Below are positions 1 to 64,000 of a stretch of DNA of 64,000 nt, piece by piece. The position numbers and the translations under genes are program-made. Source of the stretch: Mogibacterium sp. (lineage in GTDB: Bacteria; Bacillota; Clostridia; Peptostreptococcales; Anaerovoracaceae). The stretch covers positions 30,863 to 94,862 of the forward strand of contig JAFWGQ010000001.1 in the NCBI GenBank assembly GCA_017512365.1, in the 5' to 3' direction. Position 1 is the first letter of the stretch, and the number at the start of each line of letters is the position of its first letter. The notes under the pieces were generated by a model. The model ran no database searches. It was not told the origin of the DNA and saw only the letters and a list, made by a program, of their open reading frames with translations.

Positions 1-483
1 ATTGCAGAAGCCAAAAAGAAAGCTGATTCGATCATCGGCAGCGCAAAAACTGAGGCTCAGCAGTACAAGGATACGGCTGAAAAGGAAATCAATATCCTCA
101 GAGAGAGCGCCGAGGTGAGTGCTGACCAGGCCAAGAGGGATGCCGTGCTTGCGTTCAAGTCGGAGATCCAGGCGGAGTTCGAAAAGATACTCTCGGCCGG
201 AATCAGCAAGGAGCTTTCCGGAGAGGCTCTCGGCAAACTGATCCGCGCGGCTGTTGCCGGTGAGGATATCTCAAATTATACTGCGGAGGTAGCCGAGGTG
301 AGCGATGCTCTCAAGAGCGAACTTGCCAAGGAGATCAAGGGCGGACTGGAGATCAGACCGTCCAGGAACGTGCAGCAGGGTTTCCGCCTTGCATCCAAGG
401 ACGGATCCGGTTATTTTGACTGCTCGGATGAAGGAATCATGGAGATGCTGATGCCATACTTCAGAGATCTGGATTTCCAGTAA
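1..483 (+). CDS. V-type ATP synthase subunit E (5' end cut by window edge)
   Basis: Frame 1 is open from nt 1 (IAEAKKKADSIIGSAKTEAQQYKD...). It is a charged coiled-coil-like protein lying first in an operon with V-ATPase A/B/D/I/K. Confidence 0.7.
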   Translation: MAEAKKKADSIIGSAKTEAQQYKDTAEKEINILRESAEVSADQAKRDAVLAFKSEIQAEFEKILSAGISKELSGEALGKLIRAAVAGEDISNYTAEVAEVSDALKSELAKEIKGGLEIRPSRNVQQGFRLASKDGSGYFDCSDEGIMEMLMPYFRDLDFQ

Positions 484-498
484 AGAAGGAGGCGCAGC

Positions 499-1020
499 AT
501 GGCTTCGTATTATTATCTGATTCCAAGCCTGCCTGAACTGAGAGCGGACGGTGAAATGCCGCTGACATACAGCGAATTTCTGAACTGCTGCCAGGGGAAC
601 GTAAGCGAATCGACCTACGAGCTTCTTAAGGATCTCGAACTGTCATCGGCAGAGGGACCGCTGGTAAGCGAATGGGCGCAGTTCTACGGGATGCTCATGA
701 AGGAACTCAATTACCAGAGGAGCATGAATCTCGGAAAGAGCTATTCATCGGCATACGACAAGGACGGTATCATCGCTCAGGTCGTTGCATCCGCCCTGTC
801 GGCGAAGAATCCGCTCGAAGCCGAGAAGCTGTTGCTGGAATACGAGTTCGAGAATCTCGATTCACTTGTCGGACTGCACATGTTCGATGACTATGTGCTT
901 TTCGGATATGCTATCAAACTGAAACTGCTGGAACGTCTTAACTGTTTCGAGCAGACTAAGGGCAAGGCTGAATTCAACTCCCTGTTCGAGGGATTACAGC
1001 AGCAAGTATACAGTTTGTAA
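499..1020 (+). CDS. DUF2764-like protein associated with V-ATPase operons
   Basis: The N-terminus MASYYYLIPSLPEL and the 173 aa size match what I remember of the DUF2764 family. It sits between subunits E and A. RBS GAAGGAGG lies upstream. Confidence 0.6.
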   Translation: MASYYYLIPSLPELRADGEMPLTYSEFLNCCQGNVSESTYELLKDLELSSAEGPLVSEWAQFYGMLMKELNYQRSMNLGKSYSSAYDKDGIIAQVVASALSAKNPLEAEKLLLEYEFENLDSLVGLHMFDDYVLFGYAIKLKLLERLNCFEQTKGKAEFNSLFEGLQQQVYSL

Positions 1021-1032
1021 CAGGAGTGTTAT

Positions 1033-2760
1033 ATGAAGACAGAAACAGGATATGTAGCCGGAGTCAACGGAAACCTGATCAAAGTTGATTTCGATGGCTC
1101 CGTTCGAAAGAATGAAGTTGGTTACATCCTCGTTGGTGACAAACGCCTCAAGGGAGAGGTCATACGTATCAACAACGGGGAGGTAAGCATGCAGATCTAC
1201 GAGATGACAGACGGCATCAAGGTCGGCGACCCTGTAGAGTTCACCGGCGAGCTCATGTCCGTAGATCTGGGTCCGGGACTGCTGACCCAGGTATTTGACG
1301 GTCTGCAGAACCCGCTGCCTGAGCTTGCAGAGCAGTGCGGGTTTTTCCTGGAAAGAGGCGTGTACCTCGACGCGATCCCTGACCGCGACTGGGAATTCAC
1401 GCCGAAAGTAAAGATCGGCGACCGCGTACAGGCGGGCAGCACCGTCGGCACAGTGCCTGAGGGCCTGTTCACCCACCACATCATGGTCCCGTTCACACTC
1501 AAAGGAACCGACTGGACCGTGGATTCGATCAAATCCGCGGGAACATACAACGTGCACGATACGGTATGCACGATAGTCAACGGCAAGGGAGAGAAAAGGG
1601 ATCTTACCATGATCTTCACCCAGCCGGTAAAGCAGGCGGTCAAGTGCTACGCGGAGAGGCTTCGTCCGAATGAACCTCTGGTAACGAAGATCCGCTGTAT
1701 CGACTCTTTCCTGCCGGTAGCCAAGGGCGGCACATTCTGCACCCCGGGACCGTTCGGCGCCGGAAAGACGGTACTGCAGCACATGCAGGCCAAGAACTCC
1801 GATGTTGACATCGTAATCGTAGCGGCCTGCGGAGAGCGTGCCGGCGAGGTAGTAGAAGTGCTGAAGGAGTTCCCTGAACTGACCGACCCTAAGACAGGCC
1901 GCTCGCTCATGGAAAGAACGATCATCATCTGCAACACCTCGTCCATGCCGGTAGCTGCCAGAGAGGCGTCCTGCTATACAGCAGTGACACTGGCCGAATA
2001 CTACAGACAGATGGGACTCGACGTGCTGCTTCTCGCTGACTCGACGAGCCGCTGGGCTCAGGCGATGCGTGAGATGTCCGGACGTCTTGAGGAGATCCCG
2101 GGCGAGGAAGCCTTCCCGGCCTACCTCGAATCGACTATCGCGACCTTCTACGAGAGAGCCGGCAAGGTCCGCCTCAACAGCGGCGAGATCGCCTCGATCA
2201 CCATCGGCGGTACGGTATCCCCGGCCGGCGGTAACTTCGAAGAGCCTGTGACGCAGGCTACCCTGAAGGTAGTAGGAGCGTTCCACGGACTTGCCAGAGA
2301 GCGTTCAGACGCGCGTAAGTATCCGGCCATCCATCCGGTGGAATCCTGGTCGAAATACGTGGGCGTCGTCGACATGGACCGCATCAACACGGCGCGCGGG
2401 ATACTCATCAGAAGCACGGAGGTCAACCAGATGATGAAGGTAGTCGGCGAGGAAGGTACTTCCAGCGAGGACTACATCATCTACCAGAAGGGAGAGCTCC
2501 TGGACGCGGTATATCTGCAGCAGAACTCGTTCGACCCTATCGACCAGGCCTGCATGCCTGACCGGCAGCGCAGAGAGTTCGATGTGCTCTACGATGCGAT
2601 GATGCAGACGTACGATATTACTGACAAGAAGGAGATCAGAGCGTTCTTCAACCAGCTCAGACAGGAATTCCTCGACTGGCACGGCACTGAGTTCGAGACA
2701 AAGGAGTTCGAGGCTCAGCAGAAGAAGATCACTGACTTCTACATGTCTAAAGTAGGTTAG
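1033..2760 (+). CDS. atpA: V-type ATP synthase catalytic subunit A
   Basis: 575 aa with Walker A GPFGAGKT and the LLADSTSRWAQAMREMS and PAYLES motifs typical of V/A-type A subunits. Confidence 0.95.
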   Translation: MKTETGYVAGVNGNLIKVDFDGSVRKNEVGYILVGDKRLKGEVIRINNGEVSMQIYEMTDGIKVGDPVEFTGELMSVDLGPGLLTQVFDGLQNPLPELAEQCGFFLERGVYLDAIPDRDWEFTPKVKIGDRVQAGSTVGTVPEGLFTHHIMVPFTLKGTDWTVDSIKSAGTYNVHDTVCTIVNGKGEKRDLTMIFTQPVKQAVKCYAERLRPNEPLVTKIRCIDSFLPVAKGGTFCTPGPFGAGKTVLQHMQAKNSDVDIVIVAACGERAGEVVEVLKEFPELTDPKTGRSLMERTIIICNTSSMPVAAREASCYTAVTLAEYYRQMGLDVLLLADSTSRWAQAMREMSGRLEEIPGEEAFPAYLESTIATFYERAGKVRLNSGEIASITIGGTVSPAGGNFEEPVTQATLKVVGAFHGLARERSDARKYPAIHPVESWSKYVGVVDMDRINTARGILIRSTEVNQMMKVVGEEGTSSEDYIIYQKGELLDAVYLQQNSFDPIDQACMPDRQRREFDVLYDAMMQTYDITDKKEIRAFFNQLRQEFLDWHGTEFETKEFEAQQKKITDFYMSKVG

Positions 2761-2778
2761 CTGAGAGGACGGTGTGAT

Positions 2779-4074
2779 ATGCAAAAGGTATATACGAAAA
2801 TAGAATCGATCGTAGGCAACGTAGTCACCGTCCGTGCCGAGGGAGTCAGAAACGGCGACCTTGCGCTCGTAGGAGACAGCTATGCCAACGTCATCAAGCT
2901 TGAGAAGGACATGGTGTCCCTCCAGGTATTCGCGGGAGCTCAGGGCGTCAGCACGACAGACCCTGTACGCTTCCTCGGCAGACCGATGATGGTATCCTTC
3001 TCGGAGCATCTGCTCGGCCGCGTTTTCGACGGAGCCGGAGTGCCGAGAGACAACGGTCCTGCCCTTACTGAAAACATGATCCCTATCGGCGGTCCTTCAT
3101 TCAACCCGGCGAAGAGGATCCTTCCTAACAAGATGGTACGTACCGGTATCCCGATGATCGACGTGTTCAACACGCTGGTTGAGAGCCAGAAGCTCCCGAT
3201 CTTCTCCATCTCAGGAGAACCTTACAACCAGCTGCTGTCGAGGATCGCGATGCAGGCCGAGGTAGACATCATCATCCTCGGAGGCATGGGACTCAAGTAC
3301 GACGACTACATGGAGTTCCGCGACACGCTCGAAAAGGGCGGCGCCATGAGCCACACTGTAATGTTCATCCATACCGCTGCGGACCCTATCGTAGAATGCA
3401 CGCTGGTGCCTGACATGTCGCTGGCTGTCGCAGAGCAGTTCGCCCTTGAGGGAAAGAGAGTGCTCGTGCTGCTGACAGACATGACCAACTTCGCCGACGC
3501 CCAGAAGGAAATGGCGATCACGATGGAGCAGGTACCGTCGAACCGTGGTTATCCGGGCGACCTGTACAGCTGCCTCGCCTCGCGTTATGAAAAGGCCGTG
3601 GATATCGAAGGAGCGGGCTCCATCACCATCCTCGGAGTAACGACGATGCCGGGCGACGACGTAACCCACCCGGTGCCTGACAACACAGGGTACATCACAG
3701 AGGGTCAGTTCTATCTCAAGGGCGGCCACATCGAGCCGTTCGGTTCGCTGTCGCGTCTGAAACAGAACGTAAACGGCAAGACAAGGGACGACCACCGTGC
3801 GCTGATGGACGGCATGATCAAGCTCTACGCCCAGTACAAGGAATCCCTCGAAAAGAAATCCATGGGATTCAACATGACTGAGTGGGACGACAAGCTCCTG
3901 AAGTATGGCGAGCTCTTCGAGTCGAAGATGATGGACCTGTCAGTAAACATCCCGCTTGAGGACGCGCTCGATCTCGGCTGGGACATCCTTGCAGACTGCT
4001 TCGATCCTGTAGAGACGGGAATGAAGACGAGTCTGATCGAGGAGAGATGGCCGAACAGGGAAGCGCTGGCTTAA
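2779..4074 (+). CDS. atpB: V-type ATP synthase subunit B
   Basis: 431 aa with typical B-subunit blocks ([28 protein letters not shown]). It directly follows subunit A. Confidence 0.95.
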
Positions 4075-4089
4075 CAAAGGAGCGTGTCC

Positions 4090-4698
4090 ATGGCTATCAA
4101 ACTAACCAAGAACGAGCTGAAGAAGCAGAAGGACAACCTTAAGCAGTTCCAGCGCTATCTTCCGACGCTGCAGCTCAAAAAGCAGCAGCTCCAGTCGGTG
4201 ATAATGGGCATACGCAACGAGCTGGAAAGCAAGGAAGCCGAACGCATTCAGATGATTGGTGACCTGGACGACTGGATAGCAGTATTCGCAGAGAATGAGA
4301 TCTTCGACGAAGACAAGAAACTCGACCGGCTGGTGCAGCCGGACAGGGTGATCGTCAAGGACGAGAACGTGGCGGGAGTCACGATCCCGGCCTTCGAGGA
4401 GCTCACGTTCAAGGACATCAACTACGATGTGGACGACTATCCGCTGTGGGTCGACACTGCATGCTTCAAGCTGCGTGAGATCGCCAGGCTGGACGCGATA
4501 GTCTCGACGCTGAAGAAGCAGACGGAGCTTCTTGAACAGGAACTCCGGACGACTTCCCAGAGGGTCAACCTTTTCGAAAAGGTCAAGATCCCGGAAGCCA
4601 AGGAGAACATCCGCGTCATCCAGGTATACCTGGGAGACCAGCAGACAGCTGCCGTTGTCCGCGGTAAGATCTCGAAGAAGAAATTAGTGGAGGTATAG
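4090..4698 (+). CDS. atpD: V-type ATP synthase subunit D
   Basis: The N-terminus AIKLTKNELKKQKDNLKQFQRYLPTLQLKKQQL is a typical D-subunit coiled coil. ATG 4090 lies 7 nt after RBS AAAGGAG, so the GTG at 4084 in the ORF track is too close to the RBS. Confidence 0.9.
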   Translation: MAIKLTKNELKKQKDNLKQFQRYLPTLQLKKQQLQSVIMGIRNELESKEAERIQMIGDLDDWIAVFAENEIFDEDKKLDRLVQPDRVIVKDENVAGVTIPAFEELTFKDINYDVDDYPLWVDTACFKLREIARLDAIVSTLKKQTELLEQELRTTSQRVNLFEKVKIPEAKENIRVIQVYLGDQQTAAVVRGKISKKKLVEV

Positions 4699-4700
4699 CG

Positions 4701-6524
4701 ATGGTAGAAAAAATGAAAATGGTTCACATCGTAACGACTGCCTCCCGTAAGGACGAGATGCTCAGAGCGCTCCGCGATGTGGGAGTGATGCATCTCGCTG
4801 AAAAGCAAAGTGCAGATCGTGAAGTATCGGAACGCTTCCAGACACTGTCGCGTACGGCGATGGCCCTCGGCGACTATGCTGAAAAGAAGCAGGAGCCTGC
4901 GGGCGAGATACTGAGCGATGATGAATTCAACAAAATGTATGCGGGCGTGCTCGAAGCGATCGACCGCAAGGCGGCTCTCGGCCAGGAGATAAGCAGTGCG
5001 AATACCGAGATCGACAGGATCCGGGCGTGGGGCGAATTCTCGCCGGCTGAGCTCGAAGCTCTCAGAAGCGAGGGATACGATCTTCACTTCTACCGCATGG
5101 GCGACAAGGAGCTCGAAGCGGCTCTCGGAAACGAGGACGTGAAGCTCATAAGGCTTGCCCCTGTGGACAAGCAGGCGGCTGTTGCTGTATTCGGCACACT
5201 TCCTGCGGAGATCCCTGCAACGGAGTTCATGCCGCCGGAAAAGAGCATGTCGGAGTTCGAGGCGGACATAAAGACCGCCGAGGCGGGCATAGAAGAGTGC
5301 AATGCGACCCTGAAGGAAGCCTCAGTATACGGAAAGAGCTTCAAGGCTCAGCTGCTCAAGGCCAGCAACGAGCTCAATTATGCGACTGCTGATGCGACTG
5401 TCCGGGGCGATGAGGACTTCGTCTGGCTCTCGGGGTACATCCCTGAAGTCGACATGGACAAGTTCAGGGCGATGGCAGAGCAGACACAGTGCGCATGGGC
5501 TGCAGATGATGTAGCAGAAGACGACGAGCAGATACCTACAAAGCTGAGATATAACAAGGTATCGAAGCTTATCGAGCCGGTATTCAACATCCTCGGCATA
5601 CTGCCGGGATACAGGGAGCAGGACGTCTCGCTGTGGTTCCTCCTGTTCTTCACTCTGTTCTTCGCAATGATAATCGGAGACGGAGGATACGGCGTGCTCA
5701 TACTGCTCGGCACCATAGCTCTCAGAGTAAAGACGAAAGAGAGCTCAACGGTGACCTTCCTGCTCTTCGTACTGTCGATCGCCACCATCGTGTGGGGCGC
5801 CGTCACAGGCACATGGTTCGGCATGGAGAGCGCCATGAAGGTGCCGTTCCTGAAGGCTCTGGTCATACCGAGTCTGGCTACGTACCCTGAGTACTTCGGC
5901 CTTACAAGCAACGCGACGCAGAACGCGATAATGAAATTCTCGTTCTCGATAGGCGCGGTACAGATGGCTCTCGGATCCATCCTGGCCATAAAGGACAAGC
6001 TGGCCAAGAAAGACCTTTCGTGGGTCGCGAATCTCGGATGGGCTATAGCGGTAATCGCGATGTACCTGCTGGCTCTGAATCTGGTCATACACGACCCGAT
6101 ACCTCTGAAGCCGGTATTCGCCATGATAGGCGTAGCCTTCGTCCTGGTGCTGCTCTTCGGCGGAATGTCGCCTGAACTGAGCTTCGCGCAGGGACTGAAG
6201 GCGGGTCTTGCGAATGCGTTCACGGACTTCCTTGACACCATCAGCTGCTTCGGCAACGTAATGAGTTACATCAGACTGTTCGCGGTCGGCATGGCCGGCG
6301 TCGCGATCTCGCAGAGCTTCAACGGGATCGCGGCCAGCATGAGCGGTCCTCTGATCATACTCGGTGTCCTGGTCGTGCTTATAGGCCACGCACTCAACAT
6401 AATAATGTGTTTCCTGTCGGTAGTCGTTCACGGCGTGCGTCTGAACGTACTCGAGTTCTCGGGCCAGGTCGGTCTCGAGTGGACAGGACTCCCTTACGAG
6501 CCATTCAAAGAGCTTGAAAAATAA
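4701..6524 (+). CDS. atpI: V-type ATP synthase subunit I (membrane a-subunit)
   Basis: 607 aa with a soluble N-terminal half and a polytopic C-terminal half containing MSYIRLFAVGMAG (the conserved Arg helix). Operon context supports the call. Confidence 0.9.
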   Translation: MVEKMKMVHIVTTASRKDEMLRALRDVGVMHLAEKQSADREVSERFQTLSRTAMALGDYAEKKQEPAGEILSDDEFNKMYAGVLEAIDRKAALGQEISSANTEIDRIRAWGEFSPAELEALRSEGYDLHFYRMGDKELEAALGNEDVKLIRLAPVDKQAAVAVFGTLPAEIPATEFMPPEKSMSEFEADIKTAEAGIEECNATLKEASVYGKSFKAQLLKASNELNYATADATVRGDEDFVWLSGYIPEVDMDKFRAMAEQTQCAWAADDVAEDDEQIPTKLRYNKVSKLIEPVFNILGILPGYREQDVSLWFLLFFTLFFAMIIGDGGYGVLILLGTIALRVKTKESSTVTFLLFVLSIATIVWGAVTGTWFGMESAMKVPFLKALVIPSLATYPEYFGLTSNATQNAIMKFSFSIGAVQMALGSILAIKDKLAKKDLSWVANLGWAIAVIAMYLLALNLVIHDPIPLKPVFAMIGVAFVLVLLFGGMSPELSFAQGLKAGLANAFTDFLDTISCFGNVMSYIRLFAVGMAGVAISQSFNGIAASMSGPLIILGVLVVLIGHALNIIMCFLSVVVHGVRLNVLEFSGQVGLEWTGLPYEPFKELEK

Positions 6525-6584
6525 CGTTACTTTGATCCCAAGCGCTGCGAAGGATCTGAAAACTAAAAGAAAAGGAGAACAATT

Positions 6585-7022
6585 ATGAATCTTGCACTTA
6601 TAGGTATGGCTGCGGCCCTTGGTTTATCTGCTGCCGGTTCGGCGTTCGGTGCCGGATTTGCCGGTATGTCTGCAGTAGGAGCATGGAAGAAGTGCTACGC
6701 TAGCGGCAAGCCTGCTCCGTTCATCATGATCGCTTTCACCGGTGCGCCTCTTACACAGACCATTTACGGCTTTCTGCTGATGAACTTCATCAACGGCAGC
6801 GCTGCCGACAATCCGGGACTCGCTCTCGGCGTAGGTCTCTTCGGAGGACTCGCGATCGGCATGTCCGCTCTGTTCCAGGGCAAGTGCGCGGCGGCATCCG
6901 CTGACGCTCTCGGCGCAACAGGAAAAGGTACTGCGAACTACTTCATCGTTATCGGTATCGTAGAGACAGTAGCTCTGTTCACGCTCGTATTCGGACTGCT
7001 GCTTCTCAACAGCGCCGGCTAA
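6585..7022 (+). CDS. atpK: V-type ATP synthase subunit K (proteolipid c-ring)
   Basis: 145 aa, Gly/Ala-rich and very hydrophobic (GVGLFGGLAIGMSALFQG). It is the last gene of the operon. Confidence 0.9.
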   Translation: MNLALIGMAAALGLSAAGSAFGAGFAGMSAVGAWKKCYASGKPAPFIMIAFTGAPLTQTIYGFLLMNFINGSAADNPGLALGVGLFGGLAIGMSALFQGKCAAASADALGATGKGTANYFIVIGIVETVALFTLVFGLLLLNSAG

Positions 7023-7052
7023 TAAGCGCTTCATAAACTGAATATTATTGAA

Positions 7053-7084
7053 ACAGGAGCCTTTGACCGGGCTCCTGTTTTTAT
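7053..7084 (+). terminator. Rho-independent terminator of the V-ATPase operon
   Basis: Stem ACAGGAGCC / GGCTCCTGT followed by a T-run. Confidence 0.8.
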
Positions 7085-7102
7085 GCAGGCTGACGATGAC
7101 AT

Positions 7103-7126
7103 AAAAAACCGGCATTGCTGCCGGCT
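7103..7126 (-). terminator. Rho-independent terminator for the convergent minus-strand gene
   Basis: Stem CCGGCA-ttgc-TGCCGG preceded by AAAAAA on the plus strand, which is a T-run on the minus strand. Confidence 0.65.
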
Positions 7127-7158
7127 GTTATTATGTTAAGATTTTTGACGTTATATTA

Positions 7159-8169
7159 TTATTTTTCCCATGAAACCTGGTCGCGGTAGCTTCCGAACGG
7201 CGTTACCGGCAGGTATACATTCATGAGGAAATTGCGGTCCTCGATGTGTTTTTCATCCATGCTCAGTCTTATGCAGACAGCCCAGCCGCCGTCGAATGTC
7301 AGCTGCAGAGTGTCCCTGGATATCTCGCCGTACTTGCCGGTAGCCATCCTTACATCCAGAAGTTCGGTCGGGAACCTTACAGGCTGGATGGTATGGTTCG
7401 AGTTGTTAGGCATGCATCCGAGCCCGCCGTGGGAATTGACGCAGCCGATGCGGGTGAGTTCCAGCTCCGGTATAGGCTTTATGAAATAGTAGTCGTATTT
7501 GCCGTAGAAGAAATCGAGCATCTTCTGCGGAGCCTCCGGATGATACCTGCAGATGCGCGGCAGCTCGTCGCCTATGGCCTTCAGCATCGGTCCGATGAGC
7601 TTGCCGTAGAGGAATTCATCCTCGGACAGAAGCTCGTGCCATGTTTCGGTGTCGTACGGCTCAAAGGACTGAAGTATCTCATTCATGTCCATGAAGTACT
7701 CGTTCGAGCAAGGCACATGGAATATCCTTTCGCCGAAATCGTCTATCTCGTTGAACCTGCTGACGAAGTTGTCCTCGCGCATGTTAGGGCTGCGGTCTGC
7801 GACCTTCATCGACGAGAGCACGTTGGCGTCGCTCTTGACGGAGATCGAGACATGCCAGTCGAACTCCGGACGCTCGATGAGTATCTCGCCGAATGAGTCC
7901 TCTTCGAGCTCTCTCACGAGATAGTTGAAACGGATCCTGAGAGGCTCGCCTCCCTTGAGGAAGACATACGGCTCTTTTGACGTGATGCGCCTGACGGCAG
8001 GTCTTGCCTGTCTGTCGGCGAGCTTTTTGTCAGCGCCGCGGGCCTTGTCCCAGACTTTCAGAAAATACTTGTACTCCTCGTCATCCCTGAACTCATAAGG
8101 GACATTCCTGTCCTGCAGTATGCTCTCGAGTGACCATGCTGTAGCTGCTACGAGCAGTTCGTTTATCAT
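7159..8169 (-). CDS. Hypothetical protein, 336 aa, no family recognised
   Basis: A long ORF convergent with the V-ATPase operon, with its own terminator. Composition looks like a normal soluble protein, with no TM segment or signal peptide. Confidence 0.6.
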   Translation of the reverse strand: MINELLVAATAWSLESILQDRNVPYEFRDDEEYKYFLKVWDKARGADKKLADRQARPAVRRITSKEPYVFLKGGEPLRIRFNYLVRELEEDSFGEILIERPEFDWHVSISVKSDANVLSSMKVADRSPNMREDNFVSRFNEIDDFGERIFHVPCSNEYFMDMNEILQSFEPYDTETWHELLSEDEFLYGKLIGPMLKAIGDELPRICRYHPEAPQKMLDFFYGKYDYYFIKPIPELELTRIGCVNSHGGLGCMPNNSNHTIQPVRFPTELLDVRMATGKYGEISRDTLQLTFDGGWAVCIRLSMDEKHIEDRNFLMNVYLPVTPFGSYRDQVSWEK

Positions 8170-8352
8170 AATGAAGTCCTCCGTACATATATATTGAATG
8201 AAGATATCTTTTGCTTAAGTCAGCTCGGCAACGCCGTTACAATCTATATTATAGACTATGAAAGGTAAAAAAACACTAATGCGTGATGTTTTTAACCTGC
8301 ATTTTTTATGCTAAAATTATCTGGAATCAGGGGCAACTGCGAGAGGAGCGAC

Positions 8353-9843
8353 ATGACGGACATAACCAGGCTGCAGAACGGCAGCGATATAAGAGGCATT
8401 GCTTCGGAAGGCGTGCCGGGCGAGGAAGTAAACATCACGAAGGAGACGGCAGGCCAGATAACGGGGGCTTTCTGCTACTGGCTTTCAAAGAAGGTACAGA
8501 AGAACCCTGTAATGCTCAGCATATGCGTGGGAATGGATCCGAGAATCTCGGGGCCTGAGCTGAAGGAGGGCGTGTTCGAGGCCATAAGCCTCTGGGGCGC
8601 TCACGGCAGCGATGCCGGCATAGCGACGACTCCGGCGATGTTCATGTCGACCGTCCTTCCGTATTTCGAATTCGACGGCGCTGTCATGATCACGGCCAGC
8701 CATCTTCCGTACAACAGGAACGGCTTCAAGTTCTTTACAGCCGAGGGAGGCCTCGGGAAGGAGGATGTCGCCGAGATACTCAGGCTCGCCGCGCGCTACA
8801 ACTTCATAGGCGGAGTCTATGATGAGGATCCGGTCAACGTGATGCCGATGTACGCTGCATATCTGCGCCAGATGATAACTCAGGGCCTGGCTGATGTGCC
8901 CGGCTACCTGAAGGGCATGCACATCGTGGTGGACGCAGGCAACGGAGCCGCGGGATTCTTCGCGACAGATGTCCTGGAGCCTCTCGGCGCCGACATAAGC
9001 GGGAGCCTTTATCTTGAGCCTGACGGCCGCTTCCCGAACCATCCGGCGAACCCGGAGGACAGGGAGGCCATGGCCTCGATATGCGGGGCGGTGAAGGACA
9101 GCGGCGCTGACCTCGGCATCATCTTCGATACCGACGGTGACAGATCGGCCGCGGTCGGACCGGGAGGAAAGCCCATAGCACGAAACGAGATGGTCGCTCT
9201 TGCGGCGGCGCTCGCGGCGGAGGATCATCCGGGCGGCACCGTAGTCACGGACAGCATCACTTCCGACGAACTGCACGACTTCCTCGAAAAGAAGCTGGGG
9301 CTCAGGCACTTCAGATATAAAAGGGGCTACAGGAACGTCATCGGCAAGGCACAGGAGCTCCGCGATCAGGGAGAGGACGCCTTTCTCGCCATAGAGACAT
9401 CCGGCCACGCCGCGTATTCCGACAATTATTTTCTTGACGACGGAGCCTTTCTCGCGGTGCAGATCGTGGTCAACGCCGCAAGGCTGAAGCGCAAGGGCAG
9501 GGACATAACGGCCCTGATCAAAGGACTGGGGTCGCCTGCCGAGTCGGAGGAGTTCAGGCTGAAGATAAAGGCCGCGGACTTCAGGAAGTACGGCATGGGC
9601 GTGCTCGAGGATTTCGAGAAATGGGCCGAGTATTCGAACAGATTCGAGGTCGTCAGACCGAACTACGAGGGAGTGAGAGTCAATTACAGGCTCGACGGCG
9701 CGTGCGGATGGTTCCTCTTAAGGATGTCGCTTCACGATCCGGTGATGCCTCTCAACATCGAATCTGACGAAAAGGGCGGAGTCGAAAAGGCCCTCGCAGA
9801 GATACGTGAATTCATGAAGGGATATAAAGAGATAGAGTTTTAA
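8353..9843 (+). CDS. Phosphomannomutase/phosphoglucomutase-family phospho-sugar mutase
   Basis: It has the active-site loop ITASHLPYNRNGFKFF, the metal loop FDTDGDR and four-domain length. ATG 8353 is preceded by GAGAGGAG, whereas the ORF-track start 8308 has no RBS. Confidence 0.85.
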   Translation: MTDITRLQNGSDIRGIASEGVPGEEVNITKETAGQITGAFCYWLSKKVQKNPVMLSICVGMDPRISGPELKEGVFEAISLWGAHGSDAGIATTPAMFMSTVLPYFEFDGAVMITASHLPYNRNGFKFFTAEGGLGKEDVAEILRLAARYNFIGGVYDEDPVNVMPMYAAYLRQMITQGLADVPGYLKGMHIVVDAGNGAAGFFATDVLEPLGADISGSLYLEPDGRFPNHPANPEDREAMASICGAVKDSGADLGIIFDTDGDRSAAVGPGGKPIARNEMVALAAALAAEDHPGGTVVTDSITSDELHDFLEKKLGLRHFRYKRGYRNVIGKAQELRDQGEDAFLAIETSGHAAYSDNYFLDDGAFLAVQIVVNAARLKRKGRDITALIKGLGSPAESEEFRLKIKAADFRKYGMGVLEDFEKWAEYSNRFEVVRPNYEGVRVNYRLDGACGWFLLRMSLHDPVMPLNIESDEKGGVEKALAEIREFMKGYKEIEF

Positions 9844-10682
9844 TGGCTAAGAAGGCAAGGTCAAAAAACGCAAGGATAAGACGCGGGGCCGAGAATGTCA
9901 TAATGGTATGCCTGGCCGCGATAGTGGTCATATCGGGATGGAAGATCTATACCATAATGCGCGGATACCACGAGGGGCAGGAGGTATACAAAAAGATCTC
10001 CGAGCAGACTGCGGCGCAGGGCTTCACGGGCGACATAGACTGGGACAAGCTCAGGAAGATCAATCCGGAAGTCGTGGGCTGGCTCTATTATGAGGATACC
10101 GTCATCGACTATCCGGTAGTCAAGGGCCAGGACAACGACAGGTATCTGTACACCATGTTCGACGGAAGCGTCGGAGGCTTCGGGACTCTCTTCGCGGATG
10201 CCGCGACCGAGGCGCCGTTCAGGCAGTTCAATACCATAGTGTACGGTCATCACATGAGGGACGGATCCATGTTCGCCCCGCTCAAGAGACTAAAGGACAG
10301 TTCGTACGCCGGGGAGCATCCGCAGCTCGAACTGATAACGCCGGAGGGCAAGTTCCATCTCCTGATATGGGCCTTCCTCAATCAGCCGGCCGACAGTCAG
10401 ATATACATGACCAACATACACGACAAGGAAGAAAGGGCCGCATACCTCGAACTCATCAGGGATCTGGCGGACTACACCACGGATGTCGAGGTCAGCGTTG
10501 AAGACAGGCTGGTCATACTCTCGACATGCGCCTACGAGTACCAGGATGCGCGCTACATGGTGGTCGGCAAGATGGTCCCGTGGGACGGACAGAAGATAAA
10601 CATGAGCTATGACGAGCCTGAGGAGACGGACGCAGAAGCGGACGGCCTCGAGAACAGCGAGGACGGCGGTTCTGACGAATAG
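9843..10682 (+). CDS. srtB: Class B sortase
   Basis: N-terminal TM anchor, then WLYYEDTVIDYPVVKGQDN, YGHHMRDGSMF and the catalytic LVILSTC motif. TAATG overlap with the upstream gene. Confidence 0.85.
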   Translation: MAKKARSKNARIRRGAENVIMVCLAAIVVISGWKIYTIMRGYHEGQEVYKKISEQTAAQGFTGDIDWDKLRKINPEVVGWLYYEDTVIDYPVVKGQDNDRYLYTMFDGSVGGFGTLFADAATEAPFRQFNTIVYGHHMRDGSMFAPLKRLKDSSYAGEHPQLELITPEGKFHLLIWAFLNQPADSQIYMTNIHDKEERAAYLELIRDLADYTTDVEVSVEDRLVILSTCAYEYQDARYMVVGKMVPWDGQKINMSYDEPEETDAEADGLENSEDGGSDE

Positions 10683-10786
10683 CGCCCGGATGTGCAATCG
10701 TTCAGCTGATTATGGTAAAATAATCTTGCTTTTCATGGGGCGGCGCGCCGCCCGGGAATATATGGGATAAGTGAAAGGAAGTAATT

Positions 10787-11335
10787 ATGGACTACAAGAT
10801 GACTATCGCCGGACTCGAGAGACATCTGCCTCTCTGCAAGGTAACAGATGACCTTTATATCGCCGGATTCATTATGTTCAATGATGTCGAGATCACCGAA
10901 GCGTGCGCGAGAGAGCTTCTGGCAAAGGCGCCTGACTTCGATGTGCTGATCACCGCCGAGAGCAAGGGCATCCCTCTGGCATACGAGATGTCACGCCAGT
11001 CGGGCAAGCCGTACATCGTCGCCCGCAAGGGAGTGAAGCTCTACATGACTGACGCGGTCATGGTGCACGTCAAGTCCATAACCACGTCGGGCGTCCAGAC
11101 TCTCTGCCTGGGCAGGGACGAAAGGGAACTGATGAAGGGAAAGAAGATCCTGATCGTCGACGATGTGATCAGTACGGGTGAATCGCTGAACGCGCTCGAG
11201 AAGCTGGTCGAGACAGTAGGCGGCGATATCGTCGGCAAGTTCACCGTGCTCGCCGAGGGAGAGGCGGCCGACAGGAAGGATATCACATATCTTGAGTATC
11301 TTCCGCTTTTCACTCCGGACGGAAAACCGAAATAG
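10787..11335 (+). CDS. Phosphoribosyltransferase-family protein (APRT-like)
   Basis: PRPP-binding loop KILIVDDVISTGES, 182 aa. Confidence 0.75.
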   Translation: MDYKMTIAGLERHLPLCKVTDDLYIAGFIMFNDVEITEACARELLAKAPDFDVLITAESKGIPLAYEMSRQSGKPYIVARKGVKLYMTDAVMVHVKSITTSGVQTLCLGRDERELMKGKKILIVDDVISTGESLNALEKLVETVGGDIVGKFTVLAEGEAADRKDITYLEYLPLFTPDGKPK

Positions 11336-11362
11336 AAAAACGCAGGAAATCGTTGAAATTTC

Positions 11363-11390
11363 AAGCCTCCGCAAGCGGGGGCTTTTGGTT
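11363..11390 (+). terminator. Rho-independent terminator
   Basis: AAGCCTCCG-caag-CGGGGGCTT followed by a short TTTT run. Confidence 0.7.
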
Positions 11391-11468
11391 TGAACAATTA
11401 ATAACGAGATTGTTTTGTATTTGGTACACAAATTAGACCTTTAATTTTGAGTTTTTCCACAAAAAGTG

Positions 11469-11497
11469 TTGACACACAATCTTCACAATGTTAATAT
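11469..11497 (+). promoter_or_regulatory. Sigma-70/SigA-type promoter of the liv operon leader
   Basis: TTGACA (11469-11474), a 17-nt spacer, then TAATAT (11492-11497). Confidence 0.7.
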
Positions 11498-11538
11498 CAC
11501 GCTGTACACAAAATCTGTGCACTTTTAAAGGAGACCAA

Positions 11539-11634
11539 ATGTATTTCAGCTCAGGCGTAATCGTAATCAGCATTATCAGCGTCCTTCTGGTCGTAAGACT
11601 GGTAGAGGGCGAAATTATGCTGCAGGGCGATTGA
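11539..11634 (+). CDS. Candidate leader peptide, 31 aa, Ile/Val/Leu-rich (MYFSSGVIVISIISVLLVVRLVEGEIMLQGD)
   Basis: ATG sits 7 nt after AAAGGAG. By my count 15 of 31 codons are Ile/Val/Leu. It lies between a consensus promoter and a hairpin, upstream of a branched-chain amino-acid transporter. It is too short to appear in the ORF track. Confidence 0.5.
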   Translation: MYFSSGVIVISIISVLLVVRLVEGEIMLQGD

Positions 11635-11664
11635 GTACAGAGGTCACTGAATCTGAAGCTTGGG

Positions 11665-11689
11665 AGCCCGCAGCGATGCGGGCTTGTTA
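11665..11689 (+). terminator. Candidate attenuator hairpin
   Basis: AGCCCGCA-GCGA-TGCGGGCT (8 bp, GNRA loop) followed by TGTTAAAT, a weak U-tract. The 5' arm can alternatively pair with CTGCAGGGC (11620-11628) at the end of the leader ORF. Confidence 0.4.
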
Positions 11690-11775
11690 AATGCCCGGGT
11701 CAAGGTTTTCAAGTCACTTATCAACTATCACTCAGTCAGTTGTAACTCAGGTAAAAAGGAAAGGGAGAAATCGAA

Positions 11776-12957
11776 ATGAAGAAGACATGGACAAAAGTCG
11801 TAGTTGTAGCACTCTCCTGCATGATGGTCCTCATGCTTGCAGCATGTGGCGGCGGCAGCAGCGACAGCGGCAGCGGTGATGCAGGAGACAATGTTATAAA
11901 ACTGGGTAATACAGGACCTCTCACAGGACCTGCAGCTATCTACGGAAATGCAGTAAAGAACGGCGGACAGCTCGCTGTTGACGAGATCAACAAGGCTAAT
12001 CCGGACGGCGTACAGCTTGCATGGCAGGCTGAGGACGACGAGGCTGACGGCGAAAAGGCAGTCAACGCCTACAACAAGCTGATGGATGACGGAATGGATG
12101 TATTCATCGGATCCACGACTTCCGGCTCCTGCGTAGCGGCAGCCGAGAAGGCTAATCAGGACAGAGTATTCGAGCTCACTCCATCCGCTTCACAGGTAGC
12201 GGTAACAGAGGGCAAGGACAATGTGTTCCAGCTCTGCTTCTCCGACCCTAACCAGGGTGTTGCGGCAGCCGACTATATCTCTGAGAAGATGCCGGATGCA
12301 AAGGTAGGCGTTATCTACAACAACGCGTCCGACTACTCCGCGGGAATCTATGACAAGTTCAAGGCTCAGATGGAAGCCAAGGGCAAGGAAGTCGTAGCTA
12401 CAGAGGCATTCTCTGACGACGCAAACACAGACTTCCAGGCTCAGATCAACAGCATGAAGAACGCCGGCGTGGATCTGGTATTCCTGCCGATCTACTACAC
12501 ACCGGCTTCGAACATCCTGATCCAGGCGGACAAGATCGGTTACAAGCCGACATTCTTCGGAGTTGACGGCATGGACGGAATCCTCACACTCGAGGGCTTC
12601 GACACATCGCTGGCAGAGGGCGTCATGCTCCTGACACCGTTCATCGCTACAGCTGAGGACGAGGCTACACAGAAATTCGTTGCGGCCTACAAGGAAGCTT
12701 ACGGCGAAGAGCCGAACCAGTTCGCAGCTGATGCTTATGACTGCGTATATGCTGTATACAATGCTATCGGCCAGTCCGGCCTTGATGCTTCCGCATCGCA
12801 CGAGGATCTCTGCGAAGCTCTGATCAAGGTCTTCACCGGAGACTTCACATTCAGCGGCGTTACAGGCGCTGAGATGAAGTGGAACGAGGCAGGCGAAGTC
12901 AACAAGACTCCTAATGCCATGGTCATCGAGAACGGCGTATATGTACCGGTTAAGTAA
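11776..12957 (+). CDS. livJ: Branched-chain amino-acid ABC transporter substrate-binding lipoprotein (LivJ/K-like)
   Basis: Lipobox LMLAACGG, a periplasmic-binding-protein type 1 pattern (GPLTGPAAIYG, GSTTSG), and liv permease/ATPase genes immediately downstream. Confidence 0.85.
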   Translation: MKKTWTKVVVVALSCMMVLMLAACGGGSSDSGSGDAGDNVIKLGNTGPLTGPAAIYGNAVKNGGQLAVDEINKANPDGVQLAWQAEDDEADGEKAVNAYNKLMDDGMDVFIGSTTSGSCVAAAEKANQDRVFELTPSASQVAVTEGKDNVFQLCFSDPNQGVAAADYISEKMPDAKVGVIYNNASDYSAGIYDKFKAQMEAKGKEVVATEAFSDDANTDFQAQINSMKNAGVDLVFLPIYYTPASNILIQADKIGYKPTFFGVDGMDGILTLEGFDTSLAEGVMLLTPFIATAEDEATQKFVAAYKEAYGEEPNQFAADAYDCVYAVYNAIGQSGLDASASHEDLCEALIKVFTGDFTFSGVTGAEMKWNEAGEVNKTPNAMVIENGVYVPVK

Positions 12958-12993
12958 TACACTGACTGACTTAGGTGTATAGTTGTCGGCCGA

Positions 12994-13022
12994 GGGGTGC
13001 TGCATTACAGATGCGGCACCCC
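12994..13022 (+). promoter_or_regulatory. Intercistronic stem-loop between the binding-protein and permease genes
   Basis: GGGGTGCTGCA / TGCGGCACCCC, an 11-bp stem with one G-U pair and no U-tract. Such hairpins typically stabilise the upstream mRNA segment. Confidence 0.5.
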
Positions 13023-13051
13023 GAAGCCACGTTTAAAGGAAAGAAGAAACC

Positions 13052-13936
13052 ATGAATTTTTTGACTAATATCATTTCGGGCCTCAGCCTTGGAAGCGTAT
13101 ACGCGATCATAGCGCTCGGATACACGATGGTCTATGGTATCTCCAAGATGCTGAACTTCGCTCACGGAGATGTCATCATGATCGGCGGCTACATGTCGTT
13201 CGTCATGACGCAGTACGTCGGGATGAACGGATGGCTGGCTCTTCTGGTGGCCATGGTGGTATGTACGGTGCTCGGAATCATGATCGAGAGGCTGGCGTAC
13301 AGGCCTCTCAGGGGAACCGGCTCTCTCGCCGTGCTGATCACGGCGATAGGCGTGTCGTACTTCCTTCAGAACATCGCTCTTCTCATCTGGGGTGCCAACC
13401 CTAAGATGTTCACGAGCCTGTTCAAGGGGATGAGCCCTATACACGCGGCCGGCGGCAGACTGACCATCACTCCTGAGTCGCTGTTCACTATCGCGGCCAA
13501 CATCGTGATCATGATCGCACTGACGCTCTTCGTAAGCAAAAGCAAGGCCGGCAAGGCCATGAGAGCCGTTTCCGAAGACAACGGAGCGGCCCAGCTGATG
13601 GGCATCAATGTCAATCAGTCCATATCGCTCACTTTCGCGATCGGCTCGGGTCTCGCGGCCGTCGCAGGAGTGCTGATGTGCTCCGCATATCCGGTGCTTA
13701 TGCCTACCACAGGCGCCATGCCGGGCATCAAGGCGTTCACAGCCGCGGTATTCGGCGGCATCGGTTCCATACCGGGAGCGATGATCGGAGGACTGATCCT
13801 CGGCATAATCGAGATCTTCTCCAGAGCGTACATCTCCACGGAGCTCTCGGACGCCATCGTGTTCGCTTGTCTCATCATCGTGCTTCTTGTCAAGCCTACG
13901 GGACTGCTCGGCAAGAAGGTCAGCGAGAAAGTGTAG
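13052..13936 (+). CDS. livH: Branched-chain amino-acid ABC transporter permease LivH
   Basis: 294 aa and polytopic, with the typical N-terminus LSLGSVYAIIALGYTMVYG. Confidence 0.9.
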   Translation: MNFLTNIISGLSLGSVYAIIALGYTMVYGISKMLNFAHGDVIMIGGYMSFVMTQYVGMNGWLALLVAMVVCTVLGIMIERLAYRPLRGTGSLAVLITAIGVSYFLQNIALLIWGANPKMFTSLFKGMSPIHAAGGRLTITPESLFTIAANIVIMIALTLFVSKSKAGKAMRAVSEDNGAAQLMGINVNQSISLTFAIGSGLAAVAGVLMCSAYPVLMPTTGAMPGIKAFTAAVFGGIGSIPGAMIGGLILGIIEIFSRAYISTELSDAIVFACLIIVLLVKPTGLLGKKVSEKV

Positions 13937-13943
13937 GTGGGTC

Positions 13944-15089
13944 ATGGCAGACAGAATTCTGAAACTTAAATCGATAAGCACCAGGGGCCTCAAGAATGCC
14001 GTAAAGGGCAACGAGTACCGCAGGGAAGCTTCCATTTCGTACGGGATCCTGATCGTCGGGTACATCCTGCTTTCGATCGGCGCGGCCACGGGCCTTATCG
14101 GACATAACCTTCAGGGACAGTTCGTCCCTATCTGCGTATATATCTCGCTGGCTGTTTCGCTGAATCTGGTAGTAGGCATATCCGGAGAGCTCTCGCTCGG
14201 ACACGCGGGCTTCATGGCCGTTGGCGCGTTCAGCGGCATAATAATGGAGCGCATACTTCTCGCGCACATGAGCTTTGAGCCGGTCATCATGATACTGTCG
14301 CTTCTCTTCGGAGCATTCATGGCGGCGATCGCGGGCTTCATAATCGGTATCCCTATCCTGGGACTCCGCGGAGACTATCTTGCGATCGTAACGCTCGCGT
14401 TCGGAGAGATCATCAGGAATTTCATGAACGTGCTCTACTTCGGCCTTGACGACAAGGGGCACCTGAAGTTCGCGTTCAACCATACAATCGACGGCATCGA
14501 CAACAGCCAGAGGATCATCACCGGCGCTATCGGCGCGACCGGTACCAAGACGATAGCCACATTTACATGGGGCATACTGCTTTGCCTTTTCACCGTGTTC
14601 GTCGTGCTCAACATGAAGAACTCCAAGCAGGGCAGAGCGATAATGTCCATCAGGGACAACCGCATAGCGGCGGAATCCATCGGACTCGATGTCAGGAAGT
14701 ACAAACTCATGGCGTTCGTCGTGAGCGCGGCGCTCGCCGGGATGGCAGGCTGCCTGTTCGGACTGAATTACAGCACGCTTGTGCCGCTGAAGTTCAACTT
14801 CAATACATCGGTGCTCATACTGGTATTCGTAGTGCTCGGAGGAGTAGGCAATATCTGGGGCGGCATCATCGCGGCTGCGGTGCTTACCATACTGCCTGAG
14901 ACATTCAGACAGTTCGCCGATTACAGGATGCTGACCTATGCGATCGTGCTCATCCTCGTCATGATCTGCACGTACAATCCGACCATCAAGGCCAGGGTCA
15001 CGTCCATATGGAACAGGATAAATCCTTTCAAAAAGCGTGACGACAGGAATAAGCCGAAAAAGAAAAAGACCGGAAAGGAGGCTGCATAA
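13944..15089 (+). CDS. livM: Branched-chain amino-acid ABC transporter permease LivM
   Basis: Polytopic, with SGELSLGHAGFMAVGAF and GDYLAIVTLAFGEI. ATG 13944 was chosen because the ORF-track start 13887 overlaps livH. The C-terminal tail is Lys-rich. Confidence 0.85.
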   Translation: MADRILKLKSISTRGLKNAVKGNEYRREASISYGILIVGYILLSIGAATGLIGHNLQGQFVPICVYISLAVSLNLVVGISGELSLGHAGFMAVGAFSGIIMERILLAHMSFEPVIMILSLLFGAFMAAIAGFIIGIPILGLRGDYLAIVTLAFGEIIRNFMNVLYFGLDDKGHLKFAFNHTIDGIDNSQRIITGAIGATGTKTIATFTWGILLCLFTVFVVLNMKNSKQGRAIMSIRDNRIAAESIGLDVRKYKLMAFVVSAALAGMAGCLFGLNYSTLVPLKFNFNTSVLILVFVVLGGVGNIWGGIIAAAVLTILPETFRQFADYRMLTYAIVLILVMICTYNPTIKARVTSIWNRINPFKKRDDRNKPKKKKTGKEAA

Positions 15090-16168
15090 ATGGCTCCAAA
15101 AGATAAAAGAGACGAGATCCGCGATGCCGAAATCTCGGAAACCGGTCATACATATGAGAACAGACAGGAGATATACTATAACGACAACGTCGGCGGCAGA
15201 GCCGTATTCGTGGACGCCAAGGAACACTATGATCCTGATGAGCCGTACAACGATCAGGTGTATATCCCTGAAAGGGACAAGGCCAAGTCGCCTATACTCG
15301 AGGTCAAGAACCTCGGGATAGACTTCGGAGGACTGACCGCGGTGGACAACTTCAACCTTACGCTCGGCAGGACCGAGATCGGCGGACTTATAGGCCCTAA
15401 CGGCGCCGGCAAGACCACGATCTTCAACATGCTGACGAAGGTGTACGAGCCGACGAGGGGAGAGATCTTCTTTGACGGCAAGAGCACCAAGGGAATGACT
15501 ACAGTCGACATCAACAAGGCCGGCATGGCGCGTACATTCCAGAACATCAGGCTGTTCGACAAGCTGACCGTTGAGGAGAACATCAAGGTGGCTCTCCATC
15601 ACACCACAGACTACGGCCTTGTGAGCGGCATGTTCCACACGCCGAAGTACAGGCACGAGGAGTTCCGCATCCGCAAGGAGGCGATGAAGTACCTCAAGAT
15701 CTTCGGCATGACCAAGACGGCCGACTACAGGGCGGGTTCGCTGCCGTACGGCGCTCAGAGAAGACTCGAGATCATGAGAGCTCTGGCCACCAAGCCTAAG
15801 CTGCTTCTGCTCGACGAGCCGGCGGCCGGCATGAACCCTTCGGAAACGACAGAGCTGATGGAGACCATCAGGGAGATCCGCGACAGGTTCCAGATCGCGA
15901 TATTCCTGATAGAGCACGACATGAGCCTGGTCATGAACATCTGCGAGGGCATCGTGGTGCTCAACTACGGACGCGTCATCGCCAAGGGCAACGCGGCCGA
16001 GATCCAGAGCAATCCTAAGGTCATCGAGGCCTACCTCGGCAAGAGCAGGGGAAAGATGGAAGAGGAAGAAAAGAACGAGGATATCGAGGAGGCTCTCAGT
16101 AAGGGCAAGCTCGAGTCCGCCGCTTCCGGCAAGCCTGACGCCGGGTCATCGGGGAAGGAGGTCGGATA

Positions 16169-16169
<1 letters not shown>
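15090..16169 (+). CDS. livG: Branched-chain amino-acid ABC transporter ATP-binding protein LivG, with N- and C-terminal extensions
   Basis: Walker A GPNGAGKTT, signature LPYGAQRRLEI, Walker B LLLLDEPAAG. A strong RBS GGAAAGGAGG precedes ATG 15090. Confidence 0.9.
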
Positions 16170-16879
<710 letters not shown>

Positions 16880-16897
16880 AACTGCCTCAAACCATTT

Positions 16898-16927
16898 CGG
16901 GTCAGGTGTTCCCTGACCCGTTTTTTG
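16898..16927 (+). terminator. Rho-independent terminator of the liv operon
   Basis: CGGGTCAGG-tgttc-CCTGACCCG followed by TTTTTT. Confidence 0.85.
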
Positions 16928-17048
16928 TGCTATAATGATTCCGTCTATCATGGCGGCCTTGCCGTATTGACAGAATCATTGATCTTCGGAGGCGGGGCTC
17001 CTCCGATGGAATAACGTGTCAAAATATGTAAAGAAAACGAGGGACGAG

Positions 17049-17624
17049 ATGAAGAAAGCGATTACTCTGATAATTACCGTACTGATGATATCTGCTCTTG
17101 CGCCGGGGATGAGCGCCTGCAAAAAAACGCCGGAAACCGGAGACAAGGGCAGCCCTGAACCTGCAGCGGCAGATACGGAAAAGATCGTGACCTCCATCAC
17201 GGACATCGATACGGAAGACATGCAGGATCTTCCTCTCGAGATCGAATCGGTCACGCTCCTCGAAGGCGGTTCTGTCAGGATCGTCCCGACGGGAGACCTC
17301 AAAAAGAATGAGATCAAGGATGACAAGACCGACGCGATCTATCCGTTCGATGAATTCGGCAAGGTCAAAGACATATATCTCGTCAGATTCGGCAACGGCG
17401 GCTACAGGACGGTCATCGCCCTGATGGAAGACGGAACTCTGTCGGCGCTGAGCGCCAAAGAGCTCATCGAGGACCATATCGCGGTCGTCATGCCTAATGT
17501 ATCGGGAAGGGACAATTATGTGTCGGTAGAAGAAATAAAGGACGAGGACGAAGAAAGCTTCAGGGTCATCGGCAAGACGGATGACGGAGAGGAGATCGAA
17601 CTCGACTTCAGCCTCAACTTCTGA
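17049..17624 (+). CDS. Hypothetical lipoprotein
   Basis: Signal peptide with lipobox APGMSAC. ATG 17049 follows GAGGGA, and an alternative start lies at 17016. Confidence 0.6.
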   Translation: MKKAITLIITVLMISALAPGMSACKKTPETGDKGSPEPAAADTEKIVTSITDIDTEDMQDLPLEIESVTLLEGGSVRIVPTGDLKKNEIKDDKTDAIYPFDEFGKVKDIYLVRFGNGGYRTVIALMEDGTLSALSAKELIEDHIAVVMPNVSGRDNYVSVEEIKDEDEESFRVIGKTDDGEEIELDFSLNF

Positions 17625-17643
17625 CAGAAAGGACCATACAGCA

Positions 17644-19239
17644 ATGGATGCAACTCAGACAATTAATTCGGCTGTGGCCGAATGGTTCGAAGGCAATTTC
17701 AAGGAATCGGCAAAGCTGACGACAAAGACTTCGCGTCTGCAGGACGGAAGGCTCAGTTATTCCTTTTCCGTCGTCAACGATTCCGGCTTCGATTTCGATG
17801 ACTTTTCATTCAGGATCAAGGTCATCGACAAGTCGAACAACGAAGAGATAGGAACGGCGACTATCAAGGCCGGAGAGTGGAAGCGCGGCGAAAAAAAGAC
17901 CTTCAAGTCGAAGCTCGCGATCCCGCCTGATGTCAAGAGCCTGTCGTTCGTAATGTACTCGAATACCCTGAAGTACACGATCAGTGAAGAGGACAGGAAC
18001 AATATCGACTCGGTGTTCGACGGCATGGACGACGCCATGAGAGATATAGGCGAAGCCTTCGGAGGACTGACAGGCAGCGGGGGCGTTTTCGGAGAACTCT
18101 TCGGCACCGGCGGCATGCCTGAGACGGGACGCACCACGACGAAGACCACTACTACAAGATCCGCGGACGGGACGACCAGGACCACTACGACGACGACCAC
18201 AAGCAGAGGCAGCTCCGGAACGGTGAACGCGGGCAGTACCCGCACGGTCCCGAATTCCTCGCCGGCAAGACAGTCGGGCGGCGTTTCAAGCTATACGCAG
18301 CGCAAGATACAGAAGAAGCTGGACAAGATGAGACTCGGCAAGTCCGGATGGACCATCGTGGCGCTTGGGTTCGGCCTGCTGTTCCTGCTGGCTGCCGTGG
18401 GAGCCACGGAAGCGCCGGTTGCAGCCGCATACGGCGTCGCAGGCCTCATAGGTCTGGCGGCCGCGGCCGTCATCAAGCTCGTGAACAACAGCCGTGCAAA
18501 GAGGATCCGCACCTATGAAAGCAAGGTGAACTACAAGGGCAACACATATATCGATGATCTCTGCGCGGCGGTGGGCCGGCCTTACGAAAAGGTGGCCGAC
18601 GAACTGCAGCAGATGATAGTGGACGGCTTTTTCCCGGGAGCCTACGTGGACTTCAAAAACAGGCTGCTCGTCATGACGAAGGACGGCCAGCCGATGGAAT
18701 CGGTCGAGAAGTCAGTCGCGATGGGCAACAGGGCAAAACGCAAGTCCGGCAAGGATACCTCGCCTCAGACACTTGACGATCTGATCACCATGACCGATGA
18801 CGCCGAACTCAAGAGCAAGCTCAAGAAGCTCAGGACGGTCACGAAGAAGATCGACGCCAGAGTCGAAGAGGTTCCTGAACTCGGAAAGCAGGTCAAAGAG
18901 TTCAGGGAGAAGTATTACCCTGAGGTCGTACGCCTTACGGATGCATACAACGACAAGATCGCGGACCTCGCCAAGGGGACCGGCGACAAGCCTAAGGAAG
19001 AGGTCACGACCTCAGCCGACGGCGCGCCTGTGATCAACTCCAGTCCGAACTACCTCGAGGAGCAGGCGGCGGATATCAAGAAGCAGCTGATCTCACTGAT
19101 CGACTCGGTGACCGAGGCGTCGGACAACCTGCTCGAGAGACTGTACGAGGACGACATCATGGACATCACGACGGATATCCAGAGTCTTCAGACAACGCTC
19201 GCGAGCAAGGGCCTGCTCGATTCGGATTTCGATATTTAG
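17644..19239 (+). CDS. Membrane protein with an XpaC-like (5-bromo-4-chloroindolyl phosphate hydrolysis protein family) C-terminal region
   Basis: Architecture: N-terminal soluble domain, Thr-rich linker (TTTKTTTTRSADGTTRTTTTTTT), two TM helices, then a helical C-terminus. It lies directly upstream of a TelA/YaaN-like gene, matching the xpaC-yaaN pair of Bacillus subtilis. ATG 17644 was chosen. Confidence 0.55.
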   Translation: MDATQTINSAVAEWFEGNFKESAKLTTKTSRLQDGRLSYSFSVVNDSGFDFDDFSFRIKVIDKSNNEEIGTATIKAGEWKRGEKKTFKSKLAIPPDVKSLSFVMYSNTLKYTISEEDRNNIDSVFDGMDDAMRDIGEAFGGLTGSGGVFGELFGTGGMPETGRTTTKTTTTRSADGTTRTTTTTTTSRGSSGTVNAGSTRTVPNSSPARQSGGVSSYTQRKIQKKLDKMRLGKSGWTIVALGFGLLFLLAAVGATEAPVAAAYGVAGLIGLAAAAVIKLVNNSRAKRIRTYESKVNYKGNTYIDDLCAAVGRPYEKVADELQQMIVDGFFPGAYVDFKNRLLVMTKDGQPMESVEKSVAMGNRAKRKSGKDTSPQTLDDLITMTDDAELKSKLKKLRTVTKKIDARVEEVPELGKQVKEFREKYYPEVVRLTDAYNDKIADLAKGTGDKPKEEVTTSADGAPVINSSPNYLEEQAADIKKQLISLIDSVTEASDNLLERLYEDDIMDITTDIQSLQTTLASKGLLDSDFDI

Positions 19240-19273
19240 TCAATAATTATAATCACATACAAGGAGGACTAAC

Positions 19274-20530
19274 ATGGCAGAATTTGACCTTACACCTGAA
19301 GCGGTAAACGATGCAGTCAACGACGCAGCGGAAGAAACAGCAACTGCAATGGCTGCAGATGTACATGAAGTCGCAGCTCAGGCGGCTTCGCTCGATACGG
19401 TTGCTGCGCCTGTCATCGACTTCGGACAAGAAGAAGTCAGAAAGGACGAGGAGCCTCTTGCGCAGTTCACTGCCGATGAGCAGAGACAGATCAGGACCGT
19501 TGCCGACAAGATCGACATCACCGACAGCAACGCGGTGCTCAGCTACGGAGCCAGCGCGCAGCGCAAGGTGTCAGATTTCGCGGACGGAGCTCTCCAGAGC
19601 GTAAGAGCAAAGGACATGGGCGAGACAGGCCAGATCCTCACATCGCTGCTCGTCGAGCTCAAGACGAACGGCGAAGAAAAGAAGAGCCTGCTCGGCAAGC
19701 TGTTCGGAAGCGCCGAGAAGAATTTCGAAAAGCTCAAAGCCCAGTACAGCACGACAGAGGCCAACATCGACAGACTCGTCAAGCTTCTCGAGGATCATGA
19801 GCAGCAGCTCAGGAAGGATATCATCCAGCTCGATAAGCTCTATGACAAGAACAAGCTCTACTTCAAGGAGATCTCGATGTACATAGAGGCCGGCAAGCTC
19901 GCTATAGAGAAGGCCAGAAACGAGACTCTCCCGCAGCTTGAGGCAAAGGCAAAAGAGACTAACTCGGCAGAAGACATCCAGGCAGCTCAGGATTTCGCCG
20001 ACATGATCACGAGATTCGAGAAGAAGATCTACGACCTCGAACTTTCGAGGACGGTATGCCTCCAGTCCGCGCCTGAGATCAGGATGGTACAGAACTCGGA
20101 TACCATCATGTCCGAGAAGATCCGCAGCACGATACTGAACGTCATCCCGATGTGGAAGACCCAGATGGTGCTCGCTCTCAACAACTATCATACTCAGAAG
20201 GCCATCGAGGCCCAGCAGGCGGTCACGGACGCTACGAACGAGATGCTCACAAAGAACGCCGAAGCGCTCCACCAGAGCACGGTCGATACAGCGAGAGCAA
20301 GCGAGAGAGGCATCGTGGACATCGAGACGCTGCAGCACACCAACGAGCAGCTGATAAGCGCACTCAACGAGATCCAGCAGATCCAGGAGGACGGCAAGGT
20401 CGCAAGAGCGGCGGCAGAGCAGGAGCTCGCGAGGATCGAGCAGGAGCTCAAGGACAAGATGCTCGGCATCGCTGCAAGCGCCGGCAGGTCCGCAGAAGAG
20501 GTCGCGGCTGCACGCAGCACAGGCGAATAG
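19274..20530 (+). CDS. TelA/YaaN-family toxic anion resistance protein
   Basis: 418 aa and long-helical. Sequence blocks (NAVLSYGASAQRKVSDFAD, YIEAGKLAIEKA) resemble TelA-family proteins as I recall them. RBS AAGGAGG lies upstream. Confidence 0.75.
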   Translation: MAEFDLTPEAVNDAVNDAAEETATAMAADVHEVAAQAASLDTVAAPVIDFGQEEVRKDEEPLAQFTADEQRQIRTVADKIDITDSNAVLSYGASAQRKVSDFADGALQSVRAKDMGETGQILTSLLVELKTNGEEKKSLLGKLFGSAEKNFEKLKAQYSTTEANIDRLVKLLEDHEQQLRKDIIQLDKLYDKNKLYFKEISMYIEAGKLAIEKARNETLPQLEAKAKETNSAEDIQAAQDFADMITRFEKKIYDLELSRTVCLQSAPEIRMVQNSDTIMSEKIRSTILNVIPMWKTQMVLALNNYHTQKAIEAQQAVTDATNEMLTKNAEALHQSTVDTARASERGIVDIETLQHTNEQLISALNEIQQIQEDGKVARAAAEQELARIEQELKDKMLGIAASAGRSAEEVAAARSTGE

Positions 20531-20565
20531 CGTCTGAACGCAGCGCATAGCACATGAACAGATCT

Positions 20566-20610
20566 GGTGTAAAATCCTGATAACTATCAGCGGTTTTACA
20601 CCATTTTTTC
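20566..20610 (+). terminator. Rho-independent terminator
   Basis: GGTGTAAAA ... TTTTACACC stem followed by ATTTTTT. Confidence 0.75.
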
Positions 20611-20658
20611 AAAATCCTGTGTAATTCCGCTTTTCACAAACAGATCGTAAGGATTGAG

Positions 20659-21696
20659 ATGGACAACAAAGGCAGCCGCAAAAACAAAAGGTCGGAGACA
20701 GGGCGAAAGAGGGCGTTCGCCGTTTTTGCGCTGATCCTTGTATGCTGTCTGTGCCTTGCTGCGGTGAAATACCGCGAAGGCAGAGACATGGCTGCTGATG
20801 ATACAGGAAAGCAGCAGAATGCTTCTGTCGGAGCCGGACCTGCGGTATCCGGCGGAGAGATCGGCGATACGGCGTCGCCGGACGCGGAGCATCTGCCTGA
20901 ATACGACGGCCGCCGCTATGTGACCGTGAACGGAAGCGTGCCTGATTTTCCTGACGAGGTCATCGAAAAGGCATCGCTTGTAAAGAACGGCGACAGATAT
21001 AAGACAGAAGGCAGTCTGCCGGGCAGGGTGGATCCGTCCGGACTTACTCCGTACGAGTACTACGGCAGCCTGGACGAGCTGGGCAGGTGCACATGCGCGT
21101 ACGGATGCCTCGGGGAGGAGACCATGCCTGAGAAGGGGCAGGAGAGAGGTGATATATCGTCCATACATCCGTCAGGCTGGGCAAAAGCCCAGAACTGGGA
21201 GCGCTGCCACCTGATAGCGTGGGCTCTTTCGGCCGAGAACGACAATCCTGAGAACCTCATCACCGGCACTCATTACCTGAATTACGAAGGCATGAGGCCT
21301 TTTGAGGAGGAAGTCGGGCATTACATATGGAACACTGGAAACCATGTCCTTTACATGGTGAAGCCGTGGTTCAGCGGTGACGAGCTCGTGGCGAGGGGCG
21401 TACAGATGACCGCCCGCTCAGTCGAGGACAACGGTGCAGGCGTATCCTTCAACGTATATTGCTTCAATGTGACGCCGAACGCTTCTGTAGATTACATGAC
21501 GGGCATCGTCACGACAGAAGAGCAGGCGCAGCAGGAGCCGAGGCTCTATGTGGTCAATAAAAGGTCGAAGGTGTTCCACTATCCGAGCTGCGAAGGCGCG
21601 CAGTCCATATCGCCTCATAACAGGGAGGAAGTCACCGCGACCAGAGTCGAGCTAACTTCCCGGGGGTACACGCCGTGCGGTTACTGCGAACCATGA
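20659..21696 (+). CDS. Membrane-anchored DNA/RNA non-specific endonuclease (EndA/NucM-like) with a C-terminal Ada-like zinc domain
   Basis: N-terminal TM anchor. Nuclease core WERCHLIAWALSAENDNPENLITGT. The C-terminal FHYPSCEG...GYTPCGYCEP matches the Cys4 pattern of the Ada N-terminal Zn site. Confidence 0.7.
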   Translation: MDNKGSRKNKRSETGRKRAFAVFALILVCCLCLAAVKYREGRDMAADDTGKQQNASVGAGPAVSGGEIGDTASPDAEHLPEYDGRRYVTVNGSVPDFPDEVIEKASLVKNGDRYKTEGSLPGRVDPSGLTPYEYYGSLDELGRCTCAYGCLGEETMPEKGQERGDISSIHPSGWAKAQNWERCHLIAWALSAENDNPENLITGTHYLNYEGMRPFEEEVGHYIWNTGNHVLYMVKPWFSGDELVARGVQMTARSVEDNGAGVSFNVYCFNVTPNASVDYMTGIVTTEEQAQQEPRLYVVNKRSKVFHYPSCEGAQSISPHNREEVTATRVELTSRGYTPCGYCEP

Positions 21697-21810
21697 TAAT
21701 GAACGGAAGTTATTGTTCCGGCACCTGTTTCGGAATGGGCGCAAAAGGTGTAAAATAATTATGTATACGCCTGGATTGTTACCCGGTTCAAGCGGGAGGA
21801 TCTGAAAGAC

Positions 21811-24498
21811 ATGACAGAGACACAGCGGCGGCGCTACATAATCGAAAACTTCGAAAGAGCCATGTCCGAAGGCTGGCTCAAGGTCTGGTATCAGCCGGTC
21901 GTCAGAGGCTCCAACGGCAGGGTGTGCAGCGAGGAGGCTCTCTCAAGATGGGCGGAGCCCGGAAAAGACATCATCTATCCTGACGCCTTCGTCCCGGTGC
22001 TCGAGGAGGCCGGCCTGACAGGAAAGCTCGATCTTTACGTGCTTGACCGTGTCCTGGAGGACTTCGGGCGGCGCAGTGAAGCGGGGCTTTATATCGTTCC
22101 GGTCTCCATCAATCTGTCCAGGAAGGATTTTGAAAACTACGATATGCCGGAAGAGATCCGCAGAAGGGTGGACGGAGCCGGCGTCGACAGGAAGAAGATC
22201 GCTCTGGAGATCACAGAGACCGCCATGGGAAGCGATTTCGATCAGATGAGCACGCAGGTAAAACGTCTGCGGGAGATGGGATTCAGAGTCTGCATGGACG
22301 ATTTCGGCAGCGGATATTCATCGCTCGACTTTCTGCAGAAGACGGATGTAGATGCTCTCAAACTCGACCTGAACTTCATGCGCGAGTTCGAGACCAATGA
22401 GAAGACGAGGCTCATAGTCACACAGCTGGTCAGGATGATATCCTCGCTCGGCATGGATACTGTTGCCGAGGGAGTAGAGACCGAAGAGCAGTTCGAATTC
22501 CTCAGAGAGATCGGATGCACCAAGATGCAGGGATTCTGGTTCTGCGAGGCCGTCCCTCTAGAGGAGATCATTGCCCGCTACAGGGAAGGGCGCCAGATAG
22601 GCTTCGAGAATCCGGACGAGACCGAGTATTATGAAACTCTCGGCAGGATAAGCCTCTTCGATCTGGATGATACGGCTTCGGACGAACAGGCTCCTGAAGA
22701 CAGTTCTGCACTCCGGAGGTACTTTGCTTCGCTTCCTGTAGCCGTGCTCGAGTATAACGGTGAGAAGATCCGCATAGTCCGCTGCAACAGGAGCTACAAG
22801 GAATTCGTAAAAGAGGCGTTCGGCATCACGGGAACAGAAAGAAGCGATGACCATGCTCCTCAGCTCCATGAAAAAGGCGCCGAGATATTCGAACTCTTCG
22901 AGCGCTGCAGAGGCCTCGGGAGAAGGCTGCTGTTCGAAGAGCAGGTAAGCGACAGGATGAATATCAACGGCTTCATAAGGCATTCCGCGGACAATGAGGT
23001 CACGGGCTATTCCGCGTTCACGCTCGCCATTCTGAGCAGCAAGGACTTCGACGAGAGCTCGGGAGTTACTTTCGCCCGCGCCGCACGGGCCCTTTCATCC
23101 GACTATATCAATCTGTACTATGTGAACGATCAGACGGGTGAGTTCACGGAGTACAATCCGGACGCCTTGCGCAGCAATCTCTCCGTGGAAAGACGCGGGC
23201 ATGACTTTTTCAACACCAGCAGAAAGGATGCCGAAAAGGCCATATATCCTGATGACCGCGCCAAGTTCCTGAGCGAGTTCAGAAAGGAATATATCCTGGA
23301 GGTCCTTGAGCAGCAGGGAACATTCACGCTCTCGTACCGTCTGATGACCGACGGCGAGCCGATCTATGTCAACATGAAGGCTGTCAGGGTGGACGGCGAA
23401 CACATAGTGATCGGCGTCAACGATGTGGACGCGTACATGCGCCATAAGGAGGCTCTCGAAAGAGCGGAGCAGGAGAGCATAACCTACGCCAGGATCACGG
23501 CTCTTGCCGGCAATTACCTGGCCATATACACGGTAGACCCTGTAAGCGAAGAATATATCGAATACAGCGCGACAAAGGAGATCGAGGACTTCGGGATCGC
23601 CAAGAAAGGAACGGACTTCTTCGGCGAGATGATCAGGAACGGCAGAGACGCGGTGTTTGGCGAAGATTTCGAGGGCTATCAGGTGATCTGCACGAAAGAG
23701 AACATCCTGCGCGATATCGAGCAGACGGGACTCTTCGAATTCAACTACCGGCTGATGATGGGGGGCGAGCCTGTCCATGTCTCGCTCAGGGCAGCAAGAG
23801 TCGAAGAAAAAGACGGGCCGCGCATCATAGTCGGCATCAGCAATATCCAGGAAAGGATGGCGCGAAGCCAGCAATACGAAACAGCCCTGAAAGAAGCGAG
23901 GGCTATGATAACCACCGACGGGCTTACCGGGGTGAAGAACAAGGGCGCCTACATGAATGCCGAAGCCGAGCTGAACGAGCAGATCAGAGCCGGAGCGGAT
24001 CCGGAGTTCGCTGTAGTCGTGGCCGACCTGAACGGACTCAAGGATATAAACGACCAGCACGGGCACCAGACCGGAGACAATTTCCTCAAGGCGGGATGCA
24101 GGGCCATATGCGACATTTTCGATCACAGTCCGGTGTTCAGGGTAGGCGGCGACGAATTCGCGATCATCGCGAGGGGCCGCGACTACGAGCATATCGATGA
24201 GCTGATGGAAAAGATGGCCGCTCACAATGAGTGGTGCATAGAGGCGAGAAAATCGGAAGGAGAGGGATACTCCGCGGCAAAGCGTATGACTATAGCTGCC
24301 GGAGCCCACGACCGCGACAGCAGGGTCGAAAGGGACTACACGGATGCCAGCGCCGGTGCGATATATGACTTTGACCCTGAGGATGTGGTCATAGCTGCCG
24401 GCATGGCGCGCTTCGAAGGGGACCCTGATGTCTCTGCGGTGTTCGACCGGGCGGATCTGGCGATGTTCGAGAACAAGAAGGAACTCAAGAGCAGATGA
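21811..24498 (+). CDS. c-di-GMP turnover protein: N-terminal EAL phosphodiesterase, two PAS-like sensor repeats, C-terminal GGDEF cyclase
   Basis: EAL motifs: EEALSRW, EITE, DDFGSGYSSL, KLD, EGVETEEQ, QGFWF. GGDEF motifs: DLNGLKDINDQHGHQTGDN and RVGGDEFAII. Confidence 0.9.
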   Translation: MTETQRRRYIIENFERAMSEGWLKVWYQPVVRGSNGRVCSEEALSRWAEPGKDIIYPDAFVPVLEEAGLTGKLDLYVLDRVLEDFGRRSEAGLYIVPVSINLSRKDFENYDMPEEIRRRVDGAGVDRKKIALEITETAMGSDFDQMSTQVKRLREMGFRVCMDDFGSGYSSLDFLQKTDVDALKLDLNFMREFETNEKTRLIVTQLVRMISSLGMDTVAEGVETEEQFEFLREIGCTKMQGFWFCEAVPLEEIIARYREGRQIGFENPDETEYYETLGRISLFDLDDTASDEQAPEDSSALRRYFASLPVAVLEYNGEKIRIVRCNRSYKEFVKEAFGITGTERSDDHAPQLHEKGAEIFELFERCRGLGRRLLFEEQVSDRMNINGFIRHSADNEVTGYSAFTLAILSSKDFDESSGVTFARAARALSSDYINLYYVNDQTGEFTEYNPDALRSNLSVERRGHDFFNTSRKDAEKAIYPDDRAKFLSEFRKEYILEVLEQQGTFTLSYRLMTDGEPIYVNMKAVRVDGEHIVIGVNDVDAYMRHKEALERAEQESITYARITALAGNYLAIYTVDPVSEEYIEYSATKEIEDFGIAKKGTDFFGEMIRNGRDAVFGEDFEGYQVICTKENILRDIEQTGLFEFNYRLMMGGEPVHVSLRAARVEEKDGPRIIVGISNIQERMARSQQYETALKEARAMITTDGLTGVKNKGAYMNAEAELNEQIRAGADPEFAVVVADLNGLKDINDQHGHQTGDNFLKAGCRAICDIFDHSPVFRVGGDEFAIIARGRDYEHIDELMEKMAAHNEWCIEARKSEGEGYSAAKRMTIAAGAHDRDSRVERDYTDASAGAIYDFDPEDVVIAAGMARFEGDPDVSAVFDRADLAMFENKKELKSR

Positions 24499-24561
24499 AT
24501 CAGGCGGAAGAATTGACCTGTGGCTGACTGCGGGCATCGGCCTGAGGCCTGATACCCCGGG

Positions 24562-24584
24562 GCGACGCATGCGTCAGTTTTTTC
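24562..24584 (+). terminator. Rho-independent terminator after the EAL-GGDEF gene
   Basis: Palindrome GACGCATGCGTC followed by AGTTTTTT. Confidence 0.7.
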
Positions 24585-24627
24585 AAGGAAACATGTTTTA
24601 AGTTCAGTTTTTACGCTGATTGTAGTA

Positions 24628-25893
24628 ATGTTAAGTTCTATGGGAGACAATATCAGAGAAAATGAAGAATATGTAAGCGTCTTTGACAGAATGCTGGACA
24701 TGGACAAAAGAAGGGCCTTTATAGAAAGGAAAAGGTCCTCATACAGCGTTTCGGAAGACGAGGCGGCTCAGCTCGAGGCCTACATATTGTCCGACAGGTG
24801 CACTGATGAGATACAGAGGCTCAGGGAAGGAGACTTCTTCTTCAAACCGCCCGGACTCACGATGCTCCGCAAGAAGAATTCGACAAGGAAGCGCAGGATC
24901 TACAGATTTCGCGACAACGAGAGCATGCTGCTCAAGCTCATGGCTTTCGTGATGCATGATTTCGATTATCTGTTCTCGGATTCGCTGTATTCCTTCCGTC
25001 TGGGAAAGCACATATCCGGCATATTCAATACCGTAAACAAAAATGGCTACAATAAGGACTGCTGGGTCCTCAAGACAGACATACACAGCTACGGCGACAA
25101 CGTGGATCCGGAAATACTCAGCGTACAGATGAGAGAACTGCTCGCGGAGAAGGACCCTTCCCTGTTCGCATTTCTGGAAAAGCTGGTCTGCCGGGGCGAG
25201 TACTGGTTCCGCGGCAATCTGGTGCAGGGCCCGACCGGAGCTCTGAGCGGATGCGCTCTCACCAATTTCTTCGAGAACGTATATCTGCTGGACGTCGATG
25301 ACGTGGTCAGACAGAACAGCGTATATTACTGCAGATTCGCCGATGACATCGCGGTGTTCACCGAATCAAAGGCGCAGGCTGAGGTGGTCAGGGAATTCCT
25401 CAGAAAGACCTTCGAGGAAAGAGGTCTTGAGTTCAATGAAGCAAAGACCGATATATGCGCGCCGCGCGAGGGCTTCGATCTGCTCGGGTTCAGGCTCCAG
25501 GACGGCGAGTACGATATCGCCGAGAACTCCCTTGAGAAGATAGAGTGGAAACTGAACCACTATGCGGAAAAGCTGGTGAGAAAGGAGCGCAGGGGCGAAC
25601 TCACAAGAGAGGAAGCCATGCAGCGCATGATCGACAGGGTCGACAGGTACTTCTTCGGAGTCGTCAGAGAGGAAAGAGAGCTGAACTGGGTAGACTGGGC
25701 TTTCAGAATCCTTACAAGGACAGACAGTCTCAAGAGGATAGACGCATGGTCGCAGGAGTGCATAAGGTTCGTCGGCAGCGGCGGCAAGCGCACAGGCGCG
25801 AAATACCGTGTCCGTTACAAGGACATGCGGCGCATGGGTTACCGCACGCTTGTGCACGCGTATTACCACGGATTCGAAAGAAGAACTGAATAA
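24628..25893 (+). CDS. Stand-alone reverse transcriptase (RNA-directed DNA polymerase), class undetermined
   Basis: Seven RT blocks are readable:
- Blocks 1/2: RKRRIYRFRDNESMLLKLMAFVM.
- Block 2a: SLYSFRLGKH.
- Block 3: VLKTDIHSYGDNV.
- Block 4: GALSGCALTNFFENVYLLDVDD.
- Block 5: YYCRFADDIAVF.
- Block 6: GLEFNEAKTDI.
- Block 7: FDLLGFRL.
These are followed by a helical tail of about 110 aa. The start is uncertain (24628 or 24640), and neither has a clear Shine-Dalgarno. Confidence 0.85.
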   Translation: MLSSMGDNIRENEEYVSVFDRMLDMDKRRAFIERKRSSYSVSEDEAAQLEAYILSDRCTDEIQRLREGDFFFKPPGLTMLRKKNSTRKRRIYRFRDNESMLLKLMAFVMHDFDYLFSDSLYSFRLGKHISGIFNTVNKNGYNKDCWVLKTDIHSYGDNVDPEILSVQMRELLAEKDPSLFAFLEKLVCRGEYWFRGNLVQGPTGALSGCALTNFFENVYLLDVDDVVRQNSVYYCRFADDIAVFTESKAQAEVVREFLRKTFEERGLEFNEAKTDICAPREGFDLLGFRLQDGEYDIAENSLEKIEWKLNHYAEKLVRKERRGELTREEAMQRMIDRVDRYFFGVVREERELNWVDWAFRILTRTDSLKRIDAWSQECIRFVGSGGKRTGAKYRVRYKDMRRMGYRTLVHAYYHGFERRTE

Positions 25894-25899
25894 GATATA

Positions 25900-26051
25900 C
25901 CGGCGTGAGCCGGGATATGGGCGGGTGCGCTTGAAAAAGCGCGTCTGCAAGAGACGGTTGAGGCGGCCATGAAAAGGCTATGCAGACGGCCGCCGCCGGG
26001 ACTGTTTTGACAGCCGAGGCCTTGAATGGATTCCCGCCCATATCCGGACCC
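25900..26051 (+). repeat. Tandem structured repeat, copy 1 (candidate RT-associated ncRNA unit)
   Basis: 152 nt starting 7 nt after the RT stop codon. Predicted helices:
- CCGGC-GUGA-GCCGG hairpin.
- 13-bp closing stem GGAUAUGGGCGGG / CCCGCCCAUAUCC.
- GCGCUU-GAAA-AAGCGC hairpin.
- GUCUGCA / UGCAGAC helix.
- GGCGGCC / GGCCGCC complementarity. Confidence 0.8.
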
Positions 26052-26084
26052 ACGAAGGAACAGAAGGAAAGAACAAAAAAAGAT

Positions 26085-26236
26085 CCGGCGTGAGCCGGGA
26101 TATGGGCGGGTGCGCTTGAAAAAGCGCGTCTGCATGAGACAGTTGAGGCGGCCTTGAAAAGGCTATGCAGACGGCCGCCGCCGGGACTGTTTTGACGGCC
26201 GCAGCCTTGAATGGACCCCCGCCCATATCCGGGCCC
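26085..26236 (+). repeat. Tandem structured repeat, copy 2
   Basis: Offset by exactly 185 nt from copy 1. My manual alignment gives 9 substitutions and no indels over 152 nt. The copies are separated by the purine-rich spacer ACGAAGGAACAGAAGGAAAGAACAAAAAAAGAT. Copy 2 ends 39 nt before the ABC exporter start codon. Confidence 0.8.
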
Positions 26237-26274
26237 GCATCGCAGTGGGTCGAATAAGCGTACAGGGAAAGCAG

Positions 26275-28458
26275 ATGAAGGTACCAGTAGTCATACAGAC
26301 ACATCCGGGAGAGAATTCCATCGCGGCGATCGCCACGATACTCTCTTACTATGGCAAGGTAGTCCCGCTTTCCGAAATGAGGAAGTACAATATCACCTCG
26401 AGAGGCGGTTCCACTCCGGAACAGATGAAGGACATGGCATCGCGCTATGACCTCGAGACGGAGATAGTGGAAGCGGATATGGAACAGCTCGCCGGCATGA
26501 CTATGCCTGTGGTCGCGAAGTGGAAGCACAAGTACTGGGTGATAGTTAAGAAGATAGGAAGAGGCGTGGTATATCTGTCGGATCCGGCCAAAGGCGAGTA
26601 TGAGATGTCGATCGACGGATTCAGCAGCAAATTCGACGGAGCCGTACTCGTGATGAAGCCGGCCGAAGGCTTCAAAAGGGGAGGCAAAAGGCCGTCCCTT
26701 TACGGCCTCATCATGAAGCGTCTGGACGGCGTTCAGCGGCAGATGGTCATGCTGGGCATCCTCAACGCCATGGCTGTGGGTCTCAGTCTGCTGATGGTCA
26801 GGTCCACGCGTATGATGCTCGATGTGGCGGGCAATGAGAAAGGAAAAGAGGACTGGGTGCAGTCGCTGCTGTCAGGAGGCTTTGACGACCGCTCTACGTA
26901 CAGGTTCCTCGTGGTCTCGATGTGCGTCATACTGGCTGCCATGACCGCGGTCAACGTGATCAAGACTCTTCTTATATACAGGACAGCCTATTCAGTAGCG
27001 GCGCGCTCGGGAGCAGGACTGTTCAGGAAGATCCTGATGCAGCCCATGGTATTCTTCGAGCAGTACAGATCAGGCGAACTGATACAGCGAATGGAGGACA
27101 ACTCGAAGCTCGATCTGTCTCTGGTGAGGACCATAGTTCCGCGCCTGCTCGATTTCGTGATGACCATCATATATTTCGTGCTCATGCTCAGCTACAACTG
27201 GAAAGTGGCGCTTATCTGCATTCTGGTTGAGATCGTTTACATGGTCGTATCGCTTCGCATGAAGAACCGCATCACGATGCAGGCCAGGAGCAACGCCGTC
27301 AGTACCGGCATGATGAACACATCGATACTGAACGGGCTGGACACCATAGATACCATCAAGTCCGGAGGTCTCGAGAGGATGTTCTTTTCGGACTGGAACA
27401 GATCCCAGATCGAATTCGATGAGGCGCGTGAGGGCGGCATAAGCATCACTGCCATCACGGGAGCGATCGACAGCATGCATTCGCTCTTCTCGCAGGCCGC
27501 ACTGCTCTTCGCCGGAGCCTACTTCATGATACAGGGACAGTTTACCTTCGGTATAATGGCAGCTCTGCAGACTGTGCTCGGGAACTTCAGGAACAGCTTC
27601 TCGAACTGCATCTCCATGACCAACAATCTGCAGAAGACGAGAACCGAGATAGAACGCATAGAAGACATAAGAGAAAGAGACAGCCTGCCTGAAAAACATC
27701 TGGCCGCTGATTCGGAGCCGGATAAGCTCAGGGGGCGTCTTGATGTGTCGCATCTGTGCTACAGATACCAGGAGGGCGAAGCTCCTGCCCTTGATGATGT
27801 GAGCTTCAGCGCCAAACCGGGCGAGCTTATCGCCGTGGTCGGATCCTCCGGATGCGGCAAGAGCACTCTCCTGAAGTGCCTGCTCTCACTTTACGAACCG
27901 GAGAGCGGCAATATATGGTACGACGGACACACAAGAGACGAGATCCCGGATGTCGTGTTCCGTTCATCGGTCACGGCAGTCGACCAGGAGTGCGTCGTAT
28001 TCGAGGACAGCATAGCGAACAACCTGACGATGTGGGACCCGACGGTCGAGGAGTACGAGATGATACTCGCCGCCCGTGACGCCCACATACACGAGAGGAT
28101 CATCAGGGACAGAGATGGGTATTACGCCGGGATGTACGAGAACGGCAGGAACTTTTCCGGCGGAGAGCTGCAGAGGCTTGAGCTCGCCAGGGCTCTGTCC
28201 ACGGAATCCACCATACTGCTGCTCGATGAATTCACATCGGCGCTCGACGCTGTTACCGAGGAAGCTGTATTCAAGTCCATAAGACTGAAGGCTACCACAT
28301 GCATAATAGTCGCTCACAGGCTGTCGACGGTGGCCTCGTGCGACCACATACTCGTAATGGACAAGGGCAGGATCGTGCAGAGGGGAACGCACGAAGAACT
28401 GTATAACACCGAAGGCATTTACAGAGATCTTCTGGAAGTGCCTGGGGAGAAGATCTGA
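26275..28458 (+). CDS. ABC exporter (permease + ATPase) with an N-terminal C39-peptidase-like domain lacking the catalytic Cys
   Basis: The N-terminal VVIQTHPGENSIAAIATILSYYG ... HKYWVIV ... LSDPAKG resembles bacteriocin-exporter C39 domains, but no Cys occurs in roughly the first 215 residues. Six-TM core, Walker A GSSGCGKST, signature FSGGELQRL, Walker B LLLDEF. ATG 26275 was preferred over 26245. Confidence 0.85.
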   Translation: MKVPVVIQTHPGENSIAAIATILSYYGKVVPLSEMRKYNITSRGGSTPEQMKDMASRYDLETEIVEADMEQLAGMTMPVVAKWKHKYWVIVKKIGRGVVYLSDPAKGEYEMSIDGFSSKFDGAVLVMKPAEGFKRGGKRPSLYGLIMKRLDGVQRQMVMLGILNAMAVGLSLLMVRSTRMMLDVAGNEKGKEDWVQSLLSGGFDDRSTYRFLVVSMCVILAAMTAVNVIKTLLIYRTAYSVAARSGAGLFRKILMQPMVFFEQYRSGELIQRMEDNSKLDLSLVRTIVPRLLDFVMTIIYFVLMLSYNWKVALICILVEIVYMVVSLRMKNRITMQARSNAVSTGMMNTSILNGLDTIDTIKSGGLERMFFSDWNRSQIEFDEAREGGISITAITGAIDSMHSLFSQAALLFAGAYFMIQGQFTFGIMAALQTVLGNFRNSFSNCISMTNNLQKTRTEIERIEDIRERDSLPEKHLAADSEPDKLRGRLDVSHLCYRYQEGEAPALDDVSFSAKPGELIAVVGSSGCGKSTLLKCLLSLYEPESGNIWYDGHTRDEIPDVVFRSSVTAVDQECVVFEDSIANNLTMWDPTVEEYEMILAARDAHIHERIIRDRDGYYAGMYENGRNFSGGELQRLELARALSTESTILLLDEFTSALDAVTEEAVFKSIRLKATTCIIVAHRLSTVASCDHILVMDKGRIVQRGTHEELYNTEGIYRDLLEVPGEKI

Positions 28459-30624
28459 ATGGGCATATATACCGAGGCGCTCAAAAACCGCGAAAGAAAC
28501 GACCTTGAGCTCGAGCGCAACGCCGAGCTGAGGATGATGAACCGTCTGGACAGAGATCCGAAATTCAATGATGCAGACGGAGCGTTCTTTGCGTTGAATC
28601 ATATCCTCGGCAAATTCGGCCTGTCGGCGAACGAGGTGCACGGCTACTCCGGCACTCAGGAGATGCTGGACCTCGCCCTCGATCCGCTGGCCATAATATA
28701 TGATATCGTTGACCTCAGCGATACGGAATGGACAAAGCGCACCGAGTACATACTGGGATTCATGGAGGACGGCAGGGCCGTCGTCCTGAGCCCTGCGGTC
28801 AGAGGATACACATACAGATGCCTGACTGACGGTTCGCATGGATGGGTGAGGAAAGACACCCCTCTGCAGCAGTTCGCATACGCGATACAGAGACCTCTCG
28901 ACAGAAGGGTCAGGAACCTGGTCACTCTCGCGATATATACACTGCATCTCGTTTCGGCAAGAGACATAATCGCGATAGGCGGAGCGACACTGGCGATCTC
29001 TCTGCTCGGACTCATCACGCCGAAGATGAACCAGTACGTGCTCCGCGAGATCGTGCCCATGGGAACCGACGGCTACACTCTTCTGTTCAGGGCTTTCGGT
29101 CTCTTCCTCTCTGCCGGCATGGTCAAAGGCGCCATCCAGGCCGTCAAGAGCGTGAGTCTGGGCAAGATGCGCATAAGGATATCCTCGGAGGTGCAGTCCG
29201 CGGTCATGACAAAGGTACTGACGCTGCCGCAGTCTTTCTTTACTCAGGTATCCACGGGCAAGCTCTCAAAACAGATATCGAACGCCAGATTCCTGAGCGA
29301 ACAGATAATAAGCTTCGTTCTCGGAGCTTCTCTGACAGCGGTGTTCTCGCTTGTATACATACCTCAGATGGCCGGGTTTTCAAGGGTCCTTCTGATACCC
29401 GCGGTCGTCATACTGATCATCAGGAGCGTCTACACACTGATGGCCGGATACCTCTTTGCCGACAACGAAAGGAGGAGGCAGGAGGCCGAGATGGACGAGA
29501 GGGCCTTCCTCTTCTCCACGTTCAAGGGCATACAGAGGATAAAGGAGAGCGGAGCCGAAAAGAGGATATTCTCGAGATGGACATCGAAGTACAGCGCCGT
29601 GCTCGACTGCGACCTGAACATGCCTGTAGCGCTTTCGCTCGAGGACGTAGTGCTCAGCTTCCTGAGCTCGCTCGGTACTGTGATACTCCTCTCGCTCATC
29701 ATTCCTGCCGGAATAGACAAGGCGGACTATATCGCGTTCACGAGCGCGTTCGGCCTGATCTCGGCGGCAGTCACGGAACTGATGGACGCGCAGAGAAAGC
29801 TCTTCCTCATGAGACCCATGATGGAGCAGCTCAGAGGACTGTTCGAGTCCGAACCGGAGGATGCCCCTGAAAAGAGCGTAGTCAGAAACATCAGAGGCAG
29901 CATAAAGGTAGAGAATGTCAGCTTCGCGTACGACGAAGGCAGGTTCGGATGCCTCAACGGAGTCTCGCTGGATATCGCCGCGGGAGAGAAGGTCGCGATC
30001 GTAGGCGAGAGCGGCTGCGGAAAGAGCACTCTTTTAAAGATCATACTCGGAGCGCTCAAGCCTGACGAGGGAGCCGTGCTCATAGACGGCATGCCTCTCG
30101 AATCTCTGAATCTGAGATCCTACAGAAGGCACATCGGAGCTGTTTTCCAGTTCAGCAAGGTGATGCCGGGAACGATATATTCCAATATCGCTTTCTGTCC
30201 GCATCCGGTCAGCCTCGAAGAGGCGAAGGCCGCGGCCGAAAAGGCCGACATAGCTGAGACCATAGAAAGGCTGCCTCTCGGCTACGAGACAGAGATATCC
30301 GACTCGAACACCGGAGGCTTCTCCGGCGGTCAGAGACAGAGGCTTCTGCTTGCCAGGGCCTTCGCTTCGAAGCCGGACATCATGATACTCGACGAGGCGA
30401 CGTCCGCACTCGACAACATTTCCCAGAACAAGGTGCTCGATTCGGTATATAAGGAAAACTGCACTGTAGTGATGGTCGCGCACAGGCTGTCGACGGTCAG
30501 AGACTGCGACAGGATAGTCCTGATAAAGGAAGGCCGCATAGCCGAACAGGGCACCTACGACGACCTCATGAAGCTTCGCGGAGAATTCTATGAGCTCATG
30601 CGCAGGCAGTCCGGAACGCACTGA
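28459..30624 (+). CDS. ABC exporter (permease + ATPase), partner subunit with a non-peptidase N-terminal domain
   Basis: TGAATG junction with the upstream gene. Walker A GESGCGKST, signature FSGGQRQRL, Walker B IMILDEATSALD, H-loop VAHRLST. The N-terminal domain of about 150 aa has no C39 motifs. Confidence 0.85.
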   Translation: MGIYTEALKNRERNDLELERNAELRMMNRLDRDPKFNDADGAFFALNHILGKFGLSANEVHGYSGTQEMLDLALDPLAIIYDIVDLSDTEWTKRTEYILGFMEDGRAVVLSPAVRGYTYRCLTDGSHGWVRKDTPLQQFAYAIQRPLDRRVRNLVTLAIYTLHLVSARDIIAIGGATLAISLLGLITPKMNQYVLREIVPMGTDGYTLLFRAFGLFLSAGMVKGAIQAVKSVSLGKMRIRISSEVQSAVMTKVLTLPQSFFTQVSTGKLSKQISNARFLSEQIISFVLGASLTAVFSLVYIPQMAGFSRVLLIPAVVILIIRSVYTLMAGYLFADNERRRQEAEMDERAFLFSTFKGIQRIKESGAEKRIFSRWTSKYSAVLDCDLNMPVALSLEDVVLSFLSSLGTVILLSLIIPAGIDKADYIAFTSAFGLISAAVTELMDAQRKLFLMRPMMEQLRGLFESEPEDAPEKSVVRNIRGSIKVENVSFAYDEGRFGCLNGVSLDIAAGEKVAIVGESGCGKSTLLKIILGALKPDEGAVLIDGMPLESLNLRSYRRHIGAVFQFSKVMPGTIYSNIAFCPHPVSLEEAKAAAEKADIAETIERLPLGYETEISDSNTGGFSGGQRQRLLLARAFASKPDIMILDEATSALDNISQNKVLDSVYKENCTVVMVAHRLSTVRDCDRIVLIKEGRIAEQGTYDDLMKLRGEFYELMRRQSGTH

Positions 30625-30677
30625 CTTTTGATAAACTGAAAATAAACTAGGACATCAGAATGTTTTTAATTGTATTT

Positions 30678-30702
30678 ATGCCTCCTCGCCGGGGGCATTT
30701 TC
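30678..30702 (+). terminator. Rho-independent terminator after the ABC pair
   Basis: ATGCCTCC-tcgcc-GGGGGCAT followed by TTTT. Confidence 0.7.
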
Positions 30703-30867
30703 ATTGACCCCGGCCTGTATTATTGATAACATCAATACAATATATTCTGACTTACGACTTACTCGGATCACCGGGCGTAAACCGGAGATCAGAAAGGGCC
30801 GAAGTCAGTTTTTTTCGCTGAAAGCGTCAATTATTTGCTGACGGAGATAATGAGGAGGGGGAAACTT

Positions 30868-32169
30868 TTGAAAACAGGACTCAAACGAATCATTGCTCTT
30901 GCGACAGTGATGGCGATGTCAGTGATGCTTCTTGCGGGCTGCGGAGGATCCTCCGGCGGTGAAGAGACCGGCAATACCGGAAGCACCGACGGGATCACCG
31001 TCTTCAACTCGAAGATGGAGATACAGGATCAGCTGCTCGAGATGGCAAAGAAGTATGAGAAGGAAACAGGCGTACACGTAGAGGTGTACTACTCAAGCGA
31101 TACTGTATCCGCTCATCTCGCCACAAGATACGCATCCGACAATCCGTACACGCTGTCGATGGTGGACGCCAAGGACATCTATTCCCTGGCAGAAGAGCAT
31201 GCGGCCGACCTCAGTGGCGAGGAATGGGTCAAAGACACCGAGTACGCGATCGACATCGGAGGCAAGACATACGGCTTCCCGGTCTGCGTGGAGGCAAGAG
31301 GCATCATCTACAATGCCGACGCCATCGAAAAGATCACCGGAAAGAAATTCGATCCTGAGCAGTACAAGACGCTCAAGGCCTTCAAGGGCCTGATCGAAGA
31401 GCTCAAAAAAGGCGGCATGGAAGCTCCGACCGGAGTAATGAAGGAAGACTGGTCGCTCGGAGCTCACTATCTTGCGCAGGTATATGAGGAGCAGGAGGAT
31501 CCTGACGCATTCCTCATGGACCTCAGCAAGGACAAGGTCAAACTCATGAAGAACGAGAAGTTCAATTCGCTCATGGACACCTTCGATGTGCTGAAGGACA
31601 ACAACTACGCCAGGGAAAGCGCCATCTCGGCGGAGCGCGAGATCTCCGAGAAGAAGCTTGCCGAGGGCGAGATCGCGTTCATGTTCGGAGGCAACTGGGA
31701 CTGGTCTCAGATCAATCAGTTCGACTACACCGAGAACATGGGCATCATGCCTGTCCCTCAGGACATGGACGACGGCATGAATGAGAAGCTCGTGGGAGGC
31801 GGCTCGAAGTACTTCTTCATAGATAGCTCGGCCAACACCACCGACGAGCAGCGCCAGCAGGCAAAGGATTTTCTGAACTGGCTGGTATACAACGAAAATG
31901 GACAGTCATTCCTGGTGAACGACTGCGCGCTCGTTCCGGCGTTCTCGAACATCAAGCTGCCGATCAGCGACCCTCTGGGAGCATCGGTAAGCAAGTACAC
32001 CAATGCCGGCAAACTCATCCCGAACTACAACTACCTGCCTGACGACCACTTTGCGATCCTCGGCGCCATGTTCCAGAAGTATCTGGCCGGCATCAGCGAC
32101 CGTGAAGGCTTCGCCAAGGATGTAGAGACTTACTGGCACACCAAGACGCTGGAGCGTCATCCGGAATAG
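30868..32169 (+). CDS. Sugar ABC transporter substrate-binding lipoprotein (family 1)
   Basis: Lipobox LLAGCGG. A TTG start at 30868 lies 6 nt after GAGGAGGGGG, and the ORF-track start 30835 is the alternative. It is followed by two sugar permeases. Confidence 0.8.
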   Translation: MKTGLKRIIALATVMAMSVMLLAGCGGSSGGEETGNTGSTDGITVFNSKMEIQDQLLEMAKKYEKETGVHVEVYYSSDTVSAHLATRYASDNPYTLSMVDAKDIYSLAEEHAADLSGEEWVKDTEYAIDIGGKTYGFPVCVEARGIIYNADAIEKITGKKFDPEQYKTLKAFKGLIEELKKGGMEAPTGVMKEDWSLGAHYLAQVYEEQEDPDAFLMDLSKDKVKLMKNEKFNSLMDTFDVLKDNNYARESAISAEREISEKKLAEGEIAFMFGGNWDWSQINQFDYTENMGIMPVPQDMDDGMNEKLVGGGSKYFFIDSSANTTDEQRQQAKDFLNWLVYNENGQSFLVNDCALVPAFSNIKLPISDPLGASVSKYTNAGKLIPNYNYLPDDHFAILGAMFQKYLAGISDREGFAKDVETYWHTKTLERHPE

Positions 32170-32184
32170 GAAAGGAGGGCTGAA

Positions 32185-33063
32185 ATGGAAAGAAACACAA
32201 TGGCTTACAAGTCAAAGCAATTCCTCATGTTTGCAGGTCCTGCGCTCATCCTGTTCTGCATGGTCATCATCATTCCGTTCATCTACGGACTGTTTCTGAC
32301 CTTTACAAGCTGGGACGGCGTAAGCGCCGAGAAGCCGCTCGTCGGTTTCGCAAACTATGTGTCCGCGTTCAAGGACGCCTACTTTTGGGCGGCCATCGGA
32401 AGGACGCTGATCTACTCCGCGTTCGCCGTGATCTTTGTCAATGTCGTGGCGTTCCTGCTCGCCTACATGGTGACGAGCGGAGTCAAGGGCCAGAACTTCT
32501 TCCGCGCGGGATTCTTCATCCCGAACCTGATCGGCGGTATCGTTCTCGGTTATGTATGGAAGTTCGTCTTCAACCGCGCGTTCGTAGCCATAGGAGAGGC
32601 GATCTCAGGCGGCACTGTGCCGTCGCTGCTGTCGACGACAGGCGGCGCGATGTTCTGCCTCATACTCGTATCCGTATGGCAGTACGCGGGATACATGATG
32701 CTCATCTACGTGGCGGGATTCATGAGCGTGTCCGACAGTCTCAAGGAGGCGGCCATGATCGACGGCTGCACGCCTTCGCAGGCGATGAGGAACGTGACGA
32801 TCCCTCTGATGAGGACTTCATTCACGACATGCATCTTTTTGAGCATCACAAGATGCTTCGTTGTGTACGATGTCAACCTGTCACTGACTAAGGGCGAGCC
32901 GTTCTTCAGCTCGGTAATGGCAGCGATGCACGTATACAACAAGGCATTCACTTATAAAGACTACGGCACAGGCCAGGCCGAGGCCCTCATCCTGTTCATA
33001 GTCTGCGCGATAATCGGTATCACTCAGGTATATGTAAGCAAGAAAGGGGAGGTGGAAGCATAA
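32185..33063 (+). CDS. Carbohydrate ABC transporter permease (MsmF-like)
   Basis: Polytopic, with the EAA-type loop SLKEAAMIDGCTPSQAMRNVTIPL. Confidence 0.85.
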   Translation: MERNTMAYKSKQFLMFAGPALILFCMVIIIPFIYGLFLTFTSWDGVSAEKPLVGFANYVSAFKDAYFWAAIGRTLIYSAFAVIFVNVVAFLLAYMVTSGVKGQNFFRAGFFIPNLIGGIVLGYVWKFVFNRAFVAIGEAISGGTVPSLLSTTGGAMFCLILVSVWQYAGYMMLIYVAGFMSVSDSLKEAAMIDGCTPSQAMRNVTIPLMRTSFTTCIFLSITRCFVVYDVNLSLTKGEPFFSSVMAAMHVYNKAFTYKDYGTGQAEALILFIVCAIIGITQVYVSKKGEVEA

Positions 33064-33926
33064 TGACTCAGAATGAAAAAGCTGCGGCTGCCAGGAAGAG
33101 AAAGCACGCCATTATGATCGTCCTCCTGGTCCTTCTCTTCATACTGTTCATCGCGCCGTTCATACTGGTGCTGATAAACGTATTCAAGGATCAGGCCGAC
33201 ATCACATCCAATCCCCTGTCGCTCGTAGGCGAGCACGGATTCACGACGAAGAACTTCCCTGAAGCCATGCAGAAGATGGACTTCTTCAACGTGTTCAAGA
33301 ACTCGCTCATAATCACCACCTGCGCGACGATCCTCACGATCCTCGTATCCGCGATGGCGTCCTTCGTCATCGTGAGAAACGGCAAGTGGAAAGCATGCTC
33401 GACTCTCTTTGCGCTCATGATCGCATCGATGGTCATCCCGTTCCAGGTACTGATGGTACCTCTGGTATCGGTATACGGCGGTATCTTCGGCATACTCAAC
33501 AGCCGGCTCACCCTCATACTGATGCACACGGGATTCTCCGTATCCATGGCGACTTTCATGTTCCATGGAGCGATACATTCCAATATACCATTGGAACTTG
33601 AAGAAGCGGCGCTCATAGACGGCTGCACCAGATGGCAGACATTCTGGAAGATCGTCTTCCCGCTGCTCAAACCGACAGTTGCCACAGTGGCCATAATCGA
33701 CGCCATGGCGTTCTGGAACGACTACCTCCTGCCGAGCCTTGTGCTCACGGACAAGGAGATCTACACGATCCCGATCGCTACTCAGGCCTTCTACGGAACT
33801 TATTCCACGGATATCGGTCTGGTAATGGCTGCGCTGCTGCTGGCTATGCTGCCTATACTGATCCTGTATCTTTTCCTGCAGAAGTACATCGTTGCGGGAG
33901 TTACTGCGGGAGCTGTCAAGGGCTAA
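33063..33926 (+). CDS. Carbohydrate ABC transporter permease (MsmG-like)
   Basis: EAA loop LEEAALIDGCTRWQTFWKIVFPLLKP. ATAATG overlap with the upstream permease. Confidence 0.85.
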   Translation: MTQNEKAAAARKRKHAIMIVLLVLLFILFIAPFILVLINVFKDQADITSNPLSLVGEHGFTTKNFPEAMQKMDFFNVFKNSLIITTCATILTILVSAMASFVIVRNGKWKACSTLFALMIASMVIPFQVLMVPLVSVYGGIFGILNSRLTLILMHTGFSVSMATFMFHGAIHSNIPLELEEAALIDGCTRWQTFWKIVFPLLKPTVATVAIIDAMAFWNDYLLPSLVLTDKEIYTIPIATQAFYGTYSTDIGLVMAALLLAMLPILILYLFLQKYIVAGVTAGAVKG

Positions 33927-33959
33927 GTTATATCCGGCAAAGGTGAGAACTGGTAACAG

Positions 33960-34580
33960 ATGGACAGATTTTTCGATTCAGAGAATCCGGTGATGAAGTT
34001 CCTCTCAAGGCTCGTGGACCTGGCCGTTCTGAACATTGTAACGGTCGTGTACTCGATCCCGCTGGTGACATTCGGCGGAGCGATGGCAGCCATGAACTAT
34101 GTGCTGCTGCACCTTGTGAGAGGCGATGAGACATACGTAATCAGGATGTTCAGGAAGTCGTTCGGAGACAACTTCCGGCAGGGCGTCCCCGAGGGGCTGC
34201 TCGTCATACTCATCGCGGTCATAACCGCGGTGGACATGTGGGCCCTCCACGGATCGGAGTCCAGGCTTCTGACGGTGATGATGATCATCATCACCATAGC
34301 CGCGGTGTTCATCTTCGTGACAGCGGTTTACATGTTCGCCCTCCAGTCCAGGTACGAAAACACTGTAAAGGGGACGATCATGAACGCGTTCAGGCTGTCG
34401 GTGGCAAACCTGCCGGCAACGGCCGTGATGGCGGCGGCCTGGACAGCATGGGCCTTCGTGCTGGTATACCTGCACAAGGCGGCGGCGCTCGCGTTCCTGC
34501 TGTACGGATTCACTCTTCCGGGCTATATATGCGCCATGCTGATGGACCGCATATTCGAAAAGCTCGAAAAAGAAGAGTAG
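33960..34580 (+). CDS. YesL-family (DUF624) membrane protein
   Basis: N-terminus MDRFFDSENPVMKFLSRLVDLAVLNIV plus several TM helices. This is the usual position for such genes in sugar ABC loci. Confidence 0.7.
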   Translation: MDRFFDSENPVMKFLSRLVDLAVLNIVTVVYSIPLVTFGGAMAAMNYVLLHLVRGDETYVIRMFRKSFGDNFRQGVPEGLLVILIAVITAVDMWALHGSESRLLTVMMIIITIAAVFIFVTAVYMFALQSRYENTVKGTIMNAFRLSVANLPATAVMAAAWTAWAFVLVYLHKAAALAFLLYGFTLPGYICAMLMDRIFEKLEKEE

Positions 34581-34636
34581 TTACCGGTCAGAGACCTGTC
34601 AGAACGCAATGCATATTGGAATAAAGGAGTAATAAA

Positions 34637-35743
34637 ATGGCAAGTTTATCATTAAAACACATTGAGAAGATATATCCTAACGGCTATCACGCCGTCCAGG
34701 ATTTCAATCTCGAAGTCGAAGACAAGGAATTCATCATCTTCGTCGGACCTTCCGGCTGCGGAAAGTCCACGACCCTGCGCATGATCGCGGGCCTCGAGGA
34801 CATCTCCGAGGGAGAGTTCCTCATCGACGGCGTCAAGATGAACGATGTAGAGCCTAAGGACAGGGACATCGCGATGGTATTCCAGAGCTACGCACTCTAT
34901 CCGCACATGACGGTAAGAGACAACATGGGATTCGCCCTCAAGCTCAGAAAAGTCCCTCAGGCCGAGATCAACGAGAAGGTAGAGGAGGTCGCTAAGATCC
35001 TAGACCTCGAGAAGCTGCTCGACAGAAAGCCTAAAGCTCTCTCCGGCGGACAGAGGCAGCGTGTGGCCATGGGCCGCGCCATCGTCAGAAACCCTAAGGT
35101 GTTCCTGATGGACGAGCCTCTCTCGAACCTCGACGCCAAGCTGAGAGTACAGATGAGGACAGAGATCGCCAAGCTCCACGAGAGACTGGGCACAACTATC
35201 ATCTATGTAACTCACGACCAGACAGAGGCCATGACTCTGGGAACGAGGATCGTCGTCATGAAGGACGGCATCGTCCAGCAGATCAACACGCCTGAGCATC
35301 TCTACAACAAGCCATGCAACCTCTTCGTTGCCGGCTTCATCGGATCGCCTCAGATGAACTTCCTCGACGCTGTTGTCGAGGTCAAGGGCAAGGATACGTT
35401 CCTGCACATCGGCGACGACGTGCTGAAGATGCCTGCAGACAAGGCGAAGGTCCTCAAGGACTATGACGGCAAGACGGTAGTCTTCGGCATCCGTCCTGAG
35501 CATTTCGGCGACGGCAGAGGCCACGAAGGCAAGCAGAACACGCTCAGGTGCAGGATCGAGGTGCGCGAGCTGCTCGGAGCCGAGGTATACCTCTACGGAG
35601 ACATCAACGGCAAGCAGTGCACGGCAAGAGTCAACCCTGACGTTGATCTTACCAACGGAATGGAAGCGACATATTCGGTCGACATGAAGAAGATCCACCT
35701 CTTCGACAAGGAGACAGAGAAGAGCCTGCTGTACGCTGAGTAA
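34637..35743 (+). CDS. msmK: Sugar ABC transporter ATP-binding protein (MsmK/MalK/UgpC-like)
   Basis: Walker A GPSGCGKST, signature LSGGQRQRVAMGRA, Walker B FLMDEPLSNLD, and a C-terminal TOBE-like regulatory domain. Confidence 0.9.
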   Translation: MASLSLKHIEKIYPNGYHAVQDFNLEVEDKEFIIFVGPSGCGKSTTLRMIAGLEDISEGEFLIDGVKMNDVEPKDRDIAMVFQSYALYPHMTVRDNMGFALKLRKVPQAEINEKVEEVAKILDLEKLLDRKPKALSGGQRQRVAMGRAIVRNPKVFLMDEPLSNLDAKLRVQMRTEIAKLHERLGTTIIYVTHDQTEAMTLGTRIVVMKDGIVQQINTPEHLYNKPCNLFVAGFIGSPQMNFLDAVVEVKGKDTFLHIGDDVLKMPADKAKVLKDYDGKTVVFGIRPEHFGDGRGHEGKQNTLRCRIEVRELLGAEVYLYGDINGKQCTARVNPDVDLTNGMEATYSVDMKKIHLFDKETEKSLLYAE

Positions 35744-35841
35744 TAAACAGCACAGTCCGGACCCGGCCGTTTCACGCAGCAGTGGTACAGCCGGGTCCGA
35801 TTTTTGAACGCAGAGACAGCACAGGAAAAGAGAAAAAAGCG

Positions 35842-38055
35842 ATGAGCATTCGCTATGTGAAGGAAAGCGGACAGCTTATACTCGAGACTGCAGGGACCGC
35901 GTATCATATGAAGATCGACGGTCACGGATATCTGCAGCATCTTTATTACGGAGCGGGGACCGGACATGAGGACCTGTCGTATATGTACAGGACCTATGAC
36001 CGGGGCTTTTCGGGAAACCCCTACGAGCTGCGGGATGACCGGACATACTCGCTCGACTCGATGCCGCAGGAATACACATCCTTCGGGGTCGGGGATTTTC
36101 GTGTGAACAGCATCGCCGCGTCCTGCTCGGACGGGAGCCGGTGCGCCGAATTCAGGTATATGTCGCACGAGATCAGCGAAGGCAAGTACAGCATACCGGG
36201 ACTGCCGTCGGTATACGATAACGGAGACACGGCCGAGACTCTTACGGTGAACCTCATGGACAACGCGGCCAACATCATGGTCAGGCTGCATTATGCCGTG
36301 TTCGAGGAGCTGGATATAATAACCAGGGCTGCGGAGATAGTCAATGCGGGGCCCGGCACGGTGTGGCTCAGAAAGGCTTCATCGGCGTGCCTCGAGCTGC
36401 CTTTCGGCAGATGGGACATGATCCATTTTCACGGGAGGCACTGCATGGAGCGCCAGCCTGAGAGGGTGCCGCTTTTTCACGGGATACATACGCTGTCATC
36501 GGGACGCGGCATGTCAGGCCATCAGCATAATCCTTTCGTCATACTGTGCGACAGGGACGCGACGGAAGACAGCGGGACCTGCTACGGTATGATGCTGGTG
36601 TACTCGGGCAGCCACAGGACGGAGATAGAGCTCGACCAGTTCGACTGCGTGCGCGCGGTAATGGGCCTCAATGATGACAGGTTCCGCTGGGAGCTCGGAC
36701 CGGGCGAATCGTTCCACACTCCCGAGGTGATACTCAGCTGCGCAGAGGGGCTGACGCAGCTTTCGCACAGGTTCCACCGCGTGATACGGAACAACATCGT
36801 GCGCGGTCGCTTCAGATACGGCCACCGCCCGGTGCTTGTGAACAACTGGGAAGCGACATATTTCGACTTCACTGAAGAGAAACTCCTGGTCATCGCCCGC
36901 AGGGCGGCAGAGATCGGGACTGAGCTGTTCGTCCTGGATGACGGATGGTTCAGAAACAGAAACGACGACAACGCAGGGCTCGGAGACTGGGCCCCGGATG
37001 AGAACAAGCTGCCGGGAGGTCTTGAGAGCCTGATCGAAAAGATAAAATCAATGGGGCTGGACTTCGGTCTGTGGATCGAGCCCGAGATGGTGAGCGAGGA
37101 CTCGGATCTTTACCGCGCTCATCCGGACTGGGCGCTGACGGCTCCGGGACGCGCTCCGATGATGGCGCGCAATCAGCTGGTGCTCGACATGTCGAGAAGA
37201 GAGGTCATCGAGTATCTCTATGAAACGATATCCGGGCTGCTTGAGCGCTATGATATAAGTTATATCAAATGGGACTTCAACAGGCCTATATCCGATATAT
37301 ACTCGCACTCGCTGCCTTCGGCCAGACAGGGTGAGGTGCCTCACCGCTACTACCTTGGACTCTACGAGCTTTACGAGAGGCTCGTCACGGCATTCCCGGA
37401 TGTCCTCTTTGAGGGCTGCGCGGGCGGAGGCGGCCGCTTCGATGCGGGCATGCTGTTCTACTCTCCTCAGATCTGGTGCTCGGACAATACCGACCCGGTC
37501 TCGCGCCTGATGATACAGTACGGCACATCCTTCGGCTACCCGCCGTCATGCATGGGAGCGCATGTAAGCGCATCGCCTAATCATCAGACCGGCCGCAGCA
37601 CTCCTCTGTCTACGAGGGCAACAGTGGCGATGGCCGGGAGCTTCGGTTATGAGCTCGACCTGACGAAACTCACCGGCAGCGAGTGCGAAGAGATAAAAGA
37701 GCAGATCAGGCTGCACAGGAAGATAGAGCCGCTGGTCCACGAGGGCCTGCTCTACCGGCTGAGCAGCGCTGATGAGAGTTCGCGCTTCGTCATATGGGAG
37801 AACGTCAGTCCGGACAGGTCCGAGGCTCTTCTGAGCATAGTCGTGACCGATCCGAAGGCGAACGGAGCTCCGGTACATATAAAACTGAAGGGGCTTGATC
37901 CCGCCGGCGTGTACTCTGTCGGCGGCGAGATCGAATGCACGGGCATGGCGCTCATGCAGAGCGGATACACCTTCGAGCGGCTGACAGGAGACTATCCGTC
38001 GCGGCAGATACTGATCCGCAGGACGGATATGAAAGAGAAAGATGATAAGCAGTGA
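35842..38055 (+). CDS. Alpha-galactosidase, GH36
   Basis: GH36 signatures YIKWDFN and FEGCAGGGGRFD, about 737 aa. ATG 35842 was chosen over the ORF-track start 35782. Confidence 0.9.
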   Translation: MSIRYVKESGQLILETAGTAYHMKIDGHGYLQHLYYGAGTGHEDLSYMYRTYDRGFSGNPYELRDDRTYSLDSMPQEYTSFGVGDFRVNSIAASCSDGSRCAEFRYMSHEISEGKYSIPGLPSVYDNGDTAETLTVNLMDNAANIMVRLHYAVFEELDIITRAAEIVNAGPGTVWLRKASSACLELPFGRWDMIHFHGRHCMERQPERVPLFHGIHTLSSGRGMSGHQHNPFVILCDRDATEDSGTCYGMMLVYSGSHRTEIELDQFDCVRAVMGLNDDRFRWELGPGESFHTPEVILSCAEGLTQLSHRFHRVIRNNIVRGRFRYGHRPVLVNNWEATYFDFTEEKLLVIARRAAEIGTELFVLDDGWFRNRNDDNAGLGDWAPDENKLPGGLESLIEKIKSMGLDFGLWIEPEMVSEDSDLYRAHPDWALTAPGRAPMMARNQLVLDMSRREVIEYLYETISGLLERYDISYIKWDFNRPISDIYSHSLPSARQGEVPHRYYLGLYELYERLVTAFPDVLFEGCAGGGGRFDAGMLFYSPQIWCSDNTDPVSRLMIQYGTSFGYPPSCMGAHVSASPNHQTGRSTPLSTRATVAMAGSFGYELDLTKLTGSECEEIKEQIRLHRKIEPLVHEGLLYRLSSADESSRFVIWENVSPDRSEALLSIVVTDPKANGAPVHIKLKGLDPAGVYSVGGEIECTGMALMQSGYTFERLTGDYPSRQILIRRTDMKEKDDKQ

Positions 38056-39688
38056 ACTGAAAAAGGCAAGGGAATTCGAAGAAAGAGAAGGCCGGCTCAT
38101 CAGCGAAGAAGAGCGTCCGGTCTTTCATTTCAGTCCCCGAACCGGATGGCTCAATGACCCGAACGGCTTTTCATATCATGACGGAAAGTACCATCTTTTC
38201 TACCAGTACCATCCATACGACTCACACTGGGGTCCGATGCACTGGGGCCATGCCGTAAGCGATGATCTCATCGGCTGGGAATACCTTCCGTGCGCCATAG
38301 CGCCGGATCAGCCGTATGACGGTGCGGGATGCTTCTCGGGCTCGGCGCTCACGCTGCCTGACGGCAGACAGCTGCTGATGTATACCGGCTGCTCCGCGGT
38401 CGAGACGGATTACTCCGGAAGATGGAAGCAGACGCAGTGCCTTGCGGTATCCGCCGGAGACGGATCCTTCGAAAAATACGAAGGCAATCCTGTCATAACA
38501 GACAGAGACCTTCCTCCCGGGGGAGATCCTTACGAGTTCAGGGACCCGTATATCTGGCAGGAGAGGGACGGCAGCTACAGAGCCGTCGCGGCGAACGCCC
38601 GCACGGGAAGCGCGGCGAAAGATTCCGGCCCTGCTGCTGAGGGTCAGACTCAGCGCCCTGAGATCCGGACCGACGCCCCGGATGTCCGGGGAGGGACACA
38701 GCTCTGTCTGTACAGGAGCGATGACGGCTTCAGATGGAGCTTCGATAAGGTGCTCTATGAAGACAGGCGACGTCTCGGCATAATGTGGGAATGCCCGAAC
38801 TTCTTCTCTCTGGACGGAAGATATGTGCTCATAGCGAGTCCGATGGACATGGAGATGGAGGATGCCGAAGGATCCGTGAGGTTCCCTAAAGGCAATAACG
38901 TCTGTTATATCATCGGGAGCTATGGCACAAAGAAAGAGATATTCGATGTGCGCCAGTCGGCTTCTCATGAGGGAGCGGCCCGCGGTTCCGTGGCGACCTA
39001 TCATCCCGTGGACTGCGGCCTCGATTTCTATGCGCCGCAGGTGATGAAAGCTCCGGACGGAAGGCGTATAATGATAGCGTGGATGCAGGACCCGAGCACG
39101 GCAAATCTGCACGGAAAAGAGGACTTCAGGATCTTCGGGCAGATGACGGTGCCGAGAGAGCTCAGGCTCAGGAACGACAGGCTCATCCAGTGGCCGGTCA
39201 GAGAGATCGAAGACCGGCGCAGCGGTCAGACGGTCTCCTCGAGCATGGACATGGATTCAGAGACCAGGACAGTCGAAGGCATCAGCGGGCGCGTGCTCGA
39301 CATGGAGATAGAGATCAGCCCGAGATCGGTGTCCGCGGCAGGCATGTGTTCTCTCGAAGAATTCACCATCGGATTCGCCCGGGACTATGAACACTGCGTA
39401 AGCCTGACCTACAGGCCGGACAGCTCTGTGCTCACCATAGACAGGAGCGGGTCCGGGCAGGCCGAAACCATGACAAAACGAAGGAGCATACGCGTAAGGG
39501 ACAGGAGGGGACACATAAGCCTGAGGATACTTCTGGACAGATGGAGCGCCGAGGTCTTCATCAACGGCGGAGAACAGGCGATGTCCGTCACGTTCTACAC
39601 GCCTCTGACGGCTCAGGACATAAGCTTCAGTTCTGAAGGAAGCGCCATACTGGATGTGACGGCGTATAAAATAAGAGAGGACATGTGA
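38042..39688 (+). CDS. GH32 beta-fructofuranosidase / sucrose-6-phosphate hydrolase
   Basis: WLNDPNG, FRDP and WECP catalytic blocks. It carries a low-complexity insertion of about 35 aa (GSAAKDSGPAAEGQTQRPEIRTDAPDV). Confidence 0.85.
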   Translation: MISSELKKAREFEEREGRLISEEERPVFHFSPRTGWLNDPNGFSYHDGKYHLFYQYHPYDSHWGPMHWGHAVSDDLIGWEYLPCAIAPDQPYDGAGCFSGSALTLPDGRQLLMYTGCSAVETDYSGRWKQTQCLAVSAGDGSFEKYEGNPVITDRDLPPGGDPYEFRDPYIWQERDGSYRAVAANARTGSAAKDSGPAAEGQTQRPEIRTDAPDVRGGTQLCLYRSDDGFRWSFDKVLYEDRRRLGIMWECPNFFSLDGRYVLIASPMDMEMEDAEGSVRFPKGNNVCYIIGSYGTKKEIFDVRQSASHEGAARGSVATYHPVDCGLDFYAPQVMKAPDGRRIMIAWMQDPSTANLHGKEDFRIFGQMTVPRELRLRNDRLIQWPVREIEDRRSGQTVSSSMDMDSETRTVEGISGRVLDMEIEISPRSVSAAGMCSLEEFTIGFARDYEHCVSLTYRPDSSVLTIDRSGSGQAETMTKRRSIRVRDRRGHISLRILLDRWSAEVFINGGEQAMSVTFYTPLTAQDISFSSEGSAILDVTAYKIREDM

Positions 39689-39758
39689 GCAGGCTGTCAG
39701 AGATCATCAGGACTGAAAAACGGTTCACAGCATAAGGATAACAGGAAAGAGGCATAAG

Positions 39759-40736
39759 ATGGAAAAGCATGCAGACATAATAACGCTCGGAGAGCTGCTG
39801 ATCGACCTGACGCAGAAGGGAAGCGACGAAAACGGCAACGGTGAATTCACCGCATATCCGGGAGGAGCCCCGGCTAACGTTGCCGTGGCTGCGGCGAGGC
39901 TCGGAGCGGGCGCTGCCTTCATCGGCAAGGTAGGCGACGACGCTTTCGGAAGATCGCTTGCAGATACGCTGAAAAAAGAAAATGTCGATACTTCCGGCCT
40001 GTATGCAAGCAAAGAAGTGCCGACGACGCTTGCCATAGTATCGGTCGACGCATCGGGCGAGAGGGACTTCTCGTTTTACAGGGATCCGGGAGCGGACACT
40101 CAGCTGACAGAAGAGGAGGCCGTGAGAGCGGTCAAACAGAACGAGTCGGCAAAGATATTCCACGTAGGATCTCTTTCGATGACGACATCGCCTGCCAGGG
40201 AAGCCTGCGAAAAAGCGGTGAAATACGCAAAGGGAAAAGGCATGCTCATAAGCTACGACCCTAATTACCGCGCGGCTCTCTGGGACAGCGAAGAGAGGGC
40301 AGTAAAGATGATGAAGGTCCTGATGCCATTCACAGATATCCTAAAGGTCTCGGATGAGGAGATGCTGATGCTCACAGGCACGAACGATTTCAAGGAGGGC
40401 AGCCGCATCCTCAGAGACATGGGCGAAGGCGAGGAAGGCATCGCCCTAGTGATGATCACTCTGGGAGCCGAGGGAGTCTTCGTCAGAAGAGGCGAAGACA
40501 TCGCTGCTCTGCCGGGCTTCAGAGTGAAGGTCGCAGATACGAACGGAGCGGGCGACACATTCCTCGGAGCGATGCTCATGCAGCTGGCAAATGAGGATGA
40601 GCTGCCTGCAGGCATGGACTGGGAGAAACTCAAAGTTATGATCACATATTCCAACAGAGCCGCTTCGGTCACTTGCTCGAGGCACGGAGCAATTCCTGCC
40701 ATGCCGACAGCAGACGAACTTGCAGCGCTCAGATGA
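39759..40736 (+). CDS. PfkB-family carbohydrate kinase (fructokinase-like)
   Basis: GGAPANVAVAAARLG and DTNGAGDTFLGA motifs, within a sucrose-locus context. Confidence 0.85.
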   Translation: MEKHADIITLGELLIDLTQKGSDENGNGEFTAYPGGAPANVAVAAARLGAGAAFIGKVGDDAFGRSLADTLKKENVDTSGLYASKEVPTTLAIVSVDASGERDFSFYRDPGADTQLTEEEAVRAVKQNESAKIFHVGSLSMTTSPAREACEKAVKYAKGKGMLISYDPNYRAALWDSEERAVKMMKVLMPFTDILKVSDEEMLMLTGTNDFKEGSRILRDMGEGEEGIALVMITLGAEGVFVRRGEDIAALPGFRVKVADTNGAGDTFLGAMLMQLANEDELPAGMDWEKLKVMITYSNRAASVTCSRHGAIPAMPTADELAALR

Positions 40737-40785
40737 TATCAGATGACGGAAAGATCACAGCAACAGTAGCAGCATAGGAAGAAAA

Positions 40786-42711
40786 GTGAAAAAAGAAAAG
40801 ACAGCTGATAAAAAGACCAGAAACAATAAAACCGCTGAAGCCGGCAAGGGCGATGCAAAGAAGCGCCGCTCCGTCTTCAAGGAGAGGCTGGCGGAGCATT
40901 GGGATGAGCTGAAATGGCTCTATATGGAGATCTATGACGATGAGCAGGCGTTCGAATACTTCGTCAGCATGCTGAAGCGCAACTACAGCGAGCGCAGGAA
41001 GACTCTCAGAGGAGTCGATGCCAGGCGTGTGGGCAACGCCCTCATACATCACTCGAACAGGATGATGGGCATGATGCTGTATACGGAGAACTTCGCGGGA
41101 GATCTGAACGGAGTCAGGGAAAAGCTCGAGTACTTCAGGGAGTGCGGAGTAAAGTACATCCACCTCATGCCGCTTCTGGACACTCCGGAAGACAGGAGCA
41201 GGAGCGACGGAGGCTATGCTGTGTCCGACTTCAGAAGGGTGAGACCGGACCTCGGCACGATGAAGGATCTCGAGACGCTGACGGCAGCCTGCCACAGAAG
41301 GGGCATACGGGTATGCCTCGATCTCGTGATGAACCATACGAGCGATGAGCATGAATGGGCAAAGGCGGCCAGGGCTGGCGATCCGACTGCTCAGGCAAGA
41401 TACTTCTTCTATGACAGCTGGGACATACCGCAGCAGTATGAAGATACTATGCCGGAGGTGTTCCCGGAGACGGCCCCGGGCAATTTCACATATCTCACCG
41501 ACATAAACAGGATAGTCATGACGACCTTCTATCCGTTCCAGTGGGATCTTAATTACGCCAATCCGATGGTCTTCAACGACATGACGGACAACATGCTCTA
41601 TCTTGCGAACCGCGGGGTGGACATAATAAGGCTGGACGCCGTGCCTTACATCTGGAAGCAGATCGGAACAAACTGCCGCAATCTGCCGCAGGTTCACAAA
41701 CTGACGCGTATTCTCAATATCGCGTGCAGGATAGTCTGCCCGAGCGTGCTGCTGCTCGGCGAGGTCGTGATGGAGCCGAACAAGGTCGTGCCGTACTTCG
41801 GAACGGCTGAGAAGCCGGAATGCGACATGCTGTACAATGTCACGACGATGGCGACCATCTGGCATACTCTGGCGACAAAGGACGTCAGGCTTCTGAGACA
41901 TCAGCTCGAGGAGATAGCCGGACTTCCGCCGAATTGCATATTCCAGAATTATCTGAGGTGCCACGACGATATCGGCTGGGGACTCGACTACGGGTATCTC
42001 GGCTGGTTCGGGATCAGGGAGGCGAGCCACAAAAAATTCCTCAATGACTGGTTCACAGGCAGATGGGGAGTGAGCCCTTCAAGAGGCGAGCTGTACAACG
42101 ACTCGGAAAGGCTTGCGGACGCAAGGCTGTGCGGTACGACAGCGTCCCTCTGCGGCGTTGAATCCGCACTGTACGGGGGCAATGAGGAAGCGCTTGAGCG
42201 GGCGATAGCGGCTGATGTGATGCTTCATGCCTGCATGCTTACTCTCAGGGGCATACCTGTTCTGTACAGCGGCGATGAAGTGGGCAAGCTAAATGACTAC
42301 ACCTACCACGATGATCCCGCCAGATGGGCTGACAGCCGCAACATACACAGGGGAAAGCTGGACTGGGATAAGTCGGATCAGAGACACGACATGTCGACTC
42401 CGGCCGGAAAAATATTCAGCGCGATACAGCAGCTCATTCTGATCAGAAAATACAACGACATATTCCATTCCGATGCAAAGCTCAGCCCGGTGGACGCCGG
42501 TGACGACAGGGTGCTCGGCCTGGTCAGGTCGTACGAAGGAAAGCGTATGCTCGGACTGTTCAATTTCTCTCCCGATCATGTGACGATCAGGATCGAAAAC
42601 ACCGACAGGACCGACATGACCGATCCGGTCCGGAGATATGAACGGGGCAGCGGCAAAACGATCGAATACATTATGGAGCCGTACGGTTTCCGCTGGCTGA
42701 TGGAGAAATAG
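40786..42711 (+). CDS. GH13 alpha-amylase-family enzyme, amylosucrase-like
   Basis: GVKYIHLMPLL, DLVMNHTS, IIRLDAVPYIW, LLLGEV and YLRCHDDIGW (GH13 regions I-IV). GTG start and a Lys-rich N-terminal extension. Confidence 0.75.
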   Translation: MKKEKTADKKTRNNKTAEAGKGDAKKRRSVFKERLAEHWDELKWLYMEIYDDEQAFEYFVSMLKRNYSERRKTLRGVDARRVGNALIHHSNRMMGMMLYTENFAGDLNGVREKLEYFRECGVKYIHLMPLLDTPEDRSRSDGGYAVSDFRRVRPDLGTMKDLETLTAACHRRGIRVCLDLVMNHTSDEHEWAKAARAGDPTAQARYFFYDSWDIPQQYEDTMPEVFPETAPGNFTYLTDINRIVMTTFYPFQWDLNYANPMVFNDMTDNMLYLANRGVDIIRLDAVPYIWKQIGTNCRNLPQVHKLTRILNIACRIVCPSVLLLGEVVMEPNKVVPYFGTAEKPECDMLYNVTTMATIWHTLATKDVRLLRHQLEEIAGLPPNCIFQNYLRCHDDIGWGLDYGYLGWFGIREASHKKFLNDWFTGRWGVSPSRGELYNDSERLADARLCGTTASLCGVESALYGGNEEALERAIAADVMLHACMLTLRGIPVLYSGDEVGKLNDYTYHDDPARWADSRNIHRGKLDWDKSDQRHDMSTPAGKIFSAIQQLILIRKYNDIFHSDAKLSPVDAGDDRVLGLVRSYEGKRMLGLFNFSPDHVTIRIENTDRTDMTDPVRRYERGSGKTIEYIMEPYGFRWLMEK

Positions 42712-42725
42712 ACAGGGTAAGTATA

Positions 42726-43973
42726 ATGTCAAACATGAATGAAACGCCTGCAGGCGAGAGAGTGCATATAGGTTTTTTCGGGAGAAGGAATGCGGGCAAG
42801 TCCAGCGTGGTGAATGCGGTGACCGGTCAGGAGCTTGCCGTGGTCTCGGATGTGAAAGGGACCACGACGGATCCTGTAAGCAAGGCGATGGAGATACTGC
42901 CGCTCGGACCTGTAGTCGTTATCGACACGCCGGGTTTCGACGATGAGGGCGGTCTTGGAGAGAAGAGAGTCGCCCAGGCGAGGAAGATACTCGGCAGGAC
43001 GGACATCGCCGTTCTGGTCATAGACGCGTCGGAAGGGCTGAAGAAGACCGACGGGGAACTCGCCGGTCTGTTCAGGGAAAGGAAGATACCGTTCCTGGTC
43101 GCTCTTAACAAAAGCGATATCGCAGAGGATTCGGAAGACCATGTGCTGGATGAAGAGGAGCCGGGACTCCTGCAGAGCGTTGCGGCGGGCAGCCAGGGGA
43201 TGGTACATGTCAGCGCGCTTTCGGGCGACGGGATATACGAACTGAGGGAGCGCATCGCAGCCCTCAGACCTGAAGGCAGCGACACAAGGCTCGTTGCGGA
43301 CAAGATAAAAGCGGGCGATCTTATCGTACTGGTCGTTCCGATCGACAAGGCCGCGCCGAAGGGAAGGCTCATACTGCCTCAGCAGCAGACGATAAGGGAC
43401 ATACTCGACGCCGGAGCGGCTTCTGTTGTCGTAAGAGACTCCGAGCTTGAGGAAACTCTGGCAGGTCTCGGAAGGAAGCCGGATCTTGTAATAACGGATT
43501 CACAGGTGTTCGGCAGGGTAGACAGCATCGTGCCGGAAGATGTGCCTCTGACATCGTTCTCGATACTGATGGCAAGGTACAAGGGCCTGCTGGATGAGGC
43601 TGTCAGGGGCGTGACGGCCGTCAGGGACCTGAAGGACGGAGACAGGATCCTTATAGCCGAAGGCTGCACCCATCACAGGCAGTGCGGCGACATAGGCACG
43701 GTCAAGATACCGAAGTGGCTCGATGATCATACGGGAAGGAAACTCGTATACGAGACCGCGAGCGGCACGGGATTTCCGGAAGACCTCAGCGGATACGCGC
43801 TCGTCGTGCACTGCGGCGGCTGCATGCTGAACGAAAAGGAAGTGACCAGACGTACCGGACAGGCAGCGGATCAGGGAGTCCCGATCACGAATTACGGAAC
43901 GCTGATCGCGTATCTGCACGGCATACTCGGCCGCAGCCTTGAGATATTCCCGGAATACAGGGGAATGCTGTAG
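42726..43973 (+). CDS. hydF: [FeFe]-hydrogenase maturation GTPase HydF
   Basis: GRRNAGKSS P-loop, VSDVKGTTTDPV, DTPGFDD, and the C-terminal Fe-S ligand motifs EGCTHH and HCGGC. Confidence 0.85.
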   Translation: MSNMNETPAGERVHIGFFGRRNAGKSSVVNAVTGQELAVVSDVKGTTTDPVSKAMEILPLGPVVVIDTPGFDDEGGLGEKRVAQARKILGRTDIAVLVIDASEGLKKTDGELAGLFRERKIPFLVALNKSDIAEDSEDHVLDEEEPGLLQSVAAGSQGMVHVSALSGDGIYELRERIAALRPEGSDTRLVADKIKAGDLIVLVVPIDKAAPKGRLILPQQQTIRDILDAGAASVVVRDSELEETLAGLGRKPDLVITDSQVFGRVDSIVPEDVPLTSFSILMARYKGLLDEAVRGVTAVRDLKDGDRILIAEGCTHHRQCGDIGTVKIPKWLDDHTGRKLVYETASGTGFPEDLSGYALVVHCGGCMLNEKEVTRRTGQAADQGVPITNYGTLIAYLHGILGRSLEIFPEYRGML

Positions 43974-44067
43974 ACGTGCGGAAACTATATCAGTGATTGG
44001 AGTTTTACTTTTCCGTTTCTATAGAGTATTCGATTTCCAAGTGATACAATAACAATTAAGAATCCAG

Positions 44068-44096
44068 ACTGTATGTGATAAACATACAGTTTTTTA
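44068..44096 (+). terminator. Rho-independent terminator after hydF
   Basis: ACTGTATGT-gataa-ACATACAGT followed by TTTTT. Confidence 0.8.
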
Positions 44097-44146
44097 TACA
44101 GATAGGCATTGGAAAATATAGGGACAGCTGACAGAAAGGGTGTTAA

Positions 44147-45844
44147 ATGAGAAAGTATAAGTGCAAATACGATATCGAGTTCCAGGACCTGAAGGAGATA
44201 ATGGATTTTGTTGCCGACAAGTACGGCGACAACATCGGTTTTATCTACAAGAACGAGGACAGGACGAGCAAGACCGAGATCACATATAAAAAGTTCAGGG
44301 AGGATCTCGACGCTGTCGGAGCGTATCTGCTGAGCAAGGGGCTCAAGGGCAGGCGCATTGTCGTCATCGGACCGAACTCCTACCAGTGGCTGGTTGCCTA
44401 CTACGCAGTCGTGATCAACGTCGGGACCGTCGTTCCTCTCGACAGGGGCCTGCCTGAGGAGGAGATCATCAACTCGCTCGTCAAATGCAAGGCCGATGCG
44501 ATCATCTATGATGAAAGCCTCAAAATGGACTTCGGGGGCATAATAAAGAAAGAAGGCGTTGCCGCAAAGACGCTGATCCCTATGAGCGATTTCACTCAGG
44601 AAAAGATGCCTGAGCTTGCGGCGATGATCAAAAAGTACAGACCTGAATTCAAGGTGATCGACAAGCACGCCACGGACATCATCGTTTTCACTTCGGGCAC
44701 GTCTGCGGACGCGAAGGCTGCCCAGCTGTCGCAGCGCAATATCGCTTCGACGATAGCCGCGATGAGAAAGGTGGAGCCTATCTTCGAGGATGATGTGGAG
44801 ATGATACTCCTGCCGCTCCATCATGTATTCGGCAATCAGGGCGTACTGATGTTCATCAGCAACGGCTGCACGAATGTTTTCTGCAGCGGACTCAAATACG
44901 TACAGAAAGAGCTGAAAGAATACGGCGTGACCGCGTTCTTCTGCGTGCCTCTGATCATCGAGTCGATGATCAACAAGGTCCTGAAGACAGCCGAAAAGGA
45001 AGGCAAGCTTGAAAAACTCGAGACGGGACGGAAGATATCGAAGGCTCTGATGAAAGTCGGCATCGATGTGAGGCGCAGGTTATTCAAGGATGTCATCGAC
45101 GGACTGGGCGGCAGGCTGAGGTTCCTCATAAGCGGGGCAGCGGGGCTCGATCTGAAGATACTCGAGTACGCCACGGACTTCGGCATCCTCACAGTTCAGG
45201 GCTACGGACTTACTGAGACATCACCGACCATCGCGTCCGAGAGCTACTTCTACCGCAAGGCGGGCTCTGTGGGACACGCCATGCCTGGTGTCGAGGTCAT
45301 GATAAACGATCCGGACGAGAACGGCATCGGAGAACTCTTCGCGCAGGGGCCTAACATCATGAAGGGATATCTGGACGACGACAAGGCAAATGCCGAAGTC
45401 TTCGTCAACGGATGGTTCAATACGGGTGATCTGGCGCGCATCGACGATGAGGGGTACATATTCCTCACGGGACGAAAGAAGAACGTCATCGTGCTCAAGA
45501 ACGGCAAGAACATCTATCCAGAAGAGATAGAGCCGCTGATCGACAAGATCCCTTATGTGGTCGAGAGCGTAGTGATGGGAGAAGAGGATGGAGACGACTA
45601 CAGGCTTGTGGCCCACGTAGTATATGATCCTGAGGCCGAAGAGGTTCAGGGCAAGACCGAAGAGTATATCCAGACTATGGTGGACGCCGATGTCGAGCTG
45701 ATCAGCAGGGAAATGCCGAGCTTCAAGCGCATCAAGCAGGTATATCTCAGGACCGAGCCGTTCGAAAAGACGACCACGCAGAAGATCAAGCGCCGCACGA
45801 TAGAGACGGGCAAAAAGAAAAAACCGGGAAATAAAAAGAGCTGA
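44147..45844 (+). CDS. AMP-dependent synthetase/ligase (long-chain acyl-CoA synthetase-like)
   Basis: AMP-binding motifs IIVFTSGTSADAK, QGYGLTETS, TGDLARIDDEGY and GRKKNVIVLKNGKNIYPEEIE. Confidence 0.85.
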   Translation: MRKYKCKYDIEFQDLKEIMDFVADKYGDNIGFIYKNEDRTSKTEITYKKFREDLDAVGAYLLSKGLKGRRIVVIGPNSYQWLVAYYAVVINVGTVVPLDRGLPEEEIINSLVKCKADAIIYDESLKMDFGGIIKKEGVAAKTLIPMSDFTQEKMPELAAMIKKYRPEFKVIDKHATDIIVFTSGTSADAKAAQLSQRNIASTIAAMRKVEPIFEDDVEMILLPLHHVFGNQGVLMFISNGCTNVFCSGLKYVQKELKEYGVTAFFCVPLIIESMINKVLKTAEKEGKLEKLETGRKISKALMKVGIDVRRRLFKDVIDGLGGRLRFLISGAAGLDLKILEYATDFGILTVQGYGLTETSPTIASESYFYRKAGSVGHAMPGVEVMINDPDENGIGELFAQGPNIMKGYLDDDKANAEVFVNGWFNTGDLARIDDEGYIFLTGRKKNVIVLKNGKNIYPEEIEPLIDKIPYVVESVVMGEEDGDDYRLVAHVVYDPEAEEVQGKTEEYIQTMVDADVELISREMPSFKRIKQVYLRTEPFEKTTTQKIKRRTIETGKKKKPGNKKS

Positions 45845-45860
45845 CACAGTCAGCGTCAGG

Positions 45861-45890
45861 ACCGGGACTCATTCAGAGACCCGGTTTTGT
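45861..45890 (+). terminator. Probable terminator
   Basis: ACCGGG ... CCCGGT stem followed by TTTTG. Confidence 0.5.
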
Positions 45891-46045
45891 ATTGTGCAAA
45901 TCTATTGATGCATGCAATAGATGAGGCGCCCGCGATAGATTTTATCAATTGTTACGGCGCCTTTTGCGGATAGTAAAATAACTGTGTACGTACAGTCACT
46001 ACAGACTGTACAAGTCAGATTTTTAGAGCAAGGGAGAATTATATT

Positions 46046-47314
46046 ATGGCTGACAATCAAAAAATGTGGGCAGAACTCGGAATGAACCTTGAGATGCACG
46101 ACATGCTCTGCGAAGTACTTCCGGGAGCTATCGGAGACGTATTCATGTCGCAGGAAAACAGGCCTGCAGCAATGGATTACTTCGACATGGTCCTCGCCGA
46201 TGTTCACGGACTGAGACCTTCCGAACTCGTGGAGTTCAGAAAGAACGGCGGCAAGGTATTCGGCACGTTCTGCGCTTATGTACCTGATGAAGTCATTTTC
46301 GCCGCAGGCGGAATCGCGACAGGTCTCTGCGCAGGCTCGCAGTTCTGGGTACCGGGAGGCGAGAGATATCTGCCTGCCAACACATGCCCGCTGATCAAGG
46401 CGATGCTCGGCGCGAGATTCGACAAGACATGCCCGTTCTACAGACTGGCTGATGTCTACATCGGAGAGACGACATGCGACGGCAAGAAGAAGGCTTACGA
46501 GATCCTCGCTACGGACGTTCCGCTGCACGTGATGGATCTTCCACAGATGAAGAGAGACAGGGATTATGTAAAGTGGGCTGACGAGATCAAAGATCTCATC
46601 AAGGTCGTGGAGAAGGTAACGGGCAACAGGGTCACAGAGGCTGCCCTGGCTGAGAACATCAGGAAGATCAACGCCAAGAGAGCTGCTCTCGAGAGACTGT
46701 ATAAGCTCAGAAGGAATGAGTGCGTTCCTATCTCCGGTACAGACACACTGCTGATCAGCCAGATTGCATACTATGATGATCCGGAGAGATTCGCGGCTCA
46801 GGTCAACAGACTGTGCGACGAGCTCGAGCAGAGAGTAAAGGACGGCGTAAGCGTTGCTGACGGAAAGAAGAGGATCCTAATCACAGGTACTCCGATGGCT
46901 ATTCCTAACTGGAAGATGCACAACCTCGTTGAAACGAGCGGCGGCGTAGTAGTCTGCGAAGAGACATGCACAGGCACAAGATACTTCGAGAACCAGGTAG
47001 ACGAGAGCGGCAAGACTCTCGACGAGATGGTACAGAACATCGCCAACAGATACATGAGCATCAACTGCGCATGCTTCACACCGAACACTGCAAGAGCTGA
47101 CGATGTCATCAGACTCGCAAAGGACAGCAAGGCCGACGGAGTCATCGACGTCAACCTCATGTTCTGCCAGACATACGACATCGAGGGAAGAAGCCTCGAA
47201 GAGAGATGCAAGGCAGAGGGCATCCCGTTCCTCGGACTCGAGACTGACTACACGGACAACGACGCTCAGCAGCTCAAGACAAGGATCGGCGCATTCATCG
47301 AAATGCTCGGTTGA
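46046..47314 (+). CDS. 2-hydroxyacyl-CoA dehydratase-family protein (double-cubane-cluster reductase-like)
   Basis: 422 aa with multiple conserved-looking Cys (TCPLIKA, GETTCDGKKK, CEETCTG). A HgdC-type activase lies in the same operon. Confidence 0.7.
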   Translation: MADNQKMWAELGMNLEMHDMLCEVLPGAIGDVFMSQENRPAAMDYFDMVLADVHGLRPSELVEFRKNGGKVFGTFCAYVPDEVIFAAGGIATGLCAGSQFWVPGGERYLPANTCPLIKAMLGARFDKTCPFYRLADVYIGETTCDGKKKAYEILATDVPLHVMDLPQMKRDRDYVKWADEIKDLIKVVEKVTGNRVTEAALAENIRKINAKRAALERLYKLRRNECVPISGTDTLLISQIAYYDDPERFAAQVNRLCDELEQRVKDGVSVADGKKRILITGTPMAIPNWKMHNLVETSGGVVVCEETCTGTRYFENQVDESGKTLDEMVQNIANRYMSINCACFTPNTARADDVIRLAKDSKADGVIDVNLMFCQTYDIEGRSLEERCKAEGIPFLGLETDYTDNDAQQLKTRIGAFIEMLG

Positions 47315-47400
47315 TGCAGACACTTGCATGCAGACTGCGGCAGGTATTACAATATGGGGCGGAACTTTTCCGCCCCATGATTATTAGAGGAGCCATCTGA

Positions 47401-47664
47401 ATGGCAGAATACTTACACTACTACATCCTATTTCAGAATCATACGGATGCGACCGCGATGTACAGAGCGCTGAAGGGAAGGGGAATGTACGCCCAGATCA
47501 GCCCGACTCCGAGGGAGCTCAGCGTGTGCTGCGGCGTGTCGCTTCTGGTGCATGGAGAGGACGTTGACAGGATAAAGGAGATCGCGGAGCAAGACCGTCT
47601 GGCGTATCTCTCGATCAGCGGTCTCAACAACACATTCGACAACGCGAGGCATAAATATGGCTAG
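47401..47664 (+). CDS. DUF3343-like small protein
   Basis: 87 aa with the pattern YILFQNHTDATAMYRALKGRGMYAQISPTPRELSVCCG, typical of DUF3343. It lies between the dehydratase-like gene and the activase. Confidence 0.6.
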   Translation: MAEYLHYYILFQNHTDATAMYRALKGRGMYAQISPTPRELSVCCGVSLLVHGEDVDRIKEIAEQDRLAYLSISGLNNTFDNARHKYG

Positions 47665-48424
47665 AAAATTCATAGGGATAGATATAGGTTCGACCGCTTC
47701 CAAGGTATGCATACTCGAAGAGGGCAAAGAGAATGTTTACGAGGTGCTGCCTACCGGGTGGAACAGCAAGATCACGGCAGGCATCATCAGGGAGGACCTC
47801 GAGAAAAAATACAGCGACCTTTCAGATGCCGGCATAGTCGCTACCGGCTACGGCAGGATCAGCGTCGAGTACGCCGATGAGGTCATCACGGAGATCACAT
47901 GTCACGGCAGGGGCGGCTATGAGATGATAGGCCGCGACTGCACCATCATCGATATAGGCGGGCAGGACACAAAGTACATCAACGTGGTGAACGGCAGGCC
48001 GGTGGACTTTCTGATGAACGACAAGTGCGCCGCCGGTACGGGCAAGTTCATTGAAGTCATGGCCAACAGGCTCGGACTCACCATAGAGGAGCTCTTCGAG
48101 CTGGCACAGGTGGGTGATCCTATCCCGATCAGTTCGCTCTGTACGGTTTTCGCGGAGTCAGAGGTCATCAACTATATGGGCGAGGGCAGGAGCCGCGAGG
48201 ACCTCGCGGCGGGAGTCATAGACTCGGTAGCTCTCAAGGTGACGACGCTCGTCCAGAGAAAGGAGCTGCAGGATACCGTCATTATTACGGGGGGCTTCAG
48301 CGACAATGAATTCTTTGCGGGCCTGCTGTCAAAAAAACTGGGCCAGACGGCTCACGCGATGCCGCTAGGCAGGTATGCCGGAGCGTACGGCGCCGCGCTT
48401 CTTGCAAGGGACCACAGCCGGTAG
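47657..48424 (+). CDS. Acyl-CoA dehydratase activase (BcrAD/BadFG/HgdC ATPase family)
   Basis: GIDIGSTASK, IIDIGGQDTK and DKCAAGTGKF motifs, 255 aa. Confidence 0.9.
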   Translation: MARKFIGIDIGSTASKVCILEEGKENVYEVLPTGWNSKITAGIIREDLEKKYSDLSDAGIVATGYGRISVEYADEVITEITCHGRGGYEMIGRDCTIIDIGGQDTKYINVVNGRPVDFLMNDKCAAGTGKFIEVMANRLGLTIEELFELAQVGDPIPISSLCTVFAESEVINYMGEGRSREDLAAGVIDSVALKVTTLVQRKELQDTVIITGGFSDNEFFAGLLSKKLGQTAHAMPLGRYAGAYGAALLARDHSR

Positions 48425-48429
48425 AGACG

Positions 48430-49422
48430 TCAGATGCCCATCTTCTTCTCGAAGTCCTGCTTCAGGCTGTATCCGTCAGGATGATGCGCCCTGAAGTTGA
48501 AGAACGGGTGAGACGGGTATTCGTTTCCCTCGATCATCTCAAGGCCGTAATCAGTGACCGCGATATCCCATCCGACGTAGCGGACCTGGGGAACGACCAT
48601 CGCCGCCTCCAGAACAAGACTCTTTATCTCGTCAAAGTGCGGGATCTTAAAGCCGACTATAGGCACCCCGGTGACCGGGTGGGTATCGTAGATGTTGTTC
48701 TCGCCGTCGACAGCAGGATACTCTACGACGCCGGTCTCGATGTTGATCGGACATACCATGCCGCCTCCGCAGAAGTTGTCAACGACGCCGCCTCTGCCTA
48801 TCCTGAGATATGCCGCGAGCATGACGGCTTCGCCGTCTCTGACGAAGGTCAGCGGCCTGATGGTGTTGACGCTTGTAGGGTTGAGCTCGGCGATCTCTCT
48901 GCACTGGACTATGGCCTCTTCCACGAGGCAAGGGATCCTGCTGCGCACGCGCTCGTAAGTACCGTCCTTCACCTCGAGCTTTTCGACTCCTTCGCCTCCG
49001 GAGCCGTCGACCGGCTTCACTATGATCACGTCCTTGTCCTTTACGAAATCATTGTATGCCTCGCGTGAAAGGACGCCGTCGATATACATCCAGTCGCGCC
49101 TGATGAAGCGGCTGAATTTTTTGTTGAACTCTGCCTTGCTCTGGAAGAAACAGCTATACTGCGGATCGTTGAATCTCGCGACGAAGCTGTTGCTTACGCC
49201 CGAAGTGATGACACTTTCGCGCTGGCTGCGGTCGAGGCTGTACATCTCCGCCTGAAGGTAATCGGTGTGGCCGGCGGAATACCTGAAGCCGCAGTAAACT
49301 ATATCGGCAAATAAAAGAGGGTAAGGCTTGCCGCTCCTTTCATGAGCTGTTCTGACAGTCCTGAAAAGATTGGCGTAATCCATTCCCGCGATCTTTTTTA
49401 CCAGAAACATTGCCTTGTTCAT
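48430..49422 (-). CDS. ATP-grasp-family protein (sugar-transfer-associated ATP-grasp-like)
   Basis: 330 aa with IIVKPVDGSGGEGV and a C-terminal ATP-grasp fold pattern. A strong RBS (GAAGGAAG) lies upstream. It is the last gene of the minus-strand murT-gatD operon. Confidence 0.65.
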   Translation of the reverse strand: MNKAMFLVKKIAGMDYANLFRTVRTAHERSGKPYPLLFADIVYCGFRYSAGHTDYLQAEMYSLDRSQRESVITSGVSNSFVARFNDPQYSCFFQSKAEFNKKFSRFIRRDWMYIDGVLSREAYNDFVKDKDVIIVKPVDGSGGEGVEKLEVKDGTYERVRSRIPCLVEEAIVQCREIAELNPTSVNTIRPLTFVRDGEAVMLAAYLRIGRGGVVDNFCGGGMVCPINIETGVVEYPAVDGENNIYDTHPVTGVPIVGFKIPHFDEIKSLVLEAAMVVPQVRYVGWDIAVTDYGLEMIEGNEYPSHPFFNFRAHHPDGYSLKQDFEKKMGI

Positions 49423-49443
49423 GTCTGCTTCCTTCTTTTCTTT

Positions 49444-50154
49444 CTATCTTTCCAGCAGAGCCTTGAGGGTGACCTCGTAGGCTTTCTCCGCTGATCCGTG
49501 TTCGATCTTTTTATATTTATCGCCGCACAGATCCCTGAGGTACATGTCCATCATGTGCGGGTTCTTGACAAGCAGCGGCCCGATCAGCTCGGTGCCGAAG
49601 AAATTCCTGTAACGGAAGCCCTCGGAGTCCGCGCCCTCCGAATTGCCCGGTCCCAGCAGCAGCCTGGTGAATAGGGGAGTCTCTGCGTCCGTCACGCTGC
49701 CGCATTTGTTGACGAAGCCCACGACCGGCCTGTCGAGAAGCTCCGTTTCGGCGACGATATCGTGCGTGACTCTCGTATCGACCTCCGAAGTGACATATCC
49801 GAAAATACCGAGGCCTTCCCTATCCTCGCCGTCGACCGTGTGTATCGCTTTGCCGAGCATCTCCCATGAGTTGCCGGTGAAGAGGACGTGCGTGCCGTTT
49901 TCGATTTCTTTTTTAAGAGCGTCCTTTTCGGCCATCAGAAGTCCGAGCGCCTTGTCGCGCTTTTTCTCCGTGCCCGCGCCGCAGTATATGAAATCGTAGG
50001 CTGTACCGTCAAAGAGAACATCGCCCGCGCTCCTGCTGTCTACAGAGACATCCATCCCGAGCTCCGCGAGCCTTTTCTGCAGCATGACCACGTTGCCGTA
50101 GTCGCCGTAGAGGTTCATAAGATCATGAAACAAATGAAGTATCTTTATGCTCAA
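49444..50154 (-). CDS. gatD: Glutamine amidotransferase GatD (lipid II isoglutaminyl synthase subunit)
   Basis: The N-terminus IKILHLFHDLMNLYGDYGN is typical of GatD, and it has a CobB/CobQ-like GATase domain. TTG 50154 lies 7 nt after GGAGAG, and the ORF-track start is 50169. Confidence 0.8.
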   Translation of the reverse strand: MSIKILHLFHDLMNLYGDYGNVVMLQKRLAELGMDVSVDSRSAGDVLFDGTAYDFIYCGAGTEKKRDKALGLLMAEKDALKKEIENGTHVLFTGNSWEMLGKAIHTVDGEDREGLGIFGYVTSEVDTRVTHDIVAETELLDRPVVGFVNKCGSVTDAETPLFTRLLLGPGNSEGADSEGFRYRNFFGTELIGPLLVKNPHMMDMYLRDLCGDKYKKIEHGSAEKAYEVTLKALLER

Positions 50155-50158
50155 TCCG

Positions 50159-51505
50159 CTACTCTCCAATCTCTTCGACTTCCCTGAGTGCCCTGAATTT
50201 TATCTGATCGACGAAGCATGTCATGACGTAGAAGCACTCCGTGTCTGATCCGCCCATGATGCGGGCCGCTTCGCCGAGGTCCTCGCATACGACGATGCGG
50301 TCCTTCGGTATGTCCGTCACCTCGAACCTCGTATCCAGATCCCAGCAGTACAGCCCGGCCAGGATTATCTGTTTTACCTGAGGGACGTTCAGCTTTTCGA
50401 AGTCGATGTCCCAGATCCATGAGGTCTCGCTCGTGAAGTACTTGCGGCTGATCTCGTCGACTATCACCATGACCGAACTGGTCCTTTTATCCCTGGCGGC
50501 AGTCTCTATCGCCCTGTCGTACGCTACCGAATTCTCATGCTTTGAAACGAGCAGGTATCCCGGCTTGCCGTTCACGCGGAAGCTTTCGACGCGCTTGCTG
50601 TGCGAGATGAAGCCCTCCATGGCTTCAATGATCTTTTCAGGCGCGACGCCGGCCTTCTCGCAGGCAGCGAACGCGGCCAGGGTATTGTAGCAGTACGCTA
50701 TGTTGCTGAACGGCAGATGCACTTTGTATTTGCCGTTGATCGTTATCTGCTGCGCGTCATAGTCTGCGTCCGTGATCGTGACATCCGTGTCCGGACGATG
50801 GAAGCCGCATTCAGTGCAGCGGTACTTTCCTGCATGGTTGTAGTGGAAGTACTCGTATTCCATCCTGCCTCCGCAGGCAGGGCAGAACGCGCCGTCATTG
50901 TAGCGCGTGGTGTTGGTTTCCGTATCCTCATCCAGGTGGTCGGCGCCGAACCAGGTCACCTTGTCACGCCCGAATCCGTAGTCCGCTATCTGCGGATCGT
51001 CGGCGTTGAGAATAAGGTGCATGTCGTCGTATATGCTCTCCCTTATCACCCGGTGCGCCCACTCGGGATGTCCGTTCCTGGTCATCTGGTCGCGGTAGAG
51101 ATTCGTGATGACGTAATATTTCGGGTGGAAAAATCTGAAAGTGTGGCGCGCGAAACGCTCATCGCTTTCGATCAGCACGACATCGCTCCTGACCCTGCCG
51201 TTCGGAGTGCAGTCGCACAGAAGGCATGTCGCCACGCCTTCAGTCTGGTTCGATCCCGCCTTGTTCCACGCAACGGACAGTCCGTTCTCGGTCAGGATGT
51301 GCGCTATCATCTCGACGGTCGATGTCTTGCCATTGGACCCGGTAACGGCGATCACCGTTTCCGGCAGTTTGATGCGCGAGAGGATGTCCGGGCACAGCCT
51401 GAGAGCCAGACTGCCCGGCATGCTGCTGCCTCGTCCCGCAAGCGAACCTATTTTATTTGCTGTTTTGCAGAGCGCGATCGCGCTTCTCATCCTTGCTCCT
51501 GCCAT
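50159..51505 (-). CDS. murT: Mur-ligase-family protein MurT (lipid II isoglutaminyl synthase subunit)
   Basis: VTGSNGKTST P-loop, a Cys4 ribbon (CPACGG...CTECG) and a DUF1727-like C-terminus. ATG 51505 was chosen because the longer ORF would overlap the upstream gene. Confidence 0.85.
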   Translation of the reverse strand: MAGARMRSAIALCKTANKIGSLAGRGSSMPGSLALRLCPDILSRIKLPETVIAVTGSNGKTSTVEMIAHILTENGLSVAWNKAGSNQTEGVATCLLCDCTPNGRVRSDVVLIESDERFARHTFRFFHPKYYVITNLYRDQMTRNGHPEWAHRVIRESIYDDMHLILNADDPQIADYGFGRDKVTWFGADHLDEDTETNTTRYNDGAFCPACGGRMEYEYFHYNHAGKYRCTECGFHRPDTDVTITDADYDAQQITINGKYKVHLPFSNIAYCYNTLAAFAACEKAGVAPEKIIEAMEGFISHSKRVESFRVNGKPGYLLVSKHENSVAYDRAIETAARDKRTSSVMVIVDEISRKYFTSETSWIWDIDFEKLNVPQVKQIILAGLYCWDLDTRFEVTDIPKDRIVVCEDLGEAARIMGGSDTECFYVMTCFVDQIKFRALREVEEIGE

Positions 51506-51594
51506 AAAACAGTTCTCCGATCTATTGTGAATATAACAATCCCATTCTACAGCAAATCCCGGGGACTTGCCACAGCAAAGGCGCGAAAGCCTCT

Positions 51595-52233
51595 TCAGGA
51601 GACTATGTGTCCGTAGCCGCTGATGACCGGGTCGCTGACAGCATAACGCTTCTGCCGGCAAAGATCCGAGGAATTGCCTTCCACGGTAAAGACAAGGTCA
51701 TCGATGACCGCAGTGACTACGCCGACATGATCGAGCACTCCGTCTCTGTCCCAGTCAAAAAAGATCAGATCGCCCGATGAAGGCGTTCCTCCGCCTTTGA
51801 TCCACTGATCTTTGTTCTCGAACCACGATGCCCCGTCTCCGACCATGGCGAACTTAGGCGCCTTGCCTGACTCCAGCAGACCGCAGCGGTCTTCGCACCA
51901 CGACGCGAAGCAGGCGCACCATTCGACGCGGTAGTCGAAGTCATACCATGACCAGTACGGCTCGCCGCCCTCGTTCCCGAGCTGTGACACCGCGGTGTCC
52001 ACCATCGGAACATCGGTGTCAGCCGTGCTGACAGCTTCTCTTGTCGTGGCGGAATACAGGCCGCTTCCGGCGAGCCGGCCGAGTCCGAGCCCGATGTTCG
52101 CAGCGAGCAGAACGGAGATCACGGCGGCGATGCAGCGGCGCCTGAAAGCGTCGCGTTTCTTCCTTGCGCGTATCTGTGCTCTTATCTCATCATCATTCAT
52201 ATATCTTGTGTCATTTTTTTCCATCGTATACAC
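51595..52233 (-). CDS. Membrane-anchored CHAP/NlpC-P60-like cell-wall hydrolase
   Basis: TM anchor, then WCACFASWC (catalytic Cys) and GDLIFFDWDRDGVLDHVGVV (His). The start is uncertain (52233 GTG or 52224 ATG). Confidence 0.7.
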   Translation of the reverse strand: MYTMEKNDTRYMNDDEIRAQIRARKKRDAFRRRCIAAVISVLLAANIGLGLGRLAGSGLYSATTREAVSTADTDVPMVDTAVSQLGNEGGEPYWSWYDFDYRVEWCACFASWCEDRCGLLESGKAPKFAMVGDGASWFENKDQWIKGGGTPSSGDLIFFDWDRDGVLDHVGVVTAVIDDLVFTVEGNSSDLCRQKRYAVSDPVISGYGHIVS

Positions 52234-52300
52234 TATACAGCATTAGACAAGCAAGGACAAATGCTATATTATTAATTTCAGAAAAAACAGGAGCAAATCA

Positions 52301-52903
52301 TTGAACGCAGGGAAAAAAGGTCAAAACAGAGGCGTTAGGATATTCATGCTGTTTCTGGCAGCACTCTTTGTGTGCACCTTTGTTTTCAACGCGGTCAGGA
52401 CATATAAGACGAAACTGAAGGAAGAAACGTTCGATCAGGTAGATTTCTACAGCATGGCGGAATTCTCATCGGAGAATTCCGAAGAGGTCATAAAAGCGCT
52501 GAGATCGGGCAACATGAAAAAGCTTACCAAACTGGTCGGAGACGAAGCGGGAGCCGAAGAGGTGATGGGATTCGCAGACTGGAGAAGCGCGAATTTCGAT
52601 ACTGCGGTATCCTATGGAGCCGGCAGCCTCAGCACGGCGGCGGACAAAAAAGGAAGGATAGAGGTCGCCGAAAGGATAGTCGTTCAGGCCGGCGAGACGA
52701 AGTACATGTTCTACATAGAGACCCTGACCTCGAGGTGGGGCAGGAAAAACGAAGGCGTGGACGCTGTGGGAGTGACGACATACTCTCATTACAAAGACCT
52801 CGATTCTAACTGGAGCGGAGAGAAGGACGAGGAGAGCGCCCTTGCCGGGACGCTGTTCCGTGACAGCAGCGGCGAAGAACAGCGCGGAGACCAGGAGGAA
52901 TAG
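52301..52903 (+). CDS. Hypothetical membrane-anchored protein
   Basis: TTG start 8 nt after GGAG, an N-terminal TM helix and an acidic C-terminus. No family recognised. Confidence 0.5.
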   Translation: MNAGKKGQNRGVRIFMLFLAALFVCTFVFNAVRTYKTKLKEETFDQVDFYSMAEFSSENSEEVIKALRSGNMKKLTKLVGDEAGAEEVMGFADWRSANFDTAVSYGAGSLSTAADKKGRIEVAERIVVQAGETKYMFYIETLTSRWGRKNEGVDAVGVTTYSHYKDLDSNWSGEKDEESALAGTLFRDSSGEEQRGDQEE

Positions 52904-52915
52904 CGGAGGAGCCAG

Positions 52916-54283
52916 ATGTTCAAGAAATTCAAAGACAGCCCATATACCAAGGCGGGAGTGGTGCTGGTTTTGTGCGGAGCGGTGCTCATCGTCTTCCACG
53001 ACTGGATAAGCAGGAATCAGTTCTCCGTCGGATATGAAAAGATCAACAGTACGCTCGCGCCTGTATATATCGGGATCATACTGGCGTTCATACTCTGCCC
53101 CGTTTACAATGCCTGCGTAAAATATCTGTACGCGAAGATGGTGGAAAGCGCGCAGAGACCGGGGTTCTCGGTAGGAGCCACACTCGTGCATGATGACAGA
53201 CGTGCGCTTACAGTGGACAGTGAAGAAAGGTGCAAGCTGTTCAAGGCGGCAAGAGCATTTGCCTCGGCGGTGTGCATAGTCCTGGTGGTGGGCCTTTCAG
53301 GCCTGCTCGTCTATTTCGTGGTGCCTCAGCTCGTCCAGACGATCATCGAGCTGGTGAACACACTGCCTCAGAGACTCAATTCGCTGTCTGCATGGCTGGA
53401 GGTGCATGTATCTCACTTCCCTGTGCTCGCCAGGTGGGTCAACAACGTGGCCAACGCCGGAGCGTCCGACATCATCAAGTGGGCGCAGGAGCATATCCTT
53501 GACGGCAACGCCATGAACATAGCCAACATGATCTCGTCCGGAGTCACGACCGCGGTGAAGTATGTTCTGAACGCCGTCATCGGACTCCTGATAATGATCT
53601 ATCTGCTCAACTACAAGGAAAAGCTCTTTGCCATCTGCCGCAAGATCGTCGCAGCCACATGCGGCCAGAAGAGAAGGGACAGGCTTTACGAATTTGCCGG
53701 CATCGTCAACGAGACCTTTATCGGCTTCATCGTAGGCCGTATCATCGACTCCTTCATTATCGGAGTCCTTACATACATAGTGCTCAAGATCGCGGACATA
53801 CCGTTCGCGCTGATGATCAGCGTCATAGTCGGCGTCACGAATATCATACCGTTCTTCGGACCGTTCATAGGAGCCGTTCCGTCGATCATACTGCTGCTGA
53901 CCGAGGATCCGATGGATGCTCTGTACTTTGCGATCATAATACTTATCATCCAGCAGATAGACGGCAACATCATAGGACCTAAGGTCATGGGTAACGCGAT
54001 CGGCATAAGCAGCTTCTGGGTGCTGATCGCCGTGCTGGTAGGAGGCGGGCTCTTCGGCTTCGGCGGCATGGTATTGGGAGTCCCTGTGTTCGCGGTGATC
54101 TACAGGTATATCGACAAGCTGACGATCAGACAGCTCAAGCAGAGGGAGAAACCCACGGCCACCTCGGACTACGTCAGCCTTGAAGCCTACGGCATAGATG
54201 AAAAGGAGATCGCGGCGGATCCCGTGCAGAAAAAGAGCGAGCCGGTGATCAGAAAAATCAGAAAGAGAAAGAAAAAGGAATGA
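52916..54283 (+). CDS. AI-2E family transporter (PerM-like)
   Basis: Polytopic, with the conserved C-terminal blocks NIIPFFGPFIGAVP and QQIDGNIIGPKVMG. Confidence 0.8.
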   Translation: MFKKFKDSPYTKAGVVLVLCGAVLIVFHDWISRNQFSVGYEKINSTLAPVYIGIILAFILCPVYNACVKYLYAKMVESAQRPGFSVGATLVHDDRRALTVDSEERCKLFKAARAFASAVCIVLVVGLSGLLVYFVVPQLVQTIIELVNTLPQRLNSLSAWLEVHVSHFPVLARWVNNVANAGASDIIKWAQEHILDGNAMNIANMISSGVTTAVKYVLNAVIGLLIMIYLLNYKEKLFAICRKIVAATCGQKRRDRLYEFAGIVNETFIGFIVGRIIDSFIIGVLTYIVLKIADIPFALMISVIVGVTNIIPFFGPFIGAVPSIILLLTEDPMDALYFAIIILIIQQIDGNIIGPKVMGNAIGISSFWVLIAVLVGGGLFGFGGMVLGVPVFAVIYRYIDKLTIRQLKQREKPTATSDYVSLEAYGIDEKEIAADPVQKKSEPVIRKIRKRKKKE

Positions 54284-55218
54284 TACCAAAAGAAGTCTCA
54301 GAGGCAATAAAATCAATAAGCGGGATCATACCCGGAGACAGAGTGCTGAGGGATGAGCCGATGAGCGCGCATACATCCTTCCGCATAGGAGGACCGGCGG
54401 CTGCCTTTGTTGTGACTGAAAACGAAGAGGAACTGTCCGCTGTGCTCGGCATGCTTTCGGAAACAGGGGCGGAGCATCTTCTCGTGGGCAACGGATCCAA
54501 CATCCTCGTTGCCGATGAGGGCTATCCGGGCGTGATAGTCAGGCTTTCGGGAGATTTCGAGAGCATAGAGCAGGATGAGGACGACCCGTGCCTGGTGCGC
54601 GTGGGGGCCGCGAGGCTAATGTCATCGACCAGCGCTTTTCTGACCGGGAAAGGCCTTGCGGGATTTGAGTTCGCGAGCGGCATACCGGGCAGCATAGGCG
54701 GAGCCGTCTTCATGGACGCGGGCGCGTACGGAGGCGAGATGAAGGATGTCGTCGAAAGCGTGAGGGTCATGAACGCGGACGGGACCGGACTTCGGACTCT
54801 GAGCAACGACGAGATGGAATTCTCGTACAGGCACAGCGTCGCGGAGGACAGCGGCATGGTAATACTCTCGGCTCTTCTGAGGCTCGCAAAAGACGACCCT
54901 GAGGCGATAGCCGCGAGGGTCTCGGAGCTTGCGGCAAAGAGGAATTCCAGACAGCCGGTGAACTATCCGAGCGCGGGCAGCACCTTCAAAAGGCCCGTCG
55001 GAGGCTACGCTGCGGCTCTGATAGAGGAGTCCGGACTAAAGGGCTACAGGGTCGGCGGCGCCGAGGTTTCCGAAAAGCACTCCGGATTTGTAATAAATAC
55101 CGGCGGCGCTACGGCTGAGGATGTGCTGGCCGTAATGAGACATGTAAGAGAAAAGGTATATGAGGACTCGGGCATAATGCTCGAACCGGAGGTCAGGCTG
55201 ATAAACTGCAGCCTGTGA
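54280..55218 (+). CDS. murB: UDP-N-acetylenolpyruvoylglucosamine reductase MurB
   Basis: MSAHTSFRIGGPA, GNGSNILV, GIPGSIGGAVFMDAGAYG, AGSTFKRP and SEKHSGFVIN blocks. Confidence 0.9.
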   Translation: MIPKEVSEAIKSISGIIPGDRVLRDEPMSAHTSFRIGGPAAAFVVTENEEELSAVLGMLSETGAEHLLVGNGSNILVADEGYPGVIVRLSGDFESIEQDEDDPCLVRVGAARLMSSTSAFLTGKGLAGFEFASGIPGSIGGAVFMDAGAYGGEMKDVVESVRVMNADGTGLRTLSNDEMEFSYRHSVAEDSGMVILSALLRLAKDDPEAIAARVSELAAKRNSRQPVNYPSAGSTFKRPVGGYAAALIEESGLKGYRVGGAEVSEKHSGFVINTGGATAEDVLAVMRHVREKVYEDSGIMLEPEVRLINCSL

Positions 55219-55985
55219 TGCTTATGACACTTGAAGAGATAAAAAAGAAATACAGACTGACAAGAGACAACCACACTCATACGATCTACTCGAGAGTGGG
55301 GCCGTACCTGCACGGCAAGGGCAGGATAATCGACAACGCCCGCGCAGCGGTAAGCAGAGGACTTGATCTGGTGGCGATCACCGATCACGGCCCGACGGAT
55401 TTTTACGGGCTCAGCATGAAGGATCTGCCGCAGATGAGAGCGGATATCGCGGAGGCTCTGAAGGAGCTGTCGGGTCTTGAGATAAAGCTGGGCGTCGAGG
55501 CGGATATCGTCGATACGCCGAACGGGCTCGATGTCCCGCCGGAGGATTTCGACAGATTCGACTTTGTAAATGCGGGATATCACTATGTGCCTAACTGCCG
55601 CATGATCGCCAACTGGCTGTCGTTCCGTCTGCCATGCCCGGGATACGTAAAGGAAAGACTGAGAAAGCAGAACACGGAGCGCATAATCAGGGCGCTCAGG
55701 AGCAACGACATATACATACTGACTCACCCCGGCGACAAGGCGTACATAGACGAGCACGCCGTCGCAAAGGCCTGCGAAGAGACCGGCACGCTGGTCGAGA
55801 TAAACGCGAGGCACAGGCATCCTGACAGGGATGACCTGCAGATATATAAGACGTACGATGTGAAGTTCGCCATTTCGAGCGACGCCCATAAGCCGGAGCA
55901 CGTGGGCAGATACGCCGAAAGCATGGCGCTGGCGCTTGACGCCGGCATCGATCCGGCAAGGATAGTCAACATAGAAGAGAGATAG
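55218..55985 (+). CDS. PHP-domain phosphoesterase
   Basis: HTHTIYS, AITDHGP, HPGD and SSDAH metal-ligand motifs. Confidence 0.75.
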   Translation: MLMTLEEIKKKYRLTRDNHTHTIYSRVGPYLHGKGRIIDNARAAVSRGLDLVAITDHGPTDFYGLSMKDLPQMRADIAEALKELSGLEIKLGVEADIVDTPNGLDVPPEDFDRFDFVNAGYHYVPNCRMIANWLSFRLPCPGYVKERLRKQNTERIIRALRSNDIYILTHPGDKAYIDEHAVAKACEETGTLVEINARHRHPDRDDLQIYKTYDVKFAISSDAHKPEHVGRYAESMALALDAGIDPARIVNIEER

Positions 55986-56001
55986 CAGAAAGGAAGCAGC
56001 G

Positions 56002-56874
56002 ATGAAGGTCGTGATCATCACCGGAATGTCCGGAGCGGGCAGGAGCAGAGCAGCCGACTGGTTCGAGGACCAGGGTTATTACTGTGTGGACAACATGCCG
56101 CCGGCTCTCATCGGCAGCTTCCTCGAGATGGCTTCGGCGGACACGAACCGCATCGAAAAGGTCTGCTTCGTTACGGACCGCAGGAGCGGCCGCTTTTTCG
56201 ATGAGCTCTCCAGGACGATAGACGAGCTCAGGGCCAGGGAGGATATCGAGCTCAGTGTGATTTTCATGGAGGCGTCTCCGTCCGAGATCGTCAGGAGATA
56301 TAACGAAGTCAGGAGGAGCCATCCTCTCACGGGAGGAGAGGCGAGCTCCGATGTCATAGAAAAGGAGGGCCGTGAGCTCGAGCCAATAAGGAAAAAGGCG
56401 GATTTCATCCTCGACACGACCAATCTCAAGGTCGCGGAAATGTATTCCGAGCTCGATCACATGGTATTCGGCGGGAGCGGCTCCTCGAATTTCTCTGTCA
56501 ACATAAGCTCGTTCGGCTTCAAGTACGGCATACCGAGCGAGGCGGACGTCATGTTCGACGTGAGGTTCCTGCCTAATCCGTTCTACGTGCCGAGCCTCAA
56601 GAAACTCACAGGCAACAACCGGAAGGTAAGAGACTACATTTTCAGAAGCGAGCTGGCCGGCAGGTTCGTGGATTCCGTCCACGGGCTGATCGCCTCTATG
56701 ATCGAAGGATACATGAACGAGGGCAAGTACCATCTCAACATCGCCTTCGGATGCACCGGAGGGCATCACCGGTCGGTGGCGATAGCCAATGCGGTTGCAG
56801 AGGAGTTCAAAAAGGACGGGATGAGGGTCAGAGTCAATCACAGAGACATGGATCTGCAGAACAAGAGGAAGTGA
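56002..56874 (+). CDS. rapZ: RNase adapter / nucleotide-binding protein RapZ (YvcJ)
   Basis: MKVVIITGMSGAGRS P-loop, FLEASD-like MEASPSEIVRRYNEVRRSHPL, and C-terminal GCTGGHHRSV. Confidence 0.9.
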   Translation: MKVVIITGMSGAGRSRAADWFEDQGYYCVDNMPPALIGSFLEMASADTNRIEKVCFVTDRRSGRFFDELSRTIDELRAREDIELSVIFMEASPSEIVRRYNEVRRSHPLTGGEASSDVIEKEGRELEPIRKKADFILDTTNLKVAEMYSELDHMVFGGSGSSNFSVNISSFGFKYGIPSEADVMFDVRFLPNPFYVPSLKKLTGNNRKVRDYIFRSELAGRFVDSVHGLIASMIEGYMNEGKYHLNIAFGCTGGHHRSVAIANAVAEEFKKDGMRVRVNHRDMDLQNKRK

Positions 56875-56877
56875 CAG

Positions 56878-57891
56878 ATGTCTTTCTCATCGGAAGTAAA
56901 GAGTGAACTGGCGAGGACAGAGCCTGCCAGGAAGTGCTGCATGCTGGCGGAGATCGCGGGATTCCTGAGGGCATCGGGATCGGTCCGGATCACCGGCGGC
57001 AGTTTTGCTATTGTGGCGTCCACGGAAAGCGCCGCGACAGCCAGACACTTCAAGGTGCTGATCGAGACATACTTCAGGAACAGGATAGATATCGGCATAG
57101 GAGCCTCGCTCAGACCGGGCAGTCAGGGCAGGAAGGGCAGGAACACATATTACCTCAGCATCAGCCCCGACCAGAAATCGATGCAGATCCTGCGCGAGAC
57201 AGGCATGATACTCATACGGGAGGGAGACGATTACTTCAGCGACGGGATATACCAGCCCATAGTCAAATCGAAATGCTGCAAAAAATCCTACCTCAGAGGC
57301 ATGTTCCTGAGCTGCGGCACCATGTCCGACCCGAAGAAGAGCTATCATCTGGAATTCGTGCTCGACAAGGAGCAGACCGCCCTCGATCTGAAAAAGCTGA
57401 TAGGCTCGTTCGTCGATCTTTCCGCCAATATCACAAAACGCGGAGAGAACTGGATAGTATACATGAAGAAGGCCCAGTACATCAGCGACATGCTGGGGAT
57501 AATCGGAGCGGACAACGCCATGCTCGAGCTGGAGAGCATAAGGGTCAGCAAGGAGATGCACGGCGACATAAAGCGAAAGATAAACTGCGACTACGCGAAC
57601 GTGGACCGGACGCTGTCGGCAGCCGAGGAACAGAGGGAGTGGCTGAGAGCCATAGCCTCTGCTGAGACGGGGAGGGAAGCAGAAGCGGAAGAGATATCCG
57701 ATCCGGCCTCGTCTTTCTGGACACAGGGCCTGAGGACGCTGCCTGCTCCTCTGAAGGAAGTGGCGTATCTGAGGCTGTACAAGCCGGAGGCGAGCCTCAC
57801 CGAGATCGGTGAGGCGCTGACGCCGCCGCTCGGCAAGGCGGCCGTCAGCAAGCGCTTCGCAAAGCTCCGCGCCCTCGCCGAAGGAGAGTGA
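56878..57891 (+). CDS. whiA: DNA-binding cell-division/sporulation regulator WhiA
   Basis: The N-terminus MSFSSEVKSEL...CCMLAEIAGFLR, LAGLIDADG-like repeats and a C-terminal HTH (KAAVSKRFAKL). Confidence 0.9.
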   Translation: MSFSSEVKSELARTEPARKCCMLAEIAGFLRASGSVRITGGSFAIVASTESAATARHFKVLIETYFRNRIDIGIGASLRPGSQGRKGRNTYYLSISPDQKSMQILRETGMILIREGDDYFSDGIYQPIVKSKCCKKSYLRGMFLSCGTMSDPKKSYHLEFVLDKEQTALDLKKLIGSFVDLSANITKRGENWIVYMKKAQYISDMLGIIGADNAMLELESIRVSKEMHGDIKRKINCDYANVDRTLSAAEEQREWLRAIASAETGREAEAEEISDPASSFWTQGLRTLPAPLKEVAYLRLYKPEASLTEIGEALTPPLGKAAVSKRFAKLRALAEGE

Positions 57892-57919
57892 GCCGCAGGC
57901 CGGCAAAAAGGAGAAGAAC

Positions 57920-59428
57920 ATGGAAAAAGGGCAGATCATCGAACTGAAGATTGAAGACATGCTCGACGACGGCAGAGCTTTCGGCAGATGCGAAGGCTGT
58001 GCCGTTTTTGTGAACGGAAGCAACGCCCCGGCCAGGGGGACAGGCCCCCTGGCCGGATGCCGCAGCGCTGTGCCCGGCGACACCGTAAAAACGAAGGTCA
58101 CAAAAACCAGAAAGTCGTCCGCGGAGGCTGTCCTTACTGAAGTGGCGGAGCCTTCTCCTGACCGCGTCGAGGCTGAGTGCCCGTACTTCGGAAGCTGCGG
58201 AGGCTGCACTCTTCAGGAGCTCTCGTATGATGCTCAGCTCAGGCTCAAGGAGAAACAGCTCAGGACAAAGCTGGCAAGACTGGGCGGCATAGATGATCCG
58301 AAGGTATGCGATATCATCGGAGCGGAGGATACAAAGTATTACCGCAGCAAGGCGGTGTTCGCAGTCGGACCTCACGGTGAGGTCGGCTTCATGAAGGGCA
58401 GGTCTCACATCGTCATGGACGTCGAAGACTGCATGCTCCAGTCCGATGCGGCCATGGTGTGCACGGACGCCCTGAGACATTTTCTGAAGTCCGAACCGGG
58501 CCTTGCCGGCAAAGTGATAAAGCAGATGACCGTCAGGACGGCATTCGGCACCGGCGAGGTTATGGCAGTGATCGAGTCTGAGAAGAAAGAATTCCCGCGC
58601 ATGGAGGAGCTTATAGGCATGCTTGACGACGCGGTATACAGCCTGGCCCCTGACGGCAGCGGTGAAGCGGATGAAGAGGCCGAACCGTACTTCAGCCTTG
58701 AGTCCGTGGCGCTGATCCACAAAGGCAAATGCCATGTGCTGGCCGGCAAGCCGACCATAACAGAGGAGCTGACAGGAAGCAGCGGAATGAGCGTGCGCTT
58801 CGAGATAAGTCCGCAGTCCTTCTTCCAGGTGAACCCTGAGCAGATGATCAGGCTCTACGAAAAGGCGGCGGAATACGCAGCCCTCAAAGGCGGTGAGACC
58901 GTGCTCGACCTCTACTGCGGCGCGGGAACCATAGGCATATGGCTGCTGAACGAGCTCAGGAGCCGTGATGAAGAGGCATTCGGAAATACGAAGGTGATCG
59001 GCATAGAATCTGTAAAGCCGGCGGTCATAGACGCAAACCGCAATTCCGTCATCAACGGCCTGGTCAACACCAGGTACTTCTGCGGCAAAGCAGAGGAGGA
59101 ACTCCCGGGAATGATGGGCCTTGGGAAGCTGTATAAATGGAACGAGGTGAACGAGCGGATCGAACGCGAGCCTGAGATAAAGATAGAAAAGGCGGATGTG
59201 GCAGTTCTTGATCCGCCGCGCGCAGGCTGCGATGAAGCTCTTCTGAAAGCTGTCATGAAGGCTGAACCGGACAGGATAGTTTACGTTTCATGTGATCCGG
59301 GCACACTCGCCCGCGACATAAAACTCCTTTGCGCAAACGGCTACGAGTTCATCGAAGCCACACCGGTGGACCAGTTCCCGCTGACATCGCACATTGAGGC
59401 AGTAGCAAGAATACAAAGAAAAAAGTAG
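57920..59428 (+). CDS. rlmD: 23S rRNA (uracil-C5)-methyltransferase, RlmD/RumA family
   Basis: TRAM-like N-terminus, Fe-S Cys motif CPYFGSCGGCTLQ, SAM motif LDLYCGAGTIG, and catalytic DPPRAGC and VSCDP. Confidence 0.85.
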   Translation: MEKGQIIELKIEDMLDDGRAFGRCEGCAVFVNGSNAPARGTGPLAGCRSAVPGDTVKTKVTKTRKSSAEAVLTEVAEPSPDRVEAECPYFGSCGGCTLQELSYDAQLRLKEKQLRTKLARLGGIDDPKVCDIIGAEDTKYYRSKAVFAVGPHGEVGFMKGRSHIVMDVEDCMLQSDAAMVCTDALRHFLKSEPGLAGKVIKQMTVRTAFGTGEVMAVIESEKKEFPRMEELIGMLDDAVYSLAPDGSGEADEEAEPYFSLESVALIHKGKCHVLAGKPTITEELTGSSGMSVRFEISPQSFFQVNPEQMIRLYEKAAEYAALKGGETVLDLYCGAGTIGIWLLNELRSRDEEAFGNTKVIGIESVKPAVIDANRNSVINGLVNTRYFCGKAEEELPGMMGLGKLYKWNEVNERIEREPEIKIEKADVAVLDPPRAGCDEALLKAVMKAEPDRIVYVSCDPGTLARDIKLLCANGYEFIEATPVDQFPLTSHIEAVARIQRKK

Positions 59429-59879
59429 CTGAAACCCTTGAAAATACTGGCTTTCAGCGATTGATGGAAATCGCCGGAATTAGCAAAAAACAGCAAAAAA
59501 ATGCCGTTTTCACAGCCCTGAAATAAGCATGTAGATCACGGGAACTAGTCTACTGATGTAGTTCCGGAATATGGGGTAATAACGTAAAACCCTTGAAAAT
59601 GCTGGGCTACAGAGAATTTAGGGGCTCCGGAAATGAGGTGTAGTTGATACAGTAGCTGGAATACAATTTTTAAGCTAAAATCTTATGCATTTTCGATGAA
59701 TATTTATGAATAAGGTCTTCAAAAGCCTGCAAACAGAGGGCTTCAAGCACGGTGCGATCTGCCGTGCTTTTACTTTGCCTGTACAAAGCGGCAGCAAAGA
59801 CTCAGTTAACTGACATCATTGAGATAGCTTTCAGACTGAAATAGACTCAACAAACACAATAGTGTGAGAGGAGGAGCGT

Positions 59880-60239
59880 ATGGCTGGGATCTGGGAAACA
59901 GATGTGTACAGATATTATACAGAACCATCATATGCCAGACCGAGGAAGATCGTTGATAATCTCAAACTGGACTGGCTGGATCTGAAAGAAAGATATTATT
60001 CTCCCGAAGTTGAATTCTTCACCAAAGAAGAGATCCTGGAAAGGAGCGGTTGGAGCGAAGATGAAGTGAGGATCCTTTTTTACGACAGGAGATTCCCGTC
60101 GTGTAATTATGGAAGAAAAGAAGTAGTTGAGATACACGCACTCATAGGCTTTTTCGAGAAAAAGGAGAGAACACTGAGGCGGCAGGAACTTGAGTGGGAA
60201 ACGCGATATGACATATTCACACATTTGCGAAATGAGTAG
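59880..60239 (+). CDS. Putative excisionase/MerR-like HTH DNA-binding protein
   Basis: RBS GAGAGGAGGAG. The segment TKEEILERSGWSEDEVRILFYDRRFPSCNYGRKEVVEIHALIGFF resembles HTH_17/Xis-type domains. Confidence 0.45.
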   Translation: MAGIWETDVYRYYTEPSYARPRKIVDNLKLDWLDLKERYYSPEVEFFTKEEILERSGWSEDEVRILFYDRRFPSCNYGRKEVVEIHALIGFFEKKERTLRRQELEWETRYDIFTHLRNE

Positions 60240-60278
60240 AAGCGCATTTAAATAGACATATAGAAAGGAGGTGTCCTC

Positions 60279-60419
60279 ATGTCAAAGACGAAATACAAAT
60301 TCACATATGATGAGGTGAGGATCATAGTCCTTGCCCTTATAGAACTTAAGAACCAGCTGATAGAAGAAGGGAGGTGCACGGATGCGGTAGATGATCTTCT
60401 GATAAAGACAATTGAATAA
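60279..60419 (+). CDS. Small hypothetical protein, 46 aa (MSKTKYKFTYDEVRIIVLALIELKNQLIEEGRCTDAVDDLLIKTIE)
   Basis: ATG lies 8 nt after GAAAGGAGGTG. It is not in the ORF track because it is under 60 aa. Confidence 0.5.
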   Translation: MSKTKYKFTYDEVRIIVLALIELKNQLIEEGRCTDAVDDLLIKTIE

Positions 60420-60529
60420 CATGACATTTTCTGCTGAAAAAAAGAACGTTGTTTAACAATCAGTGGCAGTGATGTTTTGTCGGTTACATTAAAAACATTA
60501 TCGGGAGATCAAGAAAAATTGAGTACATG

Positions 60530-60560
60530 GCTCTGCACAATACTGTGCGGAGCTTTTTTA
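60530..60560 (+). terminator. Rho-independent terminator
   Basis: GCTCTGCAC-aatact-GTGCGGAGC followed by TTTTTT. Confidence 0.7.
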
Positions 60561-60593
60561 TGCAACCGGGCATGTCCGGAGAAAGGATGAATT

Positions 60594-61082
60594 ATGAAAA
60601 ACATCATGAAATTCAGAAACGTTATCACTACAGATGAGGAGAAACAGATCGAGGAACAACTCAGGGAGGCATTTGACAGGTTCAGCCAGGACACATCGGA
60701 AGATCATACCGAAGAGGAAGAACAAGGAATGCAGAAACTTACTCCGGTTGAAGAAATGTCAAATCTCATAATGAGCCAGCTTGCAGTTTCAGCATATGAG
60801 AGCTTCGAAGAGATGACTGATGGAATGGATGTAGATATTCTCGAGGAAATCATCCTCAGGATGAAATATGGAGACAACAGCGAAGCTGTAGGGATGCTTC
60901 AGTCGATGTTCCTCGTTACAGGAAATGTCAGAGCTGCGGAGGAACTGGACCTCATCGGTATATGTGCAGACTTCGAGGACAGTGCATATGATGTCTTCAT
61001 TGATGAGCTGTTCGATACGGAAATGTTCAGATGGTTCGCTGATGAATACGAGCTGCCTTATTTATCTGTACAGCTTGCTTAG
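60594..61082 (+). CDS. Hypothetical acidic protein
   Basis: RBS GGAGAAAGGA, 162 aa and Asp/Glu-rich. No family recognised. Confidence 0.5.
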   Translation: MKNIMKFRNVITTDEEKQIEEQLREAFDRFSQDTSEDHTEEEEQGMQKLTPVEEMSNLIMSQLAVSAYESFEEMTDGMDVDILEEIILRMKYGDNSEAVGMLQSMFLVTGNVRAAEELDLIGICADFEDSAYDVFIDELFDTEMFRWFADEYELPYLSVQLA

Positions 61083-61093
61083 GAGGTGATTGG

Positions 61094-61912
61094 ATGGCGA
61101 AGACAATAGCAATATGTAATCAGAAGGGAGGTGTCGGGAAGACGACGACTACTCTGAATCTCGGCATTGGATTGGCCAGGGAGGGAAAGAAGGTTTTGCT
61201 TGTAGACGGAGATCCGCAGAATGATCTTACGAGTGCTCTTGGATGGGAAGCAGACTCACTGGATAAGTCACTTGGAAGGCTTATGTATCTGGTGACCCAG
61301 AACTGTAAACCTGAAGTCGGAGGCACCATCCTTCACCATCCGGAAGGGATCGATCTGATCCCTTCAAATCTGGATCTTTCCTCTATGGAGACGATGCTTG
61401 TAAATGCAATGAGCAGGGAGAAGATCCTGTCGAACCTGCTGAAGGATGTGAAAAAGGATTACGACTATATCCTTATAGACTGCATGCCGTCTCTGGGCAT
61501 GATCACTATCAACGCTCTTACGGCAGCAGACAGCGTCATCATTCCGGTCCAGGCCCAGTACCTGCCGGCGAAAGGAATGACGCAGCTTATGCGCAGCATA
61601 GACATGGTCAGGAACCATACTAATGACCAGCTGCAGATAGGAGGAATAGTCATGACGCTGGTCGACAGCAGGACCAACCTGGCAAAGGAGGTCACTGACA
61701 AGATCAGAACACAATACGGGATGCAGATCAGGATCTTCGATACCCAGATACCGGTCGCAGTAAAAGCGGCTGAAGCATCCAAGGCGGGTATGAGTATATT
61801 TGCCTATGACAAGGACTCCAAACCTGCCAGGGCATATGAACAGCTGACAAGGGAGGTGATGAAGCATGCCGAACGCGAAAAACGCAGAGATGAAGCTTCC
61901 ATCGTTAGATGA
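61094..61912 (+). CDS. parA: ParA/Soj-family partition ATPase
   Basis: Deviant Walker A CNQKGGVGKTTT, plus LLVDGDPQ and ILIDCMPSLG. Confidence 0.9.
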   Translation: MAKTIAICNQKGGVGKTTTTLNLGIGLAREGKKVLLVDGDPQNDLTSALGWEADSLDKSLGRLMYLVTQNCKPEVGGTILHHPEGIDLIPSNLDLSSMETMLVNAMSREKILSNLLKDVKKDYDYILIDCMPSLGMITINALTAADSVIIPVQAQYLPAKGMTQLMRSIDMVRNHTNDQLQIGGIVMTLVDSRTNLAKEVTDKIRTQYGMQIRIFDTQIPVAVKAAEASKAGMSIFAYDKDSKPARAYEQLTREVMKHAEREKRRDEASIVR

Positions 61913-62804
61913 ACTGTTCTCCTCACAGGAGGAGAGGGATGACGCGAAACTGAAGAGGATATATGAGATACCTCTTGAGGAGATCGACCCGTTCCCGGAT
62001 CATCCGTTCAAGGTCAGAGATGACGAGGATATGATGAACCTCGTGGAATCGGTCAGAGCGAACGGAGTGCTCACACCTGCCACAGTCAGAAAGAAAGAGG
62101 ACGGCAGATACGAACTGCTCTCAGGACACAGGAGATTCAGAGCATGCCAGCTTGCCGGCATCGGAGCGCTCAGATGCGAAGTGGTGGACATGGACAGAGA
62201 TGAGGCTACTATCTTCATGGTAGAGTCGAACTTCCAGAGAACGACCATCCTGCCATCAGAGAAAGCGTTCGCTTACAAGATGAGACTGGATGCGATGAAA
62301 AGACAAGGGCAACGTACGGATCTAACTTCTCGCCCAGTGGGCGAGAAGTTGAGTGTAGAAAAAGTAAGCGCTGAAACGATGGATAGTGCTCGCCAAGTTC
62401 ACAGATATATCCGTCTCACTGAACTCCTGCCTGAGATCCTGGATATGGTAGATGAGGGACAGGTCGCGATGAGGCCGGCAGTTGAGCTGTCATATATTCC
62501 AAAGCTCCAGCAGGGCCTCATATGGGAGAGCATGGATATCGAGGGATGCACTCCATCTTATGCTCAGGCGATCCGCATGAGGAGGCTTTCAGAAAGCAAT
62601 AAGCTCACCTCGGAAGCCATCGATGCGATTATGATGGAGGAGAAGCCGAACCAGAAGGAGAGGATCGTTCTCAGGGGCGAGCGTTTCAGCAGACTGTTTC
62701 CTCCGGACCTGCCATTATCGAAGAGGGAGGACTATGTGGCGGCGGCTATGGAGCACTATGCGAAATTCCGTGAGCGCCAGAAAACGAGGAACGATGCAAG
62801 ATGA
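61866..62804 (+). CDS. parB: ParB/Spo0J-family nuclease-like partition protein
   Basis: ParB N-terminal domain motifs (IPLEEIDPFPDHPFKV, ELLSGHRRFRACQLAG). The start is either 61866 or 61890. Confidence 0.85.
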   Translation: MPNAKNAEMKLPSLDELFSSQEERDDAKLKRIYEIPLEEIDPFPDHPFKVRDDEDMMNLVESVRANGVLTPATVRKKEDGRYELLSGHRRFRACQLAGIGALRCEVVDMDRDEATIFMVESNFQRTTILPSEKAFAYKMRLDAMKRQGQRTDLTSRPVGEKLSVEKVSAETMDSARQVHRYIRLTELLPEILDMVDEGQVAMRPAVELSYIPKLQQGLIWESMDIEGCTPSYAQAIRMRRLSESNKLTSEAIDAIMMEEKPNQKERIVLRGERFSRLFPPDLPLSKREDYVAAAMEHYAKFRERQKTRNDAR

Positions 62805-63014
62805 ATGCGGCTATGTGCAGTGAGCGCTCAGCCGCAGCTCTCCTCCCCTGTAACCCCTCCTCTCAGACTAACGGTTACTACCCGAAGAATAAGAGAATGA
62901 GCAGTATAGCATAATATATTAATAACAATCGCAATATCCTTACAAGGCATGAACGCTCAGATCCAAGTGACCTGGGCGTTTTTCTTTTGCCCGGAATTGC
63001 GGGAAAGGAGTCAT

Positions 63015-63188
63015 ATGACAAACGACAAAGACAAGAACAGCAACCCCGACGTGATCATGTGCACGGATGATGCAGGCATGCAGCTGTATCTCAGCGAGAA
63101 GGCAGCGAACAGACTCTCGTGGATCCTCACAGGAGTCCTGATCCTGATCAGCATGCCGGTGTTCATCCTCGCATTCATGTCGATGTGA
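63015..63188 (+). CDS. Small membrane protein, 57 aa
   Basis: ATG lies after GGGAAAGGAG. A single C-terminal TM helix (WILTGVLILISMPVFILAF). Confidence 0.45.
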   Translation: MTNDKDKNSNPDVIMCTDDAGMQLYLSEKAANRLSWILTGVLILISMPVFILAFMSM

Positions 63189-63210
63189 AAACGAGAAAGG
63201 AGAAAACGTA

Positions 63211-64000
63211 ATGACAGACAAGAAACACAATGGCGCATTATGGCGCCTGTTGAACATGACGCTTGCTCTGATCGTGTCGATGGGGATGATCCTCCCTGCG
63301 GTGACGGAGGAATCCCATGCGGCATTCAGCGGAAAAGTGGGCAGCAGCTACACCGTCGACTGGTACAGGGTGATGGATTACGGACCAGGAGAAGGAGGCT
63401 ACAGCAACGCAGCAGTGTGCGACCTTGATGATGACCTGGGGAGCCGCTACTCGATCTGCGTACAGCCGGATAAGACAGCTCCGGTATGGTCAGGCGAGCA
63501 CACCAAGACGGTAACTGTGGACAAGGTGGTCACCGATGCCACAGATACAGGTAAATGGAACGCGATGAGAAACATCGTGTACTACTCACCGACATATCCG
63601 GGATTCAAGAAAAATATCGAAGGCATAAAGAAGTTCTATTACGGTGATGAGGATAAGGACTTCGGCGTAGCACATCTTGCTCTTGCATGGGTGTATGCAG
63701 GAAGGCCTGATGATCTTCCGACCTGGGATGGAACGTACGCCTCTGAATGCGGAGAAGTCTGGACAAGAGCAAAGGCACTGGCCAATGCCCTCTACGACAC
63801 TAATGCGGATTTTGATGAAGCAGTCCCTGACAGTTTCAAGATCTTCATCTGCTATATGGACGGAGTACAGGACATGGTAGTCGGATACCTGGAAGCACCG
63901 GGACACCTCAATATGAAGAAGGTCTCAAACCTTGCAGCCATTACTGACGGAAACAGCTGCTACTCAATTGCAGGAGCGAAGTACACGGTCTATGACAAGA
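63211..64000 (+). CDS. Secreted surface/adhesin-like protein (3' end beyond window)
   Basis: ATG lies after AGAAAGGAG. Signal peptide LWRLLNMTLALIVSMGMILPAVTEESHA, open frame to the window end. It is absent from the ORF track because it has no stop codon. The N-terminal Cys-containing domain (YSICVQPDK) resembles thioester-domain adhesins, and the final residues resemble the start of an Ig-like SpaA/CnaB repeat. Confidence 0.6.
   Translation, partial: MTDKKHNGALWRLLNMTLALIVSMGMILPAVTEESHAAFSGKVGSSYTVDWYRVMDYGPGEGGYSNAAVCDLDDDLGSRYSICVQPDKTAPVWSGEHTKTVTVDKVVTDATDTGKWNAMRNIVYYSPTYPGFKKNIEGIKKFYYGDEDKDFGVAHLALAWVYAGRPDDLPTWDGTYASECGEVWTRAKALANALYDTNADFDEAVPDSFKIFICYMDGVQDMVVGYLEAPGHLNMKKVSNLAAITDGNSCYSIAGAKYTVYDK

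Follow-up and report, generated by a model that had tools for sequence, protein, structure and literature searches.

A UG26 reverse transcriptase, an RT-5-like pseudoknotted RNA and a bacteriocin-type ABC exporter pair are conserved neighbours in rumen and gut Clostridia

What is a reverse transcriptase (RT) doing beside a pair of ABC exporters of the kind that secrete peptides, and do the structured repeats lying between them belong to the one or to the other? These questions are raised by a locus in the 64-kb stretch of DNA analysed here (the window), in which an RT gene, two repeats and two exporter genes (ABC1 and ABC2) follow one another in that order on the + strand (Table 1). The genes around them, encoding TelA, an endonuclease, an EAL-GGDEF protein and sugar uptake, are ordinary.

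Table 1. Features of the RT, repeat and exporter locus, in coordinates of the window.
Feature	Position	Strand	Remarks
Weak terminator-like hairpin	about 24562-24590	+	GACG-CAUG-CGUC stem (4 bp) then U6, 3' of the EAL-GGDEF gene
RT, 421 aa	24628-25893	+	UG/Abi class 2, group UG26 (PADLOC RT_UG26); FADD intact
Repeat unit 1, 152 nt	25900-26051	+	ncRNA copy 1 at 25909-26049; covariance model (CM) 145 bits, E=6e-29
5' hairpin of repeat 1	25900-25913	+	CCGGC-GUGA-GCCGG; -10.7 kcal/mol, z = -2.5
Repeat unit 2, 152 nt	26085-26236	+	ncRNA copy 2 at 26094-26234; CM 142.5 bits
5' hairpin of repeat 2	26085-26098	+	Minus-strand scan hit 26098-26085: terminator-like, hairpin plus T7
ABC1, full-length ABC exporter, 727 aa	26275-28458	+	Pfam Peptidase_C39, ABC_membrane, ABC_tran
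C39-like domain of ABC1, catalytically dead	26275-26690	+	Cys to Asn, His to Tyr
ABC2, full-length ABC exporter, 721 aa	28459-30624	+	Pfam ABC_membrane, ABC_tran; coupled to ABC1
Intrinsic terminator	30678-30702	+	3' of ABC2; 8 pairs, 5 G-C, then TTTCATT; fold -12.5 kcal/mol

The initial annotation presented the locus as a single operon bracketed by two terminators, and most of the layout that it described was confirmed. The RT reading frame is present at its full length, with a possible alternative start at ATG 24640; repeat 1 begins at the seventh base past the RT stop, and both repeats fold far better on the + strand than their shuffles (z = -5.1 and -4.4, respectively). Repeat 2 stops 39 nt short of ATG 26275. 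This ATG, the likely start of ABC1, was preferred to the GTG at 26245 where the mechanical open reading frame begins because homologues start with MK(V/M)PVV. The exporter genes are coupled through a TGAATG junction (28456-28461) that joins the stop codon of ABC1 to the start codon of ABC2. The terminator scan recovered the downstream terminator, at 30678-30698, and found no terminator-like site on the + strand between the upstream hairpin and 30678, as had been claimed. The upstream terminator, placed at 24562-24584, did not hold up as well, as this weak hairpin was missed by the scan and folds no better than shuffled sequence (-5.9 kcal/mol, z = +1.7), which makes it doubtful as a module boundary. 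The description as one terminator-bounded operon suits the window and fails as a general layout, since at other loci the ABC genes are convergent or divergent with the RT.

Classification with profiles does not bear out the view of the RT as an orphan, and places it in UG26 (PADLOC RT_UG26, E=5e-100, profile positions 2-395 of 398), a group already catalogued (PMC9226505). The next best PADLOC group reaches 1e-28, and UG17 is among the next-best matches at E=5e-25. Seven other RTs, three of which came from searches that started from the ABC genes, match the same profile at 1e-79 to 1e-103. UG26 is a catalogued RT group that has been left uncharacterised: in Mestre et al. 2022, a YcjD/Vsr-like neighbour is occasional (9/35 members), no ncRNA is given, ABC transporters are absent from the main text and the defence-island signal is inconclusive (PMC9226505). 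The only Pfam domain of the RT is RVT_1, with no fused domain, and the related RTs are likewise unfused proteins of ~400-420 aa with full-length RT_UG26 matches. Residues D151, R236, D239 and D240 are invariant among 23 RT homologues. An AF2 model (pLDDT 88.8) depicts a compact, complete, RT-only protein with a group II intron-like fold; among its Foldseek matches the GsI-IIC group II intron RT ranks first (TM 0.72-0.74), a resemblance (TM 0.73) that is structural only, and the DRT9 structure is also a significant match (TM 0.56-0.60). Three other classes were considered and rejected. A retron RT is excluded by NF038233 (43.5 bits; cutoff 235), and a group II intron by TIGR04416 (97.8 bits; cutoff 300) and by Rfam, which shows no intron in the window. 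A diversity-generating retroelement does not fit either, as the sole repeat pair is the tandem ncRNA, both copies of which are non-coding and differ at positions that are not adenine-specific; no match to an Avd-type partner was found among the nearby annotated open reading frames.

The exporter pair was described in the initial annotation as being of the NHLP/bacteriocin type. TIGR03796 and TIGR03797 are indeed the best-matching families of ABC1 and ABC2, with both proteins scoring below the equivalog cutoffs (582 bits against 853 and 494 bits against 709, respectively). ABC1 consists of an N-terminal C39-like domain, a transmembrane domain and a nucleotide-binding domain in which Walker A, Walker B and the H-loop are intact and the signature reads FSGGE; both ATPase sites are conserved in the pair. 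The 175-aa N-domain of ABC2 has no Pfam match and no PDB sequence match, and no HlyD partner is present. ABC1 and ABC2 distances correlate closely (r = 0.94). In phmmer alignments with LahT150 (6mpz) and PCAT1 (7n87, 4ry2), gENSiaa of ABC1 stands opposite lECGaas, and khkYwviv opposite fnHfvvl or laHfvvi, so that both the catalytic Cys and His of the C39 domain are gone, unlike in peptidase-containing ABC transporters (PCAT/AMS). The same loss is common to all RT-linked and LanM-linked relatives.

The repeats are direct and share 94% identity at a spacing of 185 nt, and each contains an ncRNA of ~140 nt in which P1 is the closing stem, P2 a hairpin, P3/P4 a pseudoknot and P5 a short, variable hairpin. 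Of 36 pairs, 29 show compensatory changes, compared to 7-12 in slid controls; 94% of the cells in the alignment pair, and none of 500 shuffles reached the observed values. P3 shows compensatory changes at four of its seven pairs although it lies outside the covariance model. G-U outnumbers A-C among the pairs by 61 to 2, which fixes the strand, and one of the differences between the two copies converts an A-U pair to G-U on the + strand. The ncRNA has a conserved structure on the + strand. In repeat 1, the 5' hairpin competes with an outer extension of P1, as the GCCGG bases are used by both. No conserved open reading frame was found in the ncRNA, no repeat unit allows a conserved endless one, and no template region was identifiable.

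This RNA, which had been regarded as new, is not wholly so. Rfam RT-5 (RF03026), a motif whose definition rests on lying close to RT genes (Weinberg et al. 2017, PMC5737381), matches copy 1 at 25939-26034 with 19.8 bits and copy 2 with 15.6 bits; the scores for L013, L018 and L005 are 25-27 bits, and none of 12 loci reaches the gathering score of 45.7 bits, so Rfam would not annotate these ncRNAs. Every ncRNA tested nevertheless aligns across the whole 104-position RT-5 model, at the same element every time, which argues for distant homology. RT-5 has GCGCCUGC, AAAAGGCUUUGCAGGC and a 3' hairpin in the same order as in the ncRNA; P1 and P2 are missing from its model, which has a nested hairpin at the place where the covariation in the ncRNA supports a pseudoknot. 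The ncRNA is a relative of RT-5 that scores below the threshold.

Comparison among genomes decides which of its neighbours the ncRNA accompanies. The refuting condition set in the initial annotation, a lack of conserved linkage among RT homologues, was checked and the outcome favours its reading. RT homologues elsewhere keep the ncRNA and the ABC pair as neighbours: the pair is present at 18 of 20 informative loci that were found from the RT (it was not found in the sequence examined at L005 and L017), look-ups starting from ABC1 led to a UG26 RT in three of six loci, and CM matches adjoin nearly every RT. At least six gene orders are known, namely RT>RNA>ABC1>ABC2 as in the window, ABC1>ABC2>RT>RNA, RT>RNA<ABC2<ABC1, <ABC2<ABC1 RT>RNA, RNA>RT>ABC1>ABC2 and RT>ABC1>ABC2<RNA. 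The ncRNA lies upstream of the RT, downstream (as often as upstream), on the other strand or past ABC2; copy number per locus ranges from 1 to 3.4, and most members have one copy. Tandem duplication 3' of the RT is therefore not, as had been proposed, a trait of the system; like the single operon, it is a local feature. These layouts also bear on whether the repeats could be cis-regulatory leaders, a riboswitch, or REP or terminator elements of the ABC operon, unrelated to the RT. The repeats do occupy the 5' region of ABC1 in the window, and the 5' hairpin of copy 2 resembles a minus-strand terminator. However, in convergent, divergent and RT-upstream layouts the ncRNA tracks the RT and not the 5' end of the ABC genes, the three RT-less ABC loci contain no CM match (L058 was re-searched with R2), and the only Rfam match is RT-5, with no riboswitch. 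A cis-regulatory role is contradicted by these comparative data, and we consider it very improbable.

The RT/ncRNA/ABC partnership is conserved in many rumen and gut Clostridia. Linkage persists down to an RT identity of ~32%, with flanking genes that differ among loci, and apart from L005 and L017 all four components co-occur across the whole UG26 diversity sampled. Module shuffling at L057, where the ABC genes fall in the same clade as those of the window (70% identity) and the RT is only 32% identical, also speaks for a module. Our main reading, to which we assign a probability of about 0.45, is that the locus in the window is a local version of a conserved module with four parts, made up of a UG26 RT, an RT-5-like pseudoknotted ncRNA and a heterodimeric bacteriocin/lanthipeptide-type exporter (ABC1 and ABC2), in which ncRNA-templated cDNA would act through the exporter, most likely in defence. 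By analogy with DRT2, DRT9 and DRT10, the RT would bind the ncRNA and copy part of it into cDNA, and its activity would be coupled to the membrane exporter as output or effector partner, much as with SLATT in DRT10. The RT and ncRNA would depend on the exporter, and not the exporter on them. Defence against phages or other mobile elements is, on the same analogy, the most likely role. The ordinary neighbours in the window and the defence-island signal published for UG26 weigh against it; at other loci, nearby genes include a PBECR4 nuclease and a nucleotidyltransferase (L012) and an integrase and KilA-N (L057).

The RT and ncRNA might instead be self-sufficient, as a DRT2/DRT9-like defence or a selfish retroelement that lodges by the exporter without functional coupling. 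For DRT2 and DRT9, an RT and an ncRNA are sufficient (PMC9226505), and L005 has just these two in the sequence examined. RT and ABC distances correlate only moderately (r about 0.62) and the trees are only partly congruent. In L051, the RT-ncRNA unit lies between two similar long palindromes. Set against this, adjacency is kept over all the gene orders, different flanks and RT divergence described above, including L053, where the ABC pair separates the ncRNA from the RT. Searches of the plasmid, phage and IMG/VR collections gave no relative of the RT, and the window contains a single ncRNA array, the two tandem copies by the RT, with no further copies elsewhere in its 64 kb. We judge self-sufficiency unlikely.

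The exporter also has relatives that do without the RT. ABC proteins at 64-66% identity occur in RT-less LanM lanthipeptide clusters, and the closest RT-less relatives belong to LanA-LanM-ABC1-ABC2 clusters with canonical GG-leader precursors. The pair is thus not exclusive to the RT, and, since dead-C39 ABC pairs work in LanM clusters lacking an RT, the exporter has a conventional job of its own. This raises the alternative of peptide (RiPP/bacteriocin) biology in place of defence, with an exporter of the lanthipeptide/Nif11 type and with RT and ncRNA regulating this exporter, giving the producer immunity, or supplying or diversifying its cargo. Nif11 or GG-leader precursors lie near the RT in L049, L051, L057 and L009/L012/L019 (GG-leader genes also occur at L055 and L056, which lack an RT). 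The RT of L051 directly adjoins a cluster that encodes LanC, DUF4135 and a radical SAM enzyme, and that of L059 a 973-aa radical SAM gene; among the loci compared, those with an RT are mostly without LanM, and both of those with LanM are without an RT. On the other hand, regex, tblastn and an HMM built from nine leaders found no GG-leader gene in the 64-kb window, most RT loci have none either, the ncRNA holds no conserved reading frame, endless ones included, and the cargo at L012 could use the separate, catalytically intact PCAT of that locus. To our knowledge, every UG/Abi RT characterised so far is antiviral. Peptide biology appears rather unlikely. A further reading in which reverse transcription feeds the secretion system, with RT and ncRNA generating the cargo of the exporter or a molecule that gates it, we regard as improbable; the product may then be a cDNA-encoded peptide or an RT-linked nucleic acid recognised by the dead C39-like domain, and RT and ncRNA would fill the place of LanA and LanM in the sister loci.

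Class 2 UG RTs have recently provided several unexpected mechanisms, including rolling-circle cDNA that yields the neo gene by de novo gene synthesis (DRT2), protein-primed poly-dA synthesis (DRT9) and telomerase-like repeat synthesis (DRT10). UG26 now gains three candidate partners, a pseudoknotted ncRNA, an ATP-driven exporter heterodimer and a pseudo-protease domain, the last of which could be where the coupling takes place. For a bacterial RT, an ABC exporter would represent a novel type of partner or effector, and the tie to lanthipeptide/Nif11 export loci suggests that, in rumen and gut Clostridia, reverse transcription may be connected with the secretion of peptides. The pairing of RT and exporter had been put forward as unreported, and our literature search found no paper that connects ABC or bacteriocin exporters with UG26 or with any other RT. 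Experiments are feasible, as the module is present in a cultured isolate, Lachnospiraceae bacterium JC7 (L048).

Finally, the module can be set beside known systems. DRT10 (PMC12632851), in which a UG17 RT and an ncRNA go with the membrane effector SLATT, resembles it in having a class 2 UG RT, an ncRNA that is structured and a partner that is a membrane protein; that partner is a SLATT pore in DRT10 and an ATP-driven exporter heterodimer here, and no A-B-A' template is identifiable in the window ncRNA. DRT2 and DRT9 likewise have an RT with a neighbouring ncRNA, which in those systems is RT-bound and in DRT2 is pseudoknotted (PMC12039810), whereas their HMMs score far below UG26 on the window RT, and a conserved endless reading frame is impossible in an ncRNA of the window type. 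Retrons resemble the module in having an RT beside an ncRNA closed by a long terminal stem (compare their a1/a2 repeats) and differ in their msr/msd organisation, whereas ncRNA position and strand vary here. On the exporter side, the NHLP/Nif11 pairs and LahT/PCAT1 are the best NCBIfam and PDB matches of ABC1 and ABC2 and the paired-gene layout is common to both, and HlyB-type transporters similarly carry a C39-like domain without the catalytic Cys and His. Compared to UG26 as published, the consistent partners here are the ncRNA and the ABC exporter pair.

The reverse transcriptase (RT) of the window, described in the initial annotation as an orphan, is a full-length match to the PADLOC model RT_UG26 (E=5e-100, next best 1e-28), and all of its scores against retron, group II intron and DRT equivalog models fall far under the cutoffs. 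The UG26 group, which falls in class 2 of the UG/Abi RTs, counts 35 members; its defence prediction is inconclusive, it has no described ncRNA, and a YcjD-like gene (9/35 members) is the sole neighbour reported (PMC9226505). The catalytic residues D151, R236, D239 and D240 (FADD motif) are invariant among 23 RT homologues. An AlphaFold2 model (pLDDT 88.8) can be superposed end to end on the GsI-IIC group II intron RT (TM 0.72-0.74), followed by G2L4 (TM 0.66), DRT9 (0.56-0.60) and DRT2 (0.46), marking the window RT as a complete enzyme, of the template-copying type. Its family is a small one, 5.8 billion proteins yielding 65 clusters at E<1e-10, with named sources in rumen and gut Clostridia (Mogibacterium, Anaerovoracaceae, Eubacterium, Oscillospiraceae, Lachnospiraceae JC7, Saccharofermentans) and one Eggerthellaceae MAG. 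Searches for a mobile-element origin detected no RT relatives in PLSDB plasmids, INPHARED phages or IMG/VR contigs.

Downstream of the RT, two direct repeats of 94% identity, spaced at 185 nt, fold far better than shuffled sequences (z = -5.1 and -4.4), and the 64-kb window holds no further copies. The exporter genes ABC1 and ABC2 join at TGAATG; the mechanical ABC1 ORF runs from a GTG at 26245, and homologues begin at the ATG at 26275. Of the terminators proposed for both ends of the module, the downstream one at 30678-30698 is convincing, while the upstream one at ~24564-24590 is weak, being a 4-bp stem with U6 that was missed by the scan and folds no better than shuffles. The scan yielded no + strand terminator-like sites between the two. 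Repeat 2 opens with a 5' hairpin that, read on the minus strand together with the T7 behind it, is scored as an intrinsic terminator; the same bases can alternatively extend stem P1 of the RNA described below, the two pairings being mutually exclusive. The EAL-GGDEF gene preceding the module has a TelA-like protein and a non-specific DNA/RNA endonuclease upstream of it.

Coordinates of features in the window and in related loci (L numbers; other genomes, found from RT or ABC1 homologues)
Feature	Locus	Position	Strand
RT ORF	window	24628-25893	+
Direct repeat 1, 152 nt	window	25900-26051	+
Direct repeat 2, 152 nt	window	26085-26236	+
ABC1, full-length ABC exporter gene	window	26275-28458	+
ABC2, full-length ABC exporter gene	window	28459-30624	+
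Repeat 2 5' hairpin	window	26085-26098	read on -
TelA-like protein and Endonuclea_NS_2	window	19274-21696	
ncRNA copies	L001	7805-8423	
ncRNA copies	L057	6277-6615	
Palindromic hairpins	L051	1-100; 1569-1725	
DUF3089	L046	1328-2314	
DUF3089	L049	7679-8632	
5'-nucleotidase C-domain protein	L056	2778-3416	
5'-nucleotidase C-domain protein	L057	3057-4853	
5'-nucleotidase C-domain protein	L060	3506-5317	
HIGH_NTase1 and radical SAM genes	L059	4560-5678; 6959-9374	
FMN riboswitch	L018	5359-5473	
LanM cluster, GG-site precursors and ABC1	L055	562-1053; 4235-6415	
LanM cluster, GG-site precursors and ABC1	L056	3951-4175; 7001-9181	
Third PCAT, GG-leader peptide, PBECR4 nuclease and nucleotidyltransferase pair	L012	798-2978; 6520-6846; 12986-14543	-
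IF-1/S1-fold protein	L051	6017-6304	-
IF-1/S1-fold protein	L052	5961-6248	

Each window repeat is a copy of an ncRNA linked to the RT, since almost all related loci have a homologous element next to their RT gene. Its core of ~120-125 nt comprises a closing stem P1 (GGGCGGG/CCCGCCC, 17 bp in the window once extended), a hairpin P2, a stem P3 (GUCUGCA/UGCAGAC) pseudoknotted with P4 (GGCGGC/GCCGCC plus ACAGU/ACUGU) and a short, variable hairpin P5. The blocks AAAGGCU, UUUUGA and UUGAAUG are invariant. In a covariation alignment of 26 ncRNA sequences, controlled with slid pairings and 500 shuffles, 94% of cells pair (31-57% in slid controls), 29/36 pairs carry compensatory changes (7-12 in slid controls) and 0/500 shuffles match the observed covariation values. 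As P3 is not part of the covariance model, its compensatory changes (4/7 pairs) are independent support, and the P3 of L057 is still more diverged (GUUUCAG/CUGAAAC). G-U pairs outnumber A-C pairs by 61 to 2, and the transcribed strand is therefore the one given here, + in the window.

At gathering thresholds Rfam returned no match to the ncRNA. In relaxed searches the whole RT-5 model (RF03026) aligned to all tested copies, with scores of 15.6-27 bits where the threshold is 45.7, and the ncRNA is read as a distant relative of RT-5, one of the unassigned RT-1 to RT-19 motifs near RT genes (Weinberg et al., PMC5737381). UG26 and the RT-5 motif are both already catalogued, neither of them characterised, and we found no literature report tying one to the other or either to an ABC exporter. 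The ncRNA contains no conserved ORF, and a conserved endless ORF of the neo kind is rejected: among 16 diverse ncRNAs, no alignment column pair gives a unit divisible by 3 in all and no frame is consistently stop-free. Candidate precursor peptides in the repeat, from a + strand AUG ORF (MQTAAAG...) and minus-strand ORFs (MQTRFF...), are not conserved across clades, and a search for a template region, A-B-A' or U-rich, identified none; the UUUGA and UUGAA blocks, although conserved, may instead form the paired base of P5.

The ncRNA lies downstream of the RT on the same strand in most loci, upstream on the same strand in L016, L046, L049 and L057, upstream on the opposite strand in L051 and beyond ABC2 on the opposite strand in L053. 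Most loci have one copy. The window, L002 and L006 carry two each, L007 carries at least two, L001 has about 3.4 downstream of its RT, and L057 has 2 upstream of its RT, where the duplication is of independent origin. With position, strand and copy number varying in this way, the tandem duplication and the single-operon layout are local features rather than traits of the system. Independent amplification in two lineages (L001, L057) may point to dosage being selected for, or to some process that generates copies.

The comparison establishes that RT, ncRNA and the two exporter genes co-occur, besides the structure and strand of the RNA and the conservation of the catalytic sites. Orthologues of both ABC genes are present in 18/20 informative RT-first loci, in six gene orders with differing flanking genes (RT>RNA>ABC1>ABC2; ABC1>ABC2>RT>RNA; RT>RNA<ABC2<ABC1; <ABC2<ABC1 RT>RNA; RNA>RT>ABC1>ABC2; RT>ABC1>ABC2<RNA). 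The two exceptions are L005, where the sequence covered extends just 1.6 kb upstream and 4 kb downstream, and L017, with neither RNA nor ABC pair within 7 kb. Look-ups starting from ABC1 recovered a UG26 RT in 3/6 cases (L057, L059, L060). An alternative reading, in which the RT and ncRNA form an autonomous unit that only lodges beside the exporter, is considered improbable. Distances correlate at r = 0.94 for ABC1 vs ABC2 and at about 0.62 for RT vs ABC, and there is one clear case of module shuffling, in which the L057 ABC1 is 70% identical to that of the window and the RT only 32%. In L051 two long palindromic hairpins with a common GATGAGTAGCAGGAC stand either side of the ncRNA-RT unit and may be a sign of the module moving as a cassette; the downstream palindrome also gives a spurious miRNA match on both strands. 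As for neighbouring genes, DUF3089 recurs in two loci, 5'-nucleotidase C-domain proteins occur in three, and the RT of L059 has as immediate neighbours a HIGH_NTase1 gene and a radical SAM gene of 973 aa. An FMN riboswitch in L018 (115 bits) is unrelated to the module.

ABC1 and ABC2 find their best family matches in TIGR03796 and TIGR03797, the NHLP/Nif11 exporter pair, each scoring under the equivalog cutoff. Walker A, Walker B and H-loop are kept in both nucleotide-binding domains. For the N-terminal C39-like domain of ABC1, the nearest solved structure is LahT150 (6mpz). Alignments to LahT150 and PCAT1 show the catalytic Cys replaced by Asn and the His by Tyr, substitutions present in every ABC1 relative examined, and the domain is a pseudo-protease, in this resembling the C39-like domains found in transporters of the HlyB type. 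As a protein query, this 160-aa domain returned only four fragments. The 175-aa N-domain of ABC2 gave no match in Pfam or PDB sequence searches, and its single-sequence AF2 model (pLDDT 41.8) is unusable.

Relatives of ABC1 with 64-66% identity occur in LanA-LanM-ABC1-ABC2 clusters (L055, L056) that encode precursors with canonical GG leaders and contain neither RT nor ncRNA, and L058 carries an ABC pair without RT or LanM; these RT-less pairs nest within the RT-linked ABC clade. In L055 and L056, the LanM clusters with canonical GG-site precursors are served by an ABC1 whose C39 domain has no catalytic Cys and His. Exporters exist without the RT and the RT-ncRNA nearly always adjoins an exporter; the dependence is therefore asymmetric. 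The reading of the repeats as a cis-regulatory leader or REP element is contradicted and very improbable, since it is the RT that the RNA accompanies, and ABC loci without an RT do not have it. A RiPP-related role of the RT-ncRNA, in regulation, immunity or cargo supply, is rather unlikely. GG-leader or Nif11 cargo genes lie near the RT in L049, L051, L057 and L009/L012/L019. Regex, tblastn and HMM searches found no GG-leader cargo in the window. L012 has a third, catalytically intact PCAT besides the ABC pair, and a GG-leader peptide whose 68-aa core is rich in Cys. The locus further encodes a PBECR4 nuclease and a nucleotidyltransferase pair. In L051 and L052, a gene inside the lanthipeptide cluster adjoining the UG26 RT encodes an IF-1/S1-fold protein (Pfam eIF-1a) that begins with a secretion leader of the double-glycine type (…LDLDELDAVAGG|AGGG…), a translation-factor fold being an odd GG-leader cargo.

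Taking DRT2, DRT9 and above all DRT10 as analogues, we propose that the RT would bind the ncRNA, make ncRNA-templated cDNA and act through the exporter, in a defence role, and we assign this statement as a whole a tentative probability of about 0.45. DRT10 combines an RT and an ncRNA with a SLATT membrane effector (PMC12632851). The window module is best placed with the class 2 RT-ncRNA-effector systems, the ABC exporter being a new partner type.

Follow-up and report, generated by a model that had tools for sequence, protein, structure and literature searches.

A complete reverse transcriptase (RT) gene lies at positions 24628..25893 (+ strand) of the window analysed here, i.e. the whole 64-kb stretch of Mogibacterium sp. 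DNA, and it raises two questions: to which kind of RT does it belong, and does it work alone? The original prediction held that the enzyme fits no class and that it stands alone, with no partner elements. Here, we give a different answer to both. The RT matches the profile of the UG26 group over its full length, and directly 3' of it lie two copies of a predicted structured RNA, followed by two ABC exporter genes.

Placement of the reverse transcriptase

The 421-aa open reading frame carries all RT motifs (LRKKNSTRKRR, SLYSFR, LKTDIHSYGD, GALSGCALTNFFEN, YCRFADDIAVF, FNEAKT and LLGFRL), and Pfam RVT_1 covers residues 82-290 (E 1e-16). The catalytic FADD occupies residues 237-240, and D151, D239 and D240 are invariant in a 31-sequence alignment of the RT family. 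The AlphaFold2 model of the protein is confident (pLDDT 88.5). Much of the original description of the gene stands: the complete frame and its motifs are present as described, motif 7 reads LLGFRL with no retron VTG, and motif 4 (GALSGCALTN) has SG at the place of the DGR-type SQ. RVT_1 is the sole Pfam domain, there is no GIIM maturase or endonuclease domain, and the claimed lack of flanking intron RNA agrees with Rfam, which has no family in 23500-27500 at E<=1, nor anywhere in the 64-kb window at gathering score. The intact upstream gene, encoding an EAL-GGDEF protein, ends at 24498 and leaves a gap of 129 nt (about 130 had been given). By eye, no AGGAGG-like Shine-Dalgarno sequence precedes either candidate ATG, at 24628 or 24640, again as predicted. 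The dimensions of the two ends were less exact. The N-terminal extension exists, but counted from the start of RVT_1 it spans about 81 aa and not 85; the part past motif 7 is indeed helical in the AlphaFold model, but it is about 130 aa long and not 110. Within this part, the motif GYRTLVHAYYHG (residues 404-415) is kept across the RT family, whose members share a conserved helix at the C-terminus and, 6-10 residues before the end, a Tyr that is nearly invariant.

The match to PADLOC RT_UG26 (E 5e-100, 333 bits, residues 17-415 on profile positions 2-395 of 398) shows the RT, at the level of profiles, to be a member of UG26, one of the Class 2 UG/Abi groups. The second-best PADLOC RT profile reaches only 98 bits; the closest HMM relatives after UG26 are UG4, UG17 (86 bits) and UG27, and Drt9 scores 40 bits. 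The original view that the RT lies outside the classic classes was sound in so far as it is neither a retron or DGR RT nor one of group II introns or CRISPR systems; the NCBIfam scores are far under their cut-offs: 97.8 bits for the group II RT model TIGR04416 (cut-off 300), 43.5 for retron_St85_RT (235) and 43.4 for Drt2 (390). Nor did we find a well-characterised class with its usual partners nearby, UG26 itself being uncharacterised. Canonical UG26 members score 441-550 bits on RT_UG26, against 333 for the window RT, which by this measure is in a divergent UG26 subclade. The family comprises 421 clusters (50% identity) at E<=1e-30; some other UG26 members have a fused ZacB-like domain, with marginal PLD-like Pfam scores, and one family member (P0084) is a radical SAM-RT fusion.

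UG26 was named as a Class 2 UG/Abi group of uncharacterised function, with no RNA listed, with a Vsr/YcjD-like endonuclease adjoining 9 of 35 members and with an inconclusive defence association (Mestre et al. 2022, PMC9226505). The window RT resembles this description in its length of about 400 aa, its full-length profile match and the absence of a fused known domain, the criterion for Class 2. It differs in that its subclade adds a conserved putative ncRNA and an ABC exporter pair to the published description (PMC9226505). No Vsr/YcjD-like gene was found in the window or among the called genes of the fetched RT loci.

The best PDB fold for the RT model is the GsI-IIC RT (6ar1, TM 0.73), with G2L4 at 0.64; these group II intron RTs are the best matches over the whole length, ahead of DRT9 (0.57-0.60) and DRT2 (0.46). 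The profile search of PDB returned Cas6-RT-Cas1 first, and its strongest matches after that are group II intron RTs. Both fold and profile thus put the enzyme nearer group II intron RTs than DRT9 or DRT2, and analogy with DRT mechanisms is therefore not guaranteed.

A predicted structured RNA beside the RT

A 152-nt tandem direct repeat, overlooked in the original prediction, begins 7 nt past the RT stop. Its copies A (25904..26054, +) and B (26089..26239, +) are 94% identical, with 11 differences, and score 163.6 and 162 bits, respectively, with the covariance model that we built; copy A has a fold z of -4.1 and its helices show covariation. There are no further copies elsewhere in the 64-kb window. 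In copy A, the predicted fold is closed by P1 (25909-25925 / 26033-26047), made of long terminal inverted repeats and followed by an invariant UG at the P1/P2 junction. Then come the hairpin P2 (25927-25942), the helix P3 (25943-25949 / 25981-25987), the strands of S2 (about 25950-25979 and 25988-26008), a conserved UUUUGA (26005-26010), the hypervariable hairpin P4 (26011-26021; 26196-26206 in copy B) and a conserved UUGAAUGG (26022-26029). There is no long msd hairpin. Since P3 and S2 cannot coexist as plain nested helices, the fold would be a pseudoknot or a switch. Three of the 11 differences between the copies are in P4, and two in the 3-nt junction past UUGAAUGG.

The covariance model finds the RNA in 24 loci (the window, L001-L007, L009-L014 and L086-L095), that is, in every locus of the clade that has sequence beside the RT; L008 was left out of the count because it ends inside the RT gene. 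In the PLD-fused branch, two loci have a diverged homolog at the syntenic position. The RNA lies 3' of the RT in most loci and 5' of it in L086, L088 and L089, and it is opposite in strand to the RT in L090, L091 and L095. The motifs in its sequence are shared even between lineages whose RTs are only 36% identical. The pairing is strongly supported: 91% of the cells in the structure are paired, against 36-49% when partners are slid, and 28 of 41 pairs vary on both sides, which none of 500 shuffles matches. Cognate helix arms also outdo arms swapped among 11 lineages (p<5e-5 for P1, p<5e-5 for S2 and p=1.5e-4 for P3). These patterns point to a new RNA family, absent from Rfam, as a candidate partner of the RT.

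Hairpin and T-run sites found by a terminator scan on the minus strand near the window copies raised the question of which strand is read. This was settled by the asymmetry of G-U pairs, 112 in RT sense and 12 when reversed, which shows the predicted RNA to be read in the RT-sense orientation. A scan of the + strand around the window copies found no sigma-70 promoter or terminator above chance. No frame on any strand is stop-free across the lineages of the RNA, which also speaks against an endless ORF of the DRT2 kind spanning the whole element. The element is non-coding, as no reading frame is kept across lineages (a result also apparent by eye). Three other readings of the repeat were tried and rejected. 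It is not a scattered repeat, being confined to this locus within 64 kb. It is not a DGR template/variable pair, as the 11 differences are not adenine-specific and neither copy is in a coding region. Bacteriocin precursor genes usually sit where the repeat lies, and for this reason a peptide-coding repeat was considered; the AUGCAGACGGC.. frame does not persist across the conserved UUUUGA, and in L090 its start reads ACG.

P4 holds 28% of the differences among near-identical RNA copies in 7% of the length. If any segment serves as template or determines specificity, P4 is the best candidate, as it is flanked on both sides by invariant single-stranded motifs and comes directly after the stable S2 on its 3' side. 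The DRT10 A-B-A' rule, here UUGA-N11-UUGA, fits the window, L001, L002, L005 and L086; in L004, L088 and L091 the flanks are complementary and not identical. The sequences leave the rule ambiguous for the UG26 RNA, and we treat it as a hypothesis only. No complement of either P4 sequence occurs within the window.

The exporter pair and its linkage to the RT

Two ABC exporter genes follow the RNA copies. Subunit 1 (26275..28458, +, 727 aa; Pfam Peptidase_C39, ABC_membrane and ABC_tran) consists of an N-terminal C39-like domain (residues about 3-131), a transmembrane domain and a nucleotide-binding domain. Subunit 2 (28459..30624, +, 721 aa) has no peptidase domain by Pfam, and its N-terminal 170 aa or so have no sequence match in PDB and no known relative. 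The best NCBIfam matches are TIGR03796 for subunit 1 (582 bits, under the cut-off of 853) and TIGR03797 for subunit 2 (494 bits, under 709). PADLOC matches to the exporters cover the generic ATPase core only, and the ATPase motifs are intact in both nucleotide-binding domains. The peptidase side looks very different. When the C39-like domain is aligned to LahT (6mpz, E 3e-17), the catalytic Cys has become Asn and the His Tyr. Asn stands at the Cys position in all 11 RT-linked ABC1 homologs, and the His is replaced by Tyr, Ser or Asn. Such loss of catalytic residues shows, as judged from the alignment, that the domain is dead as a protease.

The pair recalls NHLP bacteriocin exporters (TIGR03796/TIGR03797), which also have two subunits and a C39 domain on subunit 1 only, and subunit 1 has the C39 fold of PCAT transporters (PCAT1, LahT, ComA). 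Unlike in either, the scores are under the curated cut-offs, the C39 Cys and His are lost and there is no precursor-peptide gene. The non-catalytic C39-like domains of HlyB-type exporters resemble that of subunit 1.

Comparison of loci shows a linkage between RT and exporter pair that holds across several gene orders. Counted from the side of the RT loci, two ABC exporters adjoin the RT in 16 of 18 informative loci, in four arrangements: tandem-downstream, tandem-upstream, convergent and divergent. Among the exporter-linked loci the RTs are 36-88% identical, the ABC2 orthologs beside them 37-88%, the host families differ and the outer flanks are unrelated. In L086, L088, L089 and L091 no more than 20 nt separate the RT stop from the start of ABC1, or the two overlap, which suggests translational coupling. 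L005 and L090 have RT and RNA with no adjacent ABC pair in the sequence available. A word-indexed search with the C39-like domain returned three proteins, and our literature search found no reported link between an RT and a C39-ABC exporter.

The hosts are related anaerobic gut or rumen Firmicutes, plus one Eggerthellaceae MAG, and there is a cultured carrier, Lachnospiraceae bacterium JC7 (GCA_000513555.1, contig ALYD01000013.1). The flanks of the window are housekeeping genes, with no defence island, and the RT has no matches in the plasmid, phage and IMG/VR collections; both the missing defence-island context and the absence from mobile-element collections count against the module proposed below.

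Possible roles of the module

We lean, with modest confidence, towards a module in which a UG26 RT and its ncRNA make templated cDNA and are coupled to a heterodimeric ABC exporter, most likely for phage defence or another conflict function. The parts of this proposal are not equally firm. That RT and RNA are partners is very probable, and their functional coupling to the ABC pair is probable. A defence role is plausible, and we assign it tentatively, with slightly more doubt than trust. To our knowledge, each of the Class 2 UG/Abi RTs examined to date (DRT2, DRT9, DRT10) has turned out to synthesise DNA in an unexpected way, directed by its own ncRNA. By analogy with these systems, the RNA would fold with its 5' and 3' ends paired in P1 and bind the RT, serving both as the scaffold and as a template that is copied repeatedly into cDNA. 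In DRT9 and DRT10, a Ser or Tyr that follows a conserved helix at the C-terminus acts as the primer; likewise, synthesis in UG26 may be protein-primed from the conserved C-terminal Tyr, Y413, our candidate priming residue. The cDNA, or an RT-DNA product, would then act on or through the ABC exporter as the output arm, the part that SLATT plays in DRT10, and the ZacB-like (PLD-like) domain may be the output arm in other UG26 branches. Defence systems typically join a fixed core to interchangeable effectors, and the ZacB-like fusion and the Vsr-like neighbour of other UG26 members fit this pattern. We know of no full ABC exporter that acts as a defence effector.

One of the closest known systems is DRT10 (UG17; PMC12632851; 10.64898/2026.06.29.735271). 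Its RT too falls in Class 2 of the UG RTs, and the UG17 HMM is one of those that match the window RT next best. Its multi-part operon of RT, structured ncRNA and membrane protein resembles the UG26 locus, as do the conserved helix at the C-terminal end of the RT, with a hydroxyl residue close to the terminus, the closing of the RNA by pairing of its ends (SL1 in DRT10) and the poorly conserved segment just 3' of a stable stem. Yet the RT families differ (the window RT reaches 333 bits with UG26 and 86 with UG17), the UG26 RNA has another sequence and fold and is mostly downstream of the RT, and the membrane partner is an ATP-driven ABC exporter pair instead of SLATT. ncRNA templates are used by Class 2 UG RTs (PMC12632851), and DRT9 (UG28) and DRT2 (UG2) are, like UG26, compact Class 2 RTs with an adjacent ncRNA, on whose template they depend; templating in UG26 is putative. 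The window RT is, however, under the HMM cut-offs of these families, the RNAs are unrelated, neither system has an exporter partner, and the UG26 RNA has no conserved stop-free frame for a Neo-like gene.

Other explanations must be weighed against this proposal. The module might serve the export of a peptide (RiPP- or bacteriocin-like), the ABC pair being a specialised NHLP-type exporter and the RT-RNA regulating, diversifying or generating the cargo. The best matches of both subunits are NHLP bacteriocin exporters, the UG26 locus of L090 adjoins radical SAM/SPASM, LanC-like and DUF4135 genes, a radical SAM/SPASM gene and a small ORF sit beside the UG26 RT in L096 and L097, and the fusion P0084 and the missing defence-island context of the window point in the same direction. 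This is at odds with both ABC scores being under the NHLP cut-offs and with the lack of a conserved precursor-peptide gene; moreover, a C39 domain without its Cys and His is unable to cleave off a leader peptide, no open reading frame is kept in the RNA, and radical SAM neighbours occur in few loci only and could be coincidental. We regard peptide export as unlikely. One might also speculate that the ABC genes are beside the RT by inherited synteny only and that the unit is RT plus RNA, as in DRT2 and DRT9. The relatedness of the hosts would allow this, RT and ABC2 identities drop together as shared descent would give, and L005 does without the pair. But synteny would hardly give four gene orders and orientations between unrelated outer genes, a distinct exporter subfamily with an invariant Cys-to-Asn change, or the tight RT-ABC1 junctions that suggest translational coupling, and we find the idea improbable.

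The three remaining alternatives concern the RNA and the RT themselves. In a retron-like element, P1 would correspond to the a1/a2 repeats, and the invariant G where P1 meets P2 would offer its 2'-OH as primer for the cDNA, yielding an msDNA-like product. The long inverted repeats followed by UG suit such an element, as does the position of the variable P4 and 3-nt junction immediately 5' to the 3' arm, the point at which a retron RT begins copying. The RT, with its 43.5 bits against 235, its motif 7 without VTG and UG4, UG17 and UG27 as next relatives, does not, and the RNA has neither a long msd-type hairpin nor a match to an Rfam retron msr; this makes the retron reading quite improbable. 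It is very improbable that the repeat has no connection with the RT and acts as a leader that regulates in cis or as a terminator, or is an intergenic repeat of the REP kind. The window copies do lie in the 5' region of the ABC operon, a U-run follows the last copy in L001 and L002, and an RBS and ATG come directly after the RNA in L096 and L097. Yet the RNA follows the RT even where the ABC pair is upstream, convergent or divergent (L004, L087, L009, L011, L014, L092, L094), the genes after it are unrelated (purE, SpoU, ParB), it can lie on the opposite strand (L090, L091, L095), the window repeat is restricted to its locus within 64 kb, and its motifs persist across RT lineages only 36% identical. 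The resemblance of the RT fold to group II intron RTs and the absence of fused domains might finally suggest an orphan enzyme that stands alone in a class of its own, as first thought, or the decayed remnant of a group II intron. The full-length UG26 match and the conserved partner RNA and genes contradict an orphan, and a decayed fragment is hard to reconcile with intact, conserved catalytic residues and the lack of intron RNA, GIIM and endonuclease domains (and with 97.8 bits against 300). We give this view hardly any credence.

Returning to the coupled RT-RNA-exporter module, a variant of its output is conceivable in which the RT-ncRNA product (DNA, RT-linked DNA, or a product encoded by new DNA) is bound by the non-catalytic C39-like domain and exported across the membrane by the ABC pair. 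Such a module would be an RT-fed system for secretion or signalling. We think this improbable. Jointly with such export, and with equally little likelihood, P4 and the tandem RNA copies would supply product variants.

UG26 is one of the remaining unexplained Class 2 UG/Abi groups, and a candidate RNA partner can now be proposed for it. The group appears to swap output modules, among them the ABC pair, the ZacB-like (PLD-like) fusion and the Vsr-like neighbour, and no RT is known to have a partner of the same kind as this ATP-driven ABC exporter pair, whose peptidase domain is dead. The cultured carrier, Lachnospiraceae bacterium JC7, makes the module directly testable. If the link to the exporter is functional, it would be the first connection of reverse transcription with membrane transport.

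A divergent UG26 reverse transcriptase

The ORF at 24628-25893 (+) encodes a complete reverse transcriptase (RT), as the original prediction had observed: 421 aa, Pfam RVT_1 on residues 82-290, motifs legible in translation (including YCRFADDIAVF and LLGFRL) and catalytic residues D151, D239 and D240 that are invariant across a 31-sequence family alignment. The predicted lack of a fused domain and of flanking intron RNA was also borne out, as Pfam gave no domain besides RVT_1 and Rfam gave no match, to group II introns or anything else, at the locus or in the window. The close, intact upstream gene is an EAL-GGDEF gene ending at 24498, 129 nt before the RT. On the other hand, the C-terminal tail measures about 130 aa rather than about 110.

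The claim that the protein fits no classic class holds only in part. Group II, retron and Drt2-5 RTs are excluded, the protein scoring far under every cut-off of these NCBIfam models, but a class does exist: the PADLOC RT_UG26 profile spans its full length (E 5e-100; runner-up model 98 bits). Profile placement, proposed at the time as a check, thus ends in a named but uncharacterised group, of which this RT is a new member. UG26 was described as a small Class 2 UG/Abi group of 35 members, occasionally with a Vsr/YcjD-like neighbour; its defence prediction was inconclusive, and an ncRNA was not described (Mestre et al. 2022, PMC9226505). We found no other mention of UG26 in this sense in the searchable literature. 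An exhaustive profile search put the family at 421 clusters (E<=1e-30). On the UG26 model the window RT reaches 333 bits where canonical members reach 441-550, which indicates a divergent UG26 subclade. The RT's AlphaFold model is confident (pLDDT 88.5), and structural comparison, the other proposed check, ranked the group II intron RT GsI-IIC highest (TM 0.73), above G2L4 (0.64), DRT9 (0.57-0.60) and DRT2 (0.46).

A structured RNA beside the RT gene

Calling the RT stand-alone is contradicted by a conserved partner RNA and partner exporter genes. Seven bases past its stop codon starts a 152-nt direct repeat (25900-26051 and 26085-26236, copies 94% identical), with no further copies elsewhere in the window. 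Each of the five related genome loci has one to four copies of the element directly 3' of the RT, and a covariance model based on 11 copies detects it in every further locus of the RT clade with sequence beside the RT (L008, whose sequence ends inside the RT gene, is uninformative). Its place varies: downstream with RTs of 55% identity or more and with the RT of L087, upstream in L086, L088 and L089, whose RT gene directly adjoins the next gene, and on the strand opposite the RT in L090, L091 and L095. Its far-side neighbours are unrelated (purE, SpoU methylase, ParB). Copies per locus range from 1 to about 3.5, with two in the window, L002, L006 and L093, and three plus a partial one in L001. 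This truncated fourth copy (L001:6803-6866, P1 5' arm to S2 5' strand) suggests that copy number shifts by unequal recombination; it leads directly into the ribosome-binding site of the first exporter gene. Neither Rfam 15 nor the searchable literature describes this RNA family.

In a 19-sequence alignment 91% of cells are paired, against 36-49% with slid partners; 28 of the 41 pairs change on both sides, and none of 500 shuffles reaches any observed measure. Without recourse to an alignment, helix arms of 11 lineages were also paired with their cognates and with arms from other lineages; the cognate and swapped values were -22.4 and -10.4 kcal/mol for P1 and -23.0 and -13.7 for S2 (both p<5e-5), with p=1.5e-4 for P3. 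G-U pairs number 112 in the RT sense and 12 in reverse, which identifies the RT-sense orientation as the transcribed strand. In the fold, P1 is a long stem that closes the element, P2 a hairpin, P3 a 7-bp helix and S2 a helix in three parts; because S2 crosses P3, they make up either a pseudoknot or a switch between two states. P4, a small hairpin flanked by the invariant single-stranded motifs UUUUGA and UUGAAUG, is hypervariable: among near-identical copies, some of them from a single locus, it has 0.47 differences per site versus 0.12 overall. No conserved reading frame is kept in the element. At the 5' edge of each copy (25900-25913, 26085-26098) a CCGGC-GUGA-GCCGG hairpin resembles, on the minus strand, a terminator with its T-run, most strongly at the second copy owing to an A-run spacer (26075-26082); this is probably incidental, though it could stop antisense transcription.

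An exporter pair and interchangeable partners

The RNA is followed by two ABC exporter genes, ABC1 (26275-28458) and ABC2 (28459-30624), nearest to the NHLP bacteriocin exporter pair, yet scoring under its cut-offs. Flanking sequence suffices in 18 loci, and 16 of them have such a pair, including L092 (isolate Lachnospiraceae bacterium JC7) and L094; it also adjoins RTs of other host families that are just 36-41% identical. The pair stands in tandem with the RT, either behind or ahead of it, or is convergent or divergent to it, four arrangements in all, and the genes flanking the module differ from locus to locus. Relative to the LahT protease domain, ABC1 has lost the catalytic Cys (to Asn, as in 11/11 RT-linked sequences) and His (to Tyr), while Walker A, signature, Walker B-Glu and H-loop motifs are intact in both nucleotide-binding domains. 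Together with the linkage, these sequence features mark the pair as a dedicated exporter, probably active, whose C39-like domain is non-catalytic. The N-terminal ~170 residues of ABC2 (28459-28980) have no Pfam domain and no PDB sequence relative; this stretch may be a domain, peculiar to the exporter subfamily, that binds a partner. The RT-exporter partnership is likewise undescribed in the searchable literature.

Other branches have other partners. Several family members are ~730-aa fusions. PADLOC ZacB recognises their N-terminal half (E 1e-23 to 1e-39), for which Pfam PLD-like scores are only marginal (21-29 bits). Two such loci carry, after a divergent radical SAM/SPASM gene and at one syntenic site, a diverged RNA homolog (L096:4267-4414 and L097:4279-4429, both minus strand) that the covariance model scores at just 7.7 and 12.3 bits; compared by eye, both have P1, P2, P3 and S2, which covary between the two, and upstream of the RNA is the conserved promoter TTGAC-N17-TATGCT. 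Immediately behind the RNA a small ORF begins with its RBS and ATG; RtcB and Fic genes come next, and in L097 a C39 ABC exporter lies a few genes beyond. P0084 (1274 aa) is a radical SAM-RT fusion and P0167 (723 aa) an LRR_5-RT fusion, which could be genuine or gene-calling artefacts. In an Eggerthellaceae MAG (L090:1725-5521), radical SAM/SPASM, LanC-like and DUF4135 genes form a RiPP-type cluster beside the RT, with no ABC pair in the sequence examined and the RNA on the strand opposite the RT. The RT-RNA pair thus looks like a constant core with variable partners.

Among surrounding genes, a TelA-family gene and a secreted-type DNA/RNA non-specific endonuclease (Endonuclea_NS_2; 19274-21696) lie 3-5 kb upstream of the RT, preceded by a 552-aa ORF (17581-19236) with no Pfam match at E<=1e-5. 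Another nuclease (Endonuclease_1 with dockerin) immediately precedes the module in L086; nucleases near the module in these two loci are probably a coincidence. A small ORF and a PIN-domain gene, likely a toxin-antitoxin pair, lie directly upstream of RNA and RT in L095 (4998-5653).

What the module may do

We are confident that RT and RNA are partners, and their functional coupling to the exporter is probable. An orphan RT or intron fragment is scarcely credible given the UG26 match, exporter linkage, RNA occurrence and covariation, and a cis-regulatory or REP-like element hardly less so, as the RNA varies in position and strand. Retron-like priming would agree with the terminal inverted repeats of the RNA, but is at odds with the RT itself and seems improbable. 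Only slightly less doubtful is that RT and exporter are neighbours by synteny alone, an idea weakened by three findings: the gene order takes four forms, the flanks are unrelated and the exporter subfamily is a dedicated one. A peptide-export (RiPP-like) role fits the exporter ancestry and the radical SAM neighbours; with neither precursor gene nor active peptidase, it is unlikely, if the least so of these alternatives.

An RT-ncRNA-exporter module making templated cDNA in defence is, on balance, the reading we favour. Studied Class 2 UG RTs repeatedly copy part of their own ncRNA (PMC12632851). In DRT9 and DRT10, synthesis is primed from a Ser or Tyr that sits at the very C-terminus, past a conserved helix, and in DRT10 SL1 pairs the RNA ends. 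In UG26 RTs the conserved C-terminal motif GYRxLVHA(Y/F)YHG is modelled confidently as a helix, followed by a short tail. By analogy, the RT-ncRNA complex would make templated cDNA, possibly primed from Y413, with P4 and its flanks as candidate template or specificity segment and the ABC pair as putative output arm. The window is not a defence island, and phage, plasmid and viral-contig collections gave no match to the RT. Still, the family's relatives are defence systems and the partners are interchangeable, and for these reasons defence, though a tentative assignment, is the most likely role of the module.

Follow-up and report, generated by a model that had tools for sequence, protein, structure and literature searches.

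Class 2 UG/Abi reverse transcriptases (RTs) include DRT2, which carries out gene synthesis from RNA, DRT9, which makes poly-dA, and DRT10, which adds repeats in a telomerase-like manner; in each case, the mechanism came to light only once the partner RNA had been found. In every Class 2 system characterised to date (DRT2, DRT9 and DRT10), an adjacent non-coding RNA (ncRNA) serves as the template (PMC12632851; bioRxiv 10.64898/2026.06.29.735271). DRT10 (UG17) is composed of RT, ncRNA and SLATT, with two helices that frame a short template loop (PMC12632851; bioRxiv 10.64898/2026.06.29.735271; 10.64898/2026.04.29.721553), and the 5' and 3' ends of its ncRNA pair as SL1 (bioRxiv 10.64898/2026.06.29.735271). 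The UG26 group was likewise classed as Class 2 (PMC9226505), and Mestre et al. 2022 (PMC9226505) judged its defence-island association and anti-phage role inconclusive. UG26 was previously without a known RNA, partner or function, and a literature search on UG26, on RT-5 and on RTs with C39/ABC or lanthipeptide clusters returned nothing relevant beyond Mestre 2022. RT-5 (Rfam RF03026) is a candidate structured RNA near RT genes, of unknown function (Weinberg et al. 2017, PMC5737381).

The RT and the repeat array

The whole stretch of DNA analysed, 64 kb long, is referred to as the window. A repeat array fills the interval from the RT stop (25893) to the start of ABC1, the first gene of an ABC exporter pair (26275), and both copies are intergenic. 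The features are as follows.

24628-25893, + strand: RT gene, 421 aa, UG26 group of Class 2 UG/Abi RTs (Pfam RVT_1; PADLOC RT_UG26)
25900-26051, + strand: ncRNA unit 1 (repeat copy 1); core 25913-26045, extended closing stem roughly 25904-26054
26052-26084, + strand: inter-unit spacer, purine-rich with an A7 run, not conserved
26085-26236, + strand: ncRNA unit 2 (repeat copy 2); helix P1 formed by 26098-26110 with 26218-26230, helix P3 by 26128-26134 with 26166-26172
26275-28458, + strand: ABC1, C39-like, transmembrane and ATPase regions (Pfam Peptidase_C39, ABC_membrane, ABC_tran), RiPP/bacteriocin exporter type
28459-30624, + strand: ABC2, second permease/ATPase subunit (Pfam), with an N-terminal region of ~170 aa without known domain

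Overall, the repeats were interpreted as a pseudoknotted RNA that is the dedicated partner of the UG26 RT, with a putative template role and a putative link to the exporter; the probability of this explanation was put at roughly 0.78.

Judged by its sequence, the RT is a UG26 enzyme, an uncharacterised Class 2 UG/Abi RT, and not a retron RT. The PADLOC model RT_UG26 matched residues 17-415 with E = 5.1e-100. The next-best named PADLOC groups were UG4 and UG17 (DRT10), of which UG17 (E = 4.8e-25, residues 66-397) was the closest characterised RT group. The catalytic F-A-D-D was intact, with D239 and D240 invariant in 32 homologues, and Pfam gave no matches to the N- and C-terminal extensions. 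An AlphaFold model of the RT (pLDDT 88.6) was compared with known structures using Foldseek; the best match was a group II intron RT (TM 0.73), with DRT9 at 0.60-0.62, DRT2 at 0.55 and retron RTs at 0.40-0.45, the last being the poorest structural matches among bacterial RTs.

Repeat search and Tandem Repeats Finder both returned two direct repeats of 152 nt that recur at a period of 185 and align at 94% identity without indels. A scripted comparison counted exactly 9 substitutions (A>U, G>A, A>U, A>G, A>C, G>A, U>C, U>C, A>G), reproducing the length, offset and count that the earlier note had given. Within the 64-kb window, the strands of the 13-bp closing helix, GGAUAUGGGCGGG/CCCGCCCAUAUCC, had exactly four occurrences, which correspond to the paired arms of unit 1 and of unit 2. 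Folding was more favourable for both units than for their shuffled controls (z = -4.0 and -4.5). The reverse strand of the repeat also folded well (z = -6.6), so thermodynamics alone settles nothing, and the comparative data decide.

Fold and covariation of the RNA

Each repeat is one copy of a pseudoknotted structured ncRNA of roughly 135-150 nt, whose conserved parts are the closing duplex P1, hairpin P2, pseudoknot P3, helix P4 with an A-rich bulge, hairpin P5 and hairpin P6. For unit 1 these are placed as follows.

25913-25925, + strand: P1 5' strand GGAUAUGGGCGGG, pairs with 26033-26045
25927-25942, + strand: P2 hairpin GCGCUU-GAAA-AAGCGC, compensatory changes in 5 of 6 pairs
25943-25949, + strand: P3 pseudoknot 5' strand GUCUGCA, pairs with 25981-25987
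25951-25967, + strand: P4 5' strand (GAGACGGUU..GGCGGC), pairs with 25992-26008
25968-25975, + strand: A-rich asymmetric bulge CAUGAAAA between P4 and P5, a candidate template loop
25976-25991, + strand: P5 hairpin GGCU-AUGCAGAC-GGCC, whose 8-nt loop holds the P3 3' strand UGCAGAC (25981-25987)
25992-26008, + strand: P4 3' strand (GCCGCC..GACUGUUUU), partner of 25951-25967
26009-26032, + strand: junction GAC, small variable hairpin P6 and conserved junction UUGAAUGGAUU; UU.GA and AAUG conserved
26033-26045, + strand: P1 3' strand CCCGCCCAUAUCC, partner of 25913-25925

In a structure-blind MAFFT alignment, 85.8% of cells were paired, compared with 43-53% with slid partners, double changes were present in 25 pairs, and none of 500 shuffles matched the observed pairing values. 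The covariance model that the earlier note had proposed was built, and in the model-fitted alignment of 34 units 89.2% of cells were paired (39-49% when slid), with double, compensatory changes in 32 of 45 base pairs. The model was strand-specific, scoring 45-156 bits on the RNA strand vs ≤24 on the opposite strand; within the window, covariance model R1 gave unit 1 155.7 bits on the + strand vs 20.7 on the - strand, and unit 2 149.4 bits.

The 13-bp closing helix described in the earlier note is present in both units, with compensatory changes in 10 of 13 pairs and 95% of cells paired. P1 is a long duplex joining both RNA ends, with invariant G residues at its inner end (GG.GG-U-G), and in most lineages it leads into a U-tract, resembling an intrinsic terminator. 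The closing duplex reaches 18-26 bp in other lineages, which are without the 5' hairpin of the window's clade. That hairpin, CCGGC-GUGA-GCCGG, had been listed as part of the fold; it was confined to the window's clade, where its stem carried no compensatory change, and its 3' half instead extends the closing stem outward through covarying pairs. The two GNRA tetraloops that had been taken as a sign of function were not conserved, the P2 loop being GAAA, UUAU, UUCG, ACAUA and others among relatives.

The GCGCUU-GAAA-AAGCGC hairpin and the GUCUGCA/UGCAGAC helix of the earlier note are both present and covarying. P3 comprises 6-7 bp linking the 8-nt P5 loop to the strand just 5' of P4; 98.7% of its cells were paired and 3 pairs showed double changes (UA to CG or AU, CG to UA, AU to GC), with the helix wholly rewritten as GUUUCAG:CUGAAAC in locus L258. 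P4 showed double changes in 12 of 15 pairs, and the same long helix recurred in every homologue folded singly. A GGCGGCC/GGCCGCC complementarity across GUCUGCA/UGCAGAC had been left as either a pseudoknot or an alternative fold. It is present as the helix GGCGGC/GCCGCC; as both crossing helices covary, it is a true pseudoknot and not two alternative folds. The A-rich P4/P5 bulge is not strictly homopolymeric, and an A.A.GG pattern is conserved just before P5. P5 itself, the element at the core of the Rfam RT-5 consensus, has 4 bp and was 100% paired (UGCG/CGCA in L016). The P6 hairpin sequences differed between lineages when read by eye, and the junction UUGAAUGGAUU between P6 and P1, with 26020-26032 as the putative template stretch, is a second candidate template loop.

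Both tandem copies have been kept under selection for the fold, since the substitutions between them avoid or preserve helices, as the earlier note had judged. Within the 133-nt core, 7 of 8 inter-copy differences fell at unpaired bases and the eighth changed G-U to A-U; with ~68% of core bases paired, the binomial chance of this helix-sparing pattern was roughly 0.002 by our own arithmetic.

The end-pairing had been likened in the earlier note to retron a1/a2 repeats. If the units were msr-msd RNAs, a1/a2 pairing would position a branching G and the RT would make multicopy single-stranded DNA, and the long terminal duplex joining both ends of each unit, the invariant G residues at the inner end of P1, the adjoining RT gene and the label 'retron-type RT' that some databases give to RT homologues are all in keeping with this. 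The resemblance did not hold up, and a retron is improbable, because end-pairing also occurs in the DRT10 ncRNA (bioRxiv 10.64898/2026.06.29.735271) and is not specific to retrons, while the RT lies outside the retron clade. It scored 43.5 bits against NCBIfam retron_St85_RT (cut-off 235), PADLOC retron-type RT models reached only E ~1e-11, ~90 orders of magnitude behind UG26, and structural similarity to retron RTs fell well short of that to the group II intron RT and DRT9. The RNA lies downstream of the RT in the window and is variably placed in relatives, its conserved core is a pseudoknot with no long msd-like template hairpin, no Rfam retron family reached its gathering score in a scan of the whole window, and a permissive Rfam scan of 25700-26400 returned only RT-5 and anti-hemB up to E = 10.

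Genomic context of the RNA and the exporter

With nhmmer and the covariance model, the motif was found to adjoin RT homologues in ~30 independent loci. Wherever detected, the RNA was on the strand of the RT, except in L010/L114 and L011, where it was upstream and on the opposite strand. The detected loci included, outside the model-building set, L111 (two copies), L013, L016, L010, L011, L116 and L118. Where the flanking sequence was long enough, nearly all related loci have the RNA alongside the UG26 RT. RNA and RT have been co-inherited across Clostridia and Coriobacteriia, and the RNA always adjoins the RT, however the other genes are placed. The placement beside the RT in ~30 loci, on a defined strand and with abundant compensatory changes, agrees with the earlier view of a functional RNA rather than coding sequence. 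In a second RT subclade tied to the same exporter (L260, L261), no RNA copy was detectable nearby. Locus L014 was considered as an RT locus without RNA; its contig is an inverted self-duplicate around position 4974, so L014 is uninformative. Phage-borne copies were rejected as chance pattern matches, with 0 covariance-model matches in 798 kb among 96 loci from two viral-contig pattern scans.

ABC1 and ABC2 have the architecture of a peptidase-containing ABC transporter/NHLP-type exporter, including the second permease/ATPase subunit. Their best NCBIfam models, TIGR03796 for ABC1 (582 bits, cut-off 853) and TIGR03797 for ABC2 (494 bits, cut-off 709), scored below cut-off, and Pfam gave no matches to the ABC2 N-terminus. 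The C39-like domain of ABC1, residues 1-135, has Asn in place of the catalytic Cys and Tyr in place of the catalytic His; in an alignment to LahT150 (6mpz), ENS stood opposite ECG. Among the 18 aligned RT-linked ABC1 homologues, the catalytic Cys was Asn in 18/18 and the His was Tyr, Asn, Ser or Cys.

The ABC pair adjoined the RT in 20 of 29 related loci as well as in the window, in at least five gene orders and often within a single operon, and independent gene calls agreed with this linkage. Start and stop codons overlapped in L005, L011, L012, L016 and L017, and ABC2 was always paired with ABC1. Working outward from ABC1 homologues, an RT was found in 3 of 6 loci, and LanA-LanM instead in 2 of the 6 sampled sister exporter loci. 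ABC1 and ABC2 shared 58-60% identity with exporters whose genes follow those for LanA and LanM. The sister clusters carry one or two LanA precursor genes and a LanM beside the exporter, and it is this slot that the RT and ncRNA occupy. Across the window and RT loci, tblastn found no LanM and no homologues of the LanA/Nif11-type precursors of L256-L258, with the exception of LanM-like genes in L010/L114/L115.

A cis-regulatory leader or attenuator of the ABC operon, with RT proximity secondary, would place the array directly upstream of ABC1 on the same strand, as it is in the window, L001, L002, L031 and L004, and P1 with its U-run does resemble a terminator in many loci. This reading is slightly less probable than the retron and is contradicted by synteny, because the RNA stays beside the RT while its place relative to ABC1 varies. 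The RNA is found beyond the end of a convergent ABC2 in L003, L018, L034, L036, L039 and L116, on the RT side away from a divergent ABC pair in L007, L009, L035 and L118, at the operon 3' end in L005 and L013, and upstream of the RT in L012, L016, L017 and L019. L006 has the RT and the RNA, and the ABC pair is missing from the 1.6 kb upstream and the 4 kb downstream.

Tandem arrays of the RNA arose independently in at least three lineages, and copy number ranged between close relatives from 1 to 3 plus a fragment. Even the close relatives L002 and L031 differed in the start-to-start spacing of the units (204 vs 172 nt), and internal array units were without a U-run. Such arrays could be footprints of the spread of a selfish repeat, either a REP/MITE-type palindrome or a non-autonomous retroelement copied by the RT, and the terminal inverted repeats, the good folding of both strands, the changing copy number and the independent arrays would all suit such an element. 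It is nevertheless as improbable as the leader. The earlier note had proposed a check for dispersed copies away from RT genes, and the covariance model detected none, with only the two copies in the 64-kb window and no further ones elsewhere in 338 kb of RT loci. The model was also strongly strand-asymmetric, covariation extended to the pseudoknot, inter-copy divergence was constrained by the fold, and, since the array spacers differ in length, the copy-number changes could equally come from ordinary unequal recombination. That arrays originated repeatedly prompts the question whether a single complex makes use of two or more RNA modules.

Least probable is disguised coding sequence, whether (a) tandem precursor peptides for the exporter, (b) a DRT2-like endless-ORF template or (c) a DGR template repeat: sister clusters do hold LanA and LanM genes in the slot beside the exporter and DRT2, a Class 2 relative, makes a gene from its ncRNA, but no start codon or frame is conserved (the AUG of AUGCAGAC, and with it a small conserved ORF in the unit, is lost to UUG, UGG or CGG in relatives), the P1-enclosed length is 0, 1 or 2 mod 3 with stops on circular reading in nearly all homologues, the indels and compensatory pair changes suit RNA and not protein, and the copies are not a DGR TR/VR pair, since their 9 differences are not confined to adenines and neither lies within an ORF. 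On the evidence of the window and the RT loci, the repeats are a functional structured ncRNA, and not a REP/MITE, coding sequence or DGR template.

Proposed function and comparison with known systems

The structured RNA is very probably the partner of the adjacent RT. Extrapolating from DRT2, DRT9 and DRT10, the UG26 RT would bind the pseudoknotted RNA, which by the same analogy may act as scaffold and template for cDNA synthesis; the odds that it serves as a template are about even. The RT would copy a short single-stranded stretch framed by two helices, either the P4/P5 A-rich bulge or the P6/P1 junction. Copying would probably proceed in repeated rounds, possibly with the RT protein itself as primer; conserved tyrosines near the RT C-terminus (KYRVRY...GYRTLVHAYYHG), ahead of a variable tail, are no more than candidate protein-priming residues. 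The array is probably co-transcribed with the RT gene and, in the window, read through into the ABC genes; a sigma-70 promoter scan of 24300-26500 gave nothing above chance near the units.

No template was identified in the RNA among the candidates examined (A-B-A', poly-U and bulge). A telomerase/DRT10-like A-B-A' template in the P6/P1 junction gained no support, as the longest direct repeats there were no longer than in shuffles. A DRT9-like free poly-U template was rejected, the U-run being paired with GAGA/GAAA inside P4 in every homologue.

From gene linkage only, the RT-RNA pair is somewhat more apt than not to be functionally coupled to the ABC pair, and might act with the exporter as effector or as exporter of a product. 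A bolder proposal, and a doubtful one, is that the UG26 RT, the RNA and ABC1/ABC2 form one four-part machine coupling reverse transcription to export, in which RT and RNA replace LanA-LanM and the non-cleaving exporter recognises and moves, or is triggered by, the RT product, which could be, for example, a protein-linked repetitive cDNA. If true, this would be the first RT system with an ABC exporter as effector or outlet, and it need not be anti-phage. An RT and RNA beside a peptide-exporter-type ABC transporter is an arrangement found described nowhere in the literature searched, and the tie of the pair to a RiPP-type exporter with a dead protease domain is an unexpected genetic link. For UG26, a working covariance model is now available, the boundaries of the RNA and its fold, with the covarying pseudoknot, are defined, and the orphan Rfam motif RT-5 is tied to an RT lineage.

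The closest RNA family to the units is RT-5. The Rfam scan suggested in the earlier note gave full-length matches, with all 104 model positions aligned in five units (the two of the window and those of L018, L011 and L006), but everywhere below the gathering threshold of 45.7 bits, at which there was no match in the window or in 29 loci. Unit 1 scored 19.8 bits at 25939-26034 and unit 2 15.6 bits at 26124-26219; among relatives, L018 scored best (37.0 bits), with L011 at 25.4 and L006 at 25.2 bits. Common to RT-5 and the units is a core of GCGC-YCUGC, a long helix, an A-rich stretch, a GGCU-UUGCAGRC-RGCC hairpin with a loop complementing YCUGC, and a variable hairpin. Both adjoin an RT gene, the units in all loci found. 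Two elements of the units have no counterpart in the RT-5 model: the P1 closing stem and the 5' half of P2. The literature searched did not connect RT-5 with UG26, with an exporter or with tandem arrays.

With retrons, the units share end-pairing terminal inverted repeats (P1) and an adjacent RT gene, and differ in RT clade, gene order and RNA core. DRT2 (UG2) and DRT9 (UG28) likewise combine a Class 2 UG/Abi RT with a dedicated neighbouring ncRNA, which in those systems is the template, and the DRT9 and DRT2 RT structures were significant matches to the window RT (TM 0.60-0.62 and 0.55). The units differ from DRT2 in having no endless ORF on circular reading and from DRT9 in having no free conserved poly-U tract, and the DRT2 and DRT9 systems, unlike UG26 loci, are without an exporter partner.

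DRT10 resembles the UG26 loci in its adjacent multi-helix ncRNA with paired ends and in its membrane-protein partner gene, which is SLATT in DRT10 and the two-gene ABC exporter in UG26. Two loops of the units, the P4/P5 bulge and the P6/P1 junction, are framed as Class 2 templates are; DRT10 has an A-B-A' template, whereas none was detected in the units' P6/P1 junction, where direct repeats were of shuffle length. The units have a pseudoknot, a word that the DRT10 structure preprint (bioRxiv 10.64898/2026.06.29.735271) and the SbcB/DRT10 preprint do not use in their main text. On the exporter side, the class II lanthipeptide LanA-LanM-LanT/ABC clusters (such as L256 and L257) and the NHLP/Nif11-type ABC pairs (TIGR03796/TIGR03797) have the same C39-like/transmembrane/ATPase architecture as ABC1 and ABC2, and the LanM-linked sisters L256 and L257 share with ABC1 the loss of the catalytic Cys.

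Fold of the repeated unit

The 381-nt gap between the end of the reverse transcriptase (RT) ORF at 25893 and the next ORF start at 26275 was filled by two direct repeats of 152 nt each (25900-26051 and 26085-26236; 94% identity, 185-nt offset, no indels). A script counted 9 substitutions between them, and every figure given for the tandem pair in the earlier note was reproduced. The 13-mer GGATATGGGCGGG occurred exactly 4 times in the 64 kb, as both arms of each unit, supporting the proposed 13-bp closing helix (P1 below).

Features of the RT-exporter region and of the RNA fold in unit 1 (window positions); elements of unit 2 are the same, shifted by 185 nt
24628-25893, plus strand: RT ORF, 421 aa, Pfam RVT_1, upstream of the repeats
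25913-25925 with 26033-26045: P1, closing stem
25927-25942: P2, hairpin
25943-25949 with 25981-25987: P3, pseudoknot, GUCUGCA paired with UGCAGAC
25951-25967 with 25992-26008: P4, long helix
25968-25975: 8-nt A-rich asymmetric bulge
25976-25979 with 25988-25991: P5, hairpin GGCU/GGCC, with the P3 3' strand in its 8-nt loop
26009-26032: P6, small hairpin of variable sequence, followed by a junction in which AAUG is conserved
26275-28458 and 28459-30624: ABC1 and ABC2, two ABC exporter subunit ORFs downstream of the repeats, the first with an N-terminal Peptidase_C39 domain

Folding against shuffled sequence gave z = -4.0 and -4.5 for the two units. As the opposite strand also folded well (z = -6.6), folding energy could not separate an RNA from a DNA palindrome, and comparison with relatives was therefore used to settle the question. 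RNAalifold, applied to a plain MAFFT alignment of 27 units, recovered P1, P2 and P3, with compensatory changes in 16 of their 24 pairs, and each homologue folded separately with the P3 strands masked gave an identical P4-bulge-P5 architecture. For the 45-pair structure, 85.8% of cells in a structure-blind alignment could pair, vs. 43-53% with partners slid by 1-3 columns; both-sided changes were found at 25 pairs, and none of 500 shuffles reached any observed measure. The corresponding values for a model-fitted alignment of 34 units, which leans towards structure, were 89.2% vs. 39-49%, with double changes at 32 pairs.

Covariation in P3 comprised UA to CG (4 sequences), UA to AU (4), CG to UA (4) and AU to GC (2), and its equivalent in the distant locus L258 was GUUUCAG paired with CUGAAAC in both tandem copies. 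P5 also covaried (UGCG/CGCA in locus L016). Since both covary, P3 and P5 are most simply read as coexisting, on geometric grounds, like a fully paired kissing loop. The 5' hairpin CCGGC-GUGA-GCCGG of the earlier note is present in the window's clade, is confined to it, and has no compensatory change in its stem there. The closing stem is extended by pairing of the 3' half of this hairpin with the bases after P1, an extension that covaries (GC to AU, UA to CG), and the closing duplexes of other lineages are 18-26 bp, without the hairpin. Loops described as GNRA tetraloops were not conserved as such among homologues.

Substitutions between copies had been thought to spare the helices, and this was borne out: 7 of the 8 core differences in the window lay at unpaired bases, the eighth changing G-U to A-U, and the copies in L002, a close relative, had 10 unpaired, 5 pair-keeping and 0 pair-breaking differences. 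Because the differences spare pairs in both loci, selection for the fold appears to act on both copies. The spacer with its A7 run, earlier singled out, showed no conservation and differed in length between close relatives. On the minus strand, at 26085-26098 and 25900-25913, the clade-specific hairpin CCGGCUCACGCCGG followed by AUCUUUUUUU (complement of the A7 spacer) had a terminator-like score; this could be a stop for antisense transcription, or a coincidence.

Association of the RNA with UG26 reverse transcriptases

The RT matched the PADLOC model RT_UG26 end to end (E = 5e-100). Runners-up among the named groups were UG4 (1e-27) and UG17 (5e-25), and the PADLOC retron-type, Drt2, Drt3a and Drt9 models gave approximately 1e-11 to 1e-15; the NCBIfam retron, Drt2, Drt3a, Drt4 and Drt5 models were all far under their cut-offs. 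Catalytic residues were intact, the AlphaFold model (pLDDT 88.6) was a complete fingers-palm-thumb RT, and the C-terminus had conserved tyrosines (KYRVRY...HAYYHG) followed by a variable tail. Structural matches to the model were a group II intron RT (TM-score 0.73), G2L4 (0.57-0.69), DRT9 (0.56-0.62), DRT2 (0.55), a DGR RT (0.51-0.56) and, lowest of those listed, retron RTs (0.40-0.45). The retron likeness suggested earlier was thus unsupported by the NCBIfam, PADLOC and structural comparisons. For UG26, which belongs to Class 2 of the UG/Abi RTs, 35 members and an inconclusive defence association were reported, and no ncRNA was described (Mestre et al., 2022, PMC9226505).

RT homologues formed only 65 clusters among 5.8 billion proteins. 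Scans gave 29 genuine loci of the UG26 type (genomes, L001-L020; metagenomes, L031-L039), and L111-L119 were added through individual protein look-ups. Most came from rumen or gut Clostridia (Mogibacterium/Anaerovoracaceae, Lachnospiraceae, Oribacterium, Oscillospiraceae) and Coriobacteriia. The closest, L001 and L002, kept the window's gene order of TelA, endonuclease, EAL-GGDEF, RT, RNA array, ABC1 and ABC2.

In every locus with an RT at least 55% identical, a profile from the two window copies placed the unit immediately 3' of the RT stop codon. The covariance model R1 also found it in loci outside its training, among them L111 with two copies in tandem. Its position in the others was downstream of the RT (L013, L116, L118), upstream on the RT's strand (L016) or upstream on the opposite strand (L010, corresponding to L114, and L011). 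Real matches scored 45-156 bits, and the reverse strand at those sites at most 24 bits. Apart from these, R1 detected no copies in the window or across 338 kb of loci, and thus none dispersed away from RT genes, the alternative raised in the earlier note; nor were any found in phage DNA pre-selected by pseudoknot-pattern match (798 kb). The proposal of a functional RNA beside the RT is upheld by a fold conserved with the RT and always adjoining it, and we put at about 0.9 the probability that this is a structured partner RNA of the RT. No such partner of UG26 RTs had been described before, and two apparently maintained copies of it are present here.

Tandem arrays occurred in at least 3 RT lineages (the window clade, L111 and L258), with copy numbers in the window clade of 2, 2, 2, at least 2, and 3 plus a truncated fourth (L001). 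P1 runs into a U-tract in most lineages. In the arrays of L001, L002 and L031 the U-tract is on the last unit only, followed by a TATAAT-like element before ABC1; the window's last unit has no U-tract, and the window also lacks this terminator and TATAAT-like pair. The restriction of the U-tract to the last unit, and its absence here, suggests a single transcript for the whole array, with transcription in the window continuing into ABC1. The truncated copy in L001 (7783-7880) retains P2 and the 5' strands of P1, P3 and P4, lies downstream of the U-run terminator and TATAAT-like element behind the third copy, and is fused directly to the ABC1 ribosome-binding site and start.

Several other features were recorded at these loci. 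In the window clade, the RT is preceded upstream by a gene for a DNA/RNA non-specific endonuclease (Pfam Endonuclea_NS_2; window 20659-21696), and the distant L018 has a homologue of 37% identity immediately upstream of its RT (5011-5889); it may be an accessory gene. Some UG26 RTs have a different, Vsr-like endonuclease (Mestre 2022, PMC9226505). The RT is present twice in L014:3697-6250, inverted around 4974 with identical tblastn statistics, probably an assembly artefact; no partner RNA is visible in this contig, the sole apparent exception to the pairing of RT and RNA, because it is an inverted duplicate. A long near-perfect palindrome directly 3' of the RT stop codon in L010:1513-1633 (L114:1549-1711) gave equal matches to a microRNA model on its two strands, an artefact of the hairpin. 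Unrelated known RNAs, none near the RT, lay in the flanks at L009:11351-11514, L038:5359-5473, L039:12682-12792 and L018:634-898, the families being Clostridiales-1 RNA, an FMN riboswitch, drum RNA and a sub-threshold T-box (84.3 bits vs. a gathering score of 93).

Linkage to an ABC exporter pair

ABC1 and ABC2 were best matched by TIGR03796/TIGR03797, the models of an NHLP-type bacteriocin exporter pair, with scores under the cut-off for both. The pair adjoined the RT and RNA in 20 of the 29 loci as well as in the window, most of the other loci being contigs too short to tell; L006 only had no pair on either side of the RT (1.6 kb upstream, 4 kb downstream). At least five gene orders were found (downstream same-strand, downstream convergent, upstream divergent, upstream same-strand, and RNA upstream of RT), with start/stop codon overlaps in L005, L011, L012, L016 and L017; independent gene calls and Pfam annotation confirmed the arrangement in L116-L119. 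The RNA keeps to the RT however ABC1 is placed around it, which makes it a partner of the RT rather than an ABC operon leader.

In all 18 ABC1 sequences the C39 domain had Asn opposite the catalytic Cys of LahT150 (6mpz), and Tyr, Asn, Ser or Cys at the catalytic His position. An exporter-side search gave six ABC1 homologues of 58-63% identity. Two (L256, L257) belonged to classical class II lanthipeptide clusters of LanA (...VNGG leader), LanM, ABC1 and ABC2, three (L258, L260, L261) were in loci with an RT from a second subclade (31-36% identity to the window RT), and one (L259) had neither RT nor lanthipeptide genes. Nif11-leader precursor genes lay approximately 5 kb away in L258, and LanM-like and radical-SAM genes beside the RT in L114. 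The exporter is of the RiPP-export type, and the RT-RNA repeatedly occupies the place of precursor and modification genes in sister clusters. Functional coupling of the RT-RNA to the ABC pair is somewhat favoured; no published mention of the linkage was found in the literature searched.

The lanthipeptide-cluster exporters most similar to ABC1 (L256:7001-9181, L257:4235-6415) likewise had Asn at the Cys position (GENA), and since this occurs despite ...VNGG leaders, leader removal there may not be by the transporter. No RNA copy was detectable in L260 or L261. A HIGH_NTase1-family nucleotidyltransferase gene lies between ABC2 and the RT in L260 (4560-5678), with a radical SAM gene after the RT; the order in L261 is RT-ABC1-ABC2, with just 63 nt from RT to ABC1.

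Comparison with known systems

No Rfam family reached threshold in the window or any locus. With permissive settings, RF03026 (RT-5), one of 19 RT-associated motifs with unknown function (Weinberg et al., 2017, PMC5737381), was the only family recurring at the motif site. Its alignment covered all 104 model positions, at scores below the 45.7-bit threshold (window, 19.8 and 15.6; L018, 37.0; L011, 25.4; L006, 25.2). The RT-5 consensus shares a core with the window RNA, namely upstream YCUGC, a long helix, an A-rich stretch and the hairpin GGCU-UUGCAGRC-RGCC. The window RNA is read as a divergent, more complete relative of RT-5, and by Rfam's criterion not a member. The finding is real and goes beyond an ordinary repeat; the literature searched contained no account of the full fold, the RT-5 tie, the recurrent tandem arrays or the linkage to a protease-dead RiPP-type ABC exporter.

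In every Class 2 UG/Abi system studied so far, a neighboring ncRNA is scaffold and template for iterative cDNA synthesis, the template being a short single-stranded loop between two framing helices, and DRT9 and DRT10 prime synthesis from Ser or Tyr at the RT C-terminus (PMC12632851; bioRxiv 10.64898/2026.06.29.735271). By analogy, the RNA described here would be scaffold and template for its RT, the template role being an even bet. Candidate template loops would be the A-rich bulge between P4 and P5 and the junction between P6 and P1. A-B-A' repeats were not enriched in that junction, the unit held no endless reading frame, and a free U-run as template was ruled out, the U-run being paired. 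The P6/P1 junction corresponds in position to the DRT10 template loop, which adjoins an end-pairing stem. Class 2 UG/Abi RTs that have an ncRNA dedicated to them are a kind of system already known.
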